A stretch of DNA of 64,000 nucleotides from a virus. Its lineage: Duplodnaviria > Caudoviricetes. A program made the translations under genes and the position numbers. The stretch covers positions 1,617 to 65,616 of IMG/VR virus record IMGVR_UViG_3300025012_000084; one strand, 5' to 3'. Positions 1 to 64,000 of the stretch are shown in pieces. Position 1 is the first letter of the stretch. Every line of letters starts with the position of its first letter. Under the pieces are notes generated by a model. That model was not told where the DNA came from. It did not search any database and saw only the letters and a program-made list of their open reading frames with translations.

Positions 1-2
1 AG

Positions 3-551
3 GCTTATGAGGCCGGGGACGGTGAAAAATTGGCTGATGCTCATGAGCGTGTGGCAGCACTCACTCTGGAGCGACATCAGGTAGATAGCTGGGCAAGACA
101 GCAGAAGCCGAAAGAAAGTGCTTTACAGCCGCCGCCTGTTGATGTACAAAGGCAGCTAACACCATTTCCGCAAGTCGTAAAGGCGCCAGCGCCTGTTGAC
201 GCCGATGCGAGCAAGTGGGCAGCCAAAAACGAGTGGTTCCACAAAGACAAAGTCATGAGGGCGGTAGCATTCGCGATCAATGACGAGTTGTTGGCCGATG
301 GAATCGACCCAGCAGAAGAACCGTCCGAGTATTACGGCACCATAGATAAGCGGATGCGTGAAGTATTCCCTTCGTATGATTGGGGGGACGGTCGTGTAAA
401 GACCAGACCACACACCACGGTAGCGTCGGTCGGTAGAACGACCAATACGGCTAGACGTGTAGTGCTAACTCAAACACAAGTATCTTTGGCGCGCAGACTG
501 GGTATAACCCCGGAGCAGTACGCCAGCGAACTTGCAAAAATGGAGAAATAA
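3..551 (+). CDS. Putative capsid scaffolding protein, 5'-truncated by window
   Basis: Frame open from the window start; helical protein ending LARRLGITPEQYA, three genes upstream of the capsid gene. Confidence 0.6.
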   Translation, partial: AYEAGDGEKLADAHERVAALTLERHQVDSWARQQKPKESALQPPPVDVQRQLTPFPQVVKAPAPVDADASKWAAKNEWFHKDKVMRAVAFAINDELLADGIDPAEEPSEYYGTIDKRMREVFPSYDWGDGRVKTRPHTTVASVGRTTNTARRVVLTQTQVSLARRLGITPEQYASELAKMEK

Positions 552-553
552 TC

Positions 554-1000
554 ATGGCAGAACGTATCCCGCGTGAAACGCTGACCCGCGAAACAACACA
601 GCGTCCGAGGTCTTGGAAACCGGCAGAACTGTTGCCGGAACCTACGCGACAGGAGGGCTGGGAGTACAAGTGGATCAGGAAATCTATGTCCGGAACGGCT
701 GACCCGACTAATGTGTCGAAGTCGCTGAGGGAAGGATGGGAGCCGTGCAGGCTAGAGGATCACAAAGAGCTTATGCTCGCGGTCGACAAAGGCTCAGAGA
801 ACTCTGGTCTTGTTGAGGTTGGAGGGCTGATTTTGTGCAAGATCCCAAAAGAAATGTGGGATCAACGCATAGCGTATTATATCTCGAAGGCCAACGACCA
901 GATGGAATCGGTCGATGCGCAGCTCGACCGTGAAAACGACCCTCGAATGCCTCTGTTTAAAGAGCGCCAGTCAAAAGTGACTTTTGGCAATGGCCGATAA
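554..1000 (+). CDS. Conserved head-module hypothetical protein
   Basis: GGAG RBS; YKWIR...LREGWEP motif typical of this position in gpT-like head modules. Confidence 0.7.
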   Translation: MAERIPRETLTRETTQRPRSWKPAELLPEPTRQEGWEYKWIRKSMSGTADPTNVSKSLREGWEPCRLEDHKELMLAVDKGSENSGLVEVGGLILCKIPKEMWDQRIAYYISKANDQMESVDAQLDRENDPRMPLFKERQSKVTFGNGR

Positions 1001-1025
1001 TTTTTAAAGACAAAAGGAGACTCAA

Positions 1026-1619
1026 ATGGCAATTACAACAGGTTATGGGTTCAAGCCCGTACAGCTGACCGGCGGTCAGAACTTCTCTGGAGGCACTCTC
1101 CGAGAATTTGTAGTGACAGCGGCAGCGGCTACGAACCCGATTTGCACTGGTGACTGGGTGAATTCGACGGCTGGTGTGGTACTCACTAGTGGGGCAGCCC
1201 CCGCAGCGGGCACACTTGGCGCCAACTCGCCTATCGGCGTGTGCATGGGCGTCAGCTACACCGACCCGGTGTTGAAGCAGCCAGTGCATGCATCGTTTCT
1301 ACCGGCGAACTCTACCGGGTATACGAATATTCGAGCCAAGGTTGTGGACGACCCGGATATCATCATGCAGATCCGGTATGAAGGCACGTTGACGTTCACG
1401 TCGATCGGTCTGAACTGCACGATCACGTATGCTGCCGGAAGCACGTCTACCGGCGTGTCCAAAGTGTATGCGACAGGCGCAGCAGCTACCAACACACTGC
1501 CTCTGCGCATTGTGGGGATCGTCGAAACGCTGACTGACTCCAACGGCGCGGCTGTGACGGAAATCCTCGTGCGCTACAATGCGTCAACACACCAGTACCA
1601 TCTGGTACTCGGTCAATAA
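1026..1619 (+). CDS. Putative capsid decoration/structural protein
   Basis: AAGGAG RBS; beta-rich A/T/G protein directly before the capsid gene. Confidence 0.6.
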   Translation: MAITTGYGFKPVQLTGGQNFSGGTLREFVVTAAAATNPICTGDWVNSTAGVVLTSGAAPAAGTLGANSPIGVCMGVSYTDPVLKQPVHASFLPANSTGYTNIRAKVVDDPDIIMQIRYEGTLTFTSIGLNCTITYAAGSTSTGVSKVYATGAAATNTLPLRIVGIVETLTDSNGAAVTEILVRYNASTHQYHLVLGQ

Positions 1620-1632
1620 GGAGAAATGAATC

Positions 1633-2535
1633 ATGGCTATTAGTCGTTCACAATTGATGAAAGAGCTTCTACCCGGTCTGAATGCGTTGTTCGGCCTGGA
1701 GTACAAGCGCTATGGTGAAGAGCACAAAGAGATCTATGAAACCGAGAACTCTGACCGCTCATTCGAGGAAGAGGTGAAGCTGTCCGGCTTCGGAGCGGCT
1801 CCGACCAAGACAGAAGGTGCCGGGTTCACTTACGATAGCGCGCAAGAGGCGTACACGGCCCGCTACACGCATGAGACTATCGCGCTCGGGTTCTCGATTA
1901 CGGAGGAGGCGGTCGAGGATAATCTCTACGATAGCTTGTCCAGTCGGTACACGAAGGCTCTGGCCCGCGCCATGGCATACACCAAGCAGGTAAAAGCGGC
2001 GTCCCCACTGAACAACGCTATCGCTGCCGGCGTGGTGTATGGCGACGGACAACCGCTGTTGTCAGTATCTCACCCACTGGTAGGTGGCGGTGTGAATGCC
2101 AACCGTCCAGCCGTTCACGCAGATTTGAATGAGACATCGCTGGAAGCGGCGATTATCACCATGTCGGCATGGACAGACGAACGCGGACTGCTGCTGGCCG
2201 CGAAACCCAAGAAACTCGTGATCCCGCCCGCACTGCAATTCGTCGCTGAGCGTCTGCTCGGAACCGAGAAGCGTGTAGGGACTGCGGACAACGACATCAG
2301 TGCTATCGTGAAGATGTCCGCGATCCCTGGTGGGTATACTGTCAACCATTGGCTGTCAAGCCCGACACAGTGGTTTCTGCTTACGGATACGCCGAACGGC
2401 CTCAAGCATTTCGTTCGTACCAAGCTGACCACCGAGATGCAGGGTGACTTTGAAACCGGCAACGTGCGCTACAAGTCGAGGGAGCGGTACTCCTTCGGTG
2501 TAAGTGATGCGCTCGGTATTTACGGTTCCGCATAA
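1633..2535 (+). CDS. Major capsid protein (Mu gpT-like)
   Basis: MAISRSQLMKELLPGLNALFGLEY N-terminus, PKKLVIPP and RERYSFG motifs; strong RBS; followed by a terminator. Confidence 0.9.
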   Translation: MAISRSQLMKELLPGLNALFGLEYKRYGEEHKEIYETENSDRSFEEEVKLSGFGAAPTKTEGAGFTYDSAQEAYTARYTHETIALGFSITEEAVEDNLYDSLSSRYTKALARAMAYTKQVKAASPLNNAIAAGVVYGDGQPLLSVSHPLVGGGVNANRPAVHADLNETSLEAAIITMSAWTDERGLLLAAKPKKLVIPPALQFVAERLLGTEKRVGTADNDISAIVKMSAIPGGYTVNHWLSSPTQWFLLTDTPNGLKHFVRTKLTTEMQGDFETGNVRYKSRERYSFGVSDALGIYGSA

Positions 2536-2561
2536 CAAGCAAGGGCTGTGTGGCACCACCG

Positions 2562-2590
2562 ACCCCCGCCTAGTGCGGGGGTTTTCATTT
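2562..2590 (+). terminator. Rho-independent terminator
   Basis: ACCCCCGC-CTAGT-GCGGGGGT hairpin followed by TTTCATTT. Confidence 0.85.
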
Positions 2591-2622
2591 CGCAGCCAAC
2601 ACCGCAGCGGAGAAAATGCTTG

Positions 2623-2651
2623 TTGACGCCAAAAACTAACTGGAGTATAAA
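2623..2651 (+). promoter_or_regulatory. Sigma70-like promoter
   Basis: TTGACG-17 bp-TATAAA. Confidence 0.75.
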
Positions 2652-2657
2652 GAGACT

Positions 2658-2740
2658 GATTCGCGTATTACTGGCTGTGCAGACCGGCGCGACGGACGTG
2701 TAGAGAGACTGCACAGCCTACAACCCTCTACAGGAGAACA
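2658..2740 (+). ncRNA. Structured RNA with two pseudoknots, probably Mu-gpT-DE motif-like
   Basis: Pairings 2661-2666/2687-2692, 2673-2682/2709-2718 (10 bp perfect), 2699-2705/2726-2732; lies downstream of a gpT-like gene. Confidence 0.65.
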
Positions 2741-2742
2741 TC

Positions 2743-3159
2743 ATGGGTGCAACGCATTTTTCAGGGCCGGTATTTGTCGGAACGACGGATTCAAACGCCG
2801 GAAGCAATGTCCTGACGCAGACAGGTACGCTGACACAGACGGCGGCAGGCACTACCAGCACCACATTCACACTTCCGGCTAACGCGCAGATCATCGACAT
2901 CATTGTTGATGTGACGGTACTCTGGAACTCGGTAACGTCAGCCGGTATTACGGTAGGCACAGCGGCGGCTGGAACACAGTACGTGACCAGTATAAATGGC
3001 AAGACAGCGGCTCGCACAATGAACTCGGCTGCCACAGCCGCGCAACTAATAGCTATGCAGGACATCACAACCAACACGTCTGTAGTAGCGACAGTTGTTT
3101 CGGTAGGCACCACGTCGGCAGGGACTGCAAGGGTTACTATCCTGTACCGCCAGAACTAA
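2743..3159 (+). CDS. Virion structural protein
   Basis: MGATHFSGPV N-terminus; AGGAG RBS; Thr/Ala-rich. Confidence 0.65.
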   Translation: MGATHFSGPVFVGTTDSNAGSNVLTQTGTLTQTAAGTTSTTFTLPANAQIIDIIVDVTVLWNSVTSAGITVGTAAAGTQYVTSINGKTAARTMNSAATAAQLIAMQDITTNTSVVATVVSVGTTSAGTARVTILYRQN

Positions 3160-3170
3160 AAGGAGCCGTC

Positions 3171-3758
3171 ATGACAATGCGTACCGATACATGGGCTGTG
3201 TCCCCGGCGGCAGCAAATACCACGTTCTTCTTCGGTGCCGGGGCTGTTGCTGGCGCTGGCGCGCTAACGCTTGTTGCGACCACGCCGTCGGTCAATGGCT
3301 GTGGCTACAAGCTGATATTCACATCCGCCGGTGATAGCAGCGGGATGACTTTCACGGTAGTCGGGAACGTTGTTGGAGACTCTTCCAGAACAACGACGGA
3401 AGTGGTTGCCGGGCCAAATACGACCACAGCAACCACCGCGAACTACTGGTCTCAGATCGTGAGCGTGACAGCCAGTGCAGCGGCCACCGGGAATCAGAGC
3501 ATAGGCTTTACTGGCGCGCTGGCGTTGCCGCGCACTCGTATTAACGGGGTGCATTACGTGGGCGCTGCCGCAACTGGAAGTGTTGTAGTGTCAAACTCTG
3601 GCACAGGCAAGGTGCTGCTGAACATCGACACTCCGGCTACCGCCACATTTGCGCAGTACGTGAATACCGGCAGCCTGGCAGTGTATGGTGCTACGGCCAC
3701 GGAGGTCGGACTGGTTACGATGACTCAGGTGGTGAAATGCACTCTGGTATGCGGGTGA
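3171..3758 (+). CDS. Virion structural protein
   Basis: AAGGAG RBS; beta-rich, within structural operon. Confidence 0.6.
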   Translation: MTMRTDTWAVSPAAANTTFFFGAGAVAGAGALTLVATTPSVNGCGYKLIFTSAGDSSGMTFTVVGNVVGDSSRTTTEVVAGPNTTTATTANYWSQIVSVTASAAATGNQSIGFTGALALPRTRINGVHYVGAAATGSVVVSNSGTGKVLLNIDTPATATFAQYVNTGSLAVYGATATEVGLVTMTQVVKCTLVCG

Positions 3759-3761
3759 CGT

Positions 3762-4439
3762 ATGACAACCAGCGGCACAACGGCGTTTGTTCCAGACGTA
3801 GCTGAGATAATCGAGGAAGCCTTCGAGCGCGTAAGGCCGTCCGGATCGTCTACTGGGTACGACGTCAGAACCGCTAGGCGGTCGATAAATCTGCTCATGC
3901 TGGAGTGGGCTAATCGAGGCGTTAATTTGTGGACGATAGATTCCGGTACGGTAGCACTCGTCTCCGGTACATCCACGTACAGTCTTCCTGCCGACACCAT
4001 AGATTTACTCGACGTGGTTATCCGGACGACCGCAGCCGGAGTTCAGAACGACATGGTTGTAGGCAGAATTTCGCTGAATGAGTACACGTCCATACCCTCA
4101 AAGACGGCCACAGGCCGTCCGGTGCAGTTCATGGTGAACAGGCTGTCCGCAGCCCCGACGATCACGCTATGGCCGACACCTGACAGCGCCACGACGTACT
4201 CGCTGGTTTACTGGAGAATGCGGCGGATTCAAGACACAGGCGGAGATGGCGGCCTCACCATGGATGTTCCTGCAAGACTTATTCCGGCGCTCATATCGGG
4301 ACTCGCGTATTATTTGGGTATGAAATACGCACCTGGAAGCCTACAAGTTCTGAAGGCTATGTACGACGAGCAGTTCCAGATGGCTGTCGAAGAGGATAGA
4401 GACAGAGCTTCGTTCAGGCTGGTTCCGAGGCCGCTGTAA
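3762..4439 (+). CDS. Head-tail adaptor / tail tubular A-like protein
   Basis: IIEEAFER...ARRSINL...WANRGVNLWT, LWPTPD motifs. Confidence 0.7.
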   Translation: MTTSGTTAFVPDVAEIIEEAFERVRPSGSSTGYDVRTARRSINLLMLEWANRGVNLWTIDSGTVALVSGTSTYSLPADTIDLLDVVIRTTAAGVQNDMVVGRISLNEYTSIPSKTATGRPVQFMVNRLSAAPTITLWPTPDSATTYSLVYWRMRRIQDTGGDGGLTMDVPARLIPALISGLAYYLGMKYAPGSLQVLKAMYDEQFQMAVEEDRDRASFRLVPRPL

Positions 4440-4750
4440 TGGCCTCGTTCGCTACAGGCAAGTACGCCCTCGGGATATGTGACAGGTGCGGGTTTCAATA
4501 TGATTTAAACGTGTTCAGAGAGCTGACGGTACGGCAGAAGAAAACAGGTTTAAAGGTGTGTAAAGAGTGCTGGGAAGCTGACCACCCACAGAATATGCAG
4601 GGCGTGTTCAAGGTAGTAGATCCGGAAGCGCTGCGAAATCCGTTGCCGGATACCGACAGAGTTTATAGTACTGGTGTGTTCGGGTGGAATCCGGTAATGC
4701 TTCCGCAGATTTCGATCAGATTAGGAGCCGCGCGCGGCGTAAATCCGTAG
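4439..4750 (+). CDS. Hypothetical Zn-binding protein
   Basis: CDRC...CKEC; TAATG coupling to upstream gene. Confidence 0.65.
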   Translation: MASFATGKYALGICDRCGFQYDLNVFRELTVRQKKTGLKVCKECWEADHPQNMQGVFKVVDPEALRNPLPDTDRVYSTGVFGWNPVMLPQISIRLGAARGVNP

Positions 4751-4759
4751 GAGAGACCG

Positions 4760-5377
4760 TTGACCACATATGCCACACTTACTGCGGATATTGGGACGTA
4801 TACCCAGAACAACGACACTGTATTCTTGGCGCAGATACCTTCGTTTATCCGATTGGCCGAGAAGCGCATATACAACGACGTGAAGCTCCCCCATATCCGC
4901 AAGACGGCTGTCGGGGCGTTGACCGTAGGTAGCCGGGCGTACACGCTTCCGACAGACGCCATCAATATCCAGTCGTTCACGATAACGATACCTGTCACAG
5001 GGGAGGTTGTTCACTTGCTGCAAAAGTCCCCTGACTTCATGTCCGAACTGTATCCGGTTCCGGCTACACAGGCGCAACCAAAGTACTTTGGGCATAGTAG
5101 TGGCACCGCAGCAGTAGTCAGCCCTACGCCAGGCGCGGCCTATGTCACAGGGGTCAACTATTTTGGGTACCCCACGTCCATAGTTGATGCTGTCTCAGGG
5201 ACGTCATGGCTTGGTGACAATTACGACCAGCTACTTCTTCATGCGACACTTGTGGAAGCCTACGTGTTCATGAAGGGTTCAAAAGAACTGCTTGATTACT
5301 ATATCAACCTCACAAAAATAGGTCTGGACGAGCTGAAATCAGCGGCCAGCAATATAAACACGTCCGACTACAGGTGA
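4760..5377 (+). CDS. Head-tail adaptor-like protein
   Basis: FIRLAEKRI, LLLHATLVEAY motifs; TTG start after AGGAG. Confidence 0.65.
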   Translation: MTTYATLTADIGTYTQNNDTVFLAQIPSFIRLAEKRIYNDVKLPHIRKTAVGALTVGSRAYTLPTDAINIQSFTITIPVTGEVVHLLQKSPDFMSELYPVPATQAQPKYFGHSSGTAAVVSPTPGAAYVTGVNYFGYPTSIVDAVSGTSWLGDNYDQLLLHATLVEAYVFMKGSKELLDYYINLTKIGLDELKSAASNINTSDYR

Positions 5378-5382
5378 TGTAA

Positions 5383-5823
5383 ATGGCCTTCACTGGATCA
5401 CAAATTTGCACGTCATTTAAAAAAGAGCTTGGGCAGGCCGTGCACAACATGGACACTGCTGGCGATGTATTTAAACTGGCGCTGTACGGAGATACGGCAT
5501 CTATCGACCTGGCAACTACGGCATACACGAGTGCGGGGGAGGTTGTCGGGACAGGTTATTCTGCCGGAGGCATGACGCTGTCAAACTTGGCGGCCAGCTC
5601 CGCGACGTCCGTGTCCGGTGTTCAGACAGCGTTTTTTGGGTGGAGTACAGCGACGTTTTCAGCGGTCACATTATCGTGCAGAGGCGCTCTGATATATAAT
5701 TCATCAAAAGCAAACCGGGCGGTGGCGGTCATCGACTTTGGTATCACAATCGCGAAAACAGCGGCTGATTTAGTAGTGCAAATGCCTGTGTTTGACGCAA
5801 ATAATGCGCTAATTAGAATTTAA
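5383..5823 (+). CDS. Tail-associated structural protein
   Basis: SFKKEL...FKLALY...GTGYSAGG...RGALIYN motifs. Confidence 0.65.
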   Translation: MAFTGSQICTSFKKELGQAVHNMDTAGDVFKLALYGDTASIDLATTAYTSAGEVVGTGYSAGGMTLSNLAASSATSVSGVQTAFFGWSTATFSAVTLSCRGALIYNSSKANRAVAVIDFGITIAKTAADLVVQMPVFDANNALIRI

Positions 5824-5834
5824 CGGAGGCCGAG

Positions 5835-8800
5835 ATGCCAAGCAGTTACTCAGCACTTTTACGCACGGAGCTTGTTGCTGTCGGTGAGCAGTCCGGTACA
5901 TGGGGCACGACCAACAACAAGAACATCGGCACGTTGCTCGAAGCCGCGATATCTGGGATCGCCACGGTTGTTATTCCAGACGCTGACTACACGCTTACCG
6001 CGCTGAATGGCGCTGTGGACGAAGCGCGCTCGATGGGCCTGAACCTTACAGGTGCGCTCACTGGTGCGAAGAACGTAATATGTCCGACGAGTGCGAAGCT
6101 GTACGTTGTGAAGAATGCTACGACCGGAGGGTTTGCCGTGACAGTCAAAACGGCTGCCGGCACTGGCGTTGCGGTTCTCAGCGGCGCGTTCGCTGTTCTT
6201 GAGTGCGACGGTACGAACGTGGTGCAAGTGACGCTGCCTACTGCGTTCACATCGGCTACTTTGGCCGCTGCCGTCACCGACGAAACAGGAACCGGGTCGC
6301 TTGTGTTTGGCACATCCCCTACACTGACTACGCCGACACTTAATTCTCCTGTACTGACTACACCCGCACTCGGCACACCGGCCTCAGGTACGCTGACAAG
6401 CTGTACGGGTTTGCCTGTGGCCACAGGGGTTTCAGGTCTGGGCGCCGGTACAGCGACGTTTCTGGCCACCCCATCCTCTGCGAATCTGGCCGCTGCCGTC
6501 ACCGACGAGACTGGAACCGGAGCGCTTGTGTTCGCGAGCGGGCCGACAATCAGCTCGCCTGTTTTAGTTACACCCGCACTCGGCACACCGGCCTCCGGAA
6601 ACCTGACTAGCTGCACAGGACTTCCTGTGACTACCGGAGTGTCCGGTCTGGGTGCCGGGGCAGCTACGTTTCTGGCCACACCCTCGTCCGCGAATCTGGC
6701 TGCTGCTGTCACCGACGAGACGGGAACTGGAGCACTTGTGTTCGCAGATTCTCCTGCCCTAGCAGGCTTGCCGACCGCGCCTACTGCGGTCGTTGGCACA
6801 GCGACGACTCAGATAGCCACTACCGCGCATGTGGCAGCCACGGCGTTTACGGCAGCGCTGCCCGGACAAGCCGGAAACGCTGGAAAATTTGTCACGACTG
6901 ACGGTGTGAACGCGAGCTGGTCAGCCAATGTGGCTACTGGCGGAGGTACTGCTACCGGAACCAACACCGGAGACAACGCGGTGAACACGCTCTACAGCGG
7001 ATTGGTGAGCAATGTGACGCATACCGGAGATGCAACTGGTGCGACAGGCCTGACCGTGGTGGCAATAAACAGCACAAACATGGCCGCGTTGGCTACTGGG
7101 ATTCTGAAGAACACCACGACTACCGGGGTTCCAAGCATTGCTGTCGCAGGAACGGACTACGTTGCACCATCTGGAGCACTCGGAACACCGGCCTCAGGTA
7201 CGCTGGCGAACTGCTCGGGTCTGCCTGCTACCGGAGTAACGGGCACAGCTGCAACCCTCGGTGCGGCAAACACCTTCACAGCCGCCCAGAACTTCGCCCG
7301 AGCCACCGTGGCCTCGCACGCCACGACCGGCGACATCTGGGGCGCTGCCGGAAATCAAATCGACTGGACGGGCACTGCGACCACAACGGCATTCCCGGAC
7401 GCGCCACAAGCGGGTGCGGAACGTGTGCTGATATGCGCGGGAGCGTGCTCGTTCACGGCTGGTGCAAACATGCTGATTGACGGCGTTGCTTCGGCTTCGA
7501 CTGTGACCTGCGCTGCTAACGACCAAGTGATTGTGCGCGCGGTATCCACTACGCAGTTCAAGTTGTCGCGGGTTAAGTATGATGGGACGGCGCAGGTGAC
7601 TTCACCATCGGACGGCGGTGCGACAATCACTTCCAGCGCGGTCGATATTACGCTCACTTCAGCCAGCACTCGCGTTCAAGTCGTCACAATGACAGCGAGC
7701 GGGAAGGCAGTAACCCTGCCTGACGCCACGACACTTAATGAGGGAGGGGTTCTGTTTGCTGTAAAGAATGTCGGCTCGCACACCTTTGCCGTCAGAAATT
7801 CTGCTGGAACGCTGCTTGCGGTAGTTGCAGGATCACAACTTGCTGCATTTTATCTAAGTGATAACTCTGCTGCTGCTGGTGTTTGGGCTGTAGGAGATGA
7901 AACGCTCGGAGGCGCTATGGATTTTCTACTAGCGCAGGCTGAAGTAACAATCGTTACGGCGACAAACTATTACGCTGACTCTATCGGCATATCTGAAACG
8001 CAAGCAATAGGGGTATGGTATGAATCGCCTAATATTAAAGCATGCACATTGAATGTCAGCGGCACCACGCTTACGGCGGGGGCTATTCTCACAGTGGTCG
8101 CAGAAGCCCCAGATGGCCACTTATCTATAACCGCATTATCAGCAACGCAAGCTGTTGCCGCGTGGCGTAATTCCGGAACTAACATGCGAGCATGCACTTT
8201 GAATGTCAGCGGGACAACACTGACAGCGGGTGCGATTCTCTCAGTGAATGCGACAAACACTGCTTGGGTTTCCGTCACGTCAGTATCTGCAACGCAAGCA
8301 GTTGTTGCGTATTTAGACAATTCCGCCTCAGGAGTAATCCGAGCATGCACATTGAATGTCAGCGGCACCACGCTTACGGCGGGGGCTATTCTCGAAGTTT
8401 TAGCGGCAGCGGCGACTGCTATTTCTGTTGATACATTATCGGCCACGCAGGTAATTTTGTGCTTTAATTATACGGCTTCTACAAGCGTGTATGGATGCAC
8501 ATTGAATGTCAGCGGGACAACACTGACAGCGGGTGCGTTCGCCACCTTTAATACAGGAACAGCAACCTTGGTTTCTGTAGTGGCTTTATCAGAAACAGCA
8601 GCTATTGTGGCATATCGTCCGGCATCTACATTCGTGGAGGTCAAGAGTATGTCTATCAGTGGAACCACCGTTACTCCCGGAACCGGAGTCGCGGTTAATG
8701 CACTTAATTGTGGCTCGATAAGTACATCAAAGATGTCGCCAACGAAAGCACTAGTTGGTTATTCTGGCCCAGCTTTTCCGTTGCACGTCAGCGCACTTCG

Positions 8801-8966
8801 TCTATCAGGCGCATCCGTGAGGATTTCGGGTGACACCCTTGCAATAAATAATCAAACCAGCACTGGTTATGTTTCACTCTCACGATGCAGTGATGCCAGG
8901 ACGATTGCTCTTGGCCGCGCTGCATCTGATTACTTGAAAGCCACCCTATTGGAGGTCGCGCAATGA
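5835..8966 (+). CDS. Tail fibre / receptor-binding protein 1
   Basis: 1043 aa; three shaft repeats (AAAVTDETGTG), C-terminal ~50-aa propeller-like repeats; followed by a chaperone-like gene. Confidence 0.8.
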   Translation: MPSSYSALLRTELVAVGEQSGTWGTTNNKNIGTLLEAAISGIATVVIPDADYTLTALNGAVDEARSMGLNLTGALTGAKNVICPTSAKLYVVKNATTGGFAVTVKTAAGTGVAVLSGAFAVLECDGTNVVQVTLPTAFTSATLAAAVTDETGTGSLVFGTSPTLTTPTLNSPVLTTPALGTPASGTLTSCTGLPVATGVSGLGAGTATFLATPSSANLAAAVTDETGTGALVFASGPTISSPVLVTPALGTPASGNLTSCTGLPVTTGVSGLGAGAATFLATPSSANLAAAVTDETGTGALVFADSPALAGLPTAPTAVVGTATTQIATTAHVAATAFTAALPGQAGNAGKFVTTDGVNASWSANVATGGGTATGTNTGDNAVNTLYSGLVSNVTHTGDATGATGLTVVAINSTNMAALATGILKNTTTTGVPSIAVAGTDYVAPSGALGTPASGTLANCSGLPATGVTGTAATLGAANTFTAAQNFARATVASHATTGDIWGAAGNQIDWTGTATTTAFPDAPQAGAERVLICAGACSFTAGANMLIDGVASASTVTCAANDQVIVRAVSTTQFKLSRVKYDGTAQVTSPSDGGATITSSAVDITLTSASTRVQVVTMTASGKAVTLPDATTLNEGGVLFAVKNVGSHTFAVRNSAGTLLAVVAGSQLAAFYLSDNSAAAGVWAVGDETLGGAMDFLLAQAEVTIVTATNYYADSIGISETQAIGVWYESPNIKACTLNVSGTTLTAGAILTVVAEAPDGHLSITALSATQAVAAWRNSGTNMRACTLNVSGTTLTAGAILSVNATNTAWVSVTSVSATQAVVAYLDNSASGVIRACTLNVSGTTLTAGAILEVLAAAATAISVDTLSATQVILCFNYTASTSVYGCTLNVSGTTLTAGAFATFNTGTATLVSVVALSETAAIVAYRPASTFVEVKSMSISGTTVTPGTGVAVNALNCGSISTSKMSPTKALVGYSGPAFPLHVSALRLSGASVRISGDTLAINNQTSTGYVSLSRCSDARTIALGRAASDYLKATLLEVAQ

Positions 8967-9490
8967 AAATTTTAATCAGAAATAGCGATAGCGCAGTTAT
9001 GTATGCACAAGAGGTTATCTCCCTGACAACAAGCGAAGCATCTGGGGTTGGATGGGTAGACCGCAATTTCAACACAGACAACGCGAGGGTGGTGGGCGCA
9101 GAACTACCTTTATACTGGACAGGAGCCGCATTTTATTACGTTGACGGCGTGTGGGGGGTGCTAGATCAAGCAAGGTACGATAAGCGCGTTGCAGATGTTC
9201 AGGCCAAAATTGCTACGGCCGCCGTAGAAGCCATCACGACCACCACTCAATCGCGCCTCGACGATTTCGCAAAAACGCGCAACTACGACGGTATTCTAGC
9301 GGCATGTACTTATGCTGCAAGCCTGATACCGAAATTCGCTGCGGAAGGACAGTACGCGGTATCCGCGCGAGATGAAACATGGGCGGCACTCTACACGGTG
9401 ATGGGCGAGGTGCAGGCTGGCACACGGCAGATGCCGACATGCTACGCAGACGTGGAGACGCTATTGCCGGTGCTAGCATGGCCTATCTGA
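8963..9490 (+). CDS. Tail fibre assembly/chaperone-like protein
   Basis: QSRLDDFAKTRNYDGI...LPVLAWP C-terminal domain; ATGA overlap with fibre. Confidence 0.7.
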   Translation: MKILIRNSDSAVMYAQEVISLTTSEASGVGWVDRNFNTDNARVVGAELPLYWTGAAFYYVDGVWGVLDQARYDKRVADVQAKIATAAVEAITTTTQSRLDDFAKTRNYDGILAACTYAASLIPKFAAEGQYAVSARDETWAALYTVMGEVQAGTRQMPTCYADVETLLPVLAWPI

Positions 9491-9705
9491 GGAACATTCT
9501 CTTGTGGCTAGACATCGGCCTGAACGTGCTGATATTCGGAGGTAGCCCCTATGAAACCTTATCGAGCCGAATCGGAAAACGGGCAGCGCGAGGAGACAGA
9601 TGGGCGTGTGTGTTGTGCGGGATGTTGGACAAAATCGACTGGCGGCATTGTGCCAAAAGCGAAATGCCAGACGACGGGAAAACGCTGCCGAACTGGTGGA
9701 AATAA
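9478..9705 (+). CDS. Small conserved phage protein
   Basis: GGSPYETLSSRIGK...HC motif; start re-assigned to ATG 9478. Confidence 0.65.
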   Translation: MAYLRNILLWLDIGLNVLIFGGSPYETLSSRIGKRAARGDRWACVLCGMLDKIDWRHCAKSEMPDDGKTLPNWWK

Positions 9706-9715
9706 GGAGACCGAA

Positions 9716-10411
9716 ATGAAGAAATCTATCATGCTGGTATTGTTGCTCACCGGGTGCGCGTCCGACAAAGACTACACCGCCTATCTGACGGCGCAGCAGG
9801 CCGCGAACACTCAAGCTGCGGCAGATCAAAAACCGCTCGTGCGCATCACCGCGCAACCTGGGCAGAACATCACCGGCCTGCAATCGCTGGAAGTGTACAC
9901 GCCGACCGCCGCACCGGTCATCCAGCAAGCCCGGCCTAATGAATGGGTCGGCGTGGTGCAGACGGCAGTCGGCGTTATCGGGACTGTTGGGCATATCAGG
10001 GCGGCAGGTCAAGCTGCGGTAGGTATCGCGGACAGCGTAGGCAGGGCAGGGACAGCGGGATACGCGCACGTGCAGGCACCGGCGGCCAACATCGCAACGA
10101 CTACCACGACTACGACAACTACGGATTCCAGCACGACCACATCGGGCAGCTACAACCCGGCGACCGGCGCGGTATCCGGCGACACGATTTCTGGCAGCTA
10201 CAACCCCTCCACACCGACGAGCACAGTCGGCGATTACAGCGGGGCGAACAGTGGCAATGCCGGGCGGATCGCAGGTTCGACTATGGCAGACCAGACCAGT
10301 GTGCCGACGGTGGTGACGCAACCCGCACCGTCCGTTACTGTTCAACCTGCCGCAGGTGTTGCGGATAGAGTGTGCGCATTAAATGCGCTCGGAGTTTTGA
10401 CCTGCCTATAA
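9716..10411 (+). CDS. Lipoprotein with Thr/Ser-rich region
   Basis: MKKSIMLVLLLTGC lipobox; AAGGAG RBS before ATG 9716. Confidence 0.75.
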   Translation: MKKSIMLVLLLTGCASDKDYTAYLTAQQAANTQAAADQKPLVRITAQPGQNITGLQSLEVYTPTAAPVIQQARPNEWVGVVQTAVGVIGTVGHIRAAGQAAVGIADSVGRAGTAGYAHVQAPAANIATTTTTTTTTDSSTTTSGSYNPATGAVSGDTISGSYNPSTPTSTVGDYSGANSGNAGRIAGSTMADQTSVPTVVTQPAPSVTVQPAAGVADRVCALNALGVLTCL

Positions 10412-10423
10412 GGGTGTGACAAC

Positions 10424-10630
10424 ATGACTGAAATGATGCCGTATATCGCCGCAATTTTGGGCTTCCTAGCCGTCTACGTCCTGAACAGTATCAAGCAGGA
10501 AATGCGAGACATCAAGCAGTCACTCAATGCGCTGGAATCAGACATGCGCGGGGGTGTGTCTGCACTCGACAGACGCATCACGGTGATCGAAACCCGCTGC
10601 GGTGCTAATCACACGAGGGATTGCCAATGA
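10424..10630 (+). CDS. Small membrane protein (one TM + coiled coil), lysis module
   Basis: YIAAILGFLAVYVL hydrophobic segment then heptads. Confidence 0.6.
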   Translation: MTEMMPYIAAILGFLAVYVLNSIKQEMRDIKQSLNALESDMRGGVSALDRRITVIETRCGANHTRDCQ

Positions 10631-11052
10631 ACCTGAGCCAGCATTTTACGCTCGCAGAGCTGACAGCAAGTGACGCTGCTGTACGACATGGGATACCGAA
10701 CGATCCGCCAGCGTCGATAGTCGAGGAGTTGAAGCGCACAGCACAACTGCTTGAGCAGGTGCGCACACAGCTTAACGCTCCGATCATCGTGACATCAGGC
10801 TATCGCTCCAGCGCGGTGAATAAGCTAATCGGTGGCAAGCCAACATCTAAGCATGTGCAAGGGTTGGCGGCTGACTTCAAGTGTCCGAGCTTCGGCACTC
10901 CTATGCAGATATGCGAAGCGCTCATGCAGTCTGATATTCAGTTCGATCGCGTCATACTCGAATTCGGCGCGTGGGTTCATATTCAGGTTGGTAGTGAGCG
11001 CAAGGTTTTCACGATAAACTGTCAAGGTACTTTTGCAGGAATACATGTATGA
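10627..11052 (+). CDS. Endolysin, peptidase M15A family
   Basis: LSQHFTLAEL, VTSGYRS, SKHVQGLAAD, WVHI motifs. Confidence 0.85.
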   Translation: MNLSQHFTLAELTASDAAVRHGIPNDPPASIVEELKRTAQLLEQVRTQLNAPIIVTSGYRSSAVNKLIGGKPTSKHVQGLAADFKCPSFGTPMQICEALMQSDIQFDRVILEFGAWVHIQVGSERKVFTINCQGTFAGIHV

Positions 11053-11459
11053 ATCCGCTATTCGCACCAATTTACGACCTCGTCGGCACAGTCATAGACA
11101 GGCTGATTCCAGATAAAGCCGCCGCTGAAAAAGCTAAACTTGAGATGGCTGTTGCCTTACAGGCTCAGGAATTCCAGATACAGATTGAGCAGATTCGAGT
11201 TAATGCCGAAGAGGCAAAATCAACAAGCTGGTTCGTTGCTGGTGGTCGCCCCGCGATAATGTGGATTTGCGGGTTCGCGCTGGCCTACGCCGCCGTTATC
11301 GAGCCGATCGCCAGGTTCGCGGCAAAGGTGTGGTTCGGCTATACCGGAGATTTCCCTGTGATTGACACCGATCTGACAATGCAGGTGCTGTTCGGAATAC
11401 TCGGGTTGGGAGCATTCAGGTCAGCAGAAAAAATCAAAGGTGCCGAGGGTAACCGGTAA
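11049..11459 (+). CDS. Holin (3TM/GTA-holin-like)
   Basis: FVAGGRPAIMW and GILGLGAFRS.EK motifs; follows endolysin. Confidence 0.8.
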   Translation: MNPLFAPIYDLVGTVIDRLIPDKAAAEKAKLEMAVALQAQEFQIQIEQIRVNAEEAKSTSWFVAGGRPAIMWICGFALAYAAVIEPIARFAAKVWFGYTGDFPVIDTDLTMQVLFGILGLGAFRSAEKIKGAEGNR

Positions 11460-11465
11460 CCAGCT

Positions 11466-11849
11466 ATGCCACGGCTTACTGAGCGAGAGCGGGAAGTCAT
11501 AGCGCTCACGTCGGAGGGGATGAGCGCGAAGGAGACCGCGCAGCGTCTCGGCATATCGCACCGCACAGTCGAGGATCACCACAAAAATGTGATGCGAAAA
11601 TTAGAGGCTAGAAATATTGTGGCTGCATGCTGTTCAGCACTAAAATTAGGGCTTGTTTCTGTCATGCTATACGCGGGTTTTTCGTTTTTTGGTGCCGATG
11701 ACAAGACGTCAGAAGAGTTTGTAGTTGATGCGGTTGACGCGTCTGTTGTATCGTGCAATAAGACGGATAGTCCGTCATCTAGTGTAGAGGAGATAGAAGA
11801 TGTCGAAAACGTCGAGAAAAGTCCCGGCTGCGAACAAAAGCGGCGGTAA
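11466..11849 (+). CDS. LuxR/GerE-type HTH protein
   Basis: LTEREREVIAL..EGMSAKETAQRLGISHRTVEDH..NVMRKL. Confidence 0.8.
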   Translation: MPRLTEREREVIALTSEGMSAKETAQRLGISHRTVEDHHKNVMRKLEARNIVAACCSALKLGLVSVMLYAGFSFFGADDKTSEEFVVDAVDASVVSCNKTDSPSSSVEEIEDVENVEKSPGCEQKRR

Positions 11850-12003
11850 GCGGATGTCATGGCCTGCTGGGGTTGTAAAGCTGCCGAAGGTCCGAGTACA
11901 GAAAAAACCCCCTCGCGGAGGCTATGTCTGATACGTAGTTTTGCGGGTGGCTGCGGATCCAGACAAGGTGCAGACTATGACCACCTAAATACAGGAGGTG
12001 GTC

Positions 12004-13314
12004 ATGGCATATTCATTCATTCTACCGAGCATATCACCAACCGCAAACGGTGATGGTTCGTTGATCGGCAGCGTCAACGAGACCGACTTCACCGCGTCAT
12101 TCAACGACAAGCACATTTCCGATGTTGTTTATGTCTACCGAAAAAATGTAGCCGGTCAATCGTTCAGCTTCGACGACATATCCACGGCAGCGGGTAACGA
12201 TACAACCTCTGATTTCCTTCCGTTCGGCACAAATGCGCAGATGAGCGCGGGGGATGAACTGTATATCTCATGCGACCACAATCAGGAAGAGCTATTCTTC
12301 AAGATCGACACGCCAGGGGTGTGGACTGGCACACTGGACATCAAGTATTCCAGCAACGGGACAACCGCAAACGCGACATTGCAAGGAGTTGTCGATAACT
12401 CAAACGGCTTCAGGAATTCCGCCGGGGTTTACCGAATATCATTTACCAAGCCAACCGACATTCAGGCATTCTCTCCAGTTCCGGGCGACATACTTTCAAA
12501 GAAATGGTTTGTGTTCAAGCCGACCATTACCGCAGTTACAACCGCGCCGATCCTTTCGCGGGTATGGATCCACCACGACCAGCACCTGCTCACCGATGTG
12601 ACCACAGCAGCAAATGACGTGAGCGTCCCATCTTCAACGCCTGAGACGTTTTTCCCGACCGTCGATTCCGCGCATTATTTTTCGTTCGCAAACCCTGCAA
12701 TGGGTTTGGTCAGGAACGTGCATCAGGCCTCTGCCAACGTGCGCACACGGCAGCTTGAGTATTACGCCAACGACAACATATGGAAGCCGTTGCAGAATAT
12801 CTCCGACCCATCGAACGACTACAAGGCCGGTTCACTGACCTATTCTGCAACCCCGGTGCAATACATCGTCGGCTGGTCTGTGCCGACCGACTGGAGTTCC
12901 AAGACGCTTGAGTTCAATACAAGCAGCGGCACGGTGAACAGCACGGGCTACTGGATAAGGAACCGGACAGCATCTGTGCAGGCATACGGCCCGGCGCAAT
13001 CGACCAAATACACCATCCGAGCCAAGCAGTTCGGAAATTCCAACACGTCAGGTTATCAAGTTCCCGTCGCCACGACGCTTCGCATGATAACGATTGACGA
13101 GCCTTTGAGTATGAGCGGCAGCGGCGCGGTGACGTTGCAGATATCCAATTTATCGACGGGAGCATCCGCTACGGCGACGATACCCGCCAGCCCGACCTGG
13201 CCGCTGAACCTTGACGTGGCAGACTTGAGCCTTGCTGCGGACAACAGGTTTGGCCTGTTCTACAACTCCGGTACTCGCACGTTCACGTCCGCGCCATTAA
13301 CCCTGCACACATAA
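12004..13314 (+). CDS. Putative virion/tail-associated beta-rich protein
   Basis: AGGAGG RBS; precedes second fibre gene. Confidence 0.55.
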   Translation: MAYSFILPSISPTANGDGSLIGSVNETDFTASFNDKHISDVVYVYRKNVAGQSFSFDDISTAAGNDTTSDFLPFGTNAQMSAGDELYISCDHNQEELFFKIDTPGVWTGTLDIKYSSNGTTANATLQGVVDNSNGFRNSAGVYRISFTKPTDIQAFSPVPGDILSKKWFVFKPTITAVTTAPILSRVWIHHDQHLLTDVTTAANDVSVPSSTPETFFPTVDSAHYFSFANPAMGLVRNVHQASANVRTRQLEYYANDNIWKPLQNISDPSNDYKAGSLTYSATPVQYIVGWSVPTDWSSKTLEFNTSSGTVNSTGYWIRNRTASVQAYGPAQSTKYTIRAKQFGNSNTSGYQVPVATTLRMITIDEPLSMSGSGAVTLQISNLSTGASATATIPASPTWPLNLDVADLSLAADNRFGLFYNSGTRTFTSAPLTLHT

Positions 13315-13323
13315 GGAGCCGTC

Positions 13324-15369
13324 ATGTCAAAACTTGGAATTCCAATTATCGAGGTGCTGGGTTCGGGCGATGTGGCCAGCGGTACGGCGCATTTCGTCAA
13401 AACGACTGGCGGCGACATTCAGGTAGCAACCCCGTCCGGCGTGCAGACTATCGCCACGGCGGAGACTGTTGCCGCTGCTATCGGTGGATCATACGAGAAG
13501 GTTCAGTTTACCATTGGCACTAACGACCTAACCCCGGCAACGGATGGAAAGACGCGAATCTTCCACCTTGAAGGCGGAACGCTGAATGCGCTATCGACGG
13601 CGAACTGGCCTATTCCTACAAGTCCCCAGCGGTTCGAGATTCAGAACCATACAGGCGCGACAGCCACCTTTAGTGTAACAACCGGGGTTGGGCAGTTTGC
13701 CGGGCTGGTGGACTTTGATGGCGACACCGTGGAGAACGCAGAGTTCGGCATACCTAAAAACGCCATGGTCACTGTGACCGTTGATGAGGATGGATGGGTG
13801 CAAGTTGCTCCGTCTATGGCCAGTTACAGCAAGGCGGAAGTTGATGCGGCTCTGGCGCTAAAAGCGGCGGATAATGCGGTAGTAAAACTCACGGGCGACC
13901 AGACTGTTGCCGGTAAAAAGACATTCTCAACTTTACCGGAAGTAGGCTCGGACGCTTCAACCGCCAATCAGGTTGTCAGGAAAAGCCAGCATGATACGGC
14001 TCTTGCCTTGAAAACAGAGACAACAACAACTGCCGACCTAACTGCCGCAATCACAGCAGCAAATTGGGCGCCATCAACATCAGTAACGGCTGGGGATCGG
14101 AGGCTTGCAACCGTTGCCGCCGGAGGATTTTTTATAGGGCAACTTATACAGTCAAACTCAGCACGGACTACCGGCTTGACATTCAACGCTACGGAAGCTG
14201 GAAATTGGACATTGGTTCGCAGTTTGAGAGACGGAGGAACAGACCTAAAACCACACTCAATACGTTCAAACATAGCTGTAGATATTTCAAGCACTGACCT
14301 CAACGATCTTTCTGGCGTTGGATTCTTCAATGGGAACAATCTATCCAATACACCAAGTAGTGTCGCAAGCACTGCCGTATGGTGGCATGTCATTCAGGCT
14401 AACCACATGAATGAGACTGCGGCGACAGCAGACCATTACTCATATCAGATTGCTCGTCACCTCACAGCATCTATCTCAGAAATGTGGACTCGTAAATCGG
14501 TGTCCTCAGCAAGTACGCGCACTTGGAGTGCTTGGCGCAAGATGGGCGATGACTCTGGTGACATGTTTGCCAATTGGGTTGCCAATGCAAAAGTGGACGC
14601 AGGGCAAATTCAGAAAGCAACGGCAGTTACTACATCACCCGCGTTTGCTGTTGGGCAACTCATCAAGAGAACAGCCTCTGGAACTGCTGGCGCAACATTC
14701 GACAATACTGAAGCGGCGCTTTATACAGCAGCAACTTATGCTGAAATTGCGCATGTAGCTGGATTGCAGGGTGCTCTCGACGCAAAATCCCCGCTTGCTT
14801 CCCCTACATTCACAGGCACAGTAGGCGGCATCACTAAAGCGATGGTAGGGCTCGGAAACGTCGATAACACGGCGGACACGGCAAAGCCGGTCTCGAACAC
14901 GCAACAGACAGCCTTGGATGCGAAAGTTTCCGCCACAACCCTAAAAGCTGGCATCTGTCATGTTCGCAAATCAGCAGATCAAGCTGTTTCTGCGTCCACA
15001 GCGACCAAAATCACATTCAATACCACCGAATTTGATCCATCTAACTTCTGGGATGAAACAAACAACCGCTACTTACCGACTGTTGCCGGATACTACAGAT
15101 TCAATGTCGGGGCATTATTCGGCTCTGCAATTGATGGTATGCGATCTTTGCTGTATATTTACAAGAACGGGGTACAGGTTGCCATCCTCACCGACAAAAC
15201 TTCCGGCGCGGCAGCGGATACGCAAATATCTGGCACCTTCATAGCGGCAGCGAACGGAACGACAGACTATTTTGAGGCGTTCTGCTACATCACCTCGTCA
15301 TTGAATATTATGAATGGCGGCACGACAGGGTACACATACTTTCAAGCGCAATATATTTGCGGATTGTAG
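13324..15369 (+). CDS. Tail fibre / receptor-binding protein 2
   Basis: GDQTVAGKKTF, knob-like DLNDL...WSAW segment, VGLGNVDNTAD..KPVS shaft, C1q-like C-terminus (YLPTVAGYYRF). Confidence 0.8.
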   Translation: MSKLGIPIIEVLGSGDVASGTAHFVKTTGGDIQVATPSGVQTIATAETVAAAIGGSYEKVQFTIGTNDLTPATDGKTRIFHLEGGTLNALSTANWPIPTSPQRFEIQNHTGATATFSVTTGVGQFAGLVDFDGDTVENAEFGIPKNAMVTVTVDEDGWVQVAPSMASYSKAEVDAALALKAADNAVVKLTGDQTVAGKKTFSTLPEVGSDASTANQVVRKSQHDTALALKTETTTTADLTAAITAANWAPSTSVTAGDRRLATVAAGGFFIGQLIQSNSARTTGLTFNATEAGNWTLVRSLRDGGTDLKPHSIRSNIAVDISSTDLNDLSGVGFFNGNNLSNTPSSVASTAVWWHVIQANHMNETAATADHYSYQIARHLTASISEMWTRKSVSSASTRTWSAWRKMGDDSGDMFANWVANAKVDAGQIQKATAVTTSPAFAVGQLIKRTASGTAGATFDNTEAALYTAATYAEIAHVAGLQGALDAKSPLASPTFTGTVGGITKAMVGLGNVDNTADTAKPVSNTQQTALDAKVSATTLKAGICHVRKSADQAVSASTATKITFNTTEFDPSNFWDETNNRYLPTVAGYYRFNVGALFGSAIDGMRSLLYIYKNGVQVAILTDKTSGAAADTQISGTFIAAANGTTDYFEAFCYITSSLNIMNGGTTGYTYFQAQYICGL

Positions 15370-15514
15370 GAAGTAAAATAATCCATGCTCGACTTCCTAA
15401 TCAGCACGCTGTCCGGCTGCTCAATATGACCGACATACTTTTTGGCCTAGTTCTCGGACAGATTCTCGGCCTTTTTGCGCTGTGCGTACTGGCATACGCG
15501 GCTAAGTTTAGAGG

Positions 15515-15543
15515 TTGACACTGCAAAACCGGCGTGGTCTAAT
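15515..15543 (+). promoter_or_regulatory. Sigma70-like promoter
   Basis: TTGACA-17 bp-TCTAAT with TGn extension. Confidence 0.6.
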
Positions 15544-15581
15544 GTCTAATCGCGGGCTGCTCCGCCGAGGAAGTATGCGCC

Positions 15582-17687
15582 ATGCCACTCCAGAAACTTG
15601 TATTTAAGCCGGGAGCAAACAGAGACAACACCAGGTACTCCAACGAGGGGTCTTGGTGGGACATGGACAAAGTCAGATTTTTTTCAGGTACACCGCAAAA
15701 AATTGGTGGTTGGCAGCAGCTGGGATCATTTACATTTCAAGGTAGCTGCAAATTTCTGCGTGACTGGAGCACTCTCATAGGCGAGAACCTTCTCGCTATA
15801 GGCACGAACCTAAAGATGTATCTTGAGCGCGGAGAGGTCTTGTACGACATCACTCCGATACGAGCCACTCTCTCGGCGACAAACCCCTTTGCCACATCTA
15901 TAGGGTCAACAACAGTCACAGCCACTATCGCAGGGCACGGTGCGGTGCAAGGTGACTTTGTCACGTTTGCAGGGTCGTCCGCTGTCGGCGGGGTGCCTGC
16001 CGCCGATATAAACAAAGAGCAGCAGATCACACTCGCTGTTGGAAACATCATATCTTTTGTTGTCGCCACAGCCGCTACATCTACAGTGGCAGCCGGTGGC
16101 GGGGCCATCACCGCCGCATTCCAACCAAATACAGGCAGCTCGATCGCCATACCTAACGGAGGCTACGGCGGAGGCCCGTATAGCATCGCGGAGTACGGGT
16201 GGTTTATACCTGTGATTTACGGACAGTATGTCGGAGATACGTTCGGAGAGGACTTCATATTCGCCATCCGCGATGGCGGCCTTTTTTACTGGACGGGAGC
16301 AAACGTGCCGACAGCGCTGGCGTCAAGAGGTGTGATACTGGCAGACTCAGCCGGAGCGTCGAATGTCCCTATGATTGTGGACAATTTACTTACAACGGCA
16401 GATCAGCACGTACTGGCGGTAGGGACGAACTCTATCAGCGCGATAAACGTCAAAGTCAACCCGTTCACAAGCGGGGCAGCGGCGTCGCCCATAGTCACAG
16501 TGACGCTTGTCGCGCATGGCCTGACGACCGGCGATTATTTGACTGTTGAAGATGCCGTGGGGTTCGATGGACTGGTGACAGCAGAGCTGAACAAGCAACA
16601 CAAAATAACGTATGTCTCAGCAGACGCTTTTACGATAACGCTCACTACGGGGTGTACCGCAGGAGCTGTTGTAGGCGGGGGTTCGGCGGTGACGCTGTAC
16701 TCTCAAGACGGTATTGAAGATCCCATGCTTGTGCGTTGGTGCGCACAAGGCAACCCCCTCGACTGGACACCGAAAGTAACTAATTCCGCAGGCGACTACA
16801 GACTCTCGTCAGGCAGCTACACATACGCCGTAAAACGCATCCGGCAGGAGAACCTGATATGGACAGACACTGCGGTGTACTCGGTGCAGTTCGTAGGGCC
16901 GCCCGCCAGCTTTTCGTTCCTCCCATTGGCTGATAACACATCTATCGCGTCAATCACGGCGGTCGCCGTTGTGGACAACATCGCATACTGGATGGGCCGA
17001 GACAAGTTCTATATGTACAACGGCCAGGTTCTGTCTATGGACTGCTCTGTTCGCAGGTATGTATTTGGGGACATCAACGCGTCTCAGCTGGCGCAAGTAT
17101 TTGCCGGTACGAACCTGGCGTTTAACGAGGTTACGTGGTGGTATTGCGCCGCAGATTCGCTGACCACGGACAGGTACGTGACGTATAACTACGTGGAGAA
17201 GACATGGTCTTTCGGGTCTATGCCCCGCACAGCGTGGATAGATTCTCAGCTCAGGGACAAGCCTATGGCTGCGGGGTCGGATGGGAAAATCTACTACCAC
17301 GAACTCGGATCTGACGACGGGTCTACAAATCCGCCTACGGCTATCGCGGCCTTCATAGAGTCGGCAGACATCGACATAGGTGAAGGCGACAATTTTATGT
17401 TTGTTCAGCGGTGTATCCCCGACGTGGACTTCTCAGGTTCGACCGCCGCGATACCTGCCGCCGTTGTCACGTTGAAAGCCCGCAACTTCCCAGGGAGTGA
17501 TTTTTCGCAGAGCAATGCCAGAAACGTCGCGCAAACGGCCACCATCTCCTTCGACCAGTTTACCGATCAGGTATGGACTCGGCTGAGGGGACGACAAATA
17601 GCTTTCAGGATGGACTCCACCGCAGTCGGCGTCGCATGGAAGCTTGGTGCCCCCCGGATCGAGATCCGAGAGGACGGCATGCGATGA
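15582..17687 (+). CDS. Tail nozzle / DNA stabilisation protein (P22 gp10 / tail tubular B-like)
   Basis: MPLQKLVFKPG start, propeller-like repeats, RLRGRQ..FR..S...W.LG C-terminus. Confidence 0.75.
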   Translation: MPLQKLVFKPGANRDNTRYSNEGSWWDMDKVRFFSGTPQKIGGWQQLGSFTFQGSCKFLRDWSTLIGENLLAIGTNLKMYLERGEVLYDITPIRATLSATNPFATSIGSTTVTATIAGHGAVQGDFVTFAGSSAVGGVPAADINKEQQITLAVGNIISFVVATAATSTVAAGGGAITAAFQPNTGSSIAIPNGGYGGGPYSIAEYGWFIPVIYGQYVGDTFGEDFIFAIRDGGLFYWTGANVPTALASRGVILADSAGASNVPMIVDNLLTTADQHVLAVGTNSISAINVKVNPFTSGAAASPIVTVTLVAHGLTTGDYLTVEDAVGFDGLVTAELNKQHKITYVSADAFTITLTTGCTAGAVVGGGSAVTLYSQDGIEDPMLVRWCAQGNPLDWTPKVTNSAGDYRLSSGSYTYAVKRIRQENLIWTDTAVYSVQFVGPPASFSFLPLADNTSIASITAVAVVDNIAYWMGRDKFYMYNGQVLSMDCSVRRYVFGDINASQLAQVFAGTNLAFNEVTWWYCAADSLTTDRYVTYNYVEKTWSFGSMPRTAWIDSQLRDKPMAAGSDGKIYYHELGSDDGSTNPPTAIAAFIESADIDIGEGDNFMFVQRCIPDVDFSGSTAAIPAAVVTLKARNFPGSDFSQSNARNVAQTATISFDQFTDQVWTRLRGRQIAFRMDSTAVGVAWKLGAPRIEIREDGMR

Positions 17688-18091
17688 GAGCGCCAGCACT
17701 ACCGATCGCGCCTGAGACATATTCTAAAGGGCATTTAGACGTACTTCTGCGTGTCCTGACGCAGTATTTTACCGCGAACGCTATCGAAACGGACTACAGG
17801 GCTAACCGCAGCCTCCCGGCACAGGTGAGTGCCAGTACGCAGATGGGGGACGACGAGCACTCGTTCGTAGCCTTGGTGTCCGGACTTACGATGACACTTC
17901 CGCCAGCCAGCTCGGACAGATATGGCAGAGACTGGACAGTCTCGCTCGGGGTGGCCGGATGGACTGACATCACTGTCTCAGCAGGCGACTCGCTGATTTT
18001 ACCGGGGGTGGACGACACGATACGATTGGACATCAAAGGATCTTCGGTTACACTACGATGCATGTCTGGTAACTCGTGGGGTATCGTATGA
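17684..18091 (+). CDS. Structural hypothetical protein
   Basis: ATGA overlap; PALPIAPETY N-terminus. Confidence 0.6.
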   Translation: MRAPALPIAPETYSKGHLDVLLRVLTQYFTANAIETDYRANRSLPAQVSASTQMGDDEHSFVALVSGLTMTLPPASSDRYGRDWTVSLGVAGWTDITVSAGDSLILPGVDDTIRLDIKGSSVTLRCMSGNSWGIV

Positions 18092-18285
18092 CGTGGTTTG
18101 GCAACGATGTGGGGTTCAAAGACGGAGTGAAGCTGGATGTGGCGGTTGTTTCGTCGGTGGAAGAAGATCCTCTTGCGGATCAGGTAAGTATGCTTGTAAA
18201 AATACACAAGCAGCTTCGCATCATGAACATACACCTCGCCATTATGACTGGCGAGAAAATAACCAACGGAGACATTGGAGAATAA
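18088..18285 (+). CDS. Small hypothetical protein
   Basis: ATGA overlap with upstream gene. Confidence 0.5.
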   Translation: MTWFGNDVGFKDGVKLDVAVVSSVEEDPLADQVSMLVKIHKQLRIMNIHLAIMTGEKITNGDIGE

Positions 18286-18286
18286 G

Positions 18287-18835
18287 ATGGCAGAACAAAT
18301 TGTAGATGGCACGGGGACGGGCATCAAAGCGAAAGTAAGCGCGGGGAACCAGCTTCACGTTTACTCCGCCAGCGTGCCGTACCAGCATCATGTCGCGCAC
18401 ACGCACAGTGAGGCCTTCATCGCCACCGTGCAACAGACCCCAACGACCACCAACACGCCTTTTGCGTACCTGAAAAACACCTACACCGAGGACATTAACA
18501 TTTGGACGATCTGCGCGAGGTGCGCGGCGGCTGAGTGTATTGAAGTATGGTCGGTTACAGGAACAGCGGTAGGGACTGAATATGTCCCTGTGAATGCGGT
18601 TATCGGCAGTGGAATACTCGCCAACGTAACATGCGTGGTAAATAACGCCATTACCGGATTGGCCAAGGCGAAGCTCATCAAGCGTATTTATGTCGAGGCG
18701 GCAACACGATCAGTCTGCCACGACATTCATACGGCAATCATCCTACCAGCCGGTCAGGCCGTCGCGGTTTACGCTGTCACCGGAACAGCTTTGACTGATA
18801 TTGAAATCACATTCGACTTTCACAGCGTGGAGTAA
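18287..18835 (+). CDS. Hypothetical virion protein, paralog 1 (IxDGxG N-terminus)
   Basis: IVDGTGTGIKAKV. Confidence 0.65.
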   Translation: MAEQIVDGTGTGIKAKVSAGNQLHVYSASVPYQHHVAHTHSEAFIATVQQTPTTTNTPFAYLKNTYTEDINIWTICARCAAAECIEVWSVTGTAVGTEYVPVNAVIGSGILANVTCVVNNAITGLAKAKLIKRIYVEAATRSVCHDIHTAIILPAGQAVAVYAVTGTALTDIEITFDFHSVE

Positions 18836-18837
18836 TC

Positions 18838-19410
18838 ATGGAAATCACTGACGGCACAGGTTCGGGCAAAGCAGCTAAAGTCTCCAGCGATAATAGGCTG
18901 TTCACGTTCGCATTGTTGGAATGGCCGATGGAAGCGTTCGCGCATCAAGGCGACGCTTATGCTCTCGCATCAGATTTTATCGCGCTGACCACCACGGCTT
19001 CGTACAGCGGGATTTTGTACTTAACGAATACATCTACCACGCACAATATCCACATCGACAGCATACGCACATCGTCAACGGTCGGGACATTGTGGCAGTT
19101 GATGCGCAATCCAACCGCCGGGACATTGATTAGCGCAGGTGCTGCGATTTTGGCTGTAAACGATAATTTCAGCAGCGGTAAAACAATCTCCGCAACGGCC
19201 AAAAAAGGCGTTGACGCGCAAACCGTGACAGACGGGGTGCTGACAGGACAGTGGCAAACAGGGGTGTATGGAGTGATGGAACGCCGGTACGAGGGCGCTA
19301 TCATTCTCGGAACCGGAAATTCGATTGCAATAGTAGCGAAGCCATCAGCAGCGGCAACCGTTGGAGCAACAGTATCGCTGTGGGTAGAGCCCGTCGAAGG
19401 CGCGCGATAA
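18838..19410 (+). CDS. Hypothetical virion protein, paralog 2
   Basis: ITDGTGSGKAAKV; GGAG RBS. Confidence 0.65.
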   Translation: MEITDGTGSGKAAKVSSDNRLFTFALLEWPMEAFAHQGDAYALASDFIALTTTASYSGILYLTNTSTTHNIHIDSIRTSSTVGTLWQLMRNPTAGTLISAGAAILAVNDNFSSGKTISATAKKGVDAQTVTDGVLTGQWQTGVYGVMERRYEGAIILGTGNSIAIVAKPSAAATVGATVSLWVEPVEGAR

Positions 19411-20051
19411 TGCCGCTTAAAACGCAAATTGAGGACGGTGCTGGAAGCGGGGGTAGAGCAGCCGTCGTTGACAACGCGCTGGTTGTTATATCACACCCAC
19501 ACCCGCCACTAGGCACTTCCAAAACCTACCCTGTCAGGCAATACATGACGTTGGACGGAACGGAAGGCGGAACATCGAGCATGAAGGTTGTCGGAACGCT
19601 TGCCGCGCCGGTAAAGTTTTTTATCCCCGCTGGTCTGGACGATGACCGCTACATCACTATGCTGTCATTTGTGATTGCAGGAGCAGGCGCAACACTGAGC
19701 GAATTTTCAACGGTTCCTGCACTTACGAATGGTTGCAAACTGTATTATGAGCAGCCTGCTGGAGTACGTGTGATACATGATGCGTTGAAATCAAACTTCG
19801 ACTTCGTCCGATTGTGTGTTGGAACCCCTGCATTTGGGGCTGCGGCGGATGCGTTCCGCGCATCAAACGTGATCGGCACCTCCGAAGCCTACATCCCTAC
19901 ACTTGACCTGACCAAGATAATTCCGCCATACGGGATAAAGCTTGATGCAGGGAGTAATCAAAAGTTTGTTCTTGAGATACGGGATGACACAACTTCAGCC
20001 TCGATCGTGGCCTTTGACGTGATCGCCTATGGGTTCGACCGCGTTCCGTAA
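19410..20051 (+). CDS. Hypothetical virion protein, paralog 3
   Basis: IEDGAGSGGRAAV; TAATG coupling. Confidence 0.65.
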   Translation: MPLKTQIEDGAGSGGRAAVVDNALVVISHPHPPLGTSKTYPVRQYMTLDGTEGGTSSMKVVGTLAAPVKFFIPAGLDDDRYITMLSFVIAGAGATLSEFSTVPALTNGCKLYYEQPAGVRVIHDALKSNFDFVRLCVGTPAFGAAADAFRASNVIGTSEAYIPTLDLTKIIPPYGIKLDAGSNQKFVLEIRDDTTSASIVAFDVIAYGFDRVP

Positions 20052-20068
20052 AAATTAAGGGGTTAAAC

Positions 20069-23000
20069 ATGGCAACCATACAAGAGTTGGAAGCACAGAT
20101 AGCATCGCTGGAGAATCAGGACTCTTCACTTGCGCAGCGTCAGGTCGTTGCCGCCCAGCAGCAGCTACGGCTCTTATATGCGCAAGAGACACTAGACAAT
20201 CCGGCATCCACCCCGTCGCAGATATGGAACGCCAGACAGGTGCTCACCACTGTACGCCTAGAAGATACGAACATAAACGGTGAGTACATAGACCCGACAG
20301 CTGAGGCGCTTTTAGAGAACGCTGCGTCCAATGCGTACCAGAACACCGCCGAATGGCAGGCGGCTGTGGACGCATACAATACGGGCGGGGTTGTCCCGTA
20401 CAAGTATGAGCCGTTGCTCAGGCACCTGAACGGTTACTACACCGACGGTGCGGCGGCTCCAGGCAATCTGGCACCTACAACTGCTAATGCCGCCATTAGC
20501 CAGTGGGGTGTAGACGCTCAGGCGGGCGGGTTCGAGAAATTCATGGGCGCCGTATCGCTCGCAGCCACGGTGTGGGCCCTCGGCCCGTTGTTCCCGTCAA
20601 TACCTGCGGCGGCGGCGGCTGCCAGTGCGGCAACTACTCTTGGGACTGGTGGTACGGTAAGTGATGCTGTGAGAGGCGCGGCGATTGCGGGGGTAACAGC
20701 TTTCGCGGGAGGCCAAGCTGCCGACCAGTTTGGAGGGATCAACACGCTCGCCGGAGGAGCTGCTGGCTACGCTGCCGCCGCCGCTACAGGTTCGGCACTG
20801 TCGGGGGCCGGGTTGCAGGGCACGATACAGAACGCACTACTTGGCGCTCTCGCTGGAGGTGTCATTGGTGGCATACAAGAGTACATGCCTTACGGCACTA
20901 CTGGAATCACCAACGCGCAGGTGGAAGAGCTTGCAAACATGGGGTTGACGGCAGAGCAGATGGCTGGAATCAACGACGCGTGGCAAAACTCTGGGCAGCT
21001 GACATCAGCGCAGTCCGAGTATTTGAACCGCGTGGCGGCAGACGTAGCGGCAAACGGCCCTCTTGGAGGCCAAGTCTCATCCGTTACTGATAAAACTCCT
21101 GCCGGAGGAGGACTGCGGTCACTGACCGACGCAGACACCTACCAAGCGATGCGGGATGCGGCAGGTATCACAGCGTCCACAGGCGACAACATTTTGGACT
21201 CGCAGCTAGCCGCCCGTGTGCAGGAAGGTGCGTTGACTTCAGAACAGGCGAATATATATGCAGACTCCGTGATGCGAGGTAACGTATCGCCGACCGATCT
21301 GTCAGCCGGGCTAGACAGCCTTATAGGAACCACGGACGGTGTTGGAGGGCTGCGGTCGCTGACCGACGCAGACATGTATCAGGCGATGCGTGATGCGGCG
21401 GGTATCACAGCATCCACAGGTGACACCACCTTGGACTCTAAGCTGGCCGCCCGTGTGCAGGAAGGGCTTATAACTCCAGCAGAGGCGAACACGTATGTGG
21501 CGGCTGTGACAAACGGGACAGTTAATCCAACCGATCTATCCAATGGGCTGGACAGCCTTATAGACCAACCTGCCGCAAGAGGAAACCCTCTCAAGACTAT
21601 CGGAGCCGCGCTGGGGGCTGCTGGTACGGTAGGAGGTCTCCTGAACAACCTCGGGATTATTGGGGGGGATGCGACCACACAGCCACAGCCACCTGCAACA
21701 GCCCCACCGGGAGCTGGCGCTCGGTACACAGGGCCTACAGCTCAGTCTGGTATACGTTACGTAGACCCGGGCTATCCGTCAGATGTCTCCGCCGATGCGA
21801 GAGGCATCCTTCAATTCTACGGCGGCCCGGAGAAAACGTATTTTTCCGGTAACAGAGCTACTAACTTCACAGGCCAAGGTATCGCAGGAGGAACGACCGC
21901 CGGAGGCACTACAACACCATCCAGAGGCACAGACGCCACCAGCGTGGCCATCCAGCAATGGATGGCAGCCAATCCGCAGGCCGGGTACGCCGACATCGCG
22001 AGGGCTGCCAACTCGGTCGGGGTTACGCCGCAGCAGCTGGCGACGGCGATGGGTGTGCCGCTGGCTGATGTCATGTCGGTGTGGCAGACCACCGGGGTTC
22101 CTGTCGGTCGTGTTGACGTTGTTGATCCGGCTACCGCCGTTATACGCAGATGGTCTATAGCGAACCCGACAGCTGACTACGCGGCCATACTTCGTTTTGC
22201 GGCTGAGAACGGGTACACACCAGCACAGACAGCGGCAGCGCTTGGCACGTCGATCTCCAGCGTAAACAGCCTGTGGGACAGCACTGTAGTACCGACAACC
22301 ACAACGGTAACTCCGGTAACTCCGGTAACTCCGGTAACTCCGGTAACTCCGGTAACTCCGGTAACTCCGGTAACTCCGGTAACTCCGGTGGATAGCCCAG
22401 CAACTCCGGTAACTCCGGTAACTCCGGTAACTCCGGTGGATAGCCCAGCAACTCCTGCTGGCGCCACGACCGGTAGCATCCCAATCACTTTAGGGGTGAC
22501 TACACCACCATCCAGAGGCACAGACGCCACCAGCGCGGTCATCCTACAGTGGGCAGCCGATAACCCGACGGCTGGGATACCGGAAATTATCAACGCGGCC
22601 AACTCGGTTGGTGGGACGCCACAGCAGCTGTCTACAGCATTTGGAATCCCTCTGGCCGATGTTCAAAATGCGTGGAACGACGTCGTGTCAGGTACGACAG
22701 CCGCAGGTACCGGGACTACCTACGCAGGAGGTACATACACACCTCCTGTGGTAGAGACGGTAACTCCGATAACGCCAACAGCCAGAGGGACGGCATCTAG
22801 CCCGGTAACACCTCCTGTGGTAGAAACGATCACGCCCAAAAATGTCGCTGCACTTGACACCAGCGTGGCCATCCAGCAATGGATGGCGGCCAACCCGCAG
22901 GCGTCGTACACCGACATAGCCAACGCCGCTAACTCTGTGGGTGTTACGCCGCAGCAGCTGGCGACGGCGATGGGTGTGCCGCTGGGAGATGTTCTGTCTG

Positions 23001-23437
23001 TGTGGCGCAGCACCGGGGTTCCGATAGCATCTGATAATGCTGCGGCGCCTGCCGGAATTCCGGCAGCGCTGCCGGTACTCAGCCCGCAACCAATGCAGAC
23101 TACCAAAGGCACTCCGTTCTCGGCTGGCGGAGAGATACGCGGTGCGTCCGGGCTGTCGTCACTGGCACCTCGTCTGATTCAAGGGCCGGGAGACGGTATG
23201 AGCGACAGCATCCCAGCGTACATATCTGGTGGGGGTATCCGTGCTAACGAGCCTATCAGTGTGACTGACGGCGAGTACATAGTGTCGGCAGATGTGGTTT
23301 CGCACTTAGGTAACGGGTCTACAACTGCCGGGTCAAAAGTTCTCGACGGCATGATGGATCGTGTCCGTAAAGCCAGAACCGGCACCAAAAAACAGGCTCC
23401 GAAGATTGATGCCCGTAGTTTGGTGCAATCTGTATAA
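20069..23437 (+). CDS. Internal virion / ejection protein with internal repeats
   Basis: 1122 aa; glycine-zipper region; C-terminal [32 protein letters not shown] domain. Confidence 0.7.
22310..22456 (+). repeat. 9-bp coding tandem repeat (ACTCCGGTA; TPV x9 + x4)
   Basis: Directly visible. Confidence 0.95.
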
Positions 23438-23463
23438 TCGTTAGAATATCCAAGGAGACTAAA

Positions 23464-24372
23464 ATGGTAGACACCACAACAGCAACGACAGGCAGCACTG
23501 TAAGGTCGTTTGCTCCGGAGTTCACACCTCTGGCGTCACTTGTTGGAGGGGCTGCGGAAGCAGAGATGAGCCGCGAGTACACCCCATACGGCGGAATCCG
23601 AACTATGGGGTTCGACCCGTACCAGCAAGCCACTCAGGCGAACCTGATGGGGTTAGCGACTCCGACACAGTTCGCCGGGGCGACCACTGGTATTACAGGT
23701 GCGCAAGCGTCCGCTGCCGCTCCCGGCGCGCTCTCCGGGTTCATAAGCCCGTTCAGTGAGAACGTGACCGACATCGCGGCGCGGCAGGCCATGCGTGACT
23801 TTGGTCGCGAACAGACGGCGCGCGATTACCAGTTCTCAAAAGCAGGTGCGTTTGGAGGCTCCAGGCAAGGTATAGCCGATGCAGAGGCGCTTCGCAACCT
23901 GAATCAGCAGCTACAGGACTCTCAGCTAAAAGGTGACGCGATGGCGTACCAAGCGGCTATAGACCAGTTCAATAAAGAGAGGTCGATGCAGCTGGAATCA
24001 GGCAAGGCGCTGGCACAGACAGGCGAGGCCATGCAGCAGGGCGACTTGAACCGTCTCGGATCACAGATGGGCGTTGGAAACCAGTGGCAGCAGCTCGGGC
24101 AGCAGCAGCTCGACACCGCGTACCAGGACTTCATAAATCAGAGGGACTGGGCCAGAAACCAGACCGGGTGGGCGTCTGGAGTGCTATCTGGAAACACGGC
24201 AAACACCGGTGCTACGACGACGTCCGGAACCAGCGTGGCGCCTCAACCTGCACCGGCTAATCCATGGGGTCAAGTCGCTAGCGCGGGTGTCGCACTGTCA
24301 GGATTAGCTGGTATGCTGGGTAGCTCCAATAGCGGATCTAGCAGTCTCGGAAACAATTTCGGGTGGTGGTAA
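23464..24372 (+). CDS. DNA ejection/pilot protein
   Basis: AGAFGGSRQGI motif; Gln/Ala-rich. Confidence 0.7.
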   Translation: MVDTTTATTGSTVRSFAPEFTPLASLVGGAAEAEMSREYTPYGGIRTMGFDPYQQATQANLMGLATPTQFAGATTGITGAQASAAAPGALSGFISPFSENVTDIAARQAMRDFGREQTARDYQFSKAGAFGGSRQGIADAEALRNLNQQLQDSQLKGDAMAYQAAIDQFNKERSMQLESGKALAQTGEAMQQGDLNRLGSQMGVGNQWQQLGQQQLDTAYQDFINQRDWARNQTGWASGVLSGNTANTGATTTSGTSVAPQPAPANPWGQVASAGVALSGLAGMLGSSNSGSSSLGNNFGWW

Positions 24373-24385
24373 CAGGAGCGCGCAC

Positions 24386-26014
24386 ATGAATATATTAGAG
24401 CAAGCAAGACTATTGGAGCAGCTCCCTGATGCGGCATTGCAGCGCGAGATGCAGCAGCCGACTGGAAGCACTCCATCGTATCTCGTGGTGACCGAGATAG
24501 ACAGGCGAAATAAGTTGCGCCAAGGCGCCAGTGTCGGTGCAGGAGAGCCTCCTACGGTTGCGAGCCAGGTGACTGCGCAGATAAATCAGCAGCAGCCGGT
24601 TCAAACACAGCAAACCATGGCCGGTGCCAGGTCTGTAGGAATAGCCGCCGTGCCCGGCACCCAGCCACCACCAATGCAAAAAATGGCTGGAGGCGGTATC
24701 GTCGCGTTCAAGAAAGGTGGTGAGGTGTGCGGGTACGCGGGAGGTGGTCTGCCGAGGTTGAGCCTGGACGAAGAGATTGCCAGGGAGCTTGGGTACAAAG
24801 GCGGCGGTGATTCGGCAGCGGTCAGGTCATTCCTGGCAACAAAAGACAATGTAGATATAGCTCAAGCAACGAATCGCGTGAGATCGGCAAGAGCGACGTC
24901 TGGCCCGGAGCGTTTTGGAGTAGGTGTAGCTGCTGGCCCGCGCGTTGCAGGCGCTATGGCCTCTGACATCGCCTCTGATTACGGAAATATGTACCAAAAG
25001 GCTGTGTCTGAGCCTGTCGGCGGATTTCTGGCCGGTGTGTTCGGCGGGGGAGAAGAGACTGTGCCAGCTCAGACGCGACCGCCCGGAGTTCCGGACGTTA
25101 CCGAAGAGCAGCGCGCGGCAGCGCAACGGCGCGCCCAGAGACAGGCTGCTGCGCAAGCTCAACCTCCTGCGGCTGTGCCACCGGCGGTTCGTCCCGGTCT
25201 GGCAGGGTTGCCTTCCGGGGCGGTTACACTGGATGAGAACGTGCAGCTGCCTCGCGCAGCGGCCACAGACCCTCGCGCCCAGATGGAGGAGGCGCGCGCG
25301 CTGTACGGGGCAGACCCGGCAGCGGCAGCTCTCCAGAAAGCTATCTCGGACAGAGAAGCCGGTATCGCCGGGAAGCGTAAAGATGCGGGGAACATGGCTC
25401 TTATCAAAGGCGGTCTGGACATGATGTCAGCGGCCAGCCGTCCCGGAGCCACGTTCTTTGGCTCCGCCGCAGAAGGTGCCAAGTCAGGTCTGGCGGCATT
25501 GGAGAAGAGCGGCTCCACCATTTCCGCCGAGGAAGATGCCATTCAGCAGGCGAGGATAGCCGAGCTGTCCAGGCAGCGCGGAGAGACTGTCGGTCTTGCG
25601 GACAAGGCATTGGCACGAAAGCAGCAGGTGGAGGACAAAAACGCGGGTATCGCCCAAACAGAGGCTGTTCTCGGGTTCGACATCAAGAAGTTTAACGCCG
25701 AGCAGAAGCAGCGATTCGTGACGGCAGGTGCCGCGCTGGCGGCATCCAACGCCCAGCACAAGGAGCAGATGGCTCGACTCACGTCCCAAGACCAAAGAGA
25801 CATGGCGACAGCCGCTCACAGGCCGGTAGAAGACGCTACCGCAGAGCTGAAAATACTGATAGGCGCTGGCGCAAGCCCGAAGGCTATTGAAGAGGCTACT
25901 ATTGTGCTCCACACGGCGGCGGCCAACTACGAAAAATTCCTGCAAGAAAAGCTGGGCCGATCAAATTACAGTACACGTGCCGGCAATACAGGCGCGATAG
26001 GTGTGTTGCGATAG
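24386..26014 (+). CDS. Internal virion protein
   Basis: MAGGGIVAF motif; Ala-rich coiled coil. Confidence 0.65.
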   Translation: MNILEQARLLEQLPDAALQREMQQPTGSTPSYLVVTEIDRRNKLRQGASVGAGEPPTVASQVTAQINQQQPVQTQQTMAGARSVGIAAVPGTQPPPMQKMAGGGIVAFKKGGEVCGYAGGGLPRLSLDEEIARELGYKGGGDSAAVRSFLATKDNVDIAQATNRVRSARATSGPERFGVGVAAGPRVAGAMASDIASDYGNMYQKAVSEPVGGFLAGVFGGGEETVPAQTRPPGVPDVTEEQRAAAQRRAQRQAAAQAQPPAAVPPAVRPGLAGLPSGAVTLDENVQLPRAAATDPRAQMEEARALYGADPAAAALQKAISDREAGIAGKRKDAGNMALIKGGLDMMSAASRPGATFFGSAAEGAKSGLAALEKSGSTISAEEDAIQQARIAELSRQRGETVGLADKALARKQQVEDKNAGIAQTEAVLGFDIKKFNAEQKQRFVTAGAALAASNAQHKEQMARLTSQDQRDMATAAHRPVEDATAELKILIGAGASPKAIEEATIVLHTAAANYEKFLQEKLGRSNYSTRAGNTGAIGVLR

Positions 26015-26040
26015 CTCGGTATCGAGCGGGAGAATAGCAT

Positions 26041-29000
26041 ATGGCTCAGAGGCTTCTGGCACTGCCTGACGGCAACAAGATCGAGTACGACGACGAGAAG
26101 TATTCGATATACACGGCTCTTGACGCCGCTCGGATACAATTCCCAGGGTCATTCCCGGTAGATGACACGGCAAAACCGTCAGCGTGGAGGCGCGTTCCTG
26201 ACATCGGAATCGCTGCGCTAAAAACCATGGTGGCGGTTCCAGAGATGGTTACCGGAATTGCCGACATCCCGACCGGAGGCGCTTTCGGCAAGGCTGTTGA
26301 GTCGTCAGGAGTACAGTTTGCGGAGACGCAGAAGATACTCGATACCTTGTACAGCCCGCAGCAACAGGCCGCGAACGCCGCGCTAAGAGACGCTGATGGG
26401 TTTCTGGCAACACTCGCTGCCGGTGCGTCCAACCCAAGCTCCGTCATGGCTGTTATCGGGGAGTCTGTCGGCCCTATGCTGGCAGGTAGTGTCTACGCTA
26501 GGGGCATAAGGTCTTTATATGGAATTGGAGCAGCGCCAGCCGCGTCCATCGGAGAAGGTCTTGCCATGACGGGGAGCGCTGCCGAGGGTATCCGGCAGCA
26601 GACGGAGACGGGGTACCTATCTCCGGAACAATCCTTGGCAGCACTCGGATCCGGTGTCGGAGGAGCGCTTACAGGCTACGCTGGAGCGAAGGCATCCAAG
26701 GCAATGGGTGTGACCGACATCGACGTAGCGATGGCCGAGGGTGTTGCCGGGGCTACGTCAAAAAGAGCGTTGATCGCGCGCCTGGCGGCTGGCGGGGTGT
26801 CTGAAGGCGCGTTCGAGGAGATGCCTCAATCAGCGCAAGAACAGATATGGTCGAACTACGCGCTTGGCAAGCCTCTGATGGAAGGTGTGCCGGAATCTAT
26901 GGCTACAGGTCTGATGGCCGGCACTGGCATGGGCGCTGCCGCAAACATCCTGCCGAAAGCTGGAACACCTGTTCCTTCGCCACAAGATGTCGTCCCCCCA
27001 GCTCAACCAGATGCAGCTCTTCCAGCTCCACCCGCAGGAAGTGTACAGGACATGTTTTCTGGGGAGTACGGGGTTCCGCCGCAAGAGCCTGCGCCAGAGA
27101 TGGTGCCTGACATAGAGGTGTCTCCAGACCAAGCCTCACTGCAATTCCCCACGATAACCCAAGATGCTTTTGCCGGATTATTGACCACTAGGGAAGGGAC
27201 TCAGACCGCGCTAGACTATATCAAGAACTCTGTCCCTGACGGTGTCCCAGGAAAAGACGAGGCGCTGAAGCTGTACCAGAAAAAACTCGACTCATATATT
27301 GCGGCTGAGGCAGAGACCGAGCGAGAGGGCAAGCTAGCGGCTGAGTCAGCATTTACTTCTGCTGTCCCGTTACCTACCGGAGAGATTAAGGCTCCAAGGT
27401 CTCCCGATGGGATAACGCTGACAAAAGAGATGCTGGTAAACGCCGGTATTCATCGCGGCAACAAAAAGTTGCAGAAAGTGCAGGACGACCTGTTGGCGCA
27501 CTCTGACATGGCTGAGAATGCGGAGTACATTCGAAGTGTGTTGGACGGCTTCGAGGAGGGTGTGCGCTCACTCCCAGACGCGGCTAGGGCGGAGGTGTTG
27601 GTTCGAGGGATGGATTCTATACGGAATCAGATCAGCGCTGCGGAGAAGAAAAAAAGTGATGTTGACGCAGCATGGCGAGCGCAGGAAAAGTCCGCTACGG
27701 CGCAGACGCTCAAGAGAGTCAACGAGTCAGTGATCGGCAGAGGGCTGCAAGGGTTGGATGTTCTTTCCAGCGGCAGCTCCGCCCGTCAGGAAGCAGAAGC
27801 TGCGCAGAAGCAGTTGGACGAGCAGTCGTTCGCACAGTTGCAAAAAGAGATGGCTGTTCCAGGTACGCAGTTCGGTCTTCAAGGAGAGATAACACCTCCT
27901 GGCGCAACACCGCCCACGACTGCACAGGTAGCGTCGGCAGATACTTTCGAGCAAAAAACTGCTGCGATGTTTTCCACCCCTAGGACGCCAGGGAAAATAG
28001 CCGTTCCGACAAAAGACGCGTTGCAGCCTCGACAAGAGGAAGCTGGAGGACTAGATAAAGTAGCGCCTAAAGCCAGTAAAATAGGCGGAGTTGAGCGGCA
28101 AGAGACTAGCAAACTGATTAGCGCTCAAGCAGTAGTAGCGGCGCTCAACACCATTTCAATAAAAGAAAAAACCACTGCGGCTGGCAAAAAAGCGCGTCAG
28201 TACCGGCAGTCAGCCATGAGTCCGAACTCGACAGACGCAGATTTAGCTGTGGCAGCTACTTTTGTGCAAGAGTACGAGGCCAAGGCAGAACCAAAGGCCA
28301 AGGCAGAACCAAAAGCCAAGGCAGAACCAAAGGCCAAGGCAGAACCAAAGGCCAAGGCAGAACCAAAGGCCAAGGCAGAACCAAAGGCCAAGGCAGAACC
28401 AAAGGCAGCCCGCGAGGTGGAAGACATTGAAGTCGATCTGGCTGATGCAGCAATATCAGGTACTGACGCCGAGATAAGCGATCTTCGGAAAGAGCTGGCT
28501 GTAGCCAAGGCGCGCAGCGGGCGAGTGAAACTCGGTGGGCGCGCGGAAGACTCGAAGGAGACAGCTGCGGCTGTAACCGAGGAAAACAAGGGGCGAGTGT
28601 CTCGGACAGCGATGTCCGCCACCACCAAACTCGTGCCGCCAAAACACCTTATCGCCGCGACCAGAAAAATGGTGGAAAACATTTTGCGCGGATGGATTAA
28701 CCCGCCGATAGTCCGAGTGGTGTCACTAGCCGATTTGTCCGCTGATGATCTGGCGTTTGCCGTGGGGGATGCTGAGTCACCAGCAGCTTACGGATGGATT
28801 GACGGAGACGGAGTCATTACGCTGATACACGACCACCTTAGCACTTTGAGCGACGTAAAAGCAACGCTATTCCATGAAGCTCTCGGGCATTACGGCCTTC
28901 GCAGTAAGTTTGGGGCTGACCTCAACAGGCTGTTACAGGACATATACGACACCAACCCAAAACTTCGCGCGATGGCAGATCGGCAGATCGAACTCGGTAC

Positions 29001-32000
29001 AGCGACCGAGGCTGTAGGCGGAATGGAGGAGGTGTTGGCCGACTCGCAAATGAGCCGTGGAGTTGACCAGACTGTTATAGGTCGAATCGTTTCTTTGGTC
29101 AGAAATTTCGCCAGAGATATGGGCATGAGGTTTTCATACTCCGAAAATGACGTTCGGTCGATACTCAGGCAGGCGCAACGTGCGGTGGAAAAAGGTGGTG
29201 TGCGCCCGGTGTCGGCGAGAGCGGCAATCGTTTCCAAGAGATCTGCGGTCGGGCGCATAGGGGAGGTGCTAGGGATACATATGCCGGGAGTAAAGAAAAC
29301 ATCTCTTGCTCAGGCTGTAGGTGCTCAGAACAGCGCTATAAAAGCTGTCATAGCCTCTCCGTGGGCGCGAGTATTGTCGTCTAAACTGGACACAATGCTC
29401 CTTTATGGCATGACCATGTCGCAGATCGGAGAGGTGTATAGCGGGCTATTTAAAAAAGGAGGGCTGCGCGCTGTGATTAGCGCTGTAGAAGACCTGTCGT
29501 CCACCAGGATGAAGTACATAAAGCAAGGCGACGCCATCGGCAACCAATTTCTGCGAGATGTCGATCTCGAATTTCGCGCGCTGGCGAACGACATGATGGC
29601 CCGGTCTACGAAGGACGGTATATTCCCGGACAAAACGTTCGAGGAAAACGCGGCCCTTGGAACTGTGACCGAAGACCGACGTGATGCGTATGACGACATC
29701 GCTACAGAGTATGCTGCCCTGAAACGAGGTATGGACGCTAGGACACCTGGGTCAGGACAGAAGTTTGAGAACGTCTACCGCGCCATGTACACGCACGGAA
29801 AGTTTTTGTATGACGAGAAACTGCGCCAGACAGAGGAGAATATCGGGGATCTATTCAAAAAACAGAAAGCTGTTGCCACTGCCGCCATCGCAAAAAATCC
29901 ATCTAGAGAAAACAAGGCGGCACTGCGCAGTCTCGACCGAGACCTCAAGGTGTTCCAGGAGAAACTTGGTGTGTTGCGTAACCGAGTCGCAGGGCCGTAC
30001 TTTCCACTGGCTCGATTCGGAAACCATATCGTCACGATGGCATCAAAGGACTACGAGACTGCCGAGGAGGAGGTTGACGCCCTGCGCAAGCAGTTGGAGC
30101 CGATCGAGTCGCTGGTGGATGAAGACCCTTCGGATGCCAACAAGGCCGAGCTCAAGGCGTTGCGCGAGAAATACTCCGACGCGAAGAAGACGTTGGAGAA
30201 ACTGACCGCGAGTCCGGATGACTACTATGTCGAGGTGTTCGAGGGTGAGGCTGACGCGCTGAGAGCATTTGACGAGATGGCTGCCGACGCGGAGGAGAAG
30301 GGTGAAGGCGCTATCGTTCGCAAAACTCTGGCCAAAGATTATGAGGGGCGTGATTCCGTGCCGGCCACGCGGGAGTTCATGGACAAGATCAGCTCTGCGG
30401 TGACCGGAACTATGTCTGCACAAGAGGCTTCAAGGTTCAACACTCTGATGGCGACCGTGATGACCGAGATGTCTCTGAGCGACACAGTGCGCCGCCAGTT
30501 ACGCCGGAAGAATGTATCTGGGCATGACAAGGATATGTTCAGAGGGTTCAGCCGTATGGTCAGTTCCGACGCGCACTTCCTGGCCAACCTGGCTCACAGA
30601 CAGCACATATCCGAGGCGCTATCTGACATGAAGCTGGAAGCGGATACTGTTCGTGGCGACAACTCCAAGCAGATAAAAGTCTTGAACGTAATGTCCAAGC
30701 ATATCGACGGTCAAACAGACTACGCTGGCAAGAACTTGGCATCAAATATAACCTCGTGGACGTCTGTGTGGATGCTGCTCACGTCACCCGCATACATCGC
30801 CTCGAACATGACCCAGCCGTGGATTGTATCTCTGCCGCTGCTGGCGGCAGATTCAAATGTGGCTTCCGCCGTCGCCGCGCTCAACAAGGGTCTGAGTGAG
30901 GCCATGAGCGTCGTAAAGCTATCGGCTGAAGCCGGAGAAGACACCGGCTTCATAAAGAAGTGGTCTAACGTACTGGTCGATGTTGAAGTGGTGCGGGCGC
31001 AGCTCGGAGATGAGGCAGCCGACCTGATAAACCACATGCTGGATAACCAGCTAATCGACGTCTCGCTGTCCTCAGATGCGGGTCTCAACAGCAACGCGGG
31101 TTCCGGCATAAAGGACGCTGTTCTAAAGGCCGTCGGGTCTGCTCCGCACCTGACTGAAGTCACGAACCGGATAGGCACCGCTCTGGCAGCATTCAGTCTG
31201 GCGCGTCGAGAGAACCCTAATGCATCGAAAGACGAACTGTACTCCTACGTCAAAAAAGTCCTTGACAACACACACTTCAACTACTCGGCGGATAACGAGC
31301 CGCTTGCATGGAAAAAGCTGCCGTTTGCGCATGTACTGTTGCAGTTCAAGAAATACCAGGAAGGTATGCTGTATCTGGTGTTCAACAACATAGCCACAGC
31401 TGTTAGCCGTAATCCTGACGTCACGCTGAAAGAGCGCAAGGCAGCGCGCGCGCTGCTAGGGTATCTGGCGGGGACGCATTTTGTGGCCGCCGGAGCTATA
31501 GGAGTGCCTCTGTCAGGGGCTGTTATGGGTGTAATCAATGCCGCCATGGCCGCACTTGGCGGGGACGATGAGCCGTGGGATTCGGCGACTGAGCTGCACG
31601 ATGGCATTGCAGAAGTGTTCGGAGATGATTTCGCGACCATCATTTCTAAAGGGCTTCCAGCGTATCTTGGGCTAGACCTTTCACAAAAGCTCGGATCCGG
31701 CGACATCGCCTCGTTCACGAGGTTCACCGACGACAAGGCCCAAGGAAAAGAGTGGTATAAATCCATGTTGGTAAACTCCATGGGGCCATTCTTTGGGGGG
31801 CTGGCGCCCAGGGCATTCGACGGCGCAAACTTCCTGTTGCACGGTGACCTGTGGAAGGCGTCCGAGAAATTCGCCCCTTCGATAGTCTCAAGCACGATGA
31901 AGGCGTACAGATTCGCTGACGAGGGTCTGACCACCATGTATGGAAATGTCGCCATCCCAGCGGAGAGCTTTGGAGCACACGAGATATTCGGCAAAGCGCT

Positions 32001-32310
32001 GGGGTTCACGCCAACGGTTGAGACCGCGTACTACGACGAGAAGTCCAAGCAGGCGCGAATTTCCGGATACTACGACGAGCAGGCGACTGAGATCACCCAG
32101 CAATACATAGCCGCGCGCGAGTCGGGAGAAGGTATGCCGGAGGTGATGCAGGAGCTTAGAGACATAAATGCAGAGAGAGCCGAAAAAGGCGGTAAGCCGA
32201 TTCCGTTCAGCCGACTGCAAAAGGCGTTCAACGAAAAACAGATCTACGCGAAAGAGAGAAATCCTGCCGGCGTCAGAGTGCGTAAATCCGAGGCGTGGAT
32301 GATGGACTAG
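26041..32310 (+). CDS. Large polyvalent / internal virion protein (PLxRFG domain, HExxH zincin-like motif)
   Basis: 2089 aa; FHEALGH and YFPLARFG motifs. Confidence 0.75.
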   Translation: MAQRLLALPDGNKIEYDDEKYSIYTALDAARIQFPGSFPVDDTAKPSAWRRVPDIGIAALKTMVAVPEMVTGIADIPTGGAFGKAVESSGVQFAETQKILDTLYSPQQQAANAALRDADGFLATLAAGASNPSSVMAVIGESVGPMLAGSVYARGIRSLYGIGAAPAASIGEGLAMTGSAAEGIRQQTETGYLSPEQSLAALGSGVGGALTGYAGAKASKAMGVTDIDVAMAEGVAGATSKRALIARLAAGGVSEGAFEEMPQSAQEQIWSNYALGKPLMEGVPESMATGLMAGTGMGAAANILPKAGTPVPSPQDVVPPAQPDAALPAPPAGSVQDMFSGEYGVPPQEPAPEMVPDIEVSPDQASLQFPTITQDAFAGLLTTREGTQTALDYIKNSVPDGVPGKDEALKLYQKKLDSYIAAEAETEREGKLAAESAFTSAVPLPTGEIKAPRSPDGITLTKEMLVNAGIHRGNKKLQKVQDDLLAHSDMAENAEYIRSVLDGFEEGVRSLPDAARAEVLVRGMDSIRNQISAAEKKKSDVDAAWRAQEKSATAQTLKRVNESVIGRGLQGLDVLSSGSSARQEAEAAQKQLDEQSFAQLQKEMAVPGTQFGLQGEITPPGATPPTTAQVASADTFEQKTAAMFSTPRTPGKIAVPTKDALQPRQEEAGGLDKVAPKASKIGGVERQETSKLISAQAVVAALNTISIKEKTTAAGKKARQYRQSAMSPNSTDADLAVAATFVQEYEAKAEPKAKAEPKAKAEPKAKAEPKAKAEPKAKAEPKAKAEPKAAREVEDIEVDLADAAISGTDAEISDLRKELAVAKARSGRVKLGGRAEDSKETAAAVTEENKGRVSRTAMSATTKLVPPKHLIAATRKMVENILRGWINPPIVRVVSLADLSADDLAFAVGDAESPAAYGWIDGDGVITLIHDHLSTLSDVKATLFHEALGHYGLRSKFGADLNRLLQDIYDTNPKLRAMADRQIELGTATEAVGGMEEVLADSQMSRGVDQTVIGRIVSLVRNFARDMGMRFSYSENDVRSILRQAQRAVEKGGVRPVSARAAIVSKRSAVGRIGEVLGIHMPGVKKTSLAQAVGAQNSAIKAVIASPWARVLSSKLDTMLLYGMTMSQIGEVYSGLFKKGGLRAVISAVEDLSSTRMKYIKQGDAIGNQFLRDVDLEFRALANDMMARSTKDGIFPDKTFEENAALGTVTEDRRDAYDDIATEYAALKRGMDARTPGSGQKFENVYRAMYTHGKFLYDEKLRQTEENIGDLFKKQKAVATAAIAKNPSRENKAALRSLDRDLKVFQEKLGVLRNRVAGPYFPLARFGNHIVTMASKDYETAEEEVDALRKQLEPIESLVDEDPSDANKAELKALREKYSDAKKTLEKLTASPDDYYVEVFEGEADALRAFDEMAADAEEKGEGAIVRKTLAKDYEGRDSVPATREFMDKISSAVTGTMSAQEASRFNTLMATVMTEMSLSDTVRRQLRRKNVSGHDKDMFRGFSRMVSSDAHFLANLAHRQHISEALSDMKLEADTVRGDNSKQIKVLNVMSKHIDGQTDYAGKNLASNITSWTSVWMLLTSPAYIASNMTQPWIVSLPLLAADSNVASAVAALNKGLSEAMSVVKLSAEAGEDTGFIKKWSNVLVDVEVVRAQLGDEAADLINHMLDNQLIDVSLSSDAGLNSNAGSGIKDAVLKAVGSAPHLTEVTNRIGTALAAFSLARRENPNASKDELYSYVKKVLDNTHFNYSADNEPLAWKKLPFAHVLLQFKKYQEGMLYLVFNNIATAVSRNPDVTLKERKAARALLGYLAGTHFVAAGAIGVPLSGAVMGVINAAMAALGGDDEPWDSATELHDGIAEVFGDDFATIISKGLPAYLGLDLSQKLGSGDIASFTRFTDDKAQGKEWYKSMLVNSMGPFFGGLAPRAFDGANFLLHGDLWKASEKFAPSIVSSTMKAYRFADEGLTTMYGNVAIPAESFGAHEIFGKALGFTPTVETAYYDEKSKQARISGYYDEQATEITQQYIAARESGEGMPEVMQELRDINAERAEKGGKPIPFSRLQKAFNEKQIYAKERNPAGVRVRKSEAWMMD
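28279..28404 (+). repeat. 18-bp coding tandem repeat (AKAEPK x7)
   Basis: GCCAAGGCAGAACCAAAG x7, one variant base. Confidence 0.95.
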
Positions 32311-32504
32311 CCGATCCTGATTACACGAAGCCCGTACATCCCACGCTCTATCCCACGCACCACTGTGACCGTCACACCTGCCCGAGCAGCTTTTCGACGC
32401 AACCGTTGCTCGGCGAGAGCCTCGTCGTAAGCCGGGTAGAAAAAGCTGCTGCCGACTTCCATTGTTGACAGAGGCGTTGTGAAAGTCTCTTTTTTGGAGA
32501 TCAT
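32307..32504 (-). CDS. Small hypothetical protein
   Basis: MEVGSSFF.P...GLRV.R motif common in phage small proteins. Confidence 0.65.
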   Translation of the reverse strand: MISKKETFTTPLSTMEVGSSFFYPAYDEALAEQRLRRKAARAGVTVTVVRGIERGMYGLRVIRIG

Positions 32505-33094
32505 CGCGAGAACAGCTCCAGAATCGCATCTTGGGCTTCAGATGCGACTACGCCGGTTGCAAACAGTTCGTTGGCTATTAGAGCAGCGGCTACTGTGGAC
32601 GCCGCTAAATGAGTGCGGCTTTTATCAGGCAGAACATCTTTGTACCTGGAAACCAGTGCTTGCACAAGTTTCTCTGACTCCAATTCATTGTCCGATATGT
32701 ACGCCATGAACGCGGTTCCAGTACAGCCGTATCCAGCGTCGAGACGTTCTATCGGCGCGCCCTCAAAGACTAGACACATCGCGTTAGGTGGCACCGAAGT
32801 CTTCTTGCCTCCCCCCTGGTCTTCGCCCCACACCCATCGAGCGTTACTTGCCGCCGATTCGTTTTGAGCCCCTGTGAAACATATCTGCACCTCGTGTCCG
32901 CAGGTCTGCAAGTACAACACTACACCTAGTGATAGATACACCGATACCAGTGAATGTAGTCCTGTAGAGCATAGTCTGATCGGAGCAGCGTCTTCGCGCC
33001 TAGAGAACGGTGGAATAGCGTCGTTGACGCCAAGTGTCGTTCGACCTCGCCACCGATTTGGGACGGTCATTTCTACAATATCCGGCAACAACAT
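32501..33094 (-). CDS. Hypothetical protein
   Basis: GGGAG RBS before ATG 33094; ATGA overlap with next gene. Confidence 0.55.
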   Translation of the reverse strand: MLLPDIVEMTVPNRWRGRTTLGVNDAIPPFSRREDAAPIRLCSTGLHSLVSVYLSLGVVLYLQTCGHEVQICFTGAQNESAASNARWVWGEDQGGGKKTSVPPNAMCLVFEGAPIERLDAGYGCTGTAFMAYISDNELESEKLVQALVSRYKDVLPDKSRTHLAASTVAAALIANELFATGVVASEAQDAILELFSR

Positions 33095-33107
33095 GTCAGC
33101 ACTCCCA

Positions 33108-33176
33108 TAAAAATCCCGCCGTTTTACCGGCGGGAAAGATGCTTCCACTCTCTTGGCGGGGGGACCCATTCGAGTG
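33108..33176 (-). ncRNA. Putative ~70-nt small RNA (C-rich loop hairpin + terminator)
   Basis: Lies between a sigma70-like promoter and terminator TCCCGCCG-GTAAAA-CGGCGGGA-TTTTT. Confidence 0.55.
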
Positions 33177-33181
33177 GAAGC

Positions 33182-33210
33182 ACAATACCAAACCTGACTG
33201 AATCTGTCAA
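33182..33210 (-). promoter_or_regulatory. Sigma70-like promoter
   Basis: TTGACA-17 bp-TATTGT on - strand. Confidence 0.65.
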
Positions 33211-36161
33211 GTACCTTGCTTGGACATCATTGATATGATGTTGTCAATGGCTGAGTATGTGGCGGCACTGCTCTCCATGGCATCCATGCTGAACTTGAAG
33301 CACCGGCACTGTCCGGCGGTTATATCTGTGCCGCTTCCCATATATAATCGCTCAGGGACAGCGCTTTTTACCCATCCTTCTTTTATCGACGCGGCGATGA
33401 TGTCTCTGAAGCTGACATGCCGCTCTACTGACCATTTAACCATGGCGGCCTGCGATATATATACCGCTCTGTCATCAGTCACAGCCCGCCCTGTGATAGC
33501 TCCGCGAGGCTCTCGAATTATGTACACAGGCTTTTTACACCCTTTTCCGCTGCTATATGTGTCGGTTACAAGGATGCCTTGCCACAGCTCCGCCAGCATG
33601 TGGCTTGCCAGCTCTGACGGGTCGGATGTCGCTCGGAGAATGTCGCATCGGAATTCGTCTACCTGCGACATTATCCATTCCAGCAGTTGTGACATATCGA
33701 ATGATATCAGACCAAGATCCCTTGCTATCATAAGCCCTGTTATTGACACAGTTATCCCTACCGACCAGTATCTGTCCTTCCTGCGCAGGTGGCATCTGTC
33801 GTCCACCATCTTCTGCACAGCTACAAGCCTTGATCGAACCGCATCTTGATTTTCCACCACATACGCCATATAGGCTCTGCCGGCGTAGCCGTAGTTGTTG
33901 TACAGCTTGCGGAACAACATGTCGGCCTTCTCTTTCGAGTGCGGAGACACGTCTCTGAATGTAAACTCCATCATCCGCGCGATTTCTGCGTCAGACCCTG
34001 GCTTGTACGCTGCGATTATGTTGGTAAGCGGCTTGTTGGATGATGTCAGCAGGATGGTGGCCCATCCGAACCGAGTCCGGCTCATTCGACCGTCTGTCCT
34101 CAAACCCATTCTTGGGGTTCCGCCGCTGAACGTGTAAAGCATTTCTGATGCGTCTTGGGGCTTGATGTTCGTTATCTCATCGACAACTATCGGCAAATTG
34201 TGCATCAGACCGGCGTGTGCAAACACAAATTTCGGCGTGGCCTGCTGTGTCGAGATGGACAGCGACGAACTGTTGTCACTTTTGCCGTCTCCGAATATGC
34301 CCATGGCCATATGTTCGGCGGTAGTCTTGCCTTGGCCAGACCCGAACGACAATGCAGATACAGTCAGTCCGCCATGAAAATCCATCAGGTGCACCAGCGG
34401 GGCTCCGAAGCCTGAACCGAGTATGAATTGGTATTGCTCTTGACCTGGTTTGTTGTATGTCTCATCAATCAAATCTCGCCAGCAAGCGAGAGTGCCTTTT
34501 GGGTTGAACTTCCCCACCATCCGCTCGGCATCTCCGCCCACACGTACTTTGTCCACAACGCCATCAGGCTTTATAAGCGAATCGCCTAGCAGGAAGCTGT
34601 CGCCATGCCATCCGAAGTGCATATATGTCTCTACGCCGAGGGTGTCCCGCTTTACCTCAGAAAACCATGCTGTGATGTAGCTCTCCATGGACATTTTCTG
34701 TCCGTGAGATGCCAGCACTCCTTGCTCTCCTAGCTCCTTGAACAGGGCTGTGCCTCCACACCCCATGGCCGCACCAGTCAGCTCGAAGTCTCTCCAGGAT
34801 CCCGCGCGCTCGCGCAGTTTCCATACCATCACCAGCATATCCTGACTGTCTCGGTAGAAGCAGTAAGGGTAGAAGAAGAAGTCGCAGAACACGACGAACT
34901 CGAATAAAGCGTCGGCATCACCGGCTTTTGAGCCTTTTACAGGTACGTTCTTGCTCAGCTTTCCGTCAAGCCATTTAAACCTTCGCTGCATTCCGATCGG
35001 TAGTGCAGGTACTTCCAGCGTTGTGTCTACTTCCAAACCATCCTGGACAGTTTTAACGGTCTCGACCATCAACACTTTTGGCTGCCCGAGCTGTATCGGA
35101 CTTGTTATGACCCCTTTGTGCTTGCAGGTTTTACATATCCGGCGCATTGCAGGTGCGCTGTCTCGTTGCAACACTTCACACGAAGTCGGCCCGGCGTTCC
35201 ACGCAGCGGCCTTTTCGACAGTCAGCTCATAAGAATACTCTTTGTGGCCTCTCGAGAAGTCGTGTATCGCGGTCTCGCAGTCTGTTGTGTGCTTTACCAC
35301 TCCAAGCACCTTGTGCCACAGCGGCTCCTGGACATTTCCGCCGACCTCGTACACCGCGCGCAGGAGACCGCAGTCTTTCAGTATCTCCACAGTAGACGAT
35401 GGAGGGTACTCCACCGCGTTGCTCGCTATTTCGTTTAGCTGCATGTCAGCGGCACTATATAAAATACTGCCTTCGAACGGAAGACTATCTGCTGGCGGCG
35501 GACTCGTTGTTACCAGCGGAGCAAGGAAATCTTCAAGCGAGACGCGCTCACCTACATTACCTATAACTGTGACCTCGCGTGACTCAGCGCTTGCCTTTCT
35601 GTTGTGTGACCCGACCGGACGCAACACACGCGCGCAATCCGTTGTGCAACTCGCGTCATGCAAGACACCATGCGCATCCAGAGTGTTTTTGAACCGCGTG
35701 GCGGCTTGTGTCCATACGTCGCTCGCTATTGACTCGTTCAAGATCCAATATACATGCAGGCCGTAGCCGGAGTTTATTGTAAGCGTCGGCTTTTTAATGC
35801 CTGATGCGATGCAGAAGGTGTCTATGGCAGCTAGGGCAGCAGCTTGGTCAGGGTAATCTGTGCCGTCGTTTCGGCCCTTGCAGTCCAAGTCAACCCAAAA
35901 GCACTTCAGCTTTTCAGCATTTTCTTGGGTGCGTTGTCTGAGCTTGCCGCTGGTGTCGGCGTAGCGCTCTTTCTTGAACGACGCCATTGCATAATAGATG
36001 TTCGATTCTGTGCACGTCATAGCCTTGATGCTCGCTACAGTGGCTAGACGTGATATCGTGGGCGCGTGAAAGTGCTTTTTAGCCCCTTTTAACGGTATTT
36101 CTAAGACGAAGAAGTGATCTCCGTCCGGAGCGACTAGCTCCATAAATTCTTGTATGTTCAC
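33207..36161 (-). CDS. Primase-helicase (primase-like N-terminus, DUF927-like + P-loop NTPase)
   Basis: WVDLDC, SGYGLHVYW, RVLRPVGSHN; GSGQGKT Walker A, VVDE Walker B; GTG start after GGGGGG. Confidence 0.85.
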   Translation of the reverse strand: MNIQEFMELVAPDGDHFFVLEIPLKGAKKHFHAPTISRLATVASIKAMTCTESNIYYAMASFKKERYADTSGKLRQRTQENAEKLKCFWVDLDCKGRNDGTDYPDQAAALAAIDTFCIASGIKKPTLTINSGYGLHVYWILNESIASDVWTQAATRFKNTLDAHGVLHDASCTTDCARVLRPVGSHNRKASAESREVTVIGNVGERVSLEDFLAPLVTTSPPPADSLPFEGSILYSAADMQLNEIASNAVEYPPSSTVEILKDCGLLRAVYEVGGNVQEPLWHKVLGVVKHTTDCETAIHDFSRGHKEYSYELTVEKAAAWNAGPTSCEVLQRDSAPAMRRICKTCKHKGVITSPIQLGQPKVLMVETVKTVQDGLEVDTTLEVPALPIGMQRRFKWLDGKLSKNVPVKGSKAGDADALFEFVVFCDFFFYPYCFYRDSQDMLVMVWKLRERAGSWRDFELTGAAMGCGGTALFKELGEQGVLASHGQKMSMESYITAWFSEVKRDTLGVETYMHFGWHGDSFLLGDSLIKPDGVVDKVRVGGDAERMVGKFNPKGTLACWRDLIDETYNKPGQEQYQFILGSGFGAPLVHLMDFHGGLTVSALSFGSGQGKTTAEHMAMGIFGDGKSDNSSSLSISTQQATPKFVFAHAGLMHNLPIVVDEITNIKPQDASEMLYTFSGGTPRMGLRTDGRMSRTRFGWATILLTSSNKPLTNIIAAYKPGSDAEIARMMEFTFRDVSPHSKEKADMLFRKLYNNYGYAGRAYMAYVVENQDAVRSRLVAVQKMVDDRCHLRRKDRYWSVGITVSITGLMIARDLGLISFDMSQLLEWIMSQVDEFRCDILRATSDPSELASHMLAELWQGILVTDTYSSGKGCKKPVYIIREPRGAITGRAVTDDRAVYISQAAMVKWSVERHVSFRDIIAASIKEGWVKSAVPERLYMGSGTDITAGQCRCFKFSMDAMESSAATYSAIDNIISMMSKQGT

Positions 36162-36224
36162 TGGATCCCCCCGGTTCAACGTCTGATGATACGCTCTGCT
36201 TGCGCAGCATTCAAGCTGACTGAA

Positions 36225-36491
36225 TTACCGGAGACGACCGTGGCTCTCTATGGCGATTTTTGTTGCGTACCTACGTTCAGCTACTGTCACTCGCTTCCTG
36301 TCAATGGGCAAGTCTCCATTGACAATGGCTGACTGTATAGCAGATACCAGTTCAGCCACCTCATTCCGGCGAAGTACGTGCTGCGGCAAGCCTCCACACC
36401 ATTTGCTGACAGCGGTTCGCGACACTCCGCACATAACTCCAAATTCAGCCATAGATATTCCTGCTACATCGAGTGTTTTTTTGAGACTCAT
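36225..36491 (-). CDS. Cro/CI-like HTH regulator
   Basis: GISMAEFGVMCGVSRTAVSKW. Confidence 0.7.
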   Translation of the reverse strand: MSLKKTLDVAGISMAEFGVMCGVSRTAVSKWCGGLPQHVLRRNEVAELVSAIQSAIVNGDLPIDRKRVTVAERRYATKIAIESHGRLR

Positions 36492-36505
36492 TATGGCTCC
36501 TTAGC

Positions 36506-36521
36506 GGGGGCCGAAGCCCCC
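36506..36521 (-). terminator. GC hairpin after the ssDNA-binding-like gene
   Basis: GGGGGC-TTCG-GCCCCC on - strand; no clear U-tract. Confidence 0.4.
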
Positions 36522-36529
36522 TTGGTTAA

Positions 36530-37600
36530 TTACGACAACAGCGCGTCGAGTTCTGCGTCGAGAGAGCCTGCGGTGGCCACAGATGCGGTCGCCTTGGCGG
36601 GCTTCGCTGTGGAAGCTCTTGCTGCGCCTGCAAGCGCATCGGTGTTGTAAGTTGTCATCCCACTACCTGCACCATCTTCATCGTCACCCTCCGCGTCCGC
36701 TACGGCCTTCGCTGCGGCTTCTGCGACGGCTTTTGCGGCAGCTACCTTCTTGTCCTTTGCATCGGCTTTGGCTTTCTTCGCGGCGGCTTCTGGGTCAGCA
36801 GCTGGCTTAGCCACTTCTTTTGCCGCTGCGATGTGCGCAGGAGCTGCCCCCAGTGCGTCCAGACCACGATTCTTCCTACCAACGATCGCGAGCACCAGGT
36901 CGTCGTTCATCAGGGACTGCGCCTTGGCAAAGCCAGCTGCATCGAGGAACCCGATCGGTTTGAACAGCATTAACGGGCTGGAAGCTGCGGTATCGAACGA
37001 GACGCGGGTCACTACGCCGTTGATCGGGATGTTCTTCTTGGACAGCAGCTTCGACATCTCAGCCAGGTTCTTCAGCGACAAGGGCGGTACGCGCAGCATC
37101 ATCGGATCGTCGAGGCCATGACCAGCGACAGCCAGACGTTGAACGTCGGAACATGCCTTGCCCTTGGTCGCTTCGCCCTTGTCGTTGACGCCAGAGCCCC
37201 ACGCGTTTTGCGGGCACAGCGCGCAGGTCGAGCACTGAGGTGCTGCCACAGACGCGTCAGGGGTGATAGCATCGTTCGAGAAACAGTCGGGCTTCTCCGC
37301 CGCGCCGTCCACGTAGCCATCTTCATAGAACGTCTTGGCCTTCTGGATGTTCAGGATCGTCACCTCAATATAAGTGGCTGGCTCGTCGGGATCGGACGGA
37401 TTGGCTTTGGGGCGCATGATGAGCGTCTTCTCACCATCGCGGCTGACATGAAATCGACTGCCCTTGATCGAGATCACAGGGAACTTGACTGAGGCAAATT
37501 CCTCAGCTGCGTCATTCAGTGCGAGCGCTCCAGCGCCTACGTGCGCGATCAGGTGTGCCGGCATGCTGGTCATTTGGTCAAACGGGATTACTTGGTTCAT
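36530..37600 (-). CDS. Putative ssDNA-binding/recombination protein
   Basis: ISIKGSRF, CSTCALCPQNAWGS, LRVPPLSLKN; acidic C-terminus; within replication module. Confidence 0.6.
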   Translation of the reverse strand: MNQVIPFDQMTSMPAHLIAHVGAGALALNDAAEEFASVKFPVISIKGSRFHVSRDGEKTLIMRPKANPSDPDEPATYIEVTILNIQKAKTFYEDGYVDGAAEKPDCFSNDAITPDASVAAPQCSTCALCPQNAWGSGVNDKGEATKGKACSDVQRLAVAGHGLDDPMMLRVPPLSLKNLAEMSKLLSKKNIPINGVVTRVSFDTAASSPLMLFKPIGFLDAAGFAKAQSLMNDDLVLAIVGRKNRGLDALGAAPAHIAAAKEVAKPAADPEAAAKKAKADAKDKKVAAAKAVAEAAAKAVADAEGDDEDGAGSGMTTYNTDALAGAARASTAKPAKATASVATAGSLDAELDALLS

Positions 37601-37625
37601 TGTGTTGCTCCTCGTTGTGGTTGGG

Positions 37626-37811
37626 TTACTTGGTTGCTGCTTCCGGGCCGTGTTGCGACCCACATACTGTACAACGGTACTCCGGCGGACGGCCTTGCAC
37701 TATCAACTTTTGCGTCGCCACTCTGATGCCTTTGCCGTAGGTGGCGTCTTGAAATTCAGCACCTTGAGAATTTCCTCGACCGTCGCTCTTGCAGTTATAT
37801 TTGATGTTCAT
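37626..37811 (-). CDS. Small Zn-ribbon protein
   Basis: FQDATYGKGIRV...YRCTVCG. Confidence 0.6.
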   Translation of the reverse strand: MNIKYNCKSDGRGNSQGAEFQDATYGKGIRVATQKLIVQGRPPEYRCTVCGSQHGPEAATK

Positions 37812-37821
37812 TTTAGGTCTC

Positions 37822-38223
37822 CTATCGTTTTGCCGGCCTGTTGACCGACACTGAAACTATCCGCGTAACATCGACTCCCGGCGGTAGCTTGCCATTCGCT
37901 TCGATGTACTCCGTTACTGCCGTGTTGTTCACCCTGTTCTCCAAGAAGCTGATTGCTCCTTCGCGGATTACGAAGTCTAAAAATACGTCCCTGTCTGCAA
38001 CCTTCGAGCTGGTCGAGGTCTTCTTGAAGAACGTACCGGACTCGGTCTTGGAACTTTCCTGCCCGGTGGCGTTCAGGAACCCCATCATTTGCGCCTCTAT
38101 CTCATCCATCTTGGCGGTGATGCGCCCCACCTTCTTTTCGTGCTCGGCGTTGAACTTCGCTTTGAAATCGCGGAGCGCAATATATTTCGCCGTCAGTTCG
38201 TCTGCTCTGATTTGGTCAGTCAT
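37822..38223 (-). CDS. Conserved replication-module hypothetical protein
   Basis: AAGGAGG RBS; YIALRD...KTESGT...LPPGV. Confidence 0.75.
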   Translation of the reverse strand: MTDQIRADELTAKYIALRDFKAKFNAEHEKKVGRITAKMDEIEAQMMGFLNATGQESSKTESGTFFKKTSTSSKVADRDVFLDFVIREGAISFLENRVNNTAVTEYIEANGKLPPGVDVTRIVSVSVNRPAKR

Positions 38224-38251
38224 TTTGTTTCACCTCCTTTAGTGTTAAGAC

Positions 38252-38280
38252 AGTTTACTTATATGGTGTTTGTGTGTCAA
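38252..38280 (-). promoter_or_regulatory. Sigma70-like promoter
   Basis: TTGACA-17 bp-TAAACT. Confidence 0.7.
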
Positions 38281-38288
38281 GCGACTTT

Positions 38289-39851
38289 TCATTCCAACCT
38301 CTCTTTGATTATATCAAGCAGCAAATTCTGCATCGACGATTTCGATTGCAGCCGTTTGTACATCTTTCTCTCCACCTCGCTTCCTTCGATATGAAAAATC
38401 AACGTGTTCCGTTTCTGCCCTGGACGAACGATGCGTCCGTTCGCCTGCACGTAGGTCTCGTGGTCGTTGGTCGGGATGAACCAGATGATTGTATTAGCTT
38501 CGACAAGGGTTAGTCCGTGAGACATGCACTTGGGGTGCGCCACAATCACATGCAGACCACCGGGGCGCTGGAACTCGCTGAATATCCGGTCGCGCTCATT
38601 CTTGCCGACGCCTCCATGCACCACTTCCACCGGCCACATATCTTTCAGTGCTTCTGCCACCATACTGAGGCTGCCCAGCAGCGGGACAAATACGATTACC
38701 TTGCCGGCGGACTCCTCAATCACTTCCTTGAGTACCGTGATGCGGTCGGCGCAATCGAACCGGACACACTCACCCTCTTGGTTGTATGCACATCCTGAAC
38801 TGATCTGCAAGAGCTTCTGAACTTTAACCGCTTCGTTTACCGCCATTATCTGCCCGGCCTTCGACTCCGCCACCAGCTGCGTGATCATCTGCTTGTACGC
38901 CTTTTTCTGCTCGGCTGACATCTCTACGTAGCGGTGCTCGTACATCGTCGGAGGCAGATCAACGCACTCATCCCGCCTAAATAACACCGAAGGCTGCATG
39001 GCCTCCTGCACGGTCTGTAATGCGTTGTCTCTGGCGACCCACTTGAACTGCGACACCTTGCGCTCTACCATCTCCCGGAACATCCCGAAGTATGGAGGAA
39101 CCCGGTGAGGTGCGATGAGCCTGCACTGCGCCCATGCGTCTGTCGGTCGGTTTGGTATCGGTGTGCCGGTCAGCCCCCACAAGAACTTCTTGCCCTCTGT
39201 TATGCGCTTGAGAGCCTTCCACCTATCAGTACCTGCGTTGCGAAACGACGCCAGCTCGTCTACCGCCACCGCGTCGATGTCTTTGCGTTTGAGCAGCGCG
39301 TCGCGGATTTCTGGCACCTTCACCCCATCATGGTTGATGATGTAGATGTCAGCCGGATATTCGAGCTGCGCCACGCGTCGCTTCGCAGAGCCGTACAGCA
39401 CCGAGGCTTCGAGGTGGGGGAAGTGCCGGAATATTTCGTCAGCCCACACCCGTTCCATCGTGGACAGCGGCGTCACAATCAGCATGCGCTTCACGAGCCC
39501 AATGCTGCGCAGGTAATCGAACGACCACAGCGCGCTCAACGTCTTGCCGGTGCCGAGGTCGGACAAAACAAACATCCGACTATTGAGCGTCAGCATGTCT
39601 GCCGTCACCAGCTGGGCACGAAACGGTGTGTACTGCCCAGACCACTTGTAGTAATGGCTGACCGGCGAGGAGATGTCGTACCCCATATTGTTCAACACCC
39701 GCGTCTCGTCGAGCTCGTGCGGCACGACAACGAGTTCCACTCCTTTGTAGAGAATCAGCTTCGCCGTTGGAATCACGGTCGTGATGCGTGACGGATGGCT
39801 ATCCCGGAGTAGAATCTTCTTCTTATGAGGAACGATCAGTGCTTTATTCAT
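38289..39851 (-). CDS. SNF2-like SF2 helicase
   Basis: GTGKT, VDELA, LTGTP, HGLTL, QANGRIVRPGQ. Confidence 0.9.
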   Translation of the reverse strand: MNKALIVPHKKKILLRDSHPSRITTVIPTAKLILYKGVELVVVPHELDETRVLNNMGYDISSPVSHYYKWSGQYTPFRAQLVTADMLTLNSRMFVLSDLGTGKTLSALWSFDYLRSIGLVKRMLIVTPLSTMERVWADEIFRHFPHLEASVLYGSAKRRVAQLEYPADIYIINHDGVKVPEIRDALLKRKDIDAVAVDELASFRNAGTDRWKALKRITEGKKFLWGLTGTPIPNRPTDAWAQCRLIAPHRVPPYFGMFREMVERKVSQFKWVARDNALQTVQEAMQPSVLFRRDECVDLPPTMYEHRYVEMSAEQKKAYKQMITQLVAESKAGQIMAVNEAVKVQKLLQISSGCAYNQEGECVRFDCADRITVLKEVIEESAGKVIVFVPLLGSLSMVAEALKDMWPVEVVHGGVGKNERDRIFSEFQRPGGLHVIVAHPKCMSHGLTLVEANTIIWFIPTNDHETYVQANGRIVRPGQKRNTLIFHIEGSEVERKMYKRLQSKSSMQNLLLDIIKERLE

Positions 39852-40059
39852 TTGAGCTCGTCGGCTTCTGCATACTCGAACCTTTAAAATTAGTTGTCAC
39901 GCACAAATTCACGGACTATGCTCCAGGCTGACTCCGTGTTGCATTTTGCGTCTCTTGAAAAAGCACTACCTCGACGTGTGAGAGGGTCAAGAGACGGTAA
40001 CGATTTGCGCCGTTGCGCTGCCAGACAGGGCAGATTTCTTTTTGGAATGTCAGCCACCA

Positions 40060-40380
40060 CTACCAGGGCTTTACACCGGCTGCCCCAGCGTCCTGCACGT
40101 CGACGATCTTTTGGAGCCATTGATCCAAAGCAGAACAGTCTCCATCAATCACAAACACCTTACCCCCAGCCTCTTCGATCTGGGAGATGGTTAGCTCCTG
40201 CCTCGGTGTTGGCTTCTTGCCCGGCGCTTTCGCCTCAATACCGAAGTACCTGCCCATGAAGCACCCGATGAAGTCCAGCGATGGGGCGCCCATTCCGTTT
40301 TGTACAGGGCAGTGCCAATAAGCACCGTGTGCTTTCAGCACTTCTTTGACTGCGGCCTTAACTTTTCCTTCAGGGGTCAT
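40060..40380 (-). CDS. VRR-NUC nuclease
   Basis: MTPEGKVK...DFIGC...IEAKAPGKKPTPRQ. Confidence 0.85.
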   Translation of the reverse strand: MTPEGKVKAAVKEVLKAHGAYWHCPVQNGMGAPSLDFIGCFMGRYFGIEAKAPGKKPTPRQELTISQIEEAGGKVFVIDGDCSALDQWLQKIVDVQDAGAAGVKPW

Positions 40381-40547
40381 CAGTGCATCCTCCTCTCAGT
40401 GACATGATCCTCAAAGAGGGCCACTTCCATCTCGTCAAACGCGAACAGTAAACGAAGCAACCGCCCCGCCATTTCTTTTTCCCTGGGCGACGCTGTCCGA
40501 TCCGCATGCACTTCTCGTATCAGCTCTTCGTCAGTTTGGTGGCTCAT
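40380..40547 (-). CDS. Small hypothetical protein (55 aa, below ORF-track cutoff)
   Basis: MSHQTDEELIREV...; TGATG coupling to VRR-NUC. Confidence 0.5.
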   Translation of the reverse strand: MSHQTDEELIREVHADRTASPREKEMAGRLLRLLFAFDEMEVALFEDHVTERRMH

Positions 40548-40815
40548 TTTCTTTCGTTTTAATTTTCATTGCTGCGGCGACTTGTGCGCGCAGTTTGCGC
40601 TCGACTTGTTCGATAATTTTAGCTTTCATTGGTGCGCTATCGCGCAACACTTCGCCAATCATATCGGCCACGACCGTTTGCCACCGCTCTTTAACCTGCT
40701 CTTTGATATAGCGGTCGGTCCCCCATTGGTTCGTCTGGTCGGCGATAGCTGTGCGCACTTTACGCTCGACTGCACTGCGGATTTCGTCTTCCGTGATTTC
40801 GATTTCTAGTCTCAT
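40531..40815 (-). CDS. Hypothetical protein
   Basis: AAGGA RBS; MRLEIEITEDE. Confidence 0.6.
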   Translation of the reverse strand: MRLEIEITEDEIRSAVERKVRTAIADQTNQWGTDRYIKEQVKERWQTVVADMIGEVLRDSAPMKAKIIEQVERKLRAQVAAAMKIKTKENEPPN

Positions 40816-40816
40816 T

Positions 40817-41479
40817 TTATCCTTTCTTGTGTTTGCACTGCGCCAGCGTAGCCGGGCACCATGGGTTGCATAACCCCGAAGCCCTCGCCGGCCAATCATC
40901 TTTTTCGTATGCCTTCTCCAACCGCTCGACCTTCGGTATGAAGTGACCCCAGATCATCGGGATGTCTTCGCGGGTGAACGTCTCGGTGTCCATCTTTTTG
41001 TCCTTGAGCCACAGGTATCCTGTGCGAACCTCCTGCACATCCGGCCTATCAGCAAACTCGAAACCGGCGAAGAGCATGAGCTGGTCGGAGTCAGGTTTTC
41101 TTTTTCCAGTTTTGTAGTCGAGCACCACCGACTTGACGTCATACCGGACAGTCAGGTCAACAACTCCGCGTACCCACACATCCTTTGCGAAGAACGTCGT
41201 GATCCCAAGCCCCTTGGTCAGCGCCACTTTCTGCTCGGCAATCAGCTTGCCGCCGGAGGCTTCCATCTTTTTGATGCTCGACTCCATCCACACCAGATGC
41301 TCCGGCAGCGGAGCTTTCTTCACTACGCGGTTTTCGAGAAACAGGTGACATTCGGTTCCGTAGCGCATGGCCTCGGACTCGACTGTTTTTACTTCTTTTG
41401 TGACTCGCTTGAGCTGGTACGCCCTGGGGCAGTTTGCAAAGTCGTTCAACGAGCTGAAGCTCCATGGGTGCGATGTCAT
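40817..41479 (-). CDS. PD-(D/E)XK exonuclease (RecB/Cas4-like)
   Basis: WSFSSL..F.NCPR, GTECH, RGVVD, DYKTGK, C-terminal Cys cluster. Confidence 0.85.
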   Translation of the reverse strand: MTSHPWSFSSLNDFANCPRAYQLKRVTKEVKTVESEAMRYGTECHLFLENRVVKKAPLPEHLVWMESSIKKMEASGGKLIAEQKVALTKGLGITTFFAKDVWVRGVVDLTVRYDVKSVVLDYKTGKRKPDSDQLMLFAGFEFADRPDVQEVRTGYLWLKDKKMDTETFTREDIPMIWGHFIPKVERLEKAYEKDDWPARASGLCNPWCPATLAQCKHKKG

Positions 41480-41697
41480 TTTTTCCCCGCTTTCGGAGCC
41501 GTCTCAGCCCACTCGTTTATATCCAGCGGTTCGTCTGACAGAAATACCACCTTTTCTCCGTCAAATACCCGGAACATGTCTGAGTCCGCCCGGATTTTAT
41601 ACCCCTTGTCTTCGAGCTTGTGCTTCACCATGAAAAACTGCCCGAGTAATACGGCGTCGTCGTTTGCTCTCGCGATTAAATCTGTCATCGTTGTCAT
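41476..41697 (-). CDS. Hypothetical protein
   Basis: ATGA overlaps at both ends. Confidence 0.55.
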   Translation of the reverse strand: MTTMTDLIARANDDAVLLGQFFMVKHKLEDKGYKIRADSDMFRVFDGEKVVFLSDEPLDINEWAETAPKAGKK

Positions 41698-41972
41698 ATC
41701 TGCACCCTCTCAATCAACCCAACGTATCCGGCCATGTCAACCACGGTGTCTCGCTTCTTCGGCCCGTTGAATCCGCGCGCCATTTTCACCAGCACCATCA
41801 TTTGACACACATCTTCGGCAAAAATCGGGAATTCCGCGCCATACTTACCGTACAGGTACATCTCCCAGAAATTAGCAATGTCGCCGAGGTTCTTTTTCGG
41901 GTCTCCGTAGTCGGCCTCGCGGCCTCCGTAGATCAGTTCATGCGCTTCTTGTAGAATCGTTTTCTTTTCCAT
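41694..41972 (-). CDS. DUF6378-like protein
   Basis: ILQEA..LI.G.R...YG.P...KMAR...D..VD.AGY. Confidence 0.75.
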   Translation of the reverse strand: MEKKTILQEAHELIYGGREADYGDPKKNLGDIANFWEMYLYGKYGAEFPIFAEDVCQMMVLVKMARGFNGPKKRDTVVDMAGYVGLIERVQI

Positions 41973-41976
41973 CACT

Positions 41977-42198
41977 TCACTCCTTTGGGCCGGCGAGAAC
42001 ACGCATCCCATCCAACCGCATCTGATCGGCCAGCATAAGTGACAGCGCCTTCAAGTTCTTGCCTGATATGTTGGCCAAGGTATCCGCCTCCTCGCGCTTC
42101 ATGCCTCCGGCTTTGAAATCTTCATACAACCTTCGCATGTCGACGCTGATCGCCATTGCTTCGGATTGAACTGTAATTGCTTCAGATAGCTTTACCAT
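41977..42198 (-). CDS. Hypothetical protein
   Basis: AAGGAG RBS; LANISGK motif. Confidence 0.6.
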   Translation of the reverse strand: MVKLSEAITVQSEAMAISVDMRRLYEDFKAGGMKREEADTLANISGKNLKALSLMLADQMRLDGMRVLAGPKE

Positions 42199-42700
42199 TT
42201 TTACTCTCCTTTATGAGTCGTTTAAGCATTAAGTTTGCTCGTTTTGCTTCGATAAGCTCCAAGGGGATTGCATGTACAGGTAGATGCAACAGTTGAGCCA
42301 TTAGGCAATTGCGCAGAGGATTCTTGGCTATCCACCGTTTTACGGAATCTCTATTGTTTTCTCGGTGCGCCTCCCTGTATTTTATCGTCGTTGATTTGAC
42401 CTTGTCAGGGTGTTCGTCGCGCCATTTTTTAGTTGTTGCTTTTGCCTTGTCTTTATTCTCAGCGTAATACCTCCGTCCAATCTCCTTGCACCTGTCAGGG
42501 TTTGCAGCAGCCCATGCTCTAGCCGCCGCCGCAATACGCTCTCTGTTTCGTTCATAGTGTCTTCGAGATGCGGCTGCTTTTTTAGCTTTGTTCTTGGTAG
42601 AGAGTCTTTTCGCAGTAGCTTTTCTACATTTCTCACAGCCTTTTTTACTGCCTTTCACAGGTTCGTACTGGTGCAATCCTTTCGTGCACGTTTTCATCAC
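42182..42700 (-). CDS. Basic Zn-finger/helical-repeat protein (HNH-associated N-terminus, no HNH core)
   Basis: CTKGLH..CEKC, W/Y..(N/H)P repeats, IPLELIEAKR. Confidence 0.6.
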   Translation of the reverse strand: MMKTCTKGLHQYEPVKGSKKGCEKCRKATAKRLSTKNKAKKAAASRRHYERNRERIAAAARAWAAANPDRCKEIGRRYYAENKDKAKATTKKWRDEHPDKVKSTTIKYREAHRENNRDSVKRWIAKNPLRNCLMAQLLHLPVHAIPLELIEAKRANLMLKRLIKESKNGKAI

Positions 42701-42966
42701 TAGATCTTCTCCACAGGTGAAAACTTTCCGAACGACACGCGCCCTCGGCGCTCGCAGTCCAGCTTTTTGTTTATGTCAAATGCCAGTGAGCTGTTTGCAA
42801 TGTCAAACGTGGTGTACACACGCCCCTCAAGCATAATCGCTCCTGTAAAGAGCGGCATGTCGCGACCCATACCGGCTCCTTCCACTCTGTCCGCGCCTAG
42901 AAAAAGCTCGCATATTACAGCGCCGTCTTCGCGCACAACAAACAGGCCTCTCGATAATTCCGTCAT
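42700..42966 (-). CDS. Hypothetical protein
   Basis: ATGA overlap with polymerase gene. Confidence 0.5.
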   Translation of the reverse strand: MTELSRGLFVVREDGAVICELFLGADRVEGAGMGRDMPLFTGAIMLEGRVYTTFDIANSSLAFDINKKLDCERRGRVSFGKFSPVEKI

Positions 42967-44798
42967 CTACCCACTCCTTTCAGTAAACCCCATGACTTGC
43001 CTATCTTCGCGTCCCACGGCAACGGTATCGCCGGAGTCCACCCCCATGCTGATTGATATGGCAGGTTGTTTAACCTGTCCTGTATGCGCGTCACTGTAGT
43101 CAGCGCCCTGTCATCATCTCTTACATATATGAACAGCGCGTCGTGCAAGTCCCACGCATACATCACGTCGTCATTGAACTCGGTCAGCTGTAGCACCGCG
43201 ATAGCCAGCTCCTTCATGTCGCCACCAGTGCCTTGAATCCTGAAGTTGATCGCAGTCTGCTGCTGTTCGTAGATGTTCAGGTTCTTCAGTACGATGCGCC
43301 GATGTCCTCGCGTTTCTGCGTAACCAACTCTCGCGGCCTCCTTGATCGCCGACTTCCAATACCGAAGCACCCCAGGGTACGTTCTGAGGTATGTTGCCTT
43401 GATATGCTCGGCCTTTGACGGTGGAAGATTTAGTCCGTACTGCGTCAGAGCGCGAACCCGGATTGTGTCAGTTCCGATTCTGTACTGCAACGATAAGTTT
43501 GCGAACTTGCCGAGGTTCCGTATGCGCTTGGCCTCCGGGTCTTTGTCCTGCTCGCCGCTCACCCACTGCCATTCTTTTCTCTCGATCTCTGCACCCATAT
43601 AGGCATGTCCGTCGATGCCGTCGAGGAATAGTTTGAGCATCGTCTCGTCCTGCGAGTCGTCAGCCATCAGCCGCATCTCTTGCCCTGACGCGTCGAACTC
43701 GGCGAGAAGGAACCCTTCCGGCGCTTCGAGTATATTCCTCGCCCCTTTTCCGCGCTCCCACTGGTGGAGCGCGATGCCTGTCTGAATCTCTGACTTGCCT
43801 TTTCCTTGCTTCGATGAGTAAGTCATTCGACCAGTGTATGTACCAGCAATAAACGGGCTCGGCCTTGTAATCAGCGCGCCGTGATACGCAGTCGAATCCT
43901 TGACGGCATCCACGAACTTTGACTGCTGCGTGTTTACTTTGCGCACTGCCATCAGCGCTCCGAGTCGCTCGTCATCAAGGTGCTCCAGTTCGAGTGTAAG
44001 AAGAGTCTCTTTGTCGGTGGACGCCGCTCCAGCAGGTGTCGTCTTCACCACACCAAATCCCCAATCTTCAAACAACAGCTTCGCCAGCTTCTTAGGCGAC
44101 GCTATTACGTCAGCAGGTACTCCGAGTTTAGCTTCGGCTGCGACACGCCGCTCACTCACGTCTTTATCAAGCGCAGCCAGCGCCTCCGGGTTTATCGTGA
44201 TGCCATTGATGTGCGACAGCGCGATCGGCGAGAGTCCGAGTGCCTCGTGACGCGCAGCTTTTTTCTCCGGCTCGGTGAGCTGATCGAGATATTCCTGCGC
44301 CAGCAGGTAAGTGAACTTGCTGTCCTTGATGTTGTAGTCAAGCAGTCGCGTCCACTCTTCTTCGGTCTGTGGAACTTTTGTAACATCATCACCTAGTCCG
44401 TAATCGGCATGCTCTGGCCAACGTTTTGCAACAACATCCTTGAGGCTGTACCCACGGCCACCAAGATCCCGGCTGCGCCAGCCGTCAACGCGTTTCAGCA
44501 GCAGCATGGCGTCAATCCAAGTGCATGCGTTGACTTCCTTGGTCAGCCCGATGGCGTGCAACCATGCGATGTCGAACAGCAAGTTCCAGCCCACCAAGAC
44601 GGTCTTGCGTTCAGCGCATGAGACCAGAAACTTTTTGAACCACTCAGTTGATGGCATGCGCACTGCCACCTTCTTTTCATCGCTACGCCACACCGCTACT
44701 GACTTTATTGTCGCCTCGCCAGTTCGTGCTCTCCAAGGTTGAAGGCCGAACTCCGGCACCTCTTGCGGGGTTTCCAGATCGAATCCGCATAGATTCAT
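42963..44798 (-). CDS. DNA polymerase family A with 3'-5' exonuclease
   Basis: FDLET (ExoI), WNLLFD (ExoII), YNIKD (ExoIII), TGRM, DASGQEMR, R...K..NL...Y, IQGTG, HD. Confidence 0.92.
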   Translation of the reverse strand: MNLCGFDLETPQEVPEFGLQPWRARTGEATIKSVAVWRSDEKKVAVRMPSTEWFKKFLVSCAERKTVLVGWNLLFDIAWLHAIGLTKEVNACTWIDAMLLLKRVDGWRSRDLGGRGYSLKDVVAKRWPEHADYGLGDDVTKVPQTEEEWTRLLDYNIKDSKFTYLLAQEYLDQLTEPEKKAARHEALGLSPIALSHINGITINPEALAALDKDVSERRVAAEAKLGVPADVIASPKKLAKLLFEDWGFGVVKTTPAGAASTDKETLLTLELEHLDDERLGALMAVRKVNTQQSKFVDAVKDSTAYHGALITRPSPFIAGTYTGRMTYSSKQGKGKSEIQTGIALHQWERGKGARNILEAPEGFLLAEFDASGQEMRLMADDSQDETMLKLFLDGIDGHAYMGAEIERKEWQWVSGEQDKDPEAKRIRNLGKFANLSLQYRIGTDTIRVRALTQYGLNLPPSKAEHIKATYLRTYPGVLRYWKSAIKEAARVGYAETRGHRRIVLKNLNIYEQQQTAINFRIQGTGGDMKELAIAVLQLTEFNDDVMYAWDLHDALFIYVRDDDRALTTVTRIQDRLNNLPYQSAWGWTPAIPLPWDAKIGKSWGLLKGVGR

Positions 44799-44895
44799 AG
44801 TTACACTCCTTAGATAATTAGTGCCGCTTACGATTATGCGGCGAGTGTGGTTAGTTCCCGCCTTCTTAGGGAAGGCTCGCCCACTCCGATTTCTT

Positions 44896-45168
44896 TTATC
44901 GCTTCATGCTCCCATCCGGATTCCGTGCGAAACTTCTGTTGTCGCTCTTGCTCTTGACCCGGAGATTTCCTTTGCCCACGGCGCCACCTTTGCTCAGCGG
45001 CTTAACATGGTCTACATCAAGCCCGTCAAACGGCTTCACCTTCCCGGCCTTCTCCATGTCGCGGCGGGCTTGCTTGCGCGCGGCGTTCTTCGGGCCTTCG
45101 CCTCGGGCGAGGGAAGTCTTGCGCTCCTGCTTCAGGTCTCTGACATAATTTTTAGAACTTGGGCACAT
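44896..45168 (-). CDS. Small HNH endonuclease
   Basis: DVDHVKPLSKGG...NLRV...NRSF. Confidence 0.85.
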   Translation of the reverse strand: MCPSSKNYVRDLKQERKTSLARGEGPKNAARKQARRDMEKAGKVKPFDGLDVDHVKPLSKGGAVGKGNLRVKSKSDNRSFARNPDGSMKR

Positions 45169-45182
45169 GATTTGATTCTCCT

Positions 45183-45467
45183 TTATCTGAGGGCATTTTC
45201 AGTCTTACACTCAAAAATCTCTACGGCGTCTAATAATGCTTTAGCGGGGGCATCATCATCTAGTGACACAGCGACGTATCGGGCAGTGTTTGCTAAATCT
45301 ATTCCGGCGTGTGTCAGATGCTCAATCTGATCCGGCATTTTGTCATTATCGTCACAGTCTTCGAGTAGTGCGGTCGCGTGTTTTACAAGCTCTCGCTCAA
45401 GCTCTGTAGTAGCAGCCGTATCAGCGTATCGTATCAGTTCCTCGGTTGTCATGCTCGGTAAATACAT
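45183..45467 (-). CDS. Hypothetical protein
   Basis: GGAG RBS; MTTEELIRYA. Confidence 0.6.
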   Translation of the reverse strand: MYLPSMTTEELIRYADTAATTELERELVKHATALLEDCDDNDKMPDQIEHLTHAGIDLANTARYVAVSLDDDAPAKALLDAVEIFECKTENALR

Positions 45468-45512
45468 TTTACTCTCTCCCTCTCGTTATATGATTCCTGT
45501 GTTTAAGTACGC

Positions 45513-45785
45513 TCACCGACCCACCGGTGATTTTCGCGGCAACCCGTTGTTGTAGGGACGCCTCGGAAAGTCATTATTCTTGTTCCGATTCACGCACTCA
45601 ATGCAGCAGCCTGATTTAGTGTATCGGGTGCCGGAGTGACCATTGATGCAGGGTTGGCCTTGATACTTCTTCTCTCCAGACTCATATGCGTTGATTCGGT
45701 TGGTCAGGTCGGCAATGCGCATCATCGCTAGGCGCTTTGTGACCTCGTGCTTGGCGATTGATTTGAGTAGTTTTGCTACTAACAT
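45513..45785 (-). CDS. Zn-ribbon hypothetical protein
   Basis: YQGQPCINGH...RYTKSGCCIEC. Confidence 0.6.
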   Translation of the reverse strand: MLVAKLLKSIAKHEVTKRLAMMRIADLTNRINAYESGEKKYQGQPCINGHSGTRYTKSGCCIECVNRNKNNDFPRRPYNNGLPRKSPVGR

Positions 45786-45970
45786 TTTCGGATACCTAAG
45801 TAATTGCGAACCTTGCGCAATGCGTCGCGAAATTCAATATCCGCGCGAAGCTGCCGCTGTGCATCGAGCACGACCTTAAGCTGTTCCGTCACGGCCTCGT
45901 CGGCTGCGTCCTGTTCTTCAGCGAGCTGCGCCAGCAGTATTGCGCGCTCGGATATTGTGTAGTTTGTCAT
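45779..45970 (-). CDS. Small coiled-coil protein
   Basis: GGAGG RBS; ATGA overlap. Confidence 0.55.
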   Translation of the reverse strand: MTNYTISERAILLAQLAEEQDAADEAVTEQLKVVLDAQRQLRADIEFRDALRKVRNYLGIRKC

Positions 45971-46251
45971 CTCTTTCCTCCACCAGCTCCAAAATGCTGC
46001 GTCCCGCGTATGGCACTCGCTAGATTATTCATTGCCTCAGCGAGTTTCAATATTGTGATGTCCTCAGTTTCCATGCGCTTCCTTTGATCTATATCAATAC
46101 CATACGAGCAAGAACCTCCACCACCCGACGATACGTTAATCGCGTCGGTTTTGAAGGAGCTTCCATTTTGAAGACAAACAGCAGAGCGAAGCAGTCTTAT
46201 TGCTTTAATCATCTGCGCATCATCAGCCTCTTGTAATTTGTTTGTGCTCAT
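45967..46251 (-). CDS. Hypothetical protein
   Basis: GGAGG RBS; ATGA overlap. Confidence 0.55.
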   Translation of the reverse strand: MSTNKLQEADDAQMIKAIRLLRSAVCLQNGSSFKTDAINVSSGGGGSCSYGIDIDQRKRMETEDITILKLAEAMNNLASAIRGTQHFGAGGGKR

Positions 46252-46553
46252 CGTCCCTCCACCTTAGCAGCCGTCCATGTGATATTTGCGAACTCGTAAT
46301 AGTCTTTACCCTCTGTGCGCATGTGGGGGTAACGTCCTGCGAGTATCTCGTGCGCCTCGTGCAGGTTGGCCTCGGCCTTCATCGCGCGAGCCTCGGCTTG
46401 TGCGACAATATGATTGTGATTTCGCACGGTTGATACTGAATACCATAAGCCATATCCGGCCAGGATGATTGCTATAGCCCAGCCGGTGCGGGTCAGAAAG
46501 TTTTTCATGCGGTCTTGATACCGGTCACGCCAGCGGGGTCTGAATCGTTTCAT
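46248..46553 (-). CDS. Single-TM membrane protein
   Basis: AAGGAG RBS; WAIAIILAGYGLWY. Confidence 0.6.
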   Translation of the reverse strand: MKRFRPRWRDRYQDRMKNFLTRTGWAIAIILAGYGLWYSVSTVRNHNHIVAQAEARAMKAEANLHEAHEILAGRYPHMRTEGKDYYEFANITWTAAKVEGR

Positions 46554-46655
46554 TTTTATGCTCCTTTTGTTGTGTAAACTAATAGCTGGAATAGGTGTAA
46601 AACTGCCTTCGTTACAGGATATACCCCTAAATCGGTGCCTAAGATACGTTAGAGG

Positions 46656-46889
46656 TCAACACACTGGGCACCCGCATAAAAATCCATGAGGGCAATATGC
46701 TGCCGCTTCCGCCTCGCACATTTCGTCTACGCACGCAGGGTTGTCGCACCACAAGTATTTATTCCCGCAAGGGCAAATGGACGGGTCTTTGACCTCTAAC
46801 CCTCCGCTCAAGTTCGCTCCGGCTTCGCCTGCGCGGGACTGCGCGCCAGCGGGGTTCCTTTCAATTTCATTCGTTGCTGCCATGTTCAT
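46656..46889 (-). CDS. Cassette gene: Cys-rich protein
   Basis: AAGGAG RBS and ATG inside the attC1 loop; 8 Cys. Confidence 0.65.
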   Translation of the reverse strand: MNMAATNEIERNPAGAQSRAGEAGANLSGGLEVKDPSICPCGNKYLWCDNPACVDEMCEAEAAAYCPHGFLCGCPVC

Positions 46890-46940
46890 ATCTCCTTCAA
46901 AGTTTTGTGAAGCGCGCAGTCCCTTAGCTACACGTTAGAA
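46794..46940 (+). repeat. attC-like site 1 (147 bp)
   Basis: CTCTAAC CCTCC GCTCAAG ... 12-bp stem GGGACTGCGCGC/GCGCGCAGTCCC ... CTTAGC TACAC GTTAGAA. Confidence 0.85.
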
Positions 46941-47263
46941 CCCATCATGAAGCGTCCAGCCTCACGGTTCCATACCGCATCAATCGCAAGCCTGTTTAGG
47001 TCTTCACTGGCACGCGGATCGTCAGCTTCACAACTCACCCATCCGCTTCCCGGTATTAACTTGGCATACCACCCGAATTCTCGGCATTCCATTTCCCCCG
47101 GATATATACATGTCCATTTTATTGAAGGCAGCGCGTGTTCTTCGCAGTCGCACGATATGCGCTGCTCTCCACAATTTGCGCACCGTTCAACATCGCATCC
47201 GGGTTGGTGTTGCTCTCTGGGCGGCACTCCGCAATCCGGGCAATTTCGCAGTTCGTTTCGCAT
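46928..47263 (-). CDS. Cassette gene: Zn-binding protein
   Basis: CPDCGV...H..GCDVERC..CG.Q.ISCDC; ends SNV* within attC1. Confidence 0.7.
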   Translation of the reverse strand: MRNELRNCPDCGVPPREQHQPGCDVERCANCGEQRISCDCEEHALPSIKWTCIYPGEMECREFGWYAKLIPGSGWVSCEADDPRASEDLNRLAIDAVWNREAGRFMMGSNV

Positions 47264-47283
47264 CGCGTTTCTCCGTAGTTGTG

Positions 47284-47346
47284 TTCTAACTTTCCGCTCA
47301 AGCGGGGCTGCGCGCTTTTGCGCAGTCCCTTAGCTACACGTTGGAC
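47284..47346 (+). repeat. attC-like site 2 (63 bp)
   Basis: TTCTAAC TTTCC GCTCAAG ... CTTAGC TACAC GTTGGAC. Confidence 0.9.
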
Positions 47347-47534
47347 ACTTTTCTATCCTTGCAAGAGTTCGACCAATGGCAATTCCCTTTTTGCTCCCAA
47401 GCGCAGTATGGAGGGTAATCGCATTTGCCCTTATTCTCGTAACGCTCCCAAAATGGTTTGCTGGTGTCCAACCCGCCGTTCAACTCGAACTCCGCGCCAG
47501 CGTGGTCGTTTACAGGTTTCATTGTGTCTGCCAT
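47334..47534 (-). CDS. Cassette gene: small Cys-containing protein
   Basis: AAGGA RBS and ATG in the attC3 loop; ends SNV* within attC2. Confidence 0.6.
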   Translation of the reverse strand: MADTMKPVNDHAGAEFELNGGLDTSKPFWERYENKGKCDYPPYCAWEQKGNCHWSNSCKDRKVSNV

Positions 47535-47591
47535 GATTATTTCCTTGTTGAAGTGTTTAGTTGCGCGGAGCCGGTTAACTCTACGTTGGAC
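47466..47591 (+). repeat. attC-like site 3 (126 bp)
   Basis: GTCCAAC CCGCC GTTCAAC ... CTCCGCGC/GCGCGGAG ... GTTAAC TCTAC GTTGGAC. Confidence 0.88.
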
Positions 47592-47595
47592 ACCT

Positions 47596-47853
47596 TCATC
47601 CAAAAGTTGCGGATATTTCTTCGCACTGTGTTTTGATGTCCGTCAAAAATGCCCGTGCTCCGTCAAAAGTCATGCTGCATAATCCACCTCCTGCTTTTAT
47701 GCCAAGCTCTTCTATCACAGCCAACAACATTTCGGTTTCGCGCACATGCTGCGCAGAGAGTGATAGGTATTTGTTTTTGTACTCGCCGTCGGTGTCCAAC
47801 CCGGCGTTCGAGCGCACGGGCAACGGCGCGGCTTCTTTCACAGTTTCATTCAT
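47596..47853 (-). CDS. Cassette gene: hypothetical protein
   Basis: AGGAG RBS and ATG in the attC4 loop. Confidence 0.65.
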   Translation of the reverse strand: MNETVKEAAPLPVRSNAGLDTDGEYKNKYLSLSAQHVRETEMLLAVIEELGIKAGGGLCSMTFDGARAFLTDIKTQCEEISATFG

Positions 47854-47898
47854 GGTTTCTCCTCGCGCCGTTCCCCGGCGCTCAACTCTACGTTAGGC
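47794..47898 (+). repeat. attC-like site 4 (105 bp)
   Basis: GTCCAAC CCGGC GTTCGAG ... AACGGCGCG/CGCGCCGTT ... CTCAAC TCTAC GTTAGGC. Confidence 0.9.
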
Positions 47899-48074
47899 GT
47901 CTTGTCCCGTCCGAGCCAAGTGCACCATGCAGCTATTGCGGCACCCCCCCACCACGGCAGATCAATCCAGTGGTCGCGCACATGCTGGATGTATCCTTCC
48001 AGCCCGTACCAATTTTGGATCATCATCACCACACCAAGGGCGGTCGCTGCCCCCATTGCAAATTGCCTATTCAT
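47850..48074 (-). CDS. Cassette gene: 2-TM membrane protein
   Basis: AAGGA RBS; two hydrophobic segments; tail PNVELS.. runs through attC4. Confidence 0.6.
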   Translation of the reverse strand: MNRQFAMGAATALGVVMMIQNWYGLEGYIQHVRDHWIDLPWWGGAAIAAWCTWLGRDKTPNVELSAGERREEKP

Positions 48075-48103
48075 CGACGCTTCCTTTCTCCGAATCACGA
48101 AGT

Positions 48104-48129
48104 GCGCGCCCCTCAACTACACGTTGGAC
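48104..48129 (+). repeat. attC-like right half (left half lost)
   Basis: GCGCGCCC CTCAAC TACAC GTTGGAC. Confidence 0.7.
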
Positions 48130-48869
48130 ACCACTTCGTTCCATACTGTCGGCTGTCCGGTAACGCTCTCCAAAAAGCACCCATCCAATTTTTCTGGTCG
48201 AACGTACTTTGCAAGGAAGTCCACAACCCAATGTCGCTCGCCACCTTTGCCGGGGTCAATGAGTTCGTTCCGCTCTACGCGCCACATCGCTCCCTCAATC
48301 GGGTCAATCGCGCCGTGATTGCCGTACTCGCCAAGCCGCTTCATTGCCTCTTCAATGCTCAACGCATCCCCGATATGGATAGTGTGCGGTAAAACAAAAC
48401 GCCCGCTTATTCTGGATTGCAGTTCTTCGTGGGTTGCGCGCTTCATTCCTCTCATCAGGTCAAAGGCCACAAACGGCTCATGCGGCAGCTTGTAGCGCGT
48501 ACCGTGAGCCTGCAACAGCCATTCACCCGCCAGCCGTTCGCCGTCGGCCAAAACCTCTGCAAACCGCGCTTCGTTTGCGGAAACCCACTCCCCGAATTTA
48601 TGGTGTTGCATGTATGGCGAGGTGTGCGCCAAGTACCCTGCACGTGTCAGCGCCAGTATTTCTCCGTTGATCTTCGCCACCCCAACATTCGACCCGTCCA
48701 GTTTTTCTTGGACGATGATGCGGTCGTGTTTGTCGCGTACCTTTTCATTGCAAATGCGCTCTTGCCCTTCGTGGCAGCTATGATCCCCCGGCCCCAGTCT
48801 CGACCCAGGAAGGTGTGCAATGCTCCCGTAATTTTTACCACCCAAAGGTTTTGCGTTCTTCTTTTCCAT
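48117..48869 (-). CDS. Cassette gene: RNA ligase (Rnl2-like nucleotidyltransferase)
   Basis: Motif I QEKLDGSN, GEW, FVAFD, EGAMWR, AKYV; AGGAG RBS. Confidence 0.85.
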   Translation of the reverse strand: MEKKNAKPLGGKNYGSIAHLPGSRLGPGDHSCHEGQERICNEKVRDKHDRIIVQEKLDGSNVGVAKINGEILALTRAGYLAHTSPYMQHHKFGEWVSANEARFAEVLADGERLAGEWLLQAHGTRYKLPHEPFVAFDLMRGMKRATHEELQSRISGRFVLPHTIHIGDALSIEEAMKRLGEYGNHGAIDPIEGAMWRVERNELIDPGKGGERHWVVDFLAKYVRPEKLDGCFLESVTGQPTVWNEVVSNV

Positions 48870-48886
48870 TTTCTCGGCTCTCCTAG

Positions 48887-49276
48887 TTAAAATCTGTCCA
48901 ACCCTACGTTCGAGAGCGACGGCGCAAAAGCGCGGCTTCTTTCACACTTTCCGTTCGAGCGCGCCGCCCACCACGCCTCAAATTCTTCGTATGTTTTATT
49001 TTTAACGCAGTACCCGTGCATGTGCCATGCACGGCTTTTTTCTTTTTCCGGCACCGCATCACTAACCGCTCTCCATATCGCATTACATTCAGGGTCAACG
49101 TGCTTTTGTTCGTCGGTCATCGAATCCCAACCATAAGGCTTTCCGATCGGGAGGTTTTCCGGCCATCTGAAACAATTTAGCTCGCAATACCAAGCCGCCA
49201 CTGTTTCGACAGGAAAATCGGCTAACCTAACATTCAACGCGGCTTCCTTTACGTTCTCTAGTTTCTGTTCGTTCAT
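48887..49276 (-). CDS. Cassette gene: hypothetical protein
   Basis: AAGGAG RBS in attC loop; both termini attC-derived. Confidence 0.6.
   Translation of the reverse strand: MNEQKLENVKEAALNVRLADFPVETVAAWYCELNCFRWPENLPIGKPYGWDSMTDEQKHVDPECNAIWRAVSDAVPEKEKSRAWHMHGYCVKNKTYEEFEAWWAARSNGKCERSRAFAPSLSNVGLDRF
48896..48995 (+). repeat. attC-like site, left arm intact, right arm degenerate
   Basis: GTCCAAC CCTAC GTTCGAG ...; possible remnant CTCAAA TTCTTC GTATG. Confidence 0.6.
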
Positions 49277-49327
49277 TTCTTCGTTACTCCTTCCGAGTCA
49301 GCGCAGCCGGCTAACTCTACGTTAGAC
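49220..49327 (+). repeat. attC-like site (108 bp, diverged L boxes)
   Basis: GGCTAAC CTAAC ATTCAAC GCGGCT ... AGCCG GCTAAC TCTAC GTTAGAC. Confidence 0.65.
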
Positions 49328-49539
49328 ACCTCTTGCCACGGGTTCAGTTTCTCGCCTCGATAAACATGACCCTGCACATTTTCCATGCTGTAATTTTTTT
49401 CGTTTGCGTCGCTTACGCGCATCAGCGCAAAAAAATATGGCTGCGGGTACGGATTAGGAAAAGTGTTCGCCATTTCCCACCCATCGTTCACCATGATGTT
49501 GATAATTCGAGTATCGCCTTCTACGAGTTCATATCTCAT
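49273..49539 (-). CDS. Cassette gene: hypothetical protein
   Basis: GGAG RBS; tail SNVELAG.. through attC; ATGA overlap. Confidence 0.6.
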   Translation of the reverse strand: MRYELVEGDTRIINIMVNDGWEMANTFPNPYPQPYFFALMRVSDANEKNYSMENVQGHVYRGEKLNPWQEVSNVELAGCADSEGVTKK

Positions 49540-49562
49540 GTATATCTCCGTTACTACGAGTT

Positions 49563-49618
49563 GTCCAACCCTACGCCCAACCGGACTGGCCTACGGCCCG
49601 GTTATTTTCACGTTATGC
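49563..49618 (+). repeat. attC-like site (56 bp)
   Basis: GTCCAAC CCTAC GCCCAACCGG .. GGCC TAC GGCC CGGTTA .. CAC GTTATGC. Confidence 0.75.
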
Positions 49619-49970
49619 GCCTAGTACAGCGCGTATTAAAGTAGACCGCTCCGTCAGCGTTCTCCCGGTAGATAAAACAACCCGCAGATGCACAGCTTGG
49701 TATGTGGCGGCACCAATAAAAAACCATTTGGCTCTCATGTCCATCGTTGTCTTCGATGAGCATGAAATGACCGGGCTTGATTTCCTTGAGCCGGGTGCCT
49801 TCGACTTGCTTTGCCAGCTTCGCGGCCTTTGGGTTGCAGCTGACCTTCTTTGTCTTGCAATTCACTGGATCGCCGGAAATCGTCAGGGCGCCAACAAGAA
49901 CAACTTCAGCCAATTCCGTAGTGATTTCAACGGGGCCGATGCCGGTGATTTTGATGGTTGCTTGGGTCAT
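49608..49970 (-). CDS. Cassette gene: hypothetical protein
   Basis: AAGGAG RBS; stop in the neighbouring attC spacer. Confidence 0.6.
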   Translation of the reverse strand: MTQATIKITGIGPVEITTELAEVVLVGALTISGDPVNCKTKKVSCNPKAAKLAKQVEGTRLKEIKPGHFMLIEDNDGHESQMVFYWCRHIPSCASAGCFIYRENADGAVYFNTRCTRRIT

Positions 49971-49998
49971 TTGAATCTCCTTTGTTGTCTGCTTGGGA

Positions 49999-50028
49999 GC
50001 GCCGCGCCCCTTAATTCAAACGTCGGGC
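49999..50028 (+). repeat. attC-like right half with variant core GTCGGGC
   Basis: GCGCCGCGCCC CTTAAT TCAAAC GTCGGGC. Confidence 0.55.
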
Positions 50029-50046
50029 GTCATCCTTGTGAACGCG

Positions 50047-50199
50047 TTAGCCACCATTAAGCACGGCAATCCCGTATACAATCACCCAAGCGCCCGCAAC
50101 AGTTAAAGCGGCTGGGACGCTCCATGCCAAGCCAGCGGCGGCGGAAATCATTAGCGCACCAACAGATAGCATAAGCCAGCCTTTTACGATTTGTTTCAT
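50047..50199 (-). CDS. Cassette gene: small 2-TM membrane protein
   Basis: MKQIVKGWLMLSVGALM...; TAA stop overlaps the core site. Confidence 0.55.
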   Translation of the reverse strand: MKQIVKGWLMLSVGALMISAAAGLAWSVPAALTVAGAWVIVYGIAVLNGG

Positions 50200-50240
50200 C
50201 ACGAAAATCCCTTTAAAAATACCGCTCTTCTTGGGTAGGC

Positions 50241-50265
50241 GGCTAACCCTACGCTCAACCTCGTT
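50241..50265 (+). repeat. attC-like left half (array end)
   Basis: GGCTAAC CCTAC GCTCAAC; 9/10 complementary to GTTAGCCACC at 50046. Confidence 0.65.
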
Positions 50266-50494
50266 TAATGAGAATTCCATCCCGCTTTATTAGTCCGGCG
50301 CGTTCAAAAAATACCATGCACTTACCGAACTCATCCTCGCTGCGCCAGTCTATTCCAAGCAGCTTTAACCCGTATCCGAGCTGCAATCCGTCAATGTTGC
50401 TGATATGCGTCCATGTTGGCGGCAATATCGCTTTTATATTGTCTGCGTTGGCTTCCATCCATTGCCGGTTTCCAAGTGTGTCTTGTAGTCCCAT
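50255..50494 (-). CDS. Hypothetical protein
   Basis: GGAG RBS before MGLQD. Confidence 0.55.
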   Translation of the reverse strand: MGLQDTLGNRQWMEANADNIKAILPPTWTHISNIDGLQLGYGLKLLGIDWRSEDEFGKCMVFFERAGLIKRDGILIKRG

Positions 50495-50666
50495 TTCGTT
50501 CTCCAATTCCTGCAAAATTGACGCACAACCTACGCGAAGTGCCTCGCCAAAATCTGTCGCCGCCTTGATAGCGCAACGAATTTTGCTTTGTCAAAACCAA
50601 TATCTTTTGCTTTGGCTTCGCATTAGTACAAATTCATGTTATACCTCCACAAAAACCCTGTTCATC

Positions 50667-51020
50667 TCAGACCCCCACACCTGTGGTACGCCCGTGGCTA
50701 AGCCCGGCGAGCGGACTGGTAGGCAAGTCATTTTGCCTTGGGCCCGTCAGTCCGAACTTCGTGCAGTAAGCCGTCATTGTAGTTCGTGTCTGTATATCCG
50801 CACGGCCACTCTCAGCGTCTTTAGTGTAAGCAACCTTGTTCAGGTCGTCAACGCTCACATGCAAGAACCGCAGCGGATCGTCACCTTCGAGTTTGATCGG
50901 GGTGTATTGGTTCGATTGAACCCTGGCAGCCTCCCTGGCGATCCAGAAATTGTCGTCGGTAAGGAACGCAGCGCTCAGCGCGGCGGCTTCGAACTGCTCT
51001 TTCGATGTGATCTTTTCCAT
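50667..51020 (-). CDS. Hypothetical protein, paralogous to a domain of 53249-55312
   Basis: AGGAGG RBS; RFLHVS...VAYTKD...DIQTR. Confidence 0.6.
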   Translation of the reverse strand: MEKITSKEQFEAAALSAAFLTDDNFWIAREAARVQSNQYTPIKLEGDDPLRFLHVSVDDLNKVAYTKDAESGRADIQTRTTMTAYCTKFGLTGPRQNDLPTSPLAGLSHGRTTGVGV

Positions 51021-51100
51021 TTTGATCCTCCTAAATGTTGAAGTAATGTTGAAGTGTGAGCCGCTTATCGGTAGCTTTACGCGTGAGCTTCTTCGAGCCA

Positions 51101-51661
51101 CTACCCTCCAAAATAAAACTCATTTGCGTAAGCGAGCAGCGTGTTCTGCTCCGCGTCGAAGTATCGAGTCCAAGGCGTACCCCAATCCTGGTACTCTAGC
51201 CACGCTCGATACGGCTGGCAGCGCGCGTCCAGTCCGCCCATAATGCGTACCGCTGGGCCGCCGGTGCAGAGCAGTATCTCGAACTCTTCCGCCAGGATGT
51301 GGTTTTTGACTCGCTTGCACTCCTGTTCCAACTGTCCGGGCTCCATCCACCCGCTTCGCACCTGAACCGACAACGGGTCTTCCTGGATACGGTCGCGCGC
51401 GGCGCCTTGGTTTTCACAACCATCTGCGGCTTCGAGAAGCTCGACGAGTTCTTCGCCTTTATCAAAATCCCACGTCGTCAGCGCTGCGCGAGCCAGACCT
51501 TGCTCTACATTTGTGTAATCTGCGGCCTCCGACACCAGATCGGCGCGCTCGGCTTTCAAAGCATCCAGCCGGACGTAATCGACCTCAAGTGCGGCAACCA
51601 TGTCGCAGATGCTGTCGTATTGAGCTTTTGCCTGCTCAAGGGCGTAGTTTGGTTCAGTCAT
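51101..51661 (-). CDS. Conserved phage hypothetical protein
   Basis: GGAGG RBS; PLSVQVRSGW, ILLCTGGPAVRI, LEYQDWGTPW. Confidence 0.7.
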   Translation of the reverse strand: MTEPNYALEQAKAQYDSICDMVAALEVDYVRLDALKAERADLVSEAADYTNVEQGLARAALTTWDFDKGEELVELLEAADGCENQGAARDRIQEDPLSVQVRSGWMEPGQLEQECKRVKNHILAEEFEILLCTGGPAVRIMGGLDARCQPYRAWLEYQDWGTPWTRYFDAEQNTLLAYANEFYFGG

Positions 51662-51932
51662 TTTGATTTGCCTCCAAATCATTTATCAAATCGCGCAGCT
51701 CTTACTGCAATTCTGTTGTGTAATCCGATACCGCGTTGCGTCTTCACACCTATGATTGTCATTTCCAATCTCCTTGAAGTTCGTCAACATAGTCGATATG
51801 GATTCCGGCGATCAAGCCGCTGCGCATGACCCCCTCCATCACATCCCAGACAAGCAGTTCGGCTTCATCCTCATCTTCTGCGGTCACGACCACCCCTGCG
51901 ACAACTACAAATTTTTTCATTTCCAATCTCCT

Positions 51933-52112
51933 TTAATCAACCGCTACGTGCGTTACCGACTCACCATCTATCTCGGCCAGCTCCACATGCACCATGTGAT
52001 GCTTCGACCTCGGCGCCCGGAAGTGTGCTATCGCTTTTGTCTTCGCCTCGAACAGCGTCGCCGCGCGCAGCTCAACTGTACTTCCGTTATAAAACCCGAT
52101 GTATCCGTTCAT
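51933..52112 (-). CDS. Small hypothetical protein
   Basis: MNGYIGFYNG...EAKTKA; ATGA overlap. Confidence 0.6.
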   Translation of the reverse strand: MNGYIGFYNGSTVELRAATLFEAKTKAIAHFRAPRSKHHMVHVELAEIDGESVTHVAVD

Positions 52113-52336
52113 TTCACACCCCCTTTGCTCTGAAACTGCACACACCCAAACATCGGGCCGGTTTTTAGCCCCGCCTCCAGCCCTGAGTCGTCGCTTGCAT
52201 CAGCGTAAATAGCAGCATCGCAATCGTCAATCGACTGGTCATAACCAACCCAATCAACAGAATTGCAGGTGCTCCACTTTTTGTTGCGCATATCGTGATG
52301 GTGTTCCCAATGCCGACAGTCTTTACAGTTTCCCAT
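52109..52336 (-). CDS. Small Cys-rich protein
   Basis: CKDCRHW...TGPMFGCVQF. Confidence 0.65.
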   Translation of the reverse strand: MGNCKDCRHWEHHHDMRNKKWSTCNSVDWVGYDQSIDDCDAAIYADASDDSGLEAGLKTGPMFGCVQFQSKGGVK

Positions 52337-52337
52337 C

Positions 52338-53249
52338 TCACACCCCCTTCATCGAAATTATCAACTCCGCCGCCTCTTCCGGGTTCGAGTAAACCCAGTC
52401 GTAAACCCCCTCGTCGTCCATCGCCATGACAGCATCCAGGTCTATGTTCGGCATGGATTCAAACCCGTATCTGCCCCATGTGCTTTCAACCTTCGTCGGA
52501 TCTCGCTTCGTCGGCAGCGACTCCCAGTCTACCAGCAGGCAGCCGGCCAGCAGGTTTTTCAGATATGCAACGTCAAGCGTCTCCATCGCGGTGTGTTCCA
52601 TATCATATCCTACGGATATGTTCGTACATTCAGGGATCAACTCTGTGAACTCCGCCGTGTCAGTGTAAATCCCACCGCTATCCGGAGCGAATTCGTGCGG
52701 CATTGTAGTGCTCAGCCCGAGCGCCAGCGCCGCCGCAAATTCATCGGAACAACACCTGACCCATGCCTGGTGAGTGATTACTGACGAAGCTCCCTTCCGG
52801 TCGAAAGCAATGGCGCGATCAAACCCGGATAGCCACGCCGCAGCGCTGTCTGCCAACCACTTCGCACCTACCCCGCCTCGCTCTTCTCCGACTGTCCACA
52901 GAAATGTACCTTTGACGCCCGCCGCAGCCATCTCGAACAGCAACCATACACCAGCCCCGTCATCGGCGCCGAGGGGTGTGCCGTCCGTCTTGTACGCCAG
53001 CTTTTTGTTTGCGTCGTAGACGACCGGGTTAGGTGTGAGTTCGTCCTTATGCACCGTATCGAGGTGAGAAACGAAGATGCTTTTGCTCGTTACATCTGTC
53101 GTATAGACGTAAGCCATCGGCTTGCTGTGCTTGTCAGTGAATACCTCCAGCACCCCCGGAAGGCGGGACAGTATCTTCTCTGCCACCAGCACCTCATTCC
53201 TGCCCCCATGAGGGCGACGCATCGCGAGTATCTCAAAGAGCGTTTCCAC
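52338..53249 (-). CDS. Zn-dependent peptidase (M20/M28-like)
   Basis: SHLDTVH, GADDGAG, GEERG, AFDRKG, NISVGY..EH...E. Confidence 0.85.
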   Translation of the reverse strand: METLFEILAMRRPHGGRNEVLVAEKILSRLPGVLEVFTDKHSKPMAYVYTTDVTSKSIFVSHLDTVHKDELTPNPVVYDANKKLAYKTDGTPLGADDGAGVWLLFEMAAAGVKGTFLWTVGEERGGVGAKWLADSAAAWLSGFDRAIAFDRKGASSVITHQAWVRCCSDEFAAALALGLSTTMPHEFAPDSGGIYTDTAEFTELIPECTNISVGYDMEHTAMETLDVAYLKNLLAGCLLVDWESLPTKRDPTKVESTWGRYGFESMPNIDLDAVMAMDDEGVYDWVYSNPEEAAELIISMKGV

Positions 53250-55312
53250 TACACCACCTCCGTTTCGTTGCCCTGCGGAGCAGGCGTCTCGGACGGCACA
53301 TACTGCGTGAACTTCTTTGGCTCGACGCCATCATCTAGTTCGTTGTCTACCACTTCAACCGACTTGTACCAGAAGTATGCGTCATGTTCGTCCTTGAGCA
53401 ACTTACCGCCCTCGAACGCGGCATCCACACTATCTTCGTGGATGTAAAGGCTACCGCCGTCAGGATCTTCGCCGACCGCAACCATGTCATCCATATGATA
53501 CGCATTCTCACTCATGCAGCAACACTGCGCATCATCCACGTCGATCCACTCACCACGATACTTGTCATAGATAATACTTTCGATGTGGCTGAGGTGGCTA
53601 TCCAGGACGTGATAGCCCAGGCACTCTACATACACAACTGCATCCATCCGGACATAGTCGTATTTGAAGGTTCCTTGGCGATTGCCGTCCACCACCGCCT
53701 TCGCCAAGAGCTCGTAAGCGCAGAGGACGCAGTACGAAACACTGTGGAACTCAGAATACACGCGATCGTTGCTGCTATGCAACGCGTCTCCGCAGTTGTC
53801 GCAGTACCCGTATTCAGGCTCTTCTTCTTCTTCTTCTTCTTCTTCTTCTTCTTCTTCTTCTTCTTCTTCTTCTTCTTCTTTGCCCTCCGTCACCCCGCCG
53901 TTTTCATACCCGTCGTAGGTTCGCTCACCGTCGTCCTCGGTCAGCATCCAATGTTCTTTGTCGTGCTCAGCGTAGAACAAGTCACCGCCGCCGGAGGCAG
54001 TGCCTGCGTCGACGTAAGCCATGATGTGCCCCCTGCCATAATCATTATCTATCTTCAATATGCGGCAGCCAGCCAGCGCACCTACCTCCGGATAAATATC
54101 CATCAGCTCCAAGAGCGGTAGCAGCTTCACCTCATCGCCGTAGATACGCGAGCACTTCTTTGTGGCCTTGTTGACCAGTGTGCGCGCAGTGATACGCTCC
54201 CCGTCTTCAATCCAGGCCACTTTTATGTCTCCAGCCGCGTAGATAGCTGCCGGATGCACTTGCCCTACGTATTTCATGTTGGCCATGCACGACTCCCTCG
54301 GCCCGTGATTTATGCATCGAATAAAATCCTCCTCAGTTTCAGACAGGTGCACCTCTGTTGTCAGGCCATAGTCATATTCGAACGCAGCCACCTCCTTTTT
54401 AACCTGCTCGTTGTCCATCTCAGGATGGTACTTGGCCAAGTACCGGCCATACTTCATTCGAGTAAAGATGTCCCGCTTCTGATTCTTTTCGTCCGCTGCG
54501 AATGCCACCATCGGCGCTTCTGGCGTACCGGACAGGTGCAGGTATCGGTCTTGGTTTTGTGGGGTGGCTCCACGTGGCAGAGATATTATCTCGAAATATC
54601 CGAAGCGCGCGCGCAAGTCGTCACGATAGAGATGGTACGTCTCTTCGGAAAGTGGCGCGCCAACAGAGCAGGCTGCCGCATCAACAAAACCTAACCGTAC
54701 CCCAGAAATCAGGGACTTCACTTTGTCCAGGGTATCCAACTTCTCGGCCAGGGGGACACGTATTTCTTCGTCAGTGAGGTATTGAACCGGAGGCGGCAGT
54801 GTAGTCACGAGCTCCAGCGAAGCCGGGGGCCACCCAAATACTTCGAAGTATACGCCTTCACGGCACACTCTAGATACCGCATAATCTCTGCCGTTGTTCA
54901 CATACTCATCCATCGAGTCCGCCCAGTCATTATCCCACACCGCCGGATCTGGTTCCGTTATCTTGCGCACTACTCGCACTCTGTCGCCCACTTGAAATAC
55001 GTTCACACCCTCCGGAATTTCGACTTCATCACCCAGCTTGCTGGCGACGTAGCAGCGCATGGCTGCGGTAAGTGGCGTCTGGCCGTAGCTATGGAATACT
55101 CCGACACAGGCTTCGTGTAGGGCCATCGCATCAGGCGCAGTCTCCCCAAGATACACGACATTTATTCCTTCCCGCTCAATAATCGGGCCGCCTTGCGCCC
55201 AGTCGGATGACGGACAAAAGTCCAGCGCACCAATCATGTCCAACGGAATCCCAACATGAGCCACTGCCCAATCAAGTGCCGCGCCACTAAGGTCTGATGT
55301 CTTGACTATCAT
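53249..55312 (-). CDS. Multidomain protein: NinX/DUF2591-like N-terminus fused to a large acidic domain with poly-Glu
   Basis: LSGAALDWAVA...PSSDWAQGGPIIERE...AAMRCYVASKLG; CDNC..CVLC. Confidence 0.7.
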   Translation of the reverse strand: MIVKTSDLSGAALDWAVAHVGIPLDMIGALDFCPSSDWAQGGPIIEREGINVVYLGETAPDAMALHEACVGVFHSYGQTPLTAAMRCYVASKLGDEVEIPEGVNVFQVGDRVRVVRKITEPDPAVWDNDWADSMDEYVNNGRDYAVSRVCREGVYFEVFGWPPASLELVTTLPPPVQYLTDEEIRVPLAEKLDTLDKVKSLISGVRLGFVDAAACSVGAPLSEETYHLYRDDLRARFGYFEIISLPRGATPQNQDRYLHLSGTPEAPMVAFAADEKNQKRDIFTRMKYGRYLAKYHPEMDNEQVKKEVAAFEYDYGLTTEVHLSETEEDFIRCINHGPRESCMANMKYVGQVHPAAIYAAGDIKVAWIEDGERITARTLVNKATKKCSRIYGDEVKLLPLLELMDIYPEVGALAGCRILKIDNDYGRGHIMAYVDAGTASGGGDLFYAEHDKEHWMLTEDDGERTYDGYENGGVTEGKEEEEEEEEEEEEEEEEEEEEPEYGYCDNCGDALHSSNDRVYSEFHSVSYCVLCAYELLAKAVVDGNRQGTFKYDYVRMDAVVYVECLGYHVLDSHLSHIESIIYDKYRGEWIDVDDAQCCCMSENAYHMDDMVAVGEDPDGGSLYIHEDSVDAAFEGGKLLKDEHDAYFWYKSVEVVDNELDDGVEPKKFTQYVPSETPAPQGNETEVV
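53822..53878 (-). repeat. (GAA)19 microsatellite encoding poly-Glu
   Basis: Directly visible. Confidence 0.95.
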
Positions 55313-55444
55313 TTCAACCCTCCCGATAAAAAACTGTCCACACGCCGACGAAGTCTTTCTCGACAGCCACGATAGAGCGTCCGGCACGACGAATTTCCCG
55401 TAGGAAATTGTCCTTCTGGTACTCGGAATAGAATATTCGCTGGC

Positions 55445-55594
55445 TCATGATGTTCTCCCTCTAACCATAGCGGCAGCATAACCGGCATCCCAATATTTTT
55501 TTCGTTCATCGTTATATAATCTGGATGCGCAAAACTCATCATCAGCACGTAAAAATTCCCAGAATAAAATATCGCATTCATTATTTTCGTCCAT
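55445..55594 (-). CDS. Small hypothetical protein
   Basis: AAGGAG RBS before MDENNE. Confidence 0.45.
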   Translation of the reverse strand: MDENNECDILFWEFLRADDEFCASRLYNDERKKYWDAGYAAAMVRGRTS

Positions 55595-55797
55595 CACTTC
55601 TCCTTTATGTACAAGGTACTTGTGAGGCCTTTTGCAAAACCCCGGCTTCGGCAAGGTGGAAAATACTCCGGACAGAATAAAGCCTCTCTCCATTCTGGTC
55701 AGCCTATTCCTTCCTGTTTTTCTTGGGGTTGTGTACTTGCGCGTCATAAGACAAACCCACCCGTTCGGCGTGTACCTCGCCGCAATCCATCCGTGAA

Positions 55798-56045
55798 TCA
55801 TTTCATATACACCTCAGTTGACCACACGTTTAAATTACTCCGTCTGCACAGCCCACGCAGCGTCCCACGCTGTGACCAGCCCCTCGGCTGTGACCAGCCC
55901 ACTGGCGTATCTTCCAGGCCGTTTGATTCCAGGATTGTCTCGAACGGTAGCGGTTCGTCGTCTTGCCTAGGCGCACAAGCAGTTTGCTCCAGCCTTCGGT
56001 GCAAGGAGAACAGGCACGTATTTTATTCAGTGTTGTATATAGCAT
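55798..56045 (-). pseudogene. Frameshifted phage gene (TTLNKIR..SPC..GW.KLL..LGKT / DDEPL..ILESNGLED)
   Basis: The two halves of a recognisable phage protein lie in different frames, switching near 55960. Confidence 0.55.
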
Positions 56046-56263
56046 GAGTTTACTCCTTTTATATGTCCACCCAACCTTGTATAGCGTCACTTTTTACGGG
56101 TGTGCCATCTTCCAGCGTCCACCGCCCGTACTACCTTTCATGGTAAGAAGCTGCTTCGTCTCCGTGGTTCCAAACAACCTTGGCAGTGTCTCCGAGCCAC
56201 CCGACAACGAGATATGTTCCAGGAGATGTTGGCGTAATGCTTGGGTGTGTGAGCTCTCCCTCT

Positions 56264-56572
56264 TTACGCACGATCTACCCCCCATCCATCGGCTTGCGCC
56301 GCGACGACGATGCGCTCACACAGACCTTGCAGATAGTCCTTGTCACCACTCTCCAGATCAACAAGAAGCGTGGTTCCGGCGTTAATTATGCAGTAGGAGT
56401 TCGGCGGGGTGTACGTATACAGCGAATAACAAGCATCCTGCACGTCTATGTCGCTGAACAGAACATCCAGGGCGCCGCCATCAGGTACGCGGGAGCATAG
56501 GTCATCCGGCCCTGGCACACGGTCGAAGCGCAGAACTGTTGAGTGGGTCATCTTGGATTCTATTTTGAACAT
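56264..56572 (-). CDS. Hypothetical protein
   Basis: AAGGAG RBS before MFKIES. Confidence 0.55.
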   Translation of the reverse strand: MFKIESKMTHSTVLRFDRVPGPDDLCSRVPDGGALDVLFSDIDVQDACYSLYTYTPPNSYCIINAGTTLLVDLESGDKDYLQGLCERIVVAAQADGWGVDRA

Positions 56573-56877
56573 GGTATTTGCTCCTTCTCGAGGTGTTCTT
56601 CTGCCAACACTCTTAACTCTGCGCCGCATGCTTCCGCACCTTCGATGGTATAAAAATCTCCGCGAAACTCTATTGTCGGCGGCGTGTCTGCCGTGACGTA
56701 AAACGACAGAGGGCAGTTAGTACTCAGTAGATAATCAGTCAGAGGGCGCCCAGGCACCGCTTCCCAATCACTAAGTATTGAACCAGACGGCCTGATAAAC
56801 AGCGGGTATGATTTTTCCGGGATGATATATTTGGCGTACAGCTTTATCTCGGTTTCTATGTATATACTCATGACCAT
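56560..56877 (-). CDS. Hypothetical protein
   Basis: AAGGAG RBS. Confidence 0.55.
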   Translation of the reverse strand: MVMSIYIETEIKLYAKYIIPEKSYPLFIRPSGSILSDWEAVPGRPLTDYLLSTNCPLSFYVTADTPPTIEFRGDFYTIEGAEACGAELRVLAEEHLEKEQIPCSK

Positions 56878-56932
56878 TACTCCTTTTCAAATGCGGCGAG
56901 TACGCCGCTTCATTAGTGGGTGGGGTTGCAGT

Positions 56933-56961
56933 CAACAAATCCTACCGATTAGGATTTGTTA
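56933..56961. promoter_or_regulatory. Palindrome family AACAAATCC-N9-GGATTTGTT, copy 1
   Basis: CAACAAATCC TACCGATTA GGATTTGTTA. Confidence 0.7.
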
Positions 56962-57009
56962 CACCTTCACAAGGTATTTGTAAGGGCTTTTGCAAAACCC
57001 CGGCTTCTC

Positions 57010-57279
57010 TCAAAGAACGCTTGCGGCACGACACACGGCCATGCGGTACGCCTTGGCACATATCGAAGGGTCCGTCGCCCAGTCATCAGAAGGAGATATC
57101 AGGCGCTTTACGCGCAGCGCCTTCGTCTCAGATACGAACCGGCTCCAAACAAAAACACAGTCCTCCGGAGTCAGACCGCCAACAAACCCGTCGTCCATCT
57201 CGCTTATAGGCGGAACAGGGGTTTGTGCAAGGAAGGCCACGCGCCGCACAGCTTTGTGATACACTCCGATATCGCTCAT
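57010..57279 (-). CDS. Hypothetical protein
   Basis: GAGGAG RBS; ATGA overlap. Confidence 0.5.
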   Translation of the reverse strand: MSDIGVYHKAVRRVAFLAQTPVPPISEMDDGFVGGLTPEDCVFVWSRFVSETKALRVKRLISPSDDWATDPSICAKAYRMAVCRAASVL

Positions 57280-57566
57280 TTCATATACTCCTCGAACTCT
57301 GCGCAAAGTTCACGCAGCTTGTTTGATCGAACAGCCCGCGCAGCATCCCGCGCAGCATCCCGCGCAGCATCCCACGCAGCATCCCACGCAGCATCCCGCG
57401 CAGCATCCCACGCAATAGCCCACGCAGCATCCCGCGCAATATCCCACGCAGCCCGCGCAGCCCGCGCAGCCCGCGCAGCAGCCCGTTCTGATTCCAATAT
57501 GCCATCCGCATTCGGCCTGATTCCGCAAGGCGCGCATTCTCGTATTTGATTTAATGCAGGTTTCAT
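57276..57566 (-). CDS. Ala/Trp/Asp repeat protein (DAAW/DAAR)
   Basis: 12-bp and 9-bp coding repeats at about 57333-57484. Confidence 0.6.
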   Translation of the reverse strand: MKPALNQIRECAPCGIRPNADGILESERAAARAARAARAAWDIARDAAWAIAWDAARDAAWDAAWDAARDAARDAARAVRSNKLRELCAEFEEYMK

Positions 57567-57587
57567 TTCATATATCCCTCCGTTGTG

Positions 57588-57616
57588 TAACAAATCCGAG
57601 GTGTTCGGATTTGTTA
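57588..57616. promoter_or_regulatory. Palindrome family, copy 2
   Basis: TAACAAATCC GAGGTGTTC GGATTTGTTA. Confidence 0.7.
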
Positions 57617-57679
57617 GTTAATGTCGCAGCAAACAGCACTCACTGGAGCAGCTTTCAAATGCGTAACTCCAGTGAACGT

Positions 57680-57708
57680 ATTGTCTCATACTGAAGGCAT
57701 TATGTCAA
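57680..57708 (-). promoter_or_regulatory. Early sigma70-like promoter
   Basis: TTGACA-17 bp-GACAAT with TGn. Confidence 0.7.
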
Positions 57709-57718
57709 GTAGGTGTTA

Positions 57719-58249
57719 CTATTTAGGGTGCACCTTTGTGGCGTCTCGCAGAACATATTCCCGCTCTGCTTTCGCATAGGCCACGGAATCAAACACACCT
57801 TTTGCGGATATATAATCCCGGTGCTTCGGCTTGTTTGGATCAAGAAAGATACCGTCAGCAATAGCCTTCGCATGAAGATACTCCACCATGAACGGATAGT
57901 CGTCCGGAGGCGCCCATCCACCGAAAGACTTTGTTGGATCAGCCGGATCGATAAACATCAGAACGCCGTCCATAGTGTAAACATCGCCGTCACCAATAAG
58001 TCGTGTACGAGGCCACTTGCCTGTAGCCCTGTACGCATCATTCTTCGAGATCATGAGAGATTCCTTTGGCGAGAGTTTTTGCGCTTTAGGTGGAACAGGA
58101 TCTTTAAGTCTCGCAGCCTCTTTCAACAGCAATATGCTCACAAGTTGTCTGCGAGACAAACCATAATAAGAATCCGAAGCCACTAATCTGTAAAATGCAT
58201 CTACAACATCTCCAACAACATCAAACTTAAAATTTATTTTTTCTGACAC
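57719..58249 (-). CDS. Hypothetical protein, possible ribbon-helix-helix N-terminus
   Basis: AGGAGG RBS, GTG start; KINFKF strand then two helices (GLSRRQLVSILL). Confidence 0.55.
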   Translation of the reverse strand: MSEKINFKFDVVGDVVDAFYRLVASDSYYGLSRRQLVSILLLKEAARLKDPVPPKAQKLSPKESLMISKNDAYRATGKWPRTRLIGDGDVYTMDGVLMFIDPADPTKSFGGWAPPDDYPFMVEYLHAKAIADGIFLDPNKPKHRDYISAKGVFDSVAYAKAEREYVLRDATKVHPK

Positions 58250-58408
58250 AATAGCCTCCTGTCTGCGAAATGCAGGTGCGCATATTACCTCTATTTGGGG
58301 GTGCTGTACAAGGTCGGTCTGGGGTAAACTACACCCCCACACAAAAACGGGTTTTTTCTGATTATGGCGATTTTAGTGAAAAAAAGCCTTTTAAAGAGTC
58401 AGGCAAAG

Positions 58409-58524
58409 AGCCAATCACACACAGCCAGCATGGTTATTAGGAAAAAGTTGTGTTCTGATTCAATCACTTACGTTTTGGAAAAAGTTCAAAGAGCTGTACC
58501 CATGCTGGCTGTGTGTGATTGGCT
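58409..58524. repeat. Perfect 25-bp inverted repeat with 66-bp spacer
   Basis: AGCCAATCACACACAGCCAGCATGG / CCATGCTGGCTGTGTGTGATTGGCT. Confidence 0.9.
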
Positions 58525-58958
58525 TGCGCGCAACTTACTGAGTCGATTAAGGAATTTTTCAAAAAAGGGGTATAAAGTCATGAGCGCGGTTATTATGTAA
58601 ACCATATATATAGACTCTCTCTCTCCTCTCTCTCCTCTCTCTCCTCTCTCTTATGCCATAGGGGGTATTCATATCTTATATTTATAGACTTTATAGATTA
58701 AAATAAATAAATAAATTGAATTGGAACAGATGGTTATACAACAAGCCAATCCCATAATGCCAACGTGGGTACGGCTCTCTAGCCCTGTTTTCGCGCTGTA
58801 TGCATAAGAGCCTTTCCCTATGGATTCAAAGTGTTGCCACACCATCTTATCCCTATGGATTAGAGGGGTATTGGCTTTTTACCTGACTTTATACTGTCGC
58901 GCTTCAATTTACTACAATGACGCGATTGCGCGGTGCAAAGAGGTCTGTTGGGAGTTGC

Positions 58959-58987
58959 TAACAAATCCTAGCTATCAGGATTTGTTA
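58959..58987. promoter_or_regulatory. Palindrome family, copy 3
   Basis: TAACAAATCC TAGCTATCA GGATTTGTTA. Confidence 0.7.
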
Positions 58988-59002
58988 CTGGAATTGTGGA
59001 CG

Positions 59003-59027
59003 AAAAAAAGCCCGCTTAGGCGGGCTT
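59003..59027 (-). terminator. Rho-independent terminator
   Basis: AAGCCCGC-CTAA-GCGGGCTT-TTTTT on - strand. Confidence 0.85.
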
Positions 59028-59047
59028 CGGTGAGTCTATTTTTTGTG

Positions 59048-59815
59048 TTATTTTGTCATCGCGGAAAGTGTAAGCTGCGACTCCTGCTTTTTTGTCAGCA
59101 CGATTCCGAAGTCGTCCGCAAGCTGTAGGAACGCTTTTACGCGATCCGGCTTCGTTTGGGGAGTTGGGGTATTGCCGATACCCTTCGCGCCCTGAATAGC
59201 GCCTTCCAGAGCTGTTAGCGAGGCATCCTTGAGTAAGCTGTTTAGTTCGGCGCGCAATGCCTTCGCTTTTTCACTCGTTGCACCTTTCGAGGCTTTTTCG
59301 CGGATTTTGATAGCTTCCTTTGTAATTTTTAGAATTTCCTCAGCAGCTTTCGCTGCTGCGACAGCCTTCTCTTTGTCATCTTTCGATGAAGCAATAAGTG
59401 CGTTGCGTTTGGCTATTAGCACAGCGTCAGCTTGCTGCACAGCAGATTCTTTTAAAAAAGGTGTGTCTAGCGTCGCATTTGACACTACCGCTTGAGCCTT
59501 TTCTGCGATTGTCTTACGCATGCCTGACATAGCGACAGCTGCCTTGGTTTCCGCCTTCGGAACAGTATATTCAGCTGACTCGAAGGCATAATTCCATGCC
59601 TTATCCGATTTCTTTTGATCGCGCTTCTGGATAACAACAGCTTCAGTCATAAAGGCGGCGCGCGCGGCATCATACATTGATCGGGTAAGCTCTTCTGGCG
59701 GAATGTTACACAATAGCGAGCATACTAGTTCGCCAGCCTTAGTCCGTGCTGTTAGTGCGCCAAATGTACTGGTGACAAGGTTAGCGATTACAGATGTGTC
59801 AATAGTCTTTTCCAT
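59048..59815 (-). CDS. First early gene, Ala/Lys-rich helical protein
   Basis: AAGGA RBS; own promoter and terminator. Confidence 0.7.
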   Translation of the reverse strand: MEKTIDTSVIANLVTSTFGALTARTKAGELVCSLLCNIPPEELTRSMYDAARAAFMTEAVVIQKRDQKKSDKAWNYAFESAEYTVPKAETKAAVAMSGMRKTIAEKAQAVVSNATLDTPFLKESAVQQADAVLIAKRNALIASSKDDKEKAVAAAKAAEEILKITKEAIKIREKASKGATSEKAKALRAELNSLLKDASLTALEGAIQGAKGIGNTPTPQTKPDRVKAFLQLADDFGIVLTKKQESQLTLSAMTK

Positions 59816-59862
59816 GATAGTTTCCTTTTCGTAGTGTATCGGCAAGATTGCGCGACAACAGA

Positions 59863-59891
59863 ATTGTCGCATATCAAGGCTGTAGTGTCAA
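59863..59891 (-). promoter_or_regulatory. Early sigma70-like promoter
   Basis: TTGACA-17 bp-GACAAT with TGn. Confidence 0.7.
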
Positions 59892-60063
59892 CTACATTGA
59901 CACAATTCCCAATCGGTCGTATTTGTTACACCCACCGGGTAGGTATGCAGCCCTTTGAGGCGCGAGGTGGGCGAGGGGTTTGGGGTGAGATTCGCTCAAA
60001 TCACCAAGCGTTTTTCAATTCTCAGTTCTGTCAACTCAGTACCCCCACCCACTGGCTGCCGGG

Positions 60064-60092
60064 TTGACATTTACTGTAAACATATTTACAGT
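60064..60092 (+). promoter_or_regulatory. Sigma70-like promoter overlapped by an 8-4-8 palindrome
   Basis: TTGACA-17 bp-TACAGT; ACTGTAAA-CATA-TTTACAGT. Confidence 0.65.
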
Positions 60093-60098
60093 GCCCGC

Positions 60099-60689
60099 AT
60101 GAACCACCAGACATTTTTAGACGCACTGGACTCCGTGGTGCCAGAGTATCCGTTCAGGCTATCTCCTCCAGGTGCCAAAATAAACACCTCTGTTCCGGAA
60201 GATGTGGAGGAGTATGTCCAGGCGAAAGTGGCAGCGGCCAAGTTTGCTATAAATCACGGCCTGGAAGTGTGCATATCGGACGAACAGAAGCGCAAGGCGC
60301 GAGATGCTTTTACTGGCGAGTCGTCCATACGAGCGGCAGTAGCATCGTCTCCGGAGGTGATTTTGCATATAGGTGTGCTGTTGGATGCTTACGACTGCGC
60401 CATTGTCAAAAACGCTTGTCAGATACGCAACTACGTTACAAATAGGCTGATACTCGAATCTGTTGACGAAAATCCATCGATACGGCTCAGAGCTCTTGAG
60501 AACTTAGGCAAAATCTCCGATGTTGGACTGTTCTCAGAGAAGAGTGATATGACCATAAGTCATAAATCGGCGGGGGATTTGGAAAATCGACTTCGATCCA
60601 GGCTGGAAAAGATCATTGGCAGCGGTTCGATTGCAAACGAAGGGGTGAAGAAAGTGTCGAAATCGTCGAATACAGCAGGCGCTAGCTAA
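60099..60689 (+). CDS. Putative terminase small subunit
   Basis: Directly upstream of TerL; RLRALENLGKISDVGLF motif. Confidence 0.6.
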   Translation: MNHQTFLDALDSVVPEYPFRLSPPGAKINTSVPEDVEEYVQAKVAAAKFAINHGLEVCISDEQKRKARDAFTGESSIRAAVASSPEVILHIGVLLDAYDCAIVKNACQIRNYVTNRLILESVDENPSIRLRALENLGKISDVGLFSEKSDMTISHKSAGDLENRLRSRLEKIIGSGSIANEGVKKVSKSSNTAGAS

Positions 60690-60690
60690 G

Positions 60691-62232
60691 ATGTCTGTGG
60701 CCAAAGCCTTTTCCAAGGCCGAGTTGAGGCTTCTCAGGGATAATGTCGGCGCGTTATCGTTGGATGAGCAGACCGCGCTACTCTCTGATCTTGACCGCGA
60801 AGTAAAAACGCGCGAGCAGGCTGAGTGTAGAGACGCTCTGCTGCCATTTATGCAAAAAATCATGCCGCACTACCTTATCGGATCGCATCACAGGCGTATC
60901 GCGGATGTTTTTGGAGCGGTGGCCAGGGGGGAAAAGCTGCGGGTGATAATCAACATCGCTCCGCGCCATGGCAAATCCGAAACATCATCTTTTTTGTTCC
61001 CCTCATGGTTTTTGGGCAAATTCCCGGAGAAAAAAGTCATTATGGCGTCGCACACAGCGGAGCTGGCTGTGAGTTTTGGCCGACGAGTGCGCAATTTGAT
61101 GGCTACCACGGAGTACAAGGAGGTATTCCCTGGCGTGTCGCTGTCTGCTGACAATAAAGCGGCGGGGCGGTGGGCGACTAGCAGTCACGGAGAGTTTTTT
61201 GCAACCGGAATAGGAGGTGCGCTGGCCGGTCGCGGAGGGGATGTGGTCATAGTGGATGACCCGCTGTCGGAGCAGAGCGTAAAGGCGGCGGCTGGCAGCA
61301 ACCAGCTGTTCGTCGACCAGTGGGAGTGGTTCCAGCAAGGGCTTATGACGCGGCTCATGCCTGGCGGGGCGTGTATCCTGCTCATGACACGATGGTCAAA
61401 GCTGGATTTGACAGGACAGATCATCAACCACATGACAAAAAATCCGGATGCGGATCAGTGGGAGGTAATCGAGCTGCCGGCAGTGCTGCCGTCAGGTAAG
61501 CCGCTGTGGCCGGAATTCTGGTCTGCAAAAGAGCTGGAGCAGAAAAAGCTGGCTGTCGGCCCAGCCGCGTGGGCGGCACAGTATTTGCAACAGCCCACGT
61601 CGGAGGGGGCGCAGCTCCTGAAGAAAGATTGGTGGCGTCACTGGGAGAAAGAGGAGCCGCCCAAATGCGAATACACGATAATGTCGCTGGACGCGGCTCA
61701 GGAGAGCCATAATCGGGCGGACTACAACGCCGTGACCCACTGGGGCGTGTTCTATATGGACGGCCCCGACGGGCGCAGGCAGGCCAACGTGATACTTCTC
61801 AACGCGTGGCGGGAGCGCATGGAGTTTCCGGAGTTAAAAAAAGCCATACTGGCCGACTACAATAAGTGGGAGCCTGACACGTTTATCGTCGAAAAGAAGT
61901 CAAACGGGGCGGCGCTGTACCAGGAACTCAGACGCATGGGTCTGTCGGTGGTAGAATTCACGCCCGGCAAGGGGCAAGACAAAATTTCGCGTGTAAACGC
62001 GATAAGTGATATGATTTCCAGCGGGGTGGTGTGGGCGCCGACCGACAGGAGGTGGGCTGAGGAGTTGATCGAAGAGTGCGCCGAGTTTCCGCTGGGGGAA
62101 CATGATGACCTTGTGGATTCCACAACTCAAGCATTGATCCGCGTCAGACAGGGCGGGTTCCTGACGCTCCCGACAGACTACGAGGACAAGGAGCTGCCGG
62201 AGTACCGTAGAAAATCAGGCAAGTTTTATTAA
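60691..62232 (+). CDS. terL: Terminase large subunit
   Basis: APRHGKS Walker A, IVDDP Walker B, MTRW, nuclease SLD...HDDLVD. Confidence 0.93.
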   Translation: MSVAKAFSKAELRLLRDNVGALSLDEQTALLSDLDREVKTREQAECRDALLPFMQKIMPHYLIGSHHRRIADVFGAVARGEKLRVIINIAPRHGKSETSSFLFPSWFLGKFPEKKVIMASHTAELAVSFGRRVRNLMATTEYKEVFPGVSLSADNKAAGRWATSSHGEFFATGIGGALAGRGGDVVIVDDPLSEQSVKAAAGSNQLFVDQWEWFQQGLMTRLMPGGACILLMTRWSKLDLTGQIINHMTKNPDADQWEVIELPAVLPSGKPLWPEFWSAKELEQKKLAVGPAAWAAQYLQQPTSEGAQLLKKDWWRHWEKEEPPKCEYTIMSLDAAQESHNRADYNAVTHWGVFYMDGPDGRRQANVILLNAWRERMEFPELKKAILADYNKWEPDTFIVEKKSNGAALYQELRRMGLSVVEFTPGKGQDKISRVNAISDMISSGVVWAPTDRRWAEELIEECAEFPLGEHDDLVDSTTQALIRVRQGGFLTLPTDYEDKELPEYRRKSGKFY

Positions 62233-62242
62233 GGAGTAAGCC

Positions 62243-64000
62243 ATGTTTGCAAAGTCAGATTACGCGCCCCCTATGGGTATGGATGGAATGATGGGCGGAG
62301 ATGACCATGAAGGCATGCCGGTCGAAATAATGGTCGAAGGAGATGACGCCGAGAGGCTTGCCGAAGATGTCCTGTCTCTGGCCGAGAAGGCGCTGAAGGC
62401 AGAAGACGACTTCTACGCGAATCTCGCGGAGGACGTGGACGAAAAGATTCTCGATACAATAAGCGGTGAAGTCGTGGACGCTTACGACAGCGACAAAGCG
62501 TCTCGCTCCGAGTGGGAGAAGACATACCGGGAAGGTGTCGGGCTTCTGGGGCTGAGCATCGAGGAGCGCACGGAGCCGTGGGAAGGTGCTTGCGGGGTGT
62601 TTCACCCGCTGATGGCCGAGGCGGCGGTAAGGTTCCAGGCGGAGGCCATATCTGAGACATTCAGCGCGCAGGGCGTGTGCAAGACCACGATAATCGGCAA
62701 GGTTGACCACGAGAAAGAAGAAGCCGCGCAGCGCGTACAGGACGACATAAACTGGCGGCTCACCACTCAGATGAAGGAGTACCGCCCGGAACACGAGCGG
62801 ATGTTGTGGAATCTGGCCATTGCCGGATCGGCGTTCAAGAAAGTGTACTTTGACCCTGTGCTCGGGCGTCAGACGTCCGCATTTGTTTCGGCAGAGGACT
62901 TGGTGGTGCCTTACGGGGCGACCGATATGTCCTCTGCGCCGCGCATAGCGCACCGGATGCGAAAAAGCAAGAACGACGTGCGAAAGCTCCAGGTAGCCGG
63001 GTTCTATCGGGATGTGGAGTTGCCGGAGCCGGTGAAGGGAGGCGCCACCGATGGGGAGAAGGCGGCCAGCGATATTTCGGGTGTTGACGGCGGGAATGAT
63101 GACCGGATGGAGCTGGTGGAGATGTGTCTCGACTTGGAGATCAAGGGATTCGAAGACAAAGACGAGGATGGCGAGCCGACAGGGATAATGGTGCCGTATA
63201 TTGTGACTATCGAGAAGTCGTCAGGCAAGGTCTTGTCGATATATCGGAACTGGGACTATGGCGACGATGTGAAGAAAGCCGTGCAGCATTTCGTACACTA
63301 CGTGTACATCCCAGGGTTCGGGTTCTATGGCATGGGGCTGGTACATTTGGTGGGGGGGTTTGCCAAATCTGCGACGTCGCTGTTGCGACAGTTGACTGAC
63401 GCCGGGGTTCTGGCGAACGTCCCTTGTGGTCTGAAGACTAAAGGCATCAGGTTCCAGAGGGATTCAGACCCCATAGCGCCAGGCGAGTTCAGGGACGTGG
63501 ATGTGCCTTCCGGAACTCTCAGAGACAGCATCATGCCGCTGCCGTTCAAAGAGCCGAGCGGGACGCTGTTCCAGTTGTTCCAGACCATAGTGGACGAAGG
63601 CAGGCGCATGGCTGCCGTGTCCGACGTGAATGCCGCAGATATGAACCAGAATGCGCCGGTAGGCACAACGCTGGCGATCCTGGAGCGCTCGATGAAGGTT
63701 ATGACAGCCATCCAGGCACGGCTTCACGCGTCGCTCAAAGAAGAGCTAGCACTCATAAAGAAGATCGTCCGCGACCACATGCCGGGAGATTACGATTACG
63801 AGGTGGACGAGGGTGACGAGACGTGCTGCGTGAAGCAGTCGGACTATGACATGTCGGAGATAATTCCGGTGTCAGACCCGAATGCGGCGACCATGAGCCA
63901 GCGCGTGGTGCAGTACCAGGCTGTCGAACAGATGGCTCGCGCCAACCCGACGATATATGACCAAGTGGAACTCAACCGGCAGATGCTCGGGGGGCTCGGG
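62243..64000 (+). CDS. Portal protein, 3'-truncated by window (absent from ORF track)
   Basis: AAGGAG RBS; RTEPWEGACGVFHPLMAEAAVRFQAE, GSAFKKVYFDP, LPFKEPS, PVGTTLAILE. Confidence 0.88.
   Translation, partial: MFAKSDYAPPMGMDGMMGGDDHEGMPVEIMVEGDDAERLAEDVLSLAEKALKAEDDFYANLAEDVDEKILDTISGEVVDAYDSDKASRSEWEKTYREGVGLLGLSIEERTEPWEGACGVFHPLMAEAAVRFQAEAISETFSAQGVCKTTIIGKVDHEKEEAAQRVQDDINWRLTTQMKEYRPEHERMLWNLAIAGSAFKKVYFDPVLGRQTSAFVSAEDLVVPYGATDMSSAPRIAHRMRKSKNDVRKLQVAGFYRDVELPEPVKGGATDGEKAASDISGVDGGNDDRMELVEMCLDLEIKGFEDKDEDGEPTGIMVPYIVTIEKSSGKVLSIYRNWDYGDDVKKAVQHFVHYVYIPGFGFYGMGLVHLVGGFAKSATSLLRQLTDAGVLANVPCGLKTKGIRFQRDSDPIAPGEFRDVDVPSGTLRDSIMPLPFKEPSGTLFQLFQTIVDEGRRMAAVSDVNAADMNQNAPVGTTLAILERSMKVMTAIQARLHASLKEELALIKKIVRDHMPGDYDYEVDEGDETCCVKQSDYDMSEIIPVSDPNAATMSQRVVQYQAVEQMARANPTIYDQVELNRQMLGGLG

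Follow-up and report, generated by a model that had tools for sequence, protein, structure and literature searches.

The DNA analysed here, a window of 64 kb, belongs to the 65,616-nt record of an uncultured groundwater phage, for which CheckV gives a completeness of 100%. Between positions 46612 and 50259 of this window lies an array with the layout of an integron minus its integrase, comprising an attI-like site, seven attC sites detected by a covariance model (six of them clearly full), three to four half sites and ten genes on the minus strand. Core motifs are confined, over the whole 64-kb window, to the array region and to the plus strand. About ten attC sites had been counted in the original prediction; six (S1, S2, S3, S4, S7 and S8, 56 to 147 nt long) are clearly full and S6 is a marginal full site, but S5, S9 and S10 are half sites and the stretch to the left of 46648 is attI-like.

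All sites are on the plus strand. S1 (46794-46940, 147 nt) carries the RBS, the ATG and the leader of gene g1 in its loop and is 85% identical to a 141-nt site of another viral locus, L153, with different flanks. S2 (47284-47346, 63 nt) is a canonical short site, arranged as R''-5 nt-L'' (with an extra C)-stem-L'-5 nt-R'. The loops of S3 (47466-47591, 126 nt), S4 (47794-47898, 105 nt) and S7 (49220-49327, 108 nt) carry the RBS and ATG of g3, g4 and g7, respectively, and further contigs from the same samples contain a short-loop version of S3, in which the homology stops at AAC and GTT. S8 (49563-49618) is the shortest full site (56 nt). Only the right half (stem-L'-spacer-R') is present in S5 (48103-48129), a member of direct-repeat family D1 for which an R''/L'' partner was looked for and none was seen, whereas S6 (48896-48959) consists of a left half, 82% identical to that of S4 (direct-repeat family D8), and a remnant. 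S9 (49998-50052), read from the sequence, is a degenerate right half with its R' GTTAGCC at 50046. The right end of the array is formed by S10 (50238-50259), a left half only (R''-CCTAC-L''), whose 16-mer at 50243-50258 recurs without a mismatch in the left halves of attC sites at dozens of the loci fetched from bacteria and viruses.

The ten genes are all antisense to the attC sites and run in the same direction as the leftward early genes on both flanks. The first, g1 (46656-46889, 77 aa), is Cys-rich, and its first ~33 residues, encoded by S1, are homologous to an ORF of L153; Pfam and PHROG searches gave no match for g1. The product of g2 (46928-47263, 111 aa) is also Cys-rich, and its codon score (-0.12 per codon) exceeds that of the rival plus-strand ORF (-0.37). 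The g3 product (47334-47534, 66 aa) ends in VSNV* inside R' and the spacer of S2. Starting in the S4 loop, g4 (47596-47853, 85 aa) shares an ATGA overlap with g5 (47850-48074, 74 aa, membrane-like), which reads through R'-L' of S4. The product of g6 (48117-48869, 250 aa) belongs to an RNA ligase family (PF09414, E = 2.8e-18; phrog_38169, E = 2.3e-51) and has 5754 homologs at E <= 1e-10; no R1 site (see below) was found near RNA ligase homologues in five of five other viral loci. Then follow g7 (48887-49276, 129 aa), which starts in the S7 loop and reads through S6, g8 (49273-49539, 88 aa), overlapping g7 by an ATGA inside S7, g9 (49608-49970, 120 aa), whose stop codon lies in R' of S8, and g10 (50047-50280, 77 aa or shorter), which is membrane-like. 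No Pfam or PHROG family was found for most small ORFs of the region. Four attC loops thus provide an RBS, a start codon and a leader peptide, and the neighbouring attC sites give stops or ATGA overlaps. According to the codon usage of the phage, eight of ten minus-strand ORFs score positive and nine of nine plus-strand ORFs negative in the window.

Site architecture and crossover footprint

The order R''-5 nt-L'' (one extra C)-stem/loop-L'-5 nt-R' is present in S1 to S4, S7, S8 and three sites of a related phage, L004. The extra C of L'' is found in S1 to S4 and in L004-a to L004-c, the R-L spacers are 5 nt long, and pairing is imperfect in S7 and S8. An inverse core R'' (RYYYAAC) and a core R' (GTTRRRY) with conserved AAC and GTT triplets, as given in the accessible text of Cury et al. 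(2016), were both found. Folding of the bottom strands gave z < -5 in only two of nine sites and z > -1 in four of nine. S4 folds best as judged by shuffling (z = -5.07, equalled by none of 200 shuffles), with S1 at -2.04, S8 at +0.25 and S7, a weak case, at +0.88; the minimum-energy fold is attC-like for S1, S3, S4 and L004-a. A search against Rfam gave no hit.

The claim that this is an integron-type cassette array held up: all seven R'/R'' core pairs quoted for it lie where they had been placed, and they match as well as quoted or better. Counted from the G of GTT, the exact complementary run is 12 for the pair 46648/46800, 8 for 46934/47290, 9 for 47340/47472, 10 for 47585/47800 and 8 for 48123/48902. 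It falls to 3 for 49321/49569 (7/8 matched; 8 with transitions allowed) and is 7 for 50046/50247, which joins R' of S9 to R'' of S10 (9/10 matched). The extended R''/R' complementarity therefore spans the gene, while L'', the stem and L' pair inside the site. That complementarity is best within each cassette was borne out in part. The partner within the attC gives a shorter run in three of five comparable sites (12 versus 6, 8 versus 3 and 10 versus 3), and of the other two one is a tie and one has 9 in the cassette against 10 in the attC, an exception that arises because GTTGGACAC recurs. Among 5040 permutations of the window alone, 18 reach the observed within-cassette sum, and none of 200,000 random pairings does so when L004 is included. 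A true Vibrio integron, used as a control, showed the same pattern in 11 of 11 cases. These features support the identification of the sites, made from their sequences, as genuine integron-type attC sites bearing a crossover footprint.

Kinship with bacterial integrons

A covariance model, R1, was built from five short sites, all from phages and including S2 and S8. In the 64-kb window it gave seven hits, all on the plus strand and inside 46794-49618, and no others at E <= 1. The five non-training sites were recovered at E values between 5e-6 and 0.04 (S4, 5e-6; S3, 3e-4; S1, 4e-4; S6, 0.009; S7, 0.04). In the class 1 integron of MH445380, R1 also matches both aadA attC sites (E = 3e-6 and 9e-5), which follow their genes immediately on the 3' side and share their strand. 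In bacteria it gave 201 hits in same-strand arrays at 79 loci. Bacterial loci were taken from an attC pattern scan yielding at least 120 loci; an IntI homologue lay inside the 8 kb fetched in 24 of the 120 taken, and IntI scored above the curated cut-off in four of five genomes tested versus none of 14 control genomes. The model is narrow: neither phage TJE1's sites nor the Vibrio-type ones of MK672802 are detected by it. By these model matches, the phage attC sites are kin of bacterial attC sites adjoining intI.

The left edge of the array forms a putative attI-like docking site (46612-46654, plus strand), which ends in the first core GTTAGAG with the crossover G at 46648 and occurs once in the window. 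By manual count, 28 of 36 positions before GTT agree with the consensus of 12 bacterial loci, in which conservation ends directly after GTT; seven of these 12 hold IntI or IntI fragments that start ~70-105 nt away on the opposite strand. A search with the edge covered 301 genomes of the Gallionellaceae, the family to which a Sideroxydans genome belongs; ~20 of them matched at E < 0.03, the best at 9e-7, whereas the motif matched no other IMG/VR contig. The edge is thus homologous in sequence to Gallionellaceae attI sites adjoining intI, its attI function being putative, and the phage probably infects an iron-oxidising betaproteobacterium that belongs to the Gallionellaceae or is close to them. 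The match amounts to a testable host prediction for a phage that has not been cultured. A related phage, L005, also has the attI-like site, with a compensatory change in its hairpin, while the hairpin of the window keeps only three of five pairs.

With at least two attC sites and no integron integrase nearby, the array falls under the definition of a CALIN. As to the other parts of a complete integron, a candidate attI stands at the array start, by homology to the motif of the 12 bacterial loci, but both an intI gene and sense cassette genes read from Pc are absent. We consider it likely, with a probability of about 0.7, that this virulent-type tailed phage carries an integron-type cassette platform, in which an attI-like site is followed by G^TT-bounded cassettes that each end in their own attC.

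Gene orientation and turnover among relatives

The antisense orientation is common in viral arrays. Calls based on ORF length and codon usage gave 53 antisense, 5 sense and 9 undecided intervals in viruses (20 loci, 67 intervals), compared to 17 antisense, 72 sense and 14 undecided in bacteria (31 loci, 103 intervals). The antisense share of decided intervals, 53/58 versus 17/89, differs with a Fisher p of 4e-19, intervals of one array not being independent. Since every gene lies on the bottom strand, co-oriented with the early genes, and the loops supply translation signals, the cassettes make up a pool adapted to phages and are not spoils taken from a bacterial array.

The window shares polA with L004 and L005 (69-74% amino-acid identity) and not a single cassette protein, so that the comparison of gene content among relatives came out as had been proposed. 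L005 has a different first cassette, the breakpoint lying exactly after the first GTTAG, and in L004 there are four cassettes, whose footprints are fresh and reach 16/16. The whole interval from polA to a 712-aa gene varies among relatives, including outside the array, and the difference in content alone is therefore no proof of IntI-driven exchange. The check for excision joints turned out negative: contigs (not raw reads) of two samples carry the identical array, and no G^TT joint removing a cassette was found in them.

These data bear on another explanation, by which an ancestor acquired, in a single event, the attI end of a host's integron, leaving an array that no longer functions and is decaying, its genes being turned over by ordinary phage recombination. 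The half sites S5, S9 and S10, the marginal S6 and the degraded attI-like hairpin fit such a history, so the platform may be a fossil in part or as a whole; the identical array in two samples and the lack of the window's cassette bodies in the other attC-flanked loci fetched point the same way. However, a captured bacterial array would be expected to be mostly sense, as in 72 of 89 decided intervals, and here all genes are antisense, one of them coding for a phage-type RNA ligase. Furthermore, L005 retains the attI-like site and yet differs from GTTAG onward, the footprints of L004 are fresh, and no intI remnant lies beside the site. We thus regard a wholly inert array as unlikely.

A proposed borrowing of the host integrase and its implications

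The statement that the phage lacks a tyrosine recombinase proved correct for the full 65,616-nt record, in which no tyrosine, integron, serine or Y1 recombinase was found with the profiles PF00589, TIGR02249, PF00239 and PF01797. A tblastn search for an IntI remnant gave chance-level matches only, none beside the attI-like site. A phage-encoded recombinase of an unrecognised family could act in place of host IntI, as the majority of the region's small ORFs fall into no family and as a constantly borrowed IntI would make these phages fully dependent on integron-bearing hosts; PF00589 is likewise missing from eight of ten other viral records that contain arrays of this kind, including two complete genomes with terminal repeats. 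This is quite improbable given that none of the four families sought was found and that the sites and attI-like edge share their type with the host integron, something a foreign enzyme could do without.

T4-type phages have mobile regulatory cassettes made of a promoter and a stem-loop, proposed to shuffle by homologous recombination between repeats, with an early promoter in each repeat. That the hairpins here mainly serve the early operon as RNA or regulatory elements (for processing, stability or translation control), in units shuffled in this way, would agree with the bottom strand being the mRNA-like strand, with the four loops holding an RBS and starts, with the two ATGA overlaps and with the leader-bearing attC conserved at 85% in another phage, but it is very improbable, because repeat-based exchange gives no R-box complementarity across genes with L boxes paired within the site, because the sites and left edge have homologues in the attC and attI that adjoin intI in bacteria, and because promoter-like (10 versus 10.9 expected) and terminator-like sites (15 versus 13.8) are not enriched and 44-58 kb holds no sigma-70-like excess. 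An RNA role could be additional to the recombination role.

For the cassette platform, the use of host IntI in trans is well motivated by these sequence features, the attI-like array start being something that a phage dependent on the host's IntI would require. The integrase of the host integron would act during infection, on bottom strands that fold while the phage DNA replicates, circular cassettes would be inserted at the phage attI-like site, and cassettes would be excised between attC sites. The sites are intact near the attI-like site and decayed far from it, which fits entry there. The proposal that the phage uses host IntI to shuffle its early genes is accordingly backed by the attI-like start, the differing content and the GTTAG breakpoint, but not by excision joints in the contigs.

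The original prediction did not recognise a described phage system, and in this it was wrong. Integrase-less attC clusters in virulent phages are already known (Qi et al. 2023, PMC9892861), and the present array is of this kind, with attC sites and cassettes and no intI. In the accessible text of that study, 10,705 genomes yielded 17 CALINs, with at least two sites each and three in TJE1; the text also gives recombination of five of six phage attC sites into attI1 by IntI1, the idea of exchange with bacterial integrons, and an attI for a Shewanella prophage. The array described here differs in having six to seven full sites plus halves, a host-type attI and relatives laid out in the same way. 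Three features apparently go beyond the part of Qi et al. (PMC9892861) available to us: genes antisense to attC, RBS and start codons in the loops, and the retention of a host-type attI by two related phages. That part seems to describe neither antisense genes, nor translation starts in loops, nor an attI in a virulent phage.

Betaproteobacterial sedentary chromosomal integrons (labelled Gallionella, Sideroxydans, Nitrosomonadales and Thiobacillus) share the attC type, the attI motif ending in G^TT and the cassette-boundary footprint. They have intI beside attI, mostly sense genes (72 versus 17 antisense) and attC sites mostly of ~63 nt, whereas the phage array has no intI, only antisense genes and four long sites with coding loops. 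The aadA attC found by R1 is likewise similar (R''-5 nt-GTTCAAGC...CTTAAC-5/6 nt-R'), but it follows a sense resistance gene on the 3' side and stands beside intI1, and the phage array has no resistance gene. IntI can also place cassettes at secondary genomic sites outside integrons, according to the text available of bioRxiv 10.1101/2022.09.11.507474; the entry point in the phage is homologous to attI rather than an arbitrary GTT.

Selection probably acts fast on the small phage genes delimited by the cassette boundaries, so that these genes are candidates for host take-over or counter-defence. One such candidate is the RNA ligase gene g6. The reversed layout and the translation signals in attC loops bear on the open question of cassette origin. 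More tentatively, and with somewhat less than even odds, phages of integron-bearing bacteria may run a mirror-image cassette economy, with a copy of the host attI as dock, a borrowed integrase, bottom-strand genes and loops supplying RBS, start and leader, the reversal insulating both pools. Any cassette that moved from a bacterium into the phage, or from the phage into the host integron, would then lie antisense to local transcription and be silent. If phages swap early accessory genes via host integrases, integrons would be a site of two-way exchange between bacteria and viruses and not solely a bacterial gene bank.

Cassette array and crossover footprint

The cassette array of the window, at 46612-50259, is a real feature. 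The IMG/VR virus record from which it comes is 65,616 nt long and rated 100% complete, the window being its bases 1617-65616, and genes for a terminase, a family A DNA polymerase, a SNF2 helicase, a DUF927 primase-helicase and tail proteins are encoded there, with the minus strand carrying the genes from ~32 to 58 kb. The region had no match among 50,697 phage records (blastn). Two other features of the setting were noted. A run of consecutive TTC triplets (53822-53876, + strand) is found within the minus-strand gene of 712 aa, which has a P22 NinX domain and for which no viral relative was found; read on the minus strand, the run would give a series of glutamates. The top sigma-70-like site in a scan of 44-58 kb (57680-57708, minus strand; TTGACA-17-GACAAT with TG, 10/12) is located upstream of the early genes that run leftward as a block.

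A scan of the window confined half-site motifs to 46.6-50.3 kb, in the + orientation only, and seven right halves form a direct-repeat family. The seven complementary core pairs of the original prediction were all found in place. Six full attC sites, all on the + strand, were delimited: S1 (46794-46940, 147 nt), S2 (47284-47346), S3 (47466-47591), S4 (47794-47898), S7 (49220-49327) and S8 (49563-49618). The order of elements is R''-5 nt-L''-stem/loop-L'-5 nt-R' in each, and L'' contains an additional C. S6 (48896-48959, +) is marginal, S5, S9 and S10 are half sites, and the left edge of the array (46612-46654) is distinct from the attC sites.

The strongest evidence for an array beyond chance is the crossover footprint. 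For every site, the extended R'' can pair with the R' beyond the gene (exact runs in the window: 12, 8, 9, 10, 8, 3 and 7), whereas L boxes and stems have their partners inside the site. The observed sum was reached in 18 of 5040 permutations for the window alone, and by none of 200,000 random assignments when it was taken together with the phage relative L004, whose four cassettes give runs of 6, 16, 3 and 11. The first cassette of a true Vibrio integron has the same footprint (11/11). Folding of the bottom strand is less telling: among nine sites of the window and L004, z was -5.07 for S4 and -7.37 for L004-a, -1.8 to -2.3 in three others and above -1 in the remaining four.

A covariance model, R1, built solely from two short sites of the window and three of L004, recovered five non-training sites of the window (E 5e-6, 3e-4, 4e-4, 0.009 and 0.04) and gave no further match on either strand of it, also with filters off. 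Rfam returned only two chance-level matches on 44-54 kb, and the reverse test was therefore made by applying the phage-derived R1 to integrons and bacteria. An exact 18-nt right-half motif had a single match in IMG/VR, within coding sequence of a 310-kb contig, and this was judged a chance hit.

Relation of the attC and attI-like sites to bacterial integrons

In MH445380, an isolate of phage P1 with a class 1 integron, R1 matched both aadA attC sites (E 3e-6 and 9e-5), each of which lies directly 3' of the stop codon of its gene and on the same strand as that gene. A degenerate attC pattern derived from the phage sites matched at least 120 bacterial contigs. By a count of titles, 24 of the 120 listed belong to Gallionella, Gallionellaceae, Gallionellales, Sideroxydans or Ferrigenium, and most of the remaining ones to other Betaproteobacteria or methanotrophs. 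R1 gave 201 matches in 79 of these 120 loci, as same-strand arrays, and an IntI homologue was present within the 8 kb fetched at 24 of the 120. IntI scored above the curated cut-off in four of the five whole genomes tested, compared with none of 14 control genomes. R1 had no match on the Vibrio anguillarum phage integron, also with filters off, nor at the Vibrio-type sites of MK672802 or the sites of phage TJE1; as R1 is narrow, the blanks on the Vibrio anguillarum phage integron and TJE1 carry no weight about those sites.

The left edge, a non-coding stretch preceding the first GTTAG, is shared with the relative L005, and the two phages diverge directly after GTTAG. In a search of 301 genomes from the family to which a Sideroxydans genome belongs (Gallionellaceae), about 20 matched this stretch at E <0.03, the best at 9e-7. 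The twelve bacterial loci that were fetched have in common a 36-nt motif, which contains a hairpin and has AC|GTTRG at its end, and all diverge after it. Three of them carry a full IntI on the other strand, ~72% identical to a Sideroxydans IntI, which starts ~70 nt from the motif and an estimated ~105 nt from G^TT; one has a frameshifted IntI, three have N-terminal fragments only, and no IntI was found in the other five. This layout is the classical intI-attI-cassette arrangement. The left edge of the array is an attI by homology, with a predicted function. The window matches the twelve-locus consensus at 28 of 36 positions and retains three of the five hairpin pairs, and L005 keeps the pairing through compensatory changes. 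No IntI remnant was found in the phage, and the motif pattern detected no other contig in IMG/VR. A 13-nt left-edge motif also occurring within a coding region of L004 and of the relative L001 is unrelated.

Among the bacterial loci with the motif, L182, L188 and L189 (~1640-1750) retain 24-34 N-terminal residues of IntI and look like decayed chromosomal integrons. A Sideroxydans contig, L135 (= L181; 890-960 and 1494-1536), has the attI motif at its start. The cassette that comes first there has an R'/R'' footprint of 12/12 and a sense ORF, and begins with GTTAGAGGT, as does the first cassette of the window.

Reversed genes and translation signals

Genes of the control integrons are on the top strand of attC, whereas those of the window array are encoded on the attC bottom strand. 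The RNA ligase of the array (g6; PF09414, E 2.8e-18) is a minus-strand gene, and phage codon usage was positive for 8 of 10 minus-strand ORFs and negative for all nine plus-strand ORFs. A ribosome-binding site and an ATG lie within the loops of S1, S3, S4 and S7 for genes g1, g3, g4 and g7, the ATGA overlaps of g5/g4 and g8/g7 are each inside a site, and the C-termini of g3 and g6 read VSNV-stop in R' and spacer. The layout of genes and sites is the same in L004.

The antisense layout extends beyond these two phages to other viral loci. The attC pattern detected 30 contigs in IMG/VR, in which R1 had 100 matches. Longest ORFs gave 38 antisense and 29 sense calls in viral loci versus 9 and 93 in bacterial loci; this call is noisy on short viral cassettes and mislabels cassette 2 of the window, so that it was repeated with codon usage. 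The 67 intervals of 20 viral loci were then called 53 antisense, 5 sense and 9 undecided, and the 103 intervals of 31 bacterial loci 17, 72 and 14, respectively (Fisher p = 4e-19, the intervals of one array not being independent). Relatives of the RNA ligase in five viral loci had no R1 site.

Cassette turnover and source of the recombinase

The window, L004 and L005 have in common polA (69-74% amino-acid identity), an HNH-like neighbour and the downstream genes, but no cassette protein; the whole interval from polA to the 712-aa gene is variable among relatives, outside the array too. In L001, the relative found in IMG/VR, no sites are visible, its sequence ending 2 kb short of the array. When 22 proteins of the window and seven of L004 were compared with all fetched loci (tblastn), only attC-encoded peptides and the HNH-like neighbour matched. 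In both the window and L004 the sites on the attI side are intact and the far end closes with a left half site, an arrangement that fits cassette entry at attI followed by ageing. The same array occurs in contigs from two groundwater samples, together with S3- and S4-type attC in other contexts, at higher depth and with homology stopping at AAC and GTT. The contigs aligned to the region from these samples contained neither an excision joint nor a cassette-sized joint at G^TT. A joint of 46937 to 47470 was rejected, as its shorter side has only 23 letters and it may derive from another genome. That the array is a fossil is conceivable, if unlikely.

A phage recombinase of an unrecognised kind is very improbable as the agent of exchange. 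No PF00589 match was found in 8 of 10 array-bearing viral records, two of which are complete genomes that have terminal repeats. L150 and L152 (records G009 and G010) are complete phage genomes of 42.3 and 38.1 kb with direct terminal repeats, in which R1 identified 6 and 5 sites, with genes mostly antisense and no PF00589 match. A 17.3-kb IMG/VR "viral" contig rated 44% complete, L149, has an attC array and, next to it, a full-length IntI (5836-6825) with 61% identity to a Sideroxydans IntI; this contig may be of bacterial or prophage origin.

S1 shares 85% identity with a 141-nt attC of an unrelated viral locus (L153, 4094-4234), a likeness that takes in the loop ribosome-binding site, the ATG and a leader of ~30 residues, while the gene bodies differ. 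In other contigs of the same samples (runs X1 and X3), an S3-type attC has 8 letters in place of the 75-nt coding loop (47492-47568 in the window), so that the long phage sites resemble short attC into which a translation-start module has been placed, or the other way round. That the sites act mainly at the RNA level, with the units shuffled by homologous recombination, is very improbable.

The original prediction considered the system to be undescribed in phages. This does not hold, since virulent phages with integrase-less attC clusters, recombined by IntI1 in assays, have been reported (Qi et al. 2023, PMC9892861). Reversed cassettes, start codons in attC loops and an attI in a virulent phage had no account in the literature searched, including the accessible text of that article.

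Beyond the architecture, the footprint and the relation of attC and attI-like sites to host integrons, which the sequences show, we infer that a host IntI acts in trans on the phage sites, as originally proposed. The infected cell would make IntI, and replicating phage DNA would offer folded bottom strands. The attI-like site would take in circular cassettes, which could leave by attC x attC recombination. Leftward early phage transcription would then read the cassette genes, with the attC loops serving as translation start modules.

What the first reader, a model, noticed from the sequence alone, without database searches (positions are those of the whole stretch)
46794..49618. Cassette genes are antisense to attC, with RBS and start codons inside the attC loop
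Seen: the unpaired C in L'' (GCT-C-AAG/CTTAGC, GTT-C-AAC/GTTAAC, GTT-C-GAG/CTCAAC) marks + as the attC top strand, yet every gene is on the - strand, the reverse of typical bacterial cassettes. In four long sites the loop holds the gene's RBS and ATG (46889, 47534, 47853, 49276), so N-termini are attC-encoded (..LSGGLE, ..LNGGLD, ..SNAGLD, ..LNVRLA). Short sites (63 and 56 bp) belong to cassettes with an RBS outside the attC. Inference: a phage-adapted cassette class read from upstream phage early promoters rather than a Pc, in which the recombination site doubles as a portable translation-initiation module.
Basis: partly seen in the sequence, partly recalled or inferred. Interest (0 to 1): 0.88.

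Follow-up and report, generated by a model that had tools for sequence, protein, structure and literature searches.

The report
Mirror-image integron cassettes in a phage
A complete groundwater phage genome carries a row of integron-type gene cassettes built back to front, so that the folding recombination site sits in front of each gene and often holds its ribosome-binding site and start codon, the reverse of the same sites in bacterial integrons.

Summary
A covariance model of this attC family finds 7 full sites in the window, all on the + strand. All array genes lie on the - strand. The same model puts the aadA1 attC of plasmid R100, and 11 sites beside an IntI gene in a Gallionella contig, on the coding strand.

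Four long sites (105-147 nt) hold a Shine-Dalgarno motif and an ATG in the loop. The ORF then reads out through the L''/R'' arm.

The pattern is family-wide:
- In 25 viral contigs, 90 cassettes are antisense, 2 sense and 43 unclear.
- In 80 bacterial loci with the same attC family, 67 are sense, 7 antisense and 71 unclear.
- 29 of 45 long viral sites open a bottom-strand ORF from the loop.
- Unrelated genes share one attC-encoded leader, and one gene carries different leaders.

Recognisable cargo is DNA methylases and RNA ligases.

Recombination itself, the promoters and the true protein starts remain inferred. Five literature searches found phage CALINs (Qi 2023) but not this polarity. Earlier notes of this scan report the same layout on other phage DNA. 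I class it as a new variant of a known kind.

The parts
46640..46653 (+). Terminal half-site: an L'-like box, a spacer and a GTTAGAG core at the downstream end of the array. No left arm.
   Evidence: Read; pattern match; not detected by model R1.
46656..46889 (-). Cassette gene g1 (Cys-rich, 75-77 aa). It starts in the loop of site S1, at ATG 46889 or, with better SD spacing, 46883.
   Evidence: no Pfam or PHROG hit.
46794..46940 (+). attC site S1, long (147 nt). The loop holds AAGGAG (46892-46897) and the g1 start.
   Evidence: Strict scan; R1 26.4 bits, E 5.7e-4.
46928..47263 (-). Cassette gene g2 (111 aa, Cys-rich). Its RBS (GGAG) lies just outside site S2.
47284..47346 (+). attC site S2, short (63 nt). 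Its inner hairpin is inverted relative to the family consensus.
   Evidence: R1 59.9 bits (this site was in the training set); inner hairpin matches on the - strand.
47334..47534 (-). Cassette gene g3 (66 aa). It starts in the loop of S3 and its first 23 residues are attC-encoded. The stop lies in the spacer of S2.
   Evidence: the leader is shared with L023 3999-4340.
47466..47591 (+). attC site S3, long (126 nt). The loop holds AAGGA and ATG 47534.
   Evidence: R1 61.6 bits, E 2.3e-12; 85% identical to L023 4272-4393.
47596..47853 (-). Cassette gene g4 (85 aa). It starts in the loop of S4.
   Evidence: codon score antisense 18.6 against sense 8.2.
47794..47898 (+). attC site S4, long (105 nt). 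The loop holds GAGGAG and ATG 47853.
   Evidence: R1 43 bits; DNA fold z -3.9 with the start region in a 33-nt loop.
47850..48074 (-). Cassette gene g5 (74 aa, hydrophobic). It reads through the right arm of S4 and ends in an ATGA overlap with the g4 start.
48100..48129 (+). Right arm only (inner stem, L', spacer, R') of a decayed site.
   Evidence: Repeat family D3; arm scan; not a full R1 hit.
48117..48869 (-). Cassette gene g6, an RNA ligase (250 aa). Its RBS lies outside the site.
   Evidence: PF09414, 67 bits; phrog_38169 2e-51; codon score 42 against 5.
48896..48959 (+). Decayed short attC site, overlapped by the 3' end of g7.
   Evidence: R1 29 bits, E 1.4e-4.
48887..49276 (-). Cassette gene g7 (129 aa). 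It starts in the loop of the site at 49220-49327.
   Evidence: no relative other than itself in the protein search.
49220..49327 (+). attC site, long (108 nt), with a degenerate L''. The loop holds AAGGAG and ATG 49276.
   Evidence: R1 29 bits, E 1.4e-4.
49273..49539 (-). Cassette gene g8 (88 aa). Its RBS lies outside the 56-nt site, and it ends in an ATGA overlap with the g7 start.
   Evidence: codon score 19 against 1.8.
49563..49618 (+). Weak short attC site (56 nt).
   Evidence: R1 20.2 bits, E 0.018.
49998..50032 (+).
   Evidence: 94% identical to L023 1025-1059; arm scan.
50240..50262 (+). Left arm only (R'', spacer, L'') of a decayed site, at the upstream end of the array.
   Evidence: Arm scan.

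Best explanation
Window 46.6-50.3 kb is a cluster of genuine integron-type attC sites with no integron integrase (a CALIN). It sits inside the leftward replication/early gene block of a complete 65.6-kb phage. The sites belong to an attC family that also fills IntI-associated integrons of groundwater Betaproteobacteria such as Gallionellaceae and Nitrosomonadales.

In the phage the cassettes have the mirror polarity. The coding strand is the attC bottom strand, the strand that folds better and that IntI normally recombines. Each site therefore lies 5' of its gene instead of 3'.

Translation signals are arranged in one of two ways. Short sites are followed at once by a Shine-Dalgarno motif and a start codon. 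Long sites are long because their loop carries the Shine-Dalgarno motif, the ATG and about 20 codons that read out through the L''/spacer/R'' arm, giving leaders that end in ..LNxGL... The preceding gene often ends inside the 5' arm, twice in an ATGA overlap, so translation is probably coupled across the hairpin.

Shown here: the site structure and its covariation, the polarity, the loop starts as open reading frames with SD motifs, the viral-versus-bacterial contrast, and leader swapping.

Inferred: that the host IntI shuffles these cassettes, that phage promoters upstream drive them, and that the cargo (RNA ligase here; DNA methylases and RNA ligase in sister arrays) serves counter-defence.
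For: Sites are attC-type. On 23 aligned sites, 91.5% of cells pair, 16 of 22 pairs show compensatory change, and slid controls give 29-45% pairing. Model R1 finds 7 of 7 full window sites on the + strand.

Orientation controls. R1 finds the R100 aadA1 attC at 49.7 bits on the coding strand, 3' of aadA1. In Gallionella contig L218, intI (TIGR02249, 496 bits) sits beside 11 attC sites with the genes sense.

Strand asymmetry is the same in both sets. The bottom strand is the more stable in 113 of 124 viral and 93 of 99 bacterial short sites. It is the more stable in 6 of 7 window sites.

Gene polarity. Viral: 90 antisense, 2 sense, 43 unclear in 25 contigs, of which 23 have only antisense calls. 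Bacterial: 67 sense, 7 antisense, 71 unclear in 80 loci.

The antisense ORFs are real genes. Six of 9 large ones have Pfam domains over the cut-off, as does the window RNA ligase.

Loop starts. 29 of 45 long viral sites have a bottom-strand loop ATG opening an ORF of at least 50 codons that leaves the site, 22 of them with an SD-like motif. The top strand gives 5, none with an SD-like motif. Short sites give 1 of 128.

Leader modularity.

The window is a phage. It has TerL, a major head protein, PolA and a primase-helicase, CheckV completeness is 100%, and there is no tyrosine recombinase candidate. A relative with PolA 74% identical has 3 sites in the same polarity upstream of polA.
Against: - No recombination evidence for this phage. 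Laid contigs showed no cassette-precise deletion.
- Three of the 7 sites score under 30 bits, and several arms stand alone, so the right part of the array looks decayed and may no longer recombine.
- In the few homologous cassette pairs, the upstream leader-bearing attC is not co-conserved with its gene. That does not fit a stable 'attC + gene' unit.
- Site 47284-47346 has an inverted inner hairpin, and its + strand folds better.
- Promoter-like matches are at chance level, 11 against 11.2 expected.
- The codon-score strand caller was right in only 307 of 361 validation comparisons and left about a third to a half of cassettes uncalled.
- R1 orientation and the strand-asymmetry measures are not fully independent of each other.
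Confidence: 0.75

Rival explanations
1. The hairpins are self-spreading intergenic modules (attC-only or 'empty' cassettes carrying a translation-initiation region) that have colonised the gaps between ordinary phage early genes. The genes never were cassettes. The polarity bias reflects which orientation is tolerated in, or useful to, an mRNA.
For: Gene bodies are conserved while both flanking sites differ: L218 against L071, L067 against L084, and the RNA ligase homologue bounded at 48121 and 48869. The same leader site occurs in front of unrelated genes. The phage has no integrase. The purine-rich bottom-strand spacers (GGAGG, GAAAG) look SD-like.
Against: An identical gene flanked by sites at identical positions occurs inside a bona fide IntI integron and in a viral contig. 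Homology ends at the R' core in 3 of 5 pairs that involve a viral contig, as cassette exchange predicts. Homology ending at R'' is also seen among canonical bacterial arrays, so it does not discriminate between the readings.
Confidence: 0.15
2. The orientation call is wrong for phage sites: the + strand is the one recombined. The cassettes would then be ordinary (gene followed by its attC), and the loop starts would belong to the neighbouring cassette.
For: On the coding strand every gene ends in or next to an RYYYAAC core, as canonical cassettes do. In the pair L023/L071 the downstream site, not the upstream one, is conserved with the gene.
Against: The position of the bulged bases, the folding-energy asymmetry and the GC skew match those of bacterial sites of the same family, where genes are sense. 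[quoted passage not shown] Under this rival, 29 loop-borne starts would be separated from their genes at every recombination.
Confidence: 0.07
3. The array is a dead relic: one bacterial CALIN captured backwards, now decaying, with the antisense ORFs partly spurious.
For: Site scores fall from left to right, and several arms stand alone. Nine of the 10 array genes tested have no Pfam or PHROG match.
Against: 23 of 25 viral contigs, from several phage lineages, show the same polarity with different genes. The antisense ORFs carry SD motifs, ATGA couplings and real domains. The sense strand of the window cassettes scores lower.
Confidence: 0.03

Closest known systems
CALINs (clusters of attC sites lacking an integron integrase) in phage genomes. 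Qi, Rajabal, Ghaly, Tetu, Gillings 2023, PMC9892861; outline, passages and section 3.4 read.
   Same: An attC array with no intI in a phage genome. DNA methyltransferases are among the cargo. That paper showed five of six tested phage-borne attC sites to be recombined by IntI1.
   Different: [quoted passage not shown] In the text I read it does not report genes antisense to attC or start codons inside the sites. Its arrays have 2-4 sites, whereas here the window has 7 and sister contigs have up to 14. Its supplements were not visible to me.
Canonical integron cassettes: class 1 aadA1/attC in R100, and the Gallionella chromosomal integron L218.
   Same: The same site architecture: R''/L''/loop/L'/R', bulged bases on the '' arm, and 5-6 nt unpaired spacers. 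One covariance model detects all of them.
   Different: There the gene lies on the top strand, 5' of its site, and is read from Pc beside intI. Here the gene lies on the bottom strand, 3' of its site, there is no intI or attI, and the start codon can lie in the loop.
Reverse-oriented cassettes in sedentary chromosomal integrons, mostly toxin-antitoxin cassettes with their own promoters
   Same: The genes lie opposite to the array direction.
   Different: Those are a minority within sense arrays and carry their own promoters. Here the whole array is reversed and co-oriented with the surrounding phage operon. In my bacterial sample only 7 of 74 called cassettes were antisense.
T4-type PeSL 'mobile regulatory cassettes', promoter-early stem-loops that mediate modular shuffling of phage early genes
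   Same: Repeated stem-loops between small early phage genes, associated with gene shuffling and carrying expression signals.
   Different: PeSLs carry promoters and are thought to act by homologous recombination. The sites here have the full attC anatomy, are shared with IntI integrons and carry translation signals, and no promoter was detected.
Translation signals supplied by integron recombination sites or by fused cassettes, such as the attI1 ORF-11 initiation region (recalled) and fused cassettes in P. aeruginosa (PMC4670013, search listing only).
   Same: A recombination site or its neighbourhood contributes ribosome-binding and start signals to a cassette gene.
   Different: Those cases concern attI or rare fusions on the top strand. 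Here it is a regular feature of the attC loop on the bottom strand.

Membership tests
integron attC recombination site | Inverse core sites R'' (RYYYAAC) and R' (GTTRRRY) at the two ends | tested here: met
   AAC/GTT are invariant and R-box pairing is 90% in 23 family sites.
integron attC recombination site | An L''/L' helix with extrahelical base(s) on the '' arm only, and an unpaired central spacer | tested here: met
   A bulged C after the third L'' pair and 5/5-nt spacers in the 4 well-formed window sites. The same columns are unpaired in alignment A1.
integron attC recombination site | Structure conserved and sequence variable (covariation), with a variable loop length | tested here: met
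   16 of 22 pairs show compensatory change. Lengths in the window run from 56 to 147 nt.
integron attC recombination site | Bottom strand more stable, and the top strand with negative GC skew | tested here: met
   6 of 7 window sites, and 113 of 124 viral short sites. The exception is 47284-47346.
integron attC recombination site | Recombined by an integron integrase | not testable with these tools
   Indirect only. The same family lies beside IntI in 5 of 5 bacterial genomes tested and in L218.
complete integron | An intI gene and an attI site next to the array | tested here: not met
   TIGR02249 gives 0 candidates in the whole 65.6-kb virus record.
CALIN | At least two attC sites in one orientation with no intI nearby | tested here: met
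   7 sites on the + strand and no intI.
canonical integron gene cassette | A promoterless ORF on the attC top strand, followed by its attC | tested here: not met
   All array ORFs are on the bottom strand. The control cassettes meet the feature.
T4-type PeSL regulatory cassette | An early promoter joined to the stem-loop | tested here: inconclusive
   The sigma-70-type scan is at chance level and places no site-associated promoter on the - strand. Other promoter types are not covered.

The most novel reading that the evidence does not exclude
Phages of integron-bearing hosts keep a mirror-image cassette pool that uses the host's own IntI and attC family to shuffle counter-defence and other early genes.

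The reversed polarity would do three things:
- It puts the recombinogenic bottom strand on the non-template strand, which transcription exposes.
- It lets the purine-rich bottom-strand site serve as a portable ribosome-binding and start module.
- It makes phage cassettes silent when parked in a bacterial integron, and bacterial cassettes silent in a phage. One example of a phage-type cassette parked in a bacterial integron is seen in L218.

The two pools would then share one recombination system but stay separate in expression.
Probability: 0.35. Interest if true: 0.9.

Novelty: new variant of a known kind. Interest (0 to 1): 0.8.

Why it matters
Integron biology rests on the rule that cassettes are promoterless genes followed by their attC and inserted so that Pc reads them. 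Here the same recombination sites are used systematically the other way round in phages, with translation signals built into the site.

If host integrases act on these arrays, several things follow:
- Phages would have access to a site-specific gene-shuffling system for accessory genes. The recognisable ones are orphan DNA methylases and RNA ligases, which are plausible counter-defence functions. This would mirror the recent finding that bacterial integron cassettes store anti-phage defence systems (preprints seen in the search listing only).
- Integron surveys that assume sense ORFs would mis-annotate phage arrays.
- Phage arrays would become a place to mine unknown anti-defence genes.
- Cases in which gene body and attC have separate histories bear on the old open question of how cassettes are made.

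Tried and rejected
Steps that led nowhere or stayed inconclusive:
- blastn of the array against 50,697 phage records found no match.
- The PolA-based search of viral contigs gave one relative whose contig ended before the array. The metagenome search then gave the longer L220.
- My first strict scan, requiring at least 6 of 7 R-box matches, missed two good sites and was relaxed.
- The left-arm pattern scan returned 57 loci, about the number expected by chance by my own estimate. Only L023, L026, L038 and L055 proved to carry sites.
- Model R1 with filters off missed the long sites. Default filters found them.
- Calling the strand by longest ORF was uninformative, with 88 of 138 intervals unclear. 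It was replaced by codon scoring.
- SD-based choice of starts was noisy and mis-placed the g4 start. It was replaced by the loop-ATG/ORF test.
- I tried to tell which flanking site travels with the gene from homology boundaries. There were only 5 homologous protein pairs and 14 DNA pairs, with ends at both R' and R'' in viral and in bacterial arrays alike, so the result is inconclusive.
- The promoter and terminator scan was at chance level.
- The g7 protein search found only itself, so homologues cannot confirm its start.
- Sequencing runs: no RNA holder is listed. The laid contigs gave no cassette-precise joint. The two joints seen have short sides (20-23 nt) and probably come from other arrays with similar arms.
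- Literature: the searches found no description of antisense phage cassettes or of starts in attC loops.

Rows dropped before counts:
- One partial R1 hit (L091 14704-14736) was left out of the viral table.
- L069, identical to L061, was dropped but is still included.
- Six of the 37 viral loci searched had no hit.

Full report
What the window is. The window is 64,000 of the 65,616 bases of an IMG/VR virus record that CheckV rates 100% complete. It encodes a large terminase, a major head protein, PolA, a primase-helicase, a helicase and a DarB-like giant protein. It has no tyrosine recombinase: the integron-integrase model TIGR02249 found no candidate at all. Genes from about 32 kb to 58 kb all run on the - strand, and the finding lies inside that block.

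The sites. Reading the sequence shows repeated imperfect palindromes with the textbook attC layout: R'' (..YYAAC), a 5-nt spacer, L'' with one extra C, a variable middle, L', a 5-nt spacer, and R' (GTTRR..). A strict structural scan finds four such sites in 64 kb, all on the + strand and all with the bulge in the left arm: 46794-46940, 47284-47346, 47466-47591 and 47794-47898. Shuffled sequence gave 0-2. Searching viral contigs with two right-arm motifs gave 20 and 18 contigs, against a chance expectation below one by my own estimate. I aligned 23 short sites from those contigs. On that alignment 91.5% of cells pair, 16 of 22 pairs show compensatory changes, and slid controls fall to 29-45%. 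The outer boxes had been used to select the sites, but the inner helix had not. A covariance model R1 built from this alignment finds 7 full-length sites in the window, all on the + strand. These are the four above plus 48896-48959, 49220-49327 and 49563-49618, which score 29, 29 and 20 bits. It finds nothing else at E<=1 apart from the inner hairpin of 47284-47346 on the opposite strand. Lone arms at 48100-48129, 49998-50032 and 50240-50262 and a half-site at 46640-46653 extend the array to about 46.6-50.3 kb.

Which strand is 'top'. I did not rely on memory for this. R1 finds the aadA1 attC of plasmid R100 at 49.7 bits on the coding strand of aadA1, just 3' of the gene. A scan of bacterial genomes with a merged arm motif returned at least 120 hits, mostly MAGs of Gallionellaceae, Nitrosomonadales, Sideroxydans, Methylococcaceae and Nitrospirota. 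All 5 such genomes that I tested have an integron integrase far above the curated cut-off. In one Gallionella contig (L218), intI at 11622-12608 (+) is followed leftwards by 11 R1 sites on the - strand, with the genes on the - strand, each ending at its site. That is a canonical integron of the same attC family. So R1's strand equals the coding strand in canonical cassettes, whereas in the window it is the non-coding strand. The physical asymmetry of the sites is the same in both sets. The bottom strand folds better in 113 of 124 viral and 93 of 99 bacterial short sites, and the top-strand GC skew is negative in 117 of 124 and 96 of 99. Passages of Nivina et al. [quoted passage not shown] These measures are partly built into R1, so they are not fully independent of it.

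The genes. Every plausible ORF from 46656 to 50515 is on the - strand. One, at 48117-48869, is an RNA ligase (PF09414 at 67 bits, phrog_38169 at 2e-51). The other nine ORFs tested match no Pfam or PHROG family. Codon scoring of the 6 window intervals antisense and leaves 2 unclear.

In the four long sites the loop carries AAGGAG, AAGGA or GAGGAG 5-11 nt before an ATG (46883/46889, 47534, 47853, 49276), and the frame stays open through the L''/spacer/R'' arm into the gene body. The folded single strand of 47794-47898 puts this region in a 33-nt terminal loop. The two short sites are followed within about 25 nt by GGAG and an ATG outside the site. Two genes (47850-48074 and 49273-49539) read through the 5' arm of the next site and stop in an ATGA overlap with the loop start. 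Two others stop in the spacer next to R'.

Is it general? R1 found 167 hits in 31 of 37 viral loci. I defined a cassette as the interval between neighbouring same-strand sites and scored the best ORF on each strand with a codon model trained on ORFs of at least 300 codons from the same loci. This caller was right in 307 of 361 validation comparisons. The viral set, window included, gave 92 antisense, 2 sense and 44 unclear. After dropping a duplicate locus this becomes 90, 2 and 43 in 25 contigs, of which 23 have only antisense calls. The same procedure on all 80 fetched bacterial loci gave 67 sense, 7 antisense and 71 unclear. Fisher's test on the called cassettes gives 1e-35, although cassettes within one contig are not independent.

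Large antisense ORFs are real genes. Six of 9 have Pfam domains over the cut-off: two N6/N4 DNA methylases, MT-A70, a C5 DNA methylase, a SpoU methylase and an RNA ligase. Large ORFs flanking the arrays in 10 viral loci match PHROG families, with 8 of the 10 carrying a named phage function (RecE-like exonuclease in four, helicases, DNA methyltransferase, portal/adaptor, DarB-like), so several phage lineages are involved. One 58.5-kb viral contig has two arrays in opposite directions (L071 and L072), and in both all cassettes that could be called were antisense. A relative of the window's phage (PolA 74% identical) has three sites in the same polarity upstream of polA, with different genes.

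Long sites as start modules. Of 45 viral sites of 80 nt or more, 29 have a bottom-strand ATG in the loop that opens an ORF of at least 50 codons leaving the site, and 22 of those have an SD-like motif. The top strand gives 5, none with an SD-like motif. Of 128 short sites, 1 does. In the first 40 bacterial loci, long sites are rarer (15 of 114) and only 2 of them have such an ORF. One of those two is a phage-type antisense cassette sitting inside the Gallionella integron (L218 7141-7505), whose gene body matches viral locus L071 closely (89% over the 228-bp blastn match; alignment).

The leaders behave as modules. Window site 47466-47591 is 85% identical to L023 4272-4393, while the genes behind them are unrelated. 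A second pair, L072 and L023, shares only its leader. In the other direction, the shared L218/L071 gene carries two different leader sites that both keep the frame. Leaders use two of the three frames through the arm, so the peptide itself is probably not what is selected.

What remains open. I could not show recombination. The contigs of the groundwater runs that hold this phage gave no cassette-precise deletion. They did show a more abundant 87%-identical RNA ligase whose homology ends at 48121 (the R' core) and at 48869 (the start codon). Homology boundaries between arrays fall at both R' and R'', in bacterial as well as viral arrays, and the leader-bearing site is not co-inherited with its gene in the few pairs available. 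The data therefore do not settle whether 'attC + gene' is the mobile unit, nor whether sites and gene bodies exchange separately. Promoter-like matches are at chance level. The right half of the window's array is decayed. Site 47284-47346 has an inverted inner hairpin.

Literature and earlier notes. Phage CALINs and their recombination by IntI1 are published (Qi et al. 2023). Five full-text searches found no description of the reversed polarity or of loop starts, and supplements were closed. Earlier notes of this scan report the same layout in other phage genomes with other attC families. I did not check those windows. They agree with what I measured here on independent DNA.

Verdict. The family-wide contrast between viral and bacterial arrays makes this a new variant of a known kind. 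The key mechanistic steps, namely integrase action on the bottom strand, loop initiation and the source of transcription, are still inferred.

Noticed in passing
window 47305-47329: The inner hairpin of the short site 47284-47346 is the exact reverse complement of the inner hairpin of several L023 and L060 sites, while its outer boxes keep the usual polarity. This suggests a hairpin-mediated inversion. It is the only window site whose + strand folds better.
   Followed up: partly
L218 7141-7505 (Gallionella MAG contig with intI): A phage-type antisense cassette, with its start in the loop of its own 103-nt site, sits inside an otherwise sense bacterial integron. Its gene body matches viral locus L071 closely (89% over a 228-bp blastn match), with the close match running from the R'' core to the R' core.
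   Followed up: partly
window 48121-48869: In the same groundwater runs, a 1164-nt contig at 3-5 times the phage's depth holds an RNA ligase 87% identical to g6. The homology stops at the R' core on one side and at the start codon on the other.
   Followed up: no
L071 and L072 (one 58.5-kb viral contig): Two attC arrays in opposite directions lie in one phage genome, with 14 sites in L071 and 16 in L072. In both, all cassettes that could be called have genes antisense to the sites.
   Followed up: partly
L079 5225-5836: This is one clear sense-oriented (bacterial-type) cassette ORF of 203 aa in a viral contig. It has no Pfam match.
   Followed up: no
window 46801-46805, 47291-47295; L220 1745-1760: The bottom-strand unpaired spacers of these sites are purine-rich and SD-like (GGAGG, GGAAA/GAAAG). 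In L220 an ATG follows R'' directly, so the spacer itself may act as the ribosome-binding site.
   Followed up: no
L023 83-99 and 1815-1836; window 47264-47283: A conserved stretch (..CTCCGTAGT..) lies just outside R'' of several short sites. It forms the RBS region of the next gene, which suggests that a translation-initiation region is associated with short sites too.
   Followed up: no
window 57308-57485: A 12-nt tandem repeat (about 14 copies) lies upstream in the - strand block.
   Followed up: no
window 58409-58526 and 58490-58778: Long inverted repeats (28 nt at 96% and 37 nt at 81%) lie near the divergence of the two gene blocks.
   Followed up: no
window 26041-32310: A 2089-aa protein matches DarB-like antirestriction PHROGs.
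   Followed up: no

Follow-up and report, generated by a model that had tools for sequence, protein, structure and literature searches.

A candidate CALIN in a groundwater phage whose genes run across the crossover box and end in the neighbouring attC-like site

Clusters of attC sites without an integrase (CALINs) are known from virulent phages, and IntI1 recombined five of six phage attC sites (Qi et al. 2023, PMC9892861). A reading frame that overlaps a crossover point has been described at attI1, where the neighbouring cassette supplies the stop codon of ORF-11/ORF-18 (Hanau-Bercot et al., in PMC8876359); the length of the product depends on the neighbour (11 vs 18 residues), and termination beside the next start leads to translational coupling (PMC8876359). 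Most resistance cassettes have an attC that overlaps the gene's stop codon (PMC11511950), and translation into attC raises the expression of the downstream cassette (PMC11511950; Jacquier et al. as cited in PMC8876359). In fused gene cassettes, partial loss of attC can join neighbouring reading frames (PMC4670013).

The locus described here belongs to a complete 65.6-kb groundwater phage, of which we analysed a stretch of 64,000 nucleotides (the window; positions 1,617 to 65,616 of IMG/VR record IMGVR_UViG_3300025012_000084). At 46.8–49.6 kb small genes are tightly packed with integron-type recombination sites (attC) between them; there are at least two such sites close together on one strand (minus), no integron integrase is nearby, and no match to TIGR02249 or PF00589 (integron integrase or tyrosine recombinase) was found anywhere in the 65,616-base record. 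We consider it probable, judging our best explanation as a whole, that the array is a CALIN inside the early/replication gene block of the phage. It resembles the CALINs in the accessible text of PMC9892861 in having several attC sites between small genes of a phage that has no integron integrase, and in the methyltransferases that are among the cargo of related loci (L008, L047). A megablast search of 44000-52000 against the phage collection gave no match, and a 20-mer of site 2 was present in one other viral contig (L002) and absent from the genome contigs searched. Two joints in the run data, 46937>47470 and 47306>49991, were considered as deletions and rejected, having short sides or foreign letters between them; we read them as cross-matches of attC sites of other organisms.

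The original prediction was that five genes have no stop codon of their own and read the core box as x-Asn in one frame, and the minus-strand translations bear this out. These are g1 (46928-47263, 111 aa, ending GSNV, with no stop ahead of the crossover point), g2 (47334-47534, 66 aa from an ATG at 47534, ending VSNV), g5 (47850-48074, 74 aa, a small hydrophobic protein that passes from TPN into an attC tail and ends TPNVELSAGERREEKP), the RNA ligase gene g6 (48117-48869, 250 aa, ending VSNV; PF09414, E 2.8e-18) and g8 (49273-49539, 88 aa, ending VSNVELAGCADSEGVTKK), with a stop codon directly after each of these ends. The predicted spacer rule is likewise confirmed: a G after GTGTA completes a TAG at once, and a G after GTAGA lets the frame continue. 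All three genes ending in SNV and a stop (46928, 47334, 48117) read TCY AAC GTG TAG, and the two read-on genes extend 13–15 codons past the box and stop within an ATGA that overlaps the next start; the stops of g5 and g8 are the TGA of the ATGA at 47853-47850 and 49276-49273, which overlaps the ATG of the genes 47596-47853 and 48887-49276, respectively. A motif, YYAACGTRKAGYT, occurs six times, always on the minus strand and between 46926 and 49325, against an expectation of 0.03 (0/100 shuffles reach six). The sixth gene, 48887-49276, reads both AAC boxes of a degenerate site in one frame (...ARSNGK...SLSNVGLDRF, then stop), much as in the fused cassettes described in the accessible text of PMC4670013. 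Two genes are exceptions to the rule: 47596-47853 has its own TGA 13 nt ahead of the crossover point, and 49608-49970 passes the box in a different frame (ATA ACG TGA; I-T-stop).

Eight sites were delineated in the array, all on the minus strand, and the inverted core boxes RYYYAAC ... GTTRRRY and inner L boxes, with about five unpaired bases between them, are complete in sites 1-4, 6 and 8. Attc-like site 1 (46794..46940) has the 5' box TTCTAAC, which is crossed by g1, the 3' box GTTAGAG, and a long loop that carries the ribosome-binding site and ATG (46889) of the gene 46656-46889; its DNA fold of -24.9 kcal/mol (z -2.09) was equalled by 4/200 shuffles, and only its 5' part gave a weak match to our covariance model (10.3 bits, E 4.6). 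The compact attC site 2 (47284..47346, 63 nt) gives the V-stop to g2; it scores 64.2 bits, but is itself a training sequence of the model, and its fold alone is not significant (z -0.98). Attc-like site 3 (47466..47591) has a long loop with the ribosome-binding site and ATG of g2; the upstream gene 47596-47853 stops ahead of its box, its 3' arm is translated as ...ELNGGLDT, and its R boxes pair in the fold but with a z of only -1.04. A version of site 3 with an 8-nt loop occurs in contigs of runs X1 and X3, a weak match in which the matching sides are only 20 nt. AttC site 4 (47794..47898) gives g5 its tail VELSAGERREEKP and its stop, and its loop contains the start of the gene 47596-47853 at the ATGA 47853-47850; it scores 20.4–33.8 bits, has the best fold (-26.4 kcal/mol, z -5.07, 0/200 shuffles as good) with unpaired bases on the 3' arm, and its arms recur in L047 and L048. 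AttC site 5 (48103..48129), which gives the V-stop to g6, is a 5' half only, with no 3' arm found when one was looked for; 23 consecutive nt of this half recur unchanged in the complete attC of L013 (1968-2030). The degenerate attC site 6 (48896..48959) lies within the 3' end of the gene 48887-49276, in frame throughout (24.2 bits, E 0.0017; fold not significant). Attc-like site 7 (49220..49327), whose 5' arm is good and whose 3' arm is weak, provides the tail VELAGCADSEGVTKK to g8 and contains the ATGA at 49276-49273; its fold is not significant, and its arm was found in no other viral contig searched. The compact attC site 8 (49563..49618), crossed by the gene 49608-49970 in another frame, scores 18.5 bits (E 0.043) with a fold that is not significant.

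The covariance model, R1, was our own build from the phage coding strand and not the curated IntegronFinder model. At E < 0.05 it matched four sites of the window, each of them minus-strand, and at E <= 1 it matched 68 sites across 34 loci; it also matched an accepted attC, that of aadA1 in R100 (35 bits, E 1.9e-5). Across 62 sites, pairing in the L helix is 93.9%, 7/9 pairs show double changes, and the covariation score is 0.274; shuffles give 0.104, with 0/500 as high as the observed score, and sliding the partners gives no more than 0.102. Extrahelical bases are on one arm only; site 4 and the controls (aadA1, L008) have two unpaired on the 3' arm. Of the seven window sites that were folded, only two folded better than shuffles (z -5.07, -2.09); four had a z between -1.04 and +0.76. 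One window site is a half-site. The same attC family occurs in at least 13 other phage contigs and adjoins integron integrases in five bacterial contigs; in L022/L039 and L041 the arrays adjoin integrases above the TIGR02249 cut-off (471-491 bits), and those of L028 and L023 lie beside integrase homologues that are 64-87% identical. From their sequence the window sites are candidates for recombination by an integron integrase.

It had been predicted that homologues would switch tails, and in the families compared the tails do differ from the Asn codon onward. In the g5 family all seven members share the body through ...PN and then diverge, as compared for P0059-P0064 at the protein level only. 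Within the g1 family (33 proteins) P0029 ends ...PANA and P0028 continues ...SANVGLTGRP..., and the tail of g8 is found in 0/23 homologues, the closest of which (75% identical) ends ...PWQDTLDL. An RNA ligase variant of about 87% identity on another contig (runs X1/X3) matches 48121-48869 only, a range that starts at the ATG and reaches 3 nt beyond the crossover point. The RNA ligase relatives L003-L007 lack an attC in their vicinity and are thus uninformative on switching. Among relatives identified by DNA polymerase, L001 ends before the array and L012 and L015-L019 are too short; L014 gave one marginal model match, without an AAC box, and L013, the only useful relative, has no cassette in common with the window. 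A profile search with the g5 family identified no viral locus.

Phage intergenic hairpins, such as terminators, RNA processing sites or recombination hot spots, might come to resemble attC, and it fits such an origin that the loops contain translation signals, that the sites lie between co-transcribed genes and that there is no integrase; however, a model built from these very sites finds the bona fide attC of R100 and the arrays beside integrases that exceed the TIGR02249 cut-off, and both architecture and covariation fit attC, so that we consider a hairpin origin highly improbable. The orientation of the sites bears on what the genes cross. From integron biology the crossover point is expected at AA/C (the slash marks the cut) and not at the junction AAC/G that had been proposed; the companion claim, that the sequence past the box is that of the neighbouring attC, is supported by the attC-type sites and by the coding strand being the attC bottom strand. 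The aadA1 coding strand of R100 has its extra bases in the 5' arm, whereas the phage coding strand has unpaired bases in the 3' arm, the reverse of aadA1, and R1 matches the aadA1 attC on the opposite, bottom strand only. The box crossed by the phage genes is therefore the crossover box, everything past AA/C belongs to the neighbouring cassette and, as the genes are on the attC bottom strand, each attC lies 5' of the gene to which it belongs. With respect to intI, the geometry of the modelled strand is the same in 5/5 contigs that have an integrase gene or part of one (L022/L039, L041, L028, L023, R100). Those phage genes that have family matches are coded on the modelled strand: RNA ligase, N6_N4 methylase, DUF551 (twice), DUF3850 and a PHROG methyltransferase. 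Were the cassettes in the textbook orientation, the downstream attC would belong to the gene's own cassette, and tails and stops would travel with the gene; the neighbour would then contribute no more than the final six bases of the far box. This orientation draws on the near-palindromy of attC, both strands of which read RYYYAAC...GTTRRRY, on the one marginal R1 match of phage TJE1 (17.7 bits, E 0.054), opposite the gene strand, and on the conserved units of L047 and the window, bounded symmetrically at AAC and GTT. We nevertheless think it quite unlikely given the reversed position of the unpaired bases, the strand of the aadA1 match and the five integrase-anchored arrays, and also because the attI-proximal gene of L022, the last ahead of intI, ends GCATAA/C with an attC upstream and none downstream, and because the g5 family keeps its body and not its tail. 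Unlike TJE1, whose genes are on the attC top strand by that marginal match, the window genes are on the bottom strand. The coding strand judged by ORF cover was ambiguous in 34/52 cassette bodies, and Pfam was blank for most bacterial cassette ORFs. Extended pairing of cassette start and end boxes (L013 2026-2227) was tried for fixing the crossover side and rejected, being symmetric under both models; in the comparisons of L032 with L033 and of L047 with the window, the sequences to the left and to the right of the shared unit are both different, and these pairs alone are thus silent on which side travels with attC.

The frame bias that had been predicted at the box was found among 46 phage sites, 43 of which have an upstream open frame: the frames that reach the box divide into 26 A, 10 B and 1 C (chi-square p = 2e-6). 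Frame A, reading Asn, accounts for 26/43, with the stop at +4 in 13 and later in 13; frame B for 10/43, nine ending on the TAA in the box and one reading through; frame C crosses in 1/43, and in 6/43 there is a stop ahead of the box. The tally was mechanical (stop-to-stop frames) and can misassign, as in L047, one site of which was scored as TAA-in-box when the true upstream gene, for SSB, stops about 35 nt before it, and 6/70 tallied sites were added by eye. Fused cassettes are called rare accidents in the accessible text of PMC4670013, whereas box crossing is the majority here (26/43). An array of decaying, immobile remnants, in which stop-less genes are a by-product of compaction, their own stops having been lost because the repeat offers one directly behind, and no convention serves exchange, would agree with the half-sites and weakly folding sites of the window, with the lack of a recombinase in the phage and with the runs X1, X3 and X4, in which we saw no rearranged form of the phage's own array. 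Common attC types have stops within 8 nt in all three frames, so that losing its own stop costs a gene little, and on its bottom strand the reference aadA1 attC, too, offers a TGA at +4 in the same frame. Compaction alone, however, leaves 26 A vs 1 C unexplained, as frame C also meets early stops, and the same attC arms recur at higher depth in further contigs from the same samples, and also in phage contigs that are unrelated; in addition, an almost identical 85-nt attC is common to one bacterial integron and three phage contigs. We therefore regard a purely fossil array as unlikely.

The prediction that shuffling changes both tails and translational coupling is supported for the tails, by the differences between homologues; coupling does not appear to be a general feature. 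An exact ATGA overlap into which a real upstream gene reads occurs in 2/13 long-tail cases, both in the window; the 11 other long tails include none with ATGA and three with a near overlap. L047 has the same attC with ATGA, but its real upstream gene (phrog_2428) stops 35 nt earlier, and L047 was withdrawn as a second upstream gene with the same tail. In the two window cases the overlap, by its sequence, would allow termination-reinitiation.

As with ORF-11/ORF-18 in the accessible text of PMC8876359, reading frames in the window cross the crossover point and obtain their stop from the neighbouring cassette. ORF-11/ORF-18 are, however, short leader peptides that start in attI, are on the top strand and have been tested experimentally (PMC8876359), whereas the window has full-size protein genes (66–250 aa) on the bottom strand that cross attC boxes and are known from sequence alone. 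Resistance cassettes, as described in the accessible text of PMC11511950, have attC in the same cassette as the gene and a self-contained gene end, unlike the window. The accessible text of PMC9892861 makes no mention of crossover-crossing genes, loop start codons or a frame preference, and its supplementary tables may bear on orientation. That most genes of the array cross the recombination point and take their ends from the next site extends a known kind of element in a new way.

In the explanation that we favour, the cassette genes of the array are on the attC bottom strand, unlike those of the textbook cassette, with the attC loop often carrying the ribosome-binding site and start codon of its own gene. 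The box met by the upstream gene (5'-RYYYAA/C) is where an integrase would cut, and genes are packed up to this box, some ending with the TAA inside it. For most genes AAC encodes Asn in a frame with no stop of its own, and the next attC supplies the last residues and the stop; the borrowed end is short (N-x-stop) where the spacer provides a TAG or TGA, and in other cases is a longer peptide encoded by the attC arm. Presumably a host integrase moves the units and the tails are made, being tolerated rather than functional, and the frame convention may exist to make cassettes interchangeable. More tentatively, and with rather less likelihood than not, we speculate that in one lineage of phage cassettes the attC has become a portable translation adaptor. 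Read on its bottom strand, it would end the upstream gene with stops in the frames in use or with a short neutral tail, and would start the downstream gene from a ribosome-binding site, an ATG and at times a leader peptide that lie in its loop and 3' arm. Stop-less and start-less bodies could then be exchanged like exons, the complete protein would combine a cassette body with ends from its neighbours, and the Asn frame would be the grammar that keeps swaps productive.

If cassette genes are not self-contained, one and the same gene would give proteins whose ends vary with the array it is in, annotation and homology-based calling of the ends of cassette proteins would be predictably wrong, and shuffling would alter protein tails and possibly expression coupling, beyond gene order. 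In this phage group the bottom strand carries the genes, whereas those of the bacterial arrays examined are mostly top-strand. In one Methylomicrobium integron the three attI-proximal cassettes appear to be of phage type in orientation, which is clear in one of the two scored, and the attC of one attI-proximal cassette has nearly identical counterparts in three phage contigs. The difference in gene strand would thus separate phage and bacterial cassette pools and may serve as a marker for gene flow between phages and chromosomal integrons.

The 65,616-base virus record, of which the window makes up 64,000 bases, is rated complete by CheckV, and we found no integron integrase or other tyrosine recombinase in it. 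The minus strand carries the genes of 32.5–59 kb, and at 46.8–49.6 kb there are nine small genes with repeats between them; the sole family match among the nine is that of an RNA ligase (PF09414, E 2.8e-18). Read on the coding strand, the repeat runs RYYYAAC, 5 bases, inner box, loop, inner box, 5 bases, GTTRRRY. The motif YYAACGTRKAGYT occurs six times, always on the minus strand (46926–49325), where 0.03 are expected and none of 100 shuffles reaches six, and the motif for the other repeat half is found three times (0.05 expected). The original prediction named five genes here as lacking a stop of their own (g1, 46928–47263; g2, 47334–47534; g5, 47850–48074; the RNA ligase, 48117–48869; g8, 49273–49539); on the minus strand their ends agree fully with that description, and the two ATGA overlaps with the next start are real in the sequence. 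The final 25 codons of another gene, 48887–49276 (-), read across an attC that is complete though degenerate (24.2 bits with the covariance model below), and this gene may be a fused cassette.

A covariance model of the repeat (R1), built with box pairs only from an alignment of 12 compact sites of the window and related loci, gave 10 matches at E ≤ 10 in the window with filters off; four had E < 0.05, all on the minus strand (47284–47346, the sequence of which was used in training R1, 48896–48959, 47798–47894 and 49563–49618). Across 34 loci (322,564 bases) there were 68 matches at E ≤ 1. Among 62 R1 matches with E ≤ 0.01 the inner helix was 93.9% paired, with changes on both sides in seven of nine pairs, and the covariation score was 0.274 versus 0.104 in shuffles (0/500 reaching 0.274) and at most 0.102 for slid partners, in an alignment that was fitted to R1 and favours the structure. 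The single-stranded DNA fold of site 4 (z -5.07) was on par with the controls, the aadA1 attC (-4.87) and that of the related contig L008 (-4.26), site 1 folded moderately (-2.09), and sites 2, 3, 6, 7 and 8 folded no better than shuffles. With folds that vary by site, and with only half of site 5 present, the array is a mixture of good, long-looped and decayed sites.

The same site family is found in integrons: a 19-letter 3'-arm pattern is present in 10 viral and nine bacterial contigs, the latter labelled Nitrosomonas, Methylomicrobium, Azoarcus, Nitrosomonadales, Halothiobacillus and others. Integrases exceeding the TIGR02249 cut-off (471–491 bits) were found in three of the five bacterial genomes searched, integrase homologues or fragments adjoin the arrays of contigs L028 and L023, and sites nearly identical to one 85-nt attC from the Methylomicrobium array occur in the phage contigs L030, L035 and L038. 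Phage CALINs, attC clusters without an integrase, are already known, 17 having been reported by Qi et al. 2023 (PMC9892861), who describe recombination by IntI1 at five of six phage attC sites tested. In a ~190-nt cassette without a convincing ORF (L013, 2026–2227) the two ends together make a perfect 17-nt inverted repeat, an extension of the core boxes. In same-sample contigs (runs X1, X3 and X4) there is a version of site 3 (window 47492–47568) with an 8-nt loop, where the window has a 75-nt loop bearing the start of g2, and the 5' arm of site 4 (47848–47901) has a depth of 38 versus ~10 for the phage; on these matches, which have short sides (20–54 nt), the same arms may be present in other, more abundant genomes of these samples.

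Crossover at attC takes place in one box only, at G↓TT of the top strand, which on the bottom strand is AA↓C at the 5' end, and strand polarity therefore decides whose sequence forms a tail. The coding (top) strand of the aadA1 attC of plasmid R100 has extra unpaired bases in the 5' arm, whereas in the phage sites the coding strand has its extra G in the 3' arm; of the two strands of the aadA1 attC, R1, which models the coding strand, recognises just the one opposite aadA1 (35 bits, E 1.9e-5); the geometry of the modelled strand with respect to intI agrees in 5/5 integrase-anchored arrays (R100, L022/L039, L041, L028 and L023); and the intI-adjacent gene of L022 ends GCATAA↓C, with an attC upstream and none downstream. 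On these grounds the phage genes lie on the attC bottom strand and run across the crossover box, so that the sequence after AA↓C belongs to the neighbour. The predicted supply of tails by the neighbour thus stands on polarity, with the junction, put at AAC↓G, moved by one base. Modelled-strand genes are backed by family matches (RNA ligase, N6_N4 methylase, DUF551 twice, DUF3850 and a PHROG DNA methyltransferase), and by ORF cover the phage cassette bodies were scored as seven bottom, one top and 24 ambiguous, the bacterial ones as eight top, two bottom and 10 ambiguous. Gene orientation in this phage group is reversed relative to aadA1 and most bacterial cassettes examined. Bottom-strand genes were seen in the window (46794–49618, -), L008, L013, L030–L038 and L047. 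However, the single, marginal R1 match (E 0.054) in TJE1, a published CALIN phage, lies opposite the genes, apparently the textbook orientation, so that bottom-strand coding does not hold for phage CALINs in general. In L022 (1–2931, Methylomicrobium) the three cassettes nearest attI/intI apparently have bottom-strand genes directed towards intI (one of two scored bodies being clearly bottom and the third cassette judged by eye). One of their attC sites has near-identical counterparts in three phage contigs, which suggests that a bacterial integron recently captured cassettes of the phage type.

Frame use was tallied at 70 sites: 60 of the 68 R1 matches of the 34 loci, the four window matches and six found by eye (four in the window, one each in L002 and L022). 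The eight matches left out comprised two in which AAC is not where it should be, two truncated by the end of a contig, one partial, one with E 0.92, R100 and L041. The frame scored at a site was the longest one that runs from stop to stop over at least 45 codons and ends -40 to +110 of the crossover; 43 of 46 phage sites had such a frame. Frame A, which reads the AAC as Asn, was used by 26 of the 43, with the stop at the next-but-one codon in 13 and later in 13; frame B, in which the box can give TAA, ended on it in nine and read through in one; frame C crossed once, and six stopped ahead of the box. The predicted frame bias is present in the 37 phage frames reaching the box (A:B:C 26:10:1 against equal use, chi-square 26.0, p 2.3e-6), and frame C is rare although early stops are also met there in common site types. 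The tally was made mechanically and includes some error of a kind seen at four extra sites of L047, two of which stop before the box and two of which scored as TAA in the box; one of the latter scores was misassigned, the real upstream gene ending ~35 nt earlier.

Homologues were predicted to switch tails, and they do keep the body while the tails differ. All seven members of the g5 family have a common body through ...TPN, after which come A, T, VELSAGERREEKP, ATMTGLAPEKG or TELSGDAPQAQRPA, each followed by a stop, VEVSGLAP... or GQGKP...; relatives of g1 end in ...PANA and a stop or in ...SANVGLTGRP...; and L032 2457–2699 and L033 3390–3665, 85% identical across 80 residues, differ at the end, one with ...KAANV and the other with ...KAANVEVRGDASRRPS, each followed by a stop, at differing attC sites. 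The SNVELAG... tail of g8 is absent from 23/23 homologues, the closest (75% identical) ends PWQDTLDL, and several have at the end an SSB-like ...IPF motif missing from the window copy, as if an attC-derived tail had replaced a native end cut off at the cassette boundary. Homologues of g8 include P0005, P0020, P0021 and P0024, and in several the tip is acidic, ...(D/E)IPF. An RNA ligase variant in X1 and X3 contigs (95 differences in 749 bases; about three times, in X1, to 10 times, in X3, the depth of the phage) is similar only over 48121–48869, i.e., from the ATG to 3 bases beyond AA↓C, and its contig is unlike the window on both sides; it belongs to a different genome from the window phage. 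Run X1 is possibly the sample from which the window comes.

The coupling that the original prediction attached to the ATGA overlaps stays putative: the overlaps hold for two window genes, but these are the only ATGA endings among 13 long frame-A tails. Three other long tails end near a candidate start (-14, -5 and +6). L047 and L048 share the arms of site 4, with 46/48 letters identical by eye in a first conserved block that includes the ATGA, and their attC-borne start opens a DNA methyltransferase gene. The real upstream gene in L047 (phrog_2428, E 3e-29) ends 35 nt short of the box; since the ATGA is kept nonetheless, the overlap is, by this comparison, a property of the site 4-type attC. 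In L047, a further phage CALIN, an SSB gene ending ...NDIPF and the phrog_2428 gene (4975–5403 and 5972–6310) adjoin attC sites, and the product of the latter presumably resembles anti-CBASS Acb2-type proteins. Starts lie inside attC loops in the window (46889, 47534, 47853 and 49276, minus strand), L034 (4094–4234), L047 (6341–6443) and L002 (13520), as do ribosome-binding sites; the 3' arm and box therefore encode an N-terminal leader (e.g., ...NGGLD or ...SGGLE). Between window 46656–46889 and L034 4145–4402, whose proteins differ elsewhere, the leaders have 53% identity across 45 aligned residues.

There is precedent for such borrowing: ORF-11 of attI1 is described as spanning the crossover point and ending at a stop supplied by the core site of the first cassette, ORF-18 as the same frame extended by seven residues because the neighbour offers no stop there, and both as translationally coupled to the next gene (PMC8876359); in most resistance cassettes the stop codon is reported to be overlapped by attC (PMC11511950). 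Full-text searching, with hits judged by title and abstract, which is not proof of absence, found none describing bottom-strand attC protein genes that cross the crossover in a preferred frame. The frame convention may, as the original prediction has it, make cassettes interchangeable. As far as sequence comparison goes, the original prediction was right on the supplier of the tail and on the frame rule, and borrowing of stops across attC boxes is real and extends to other phages.
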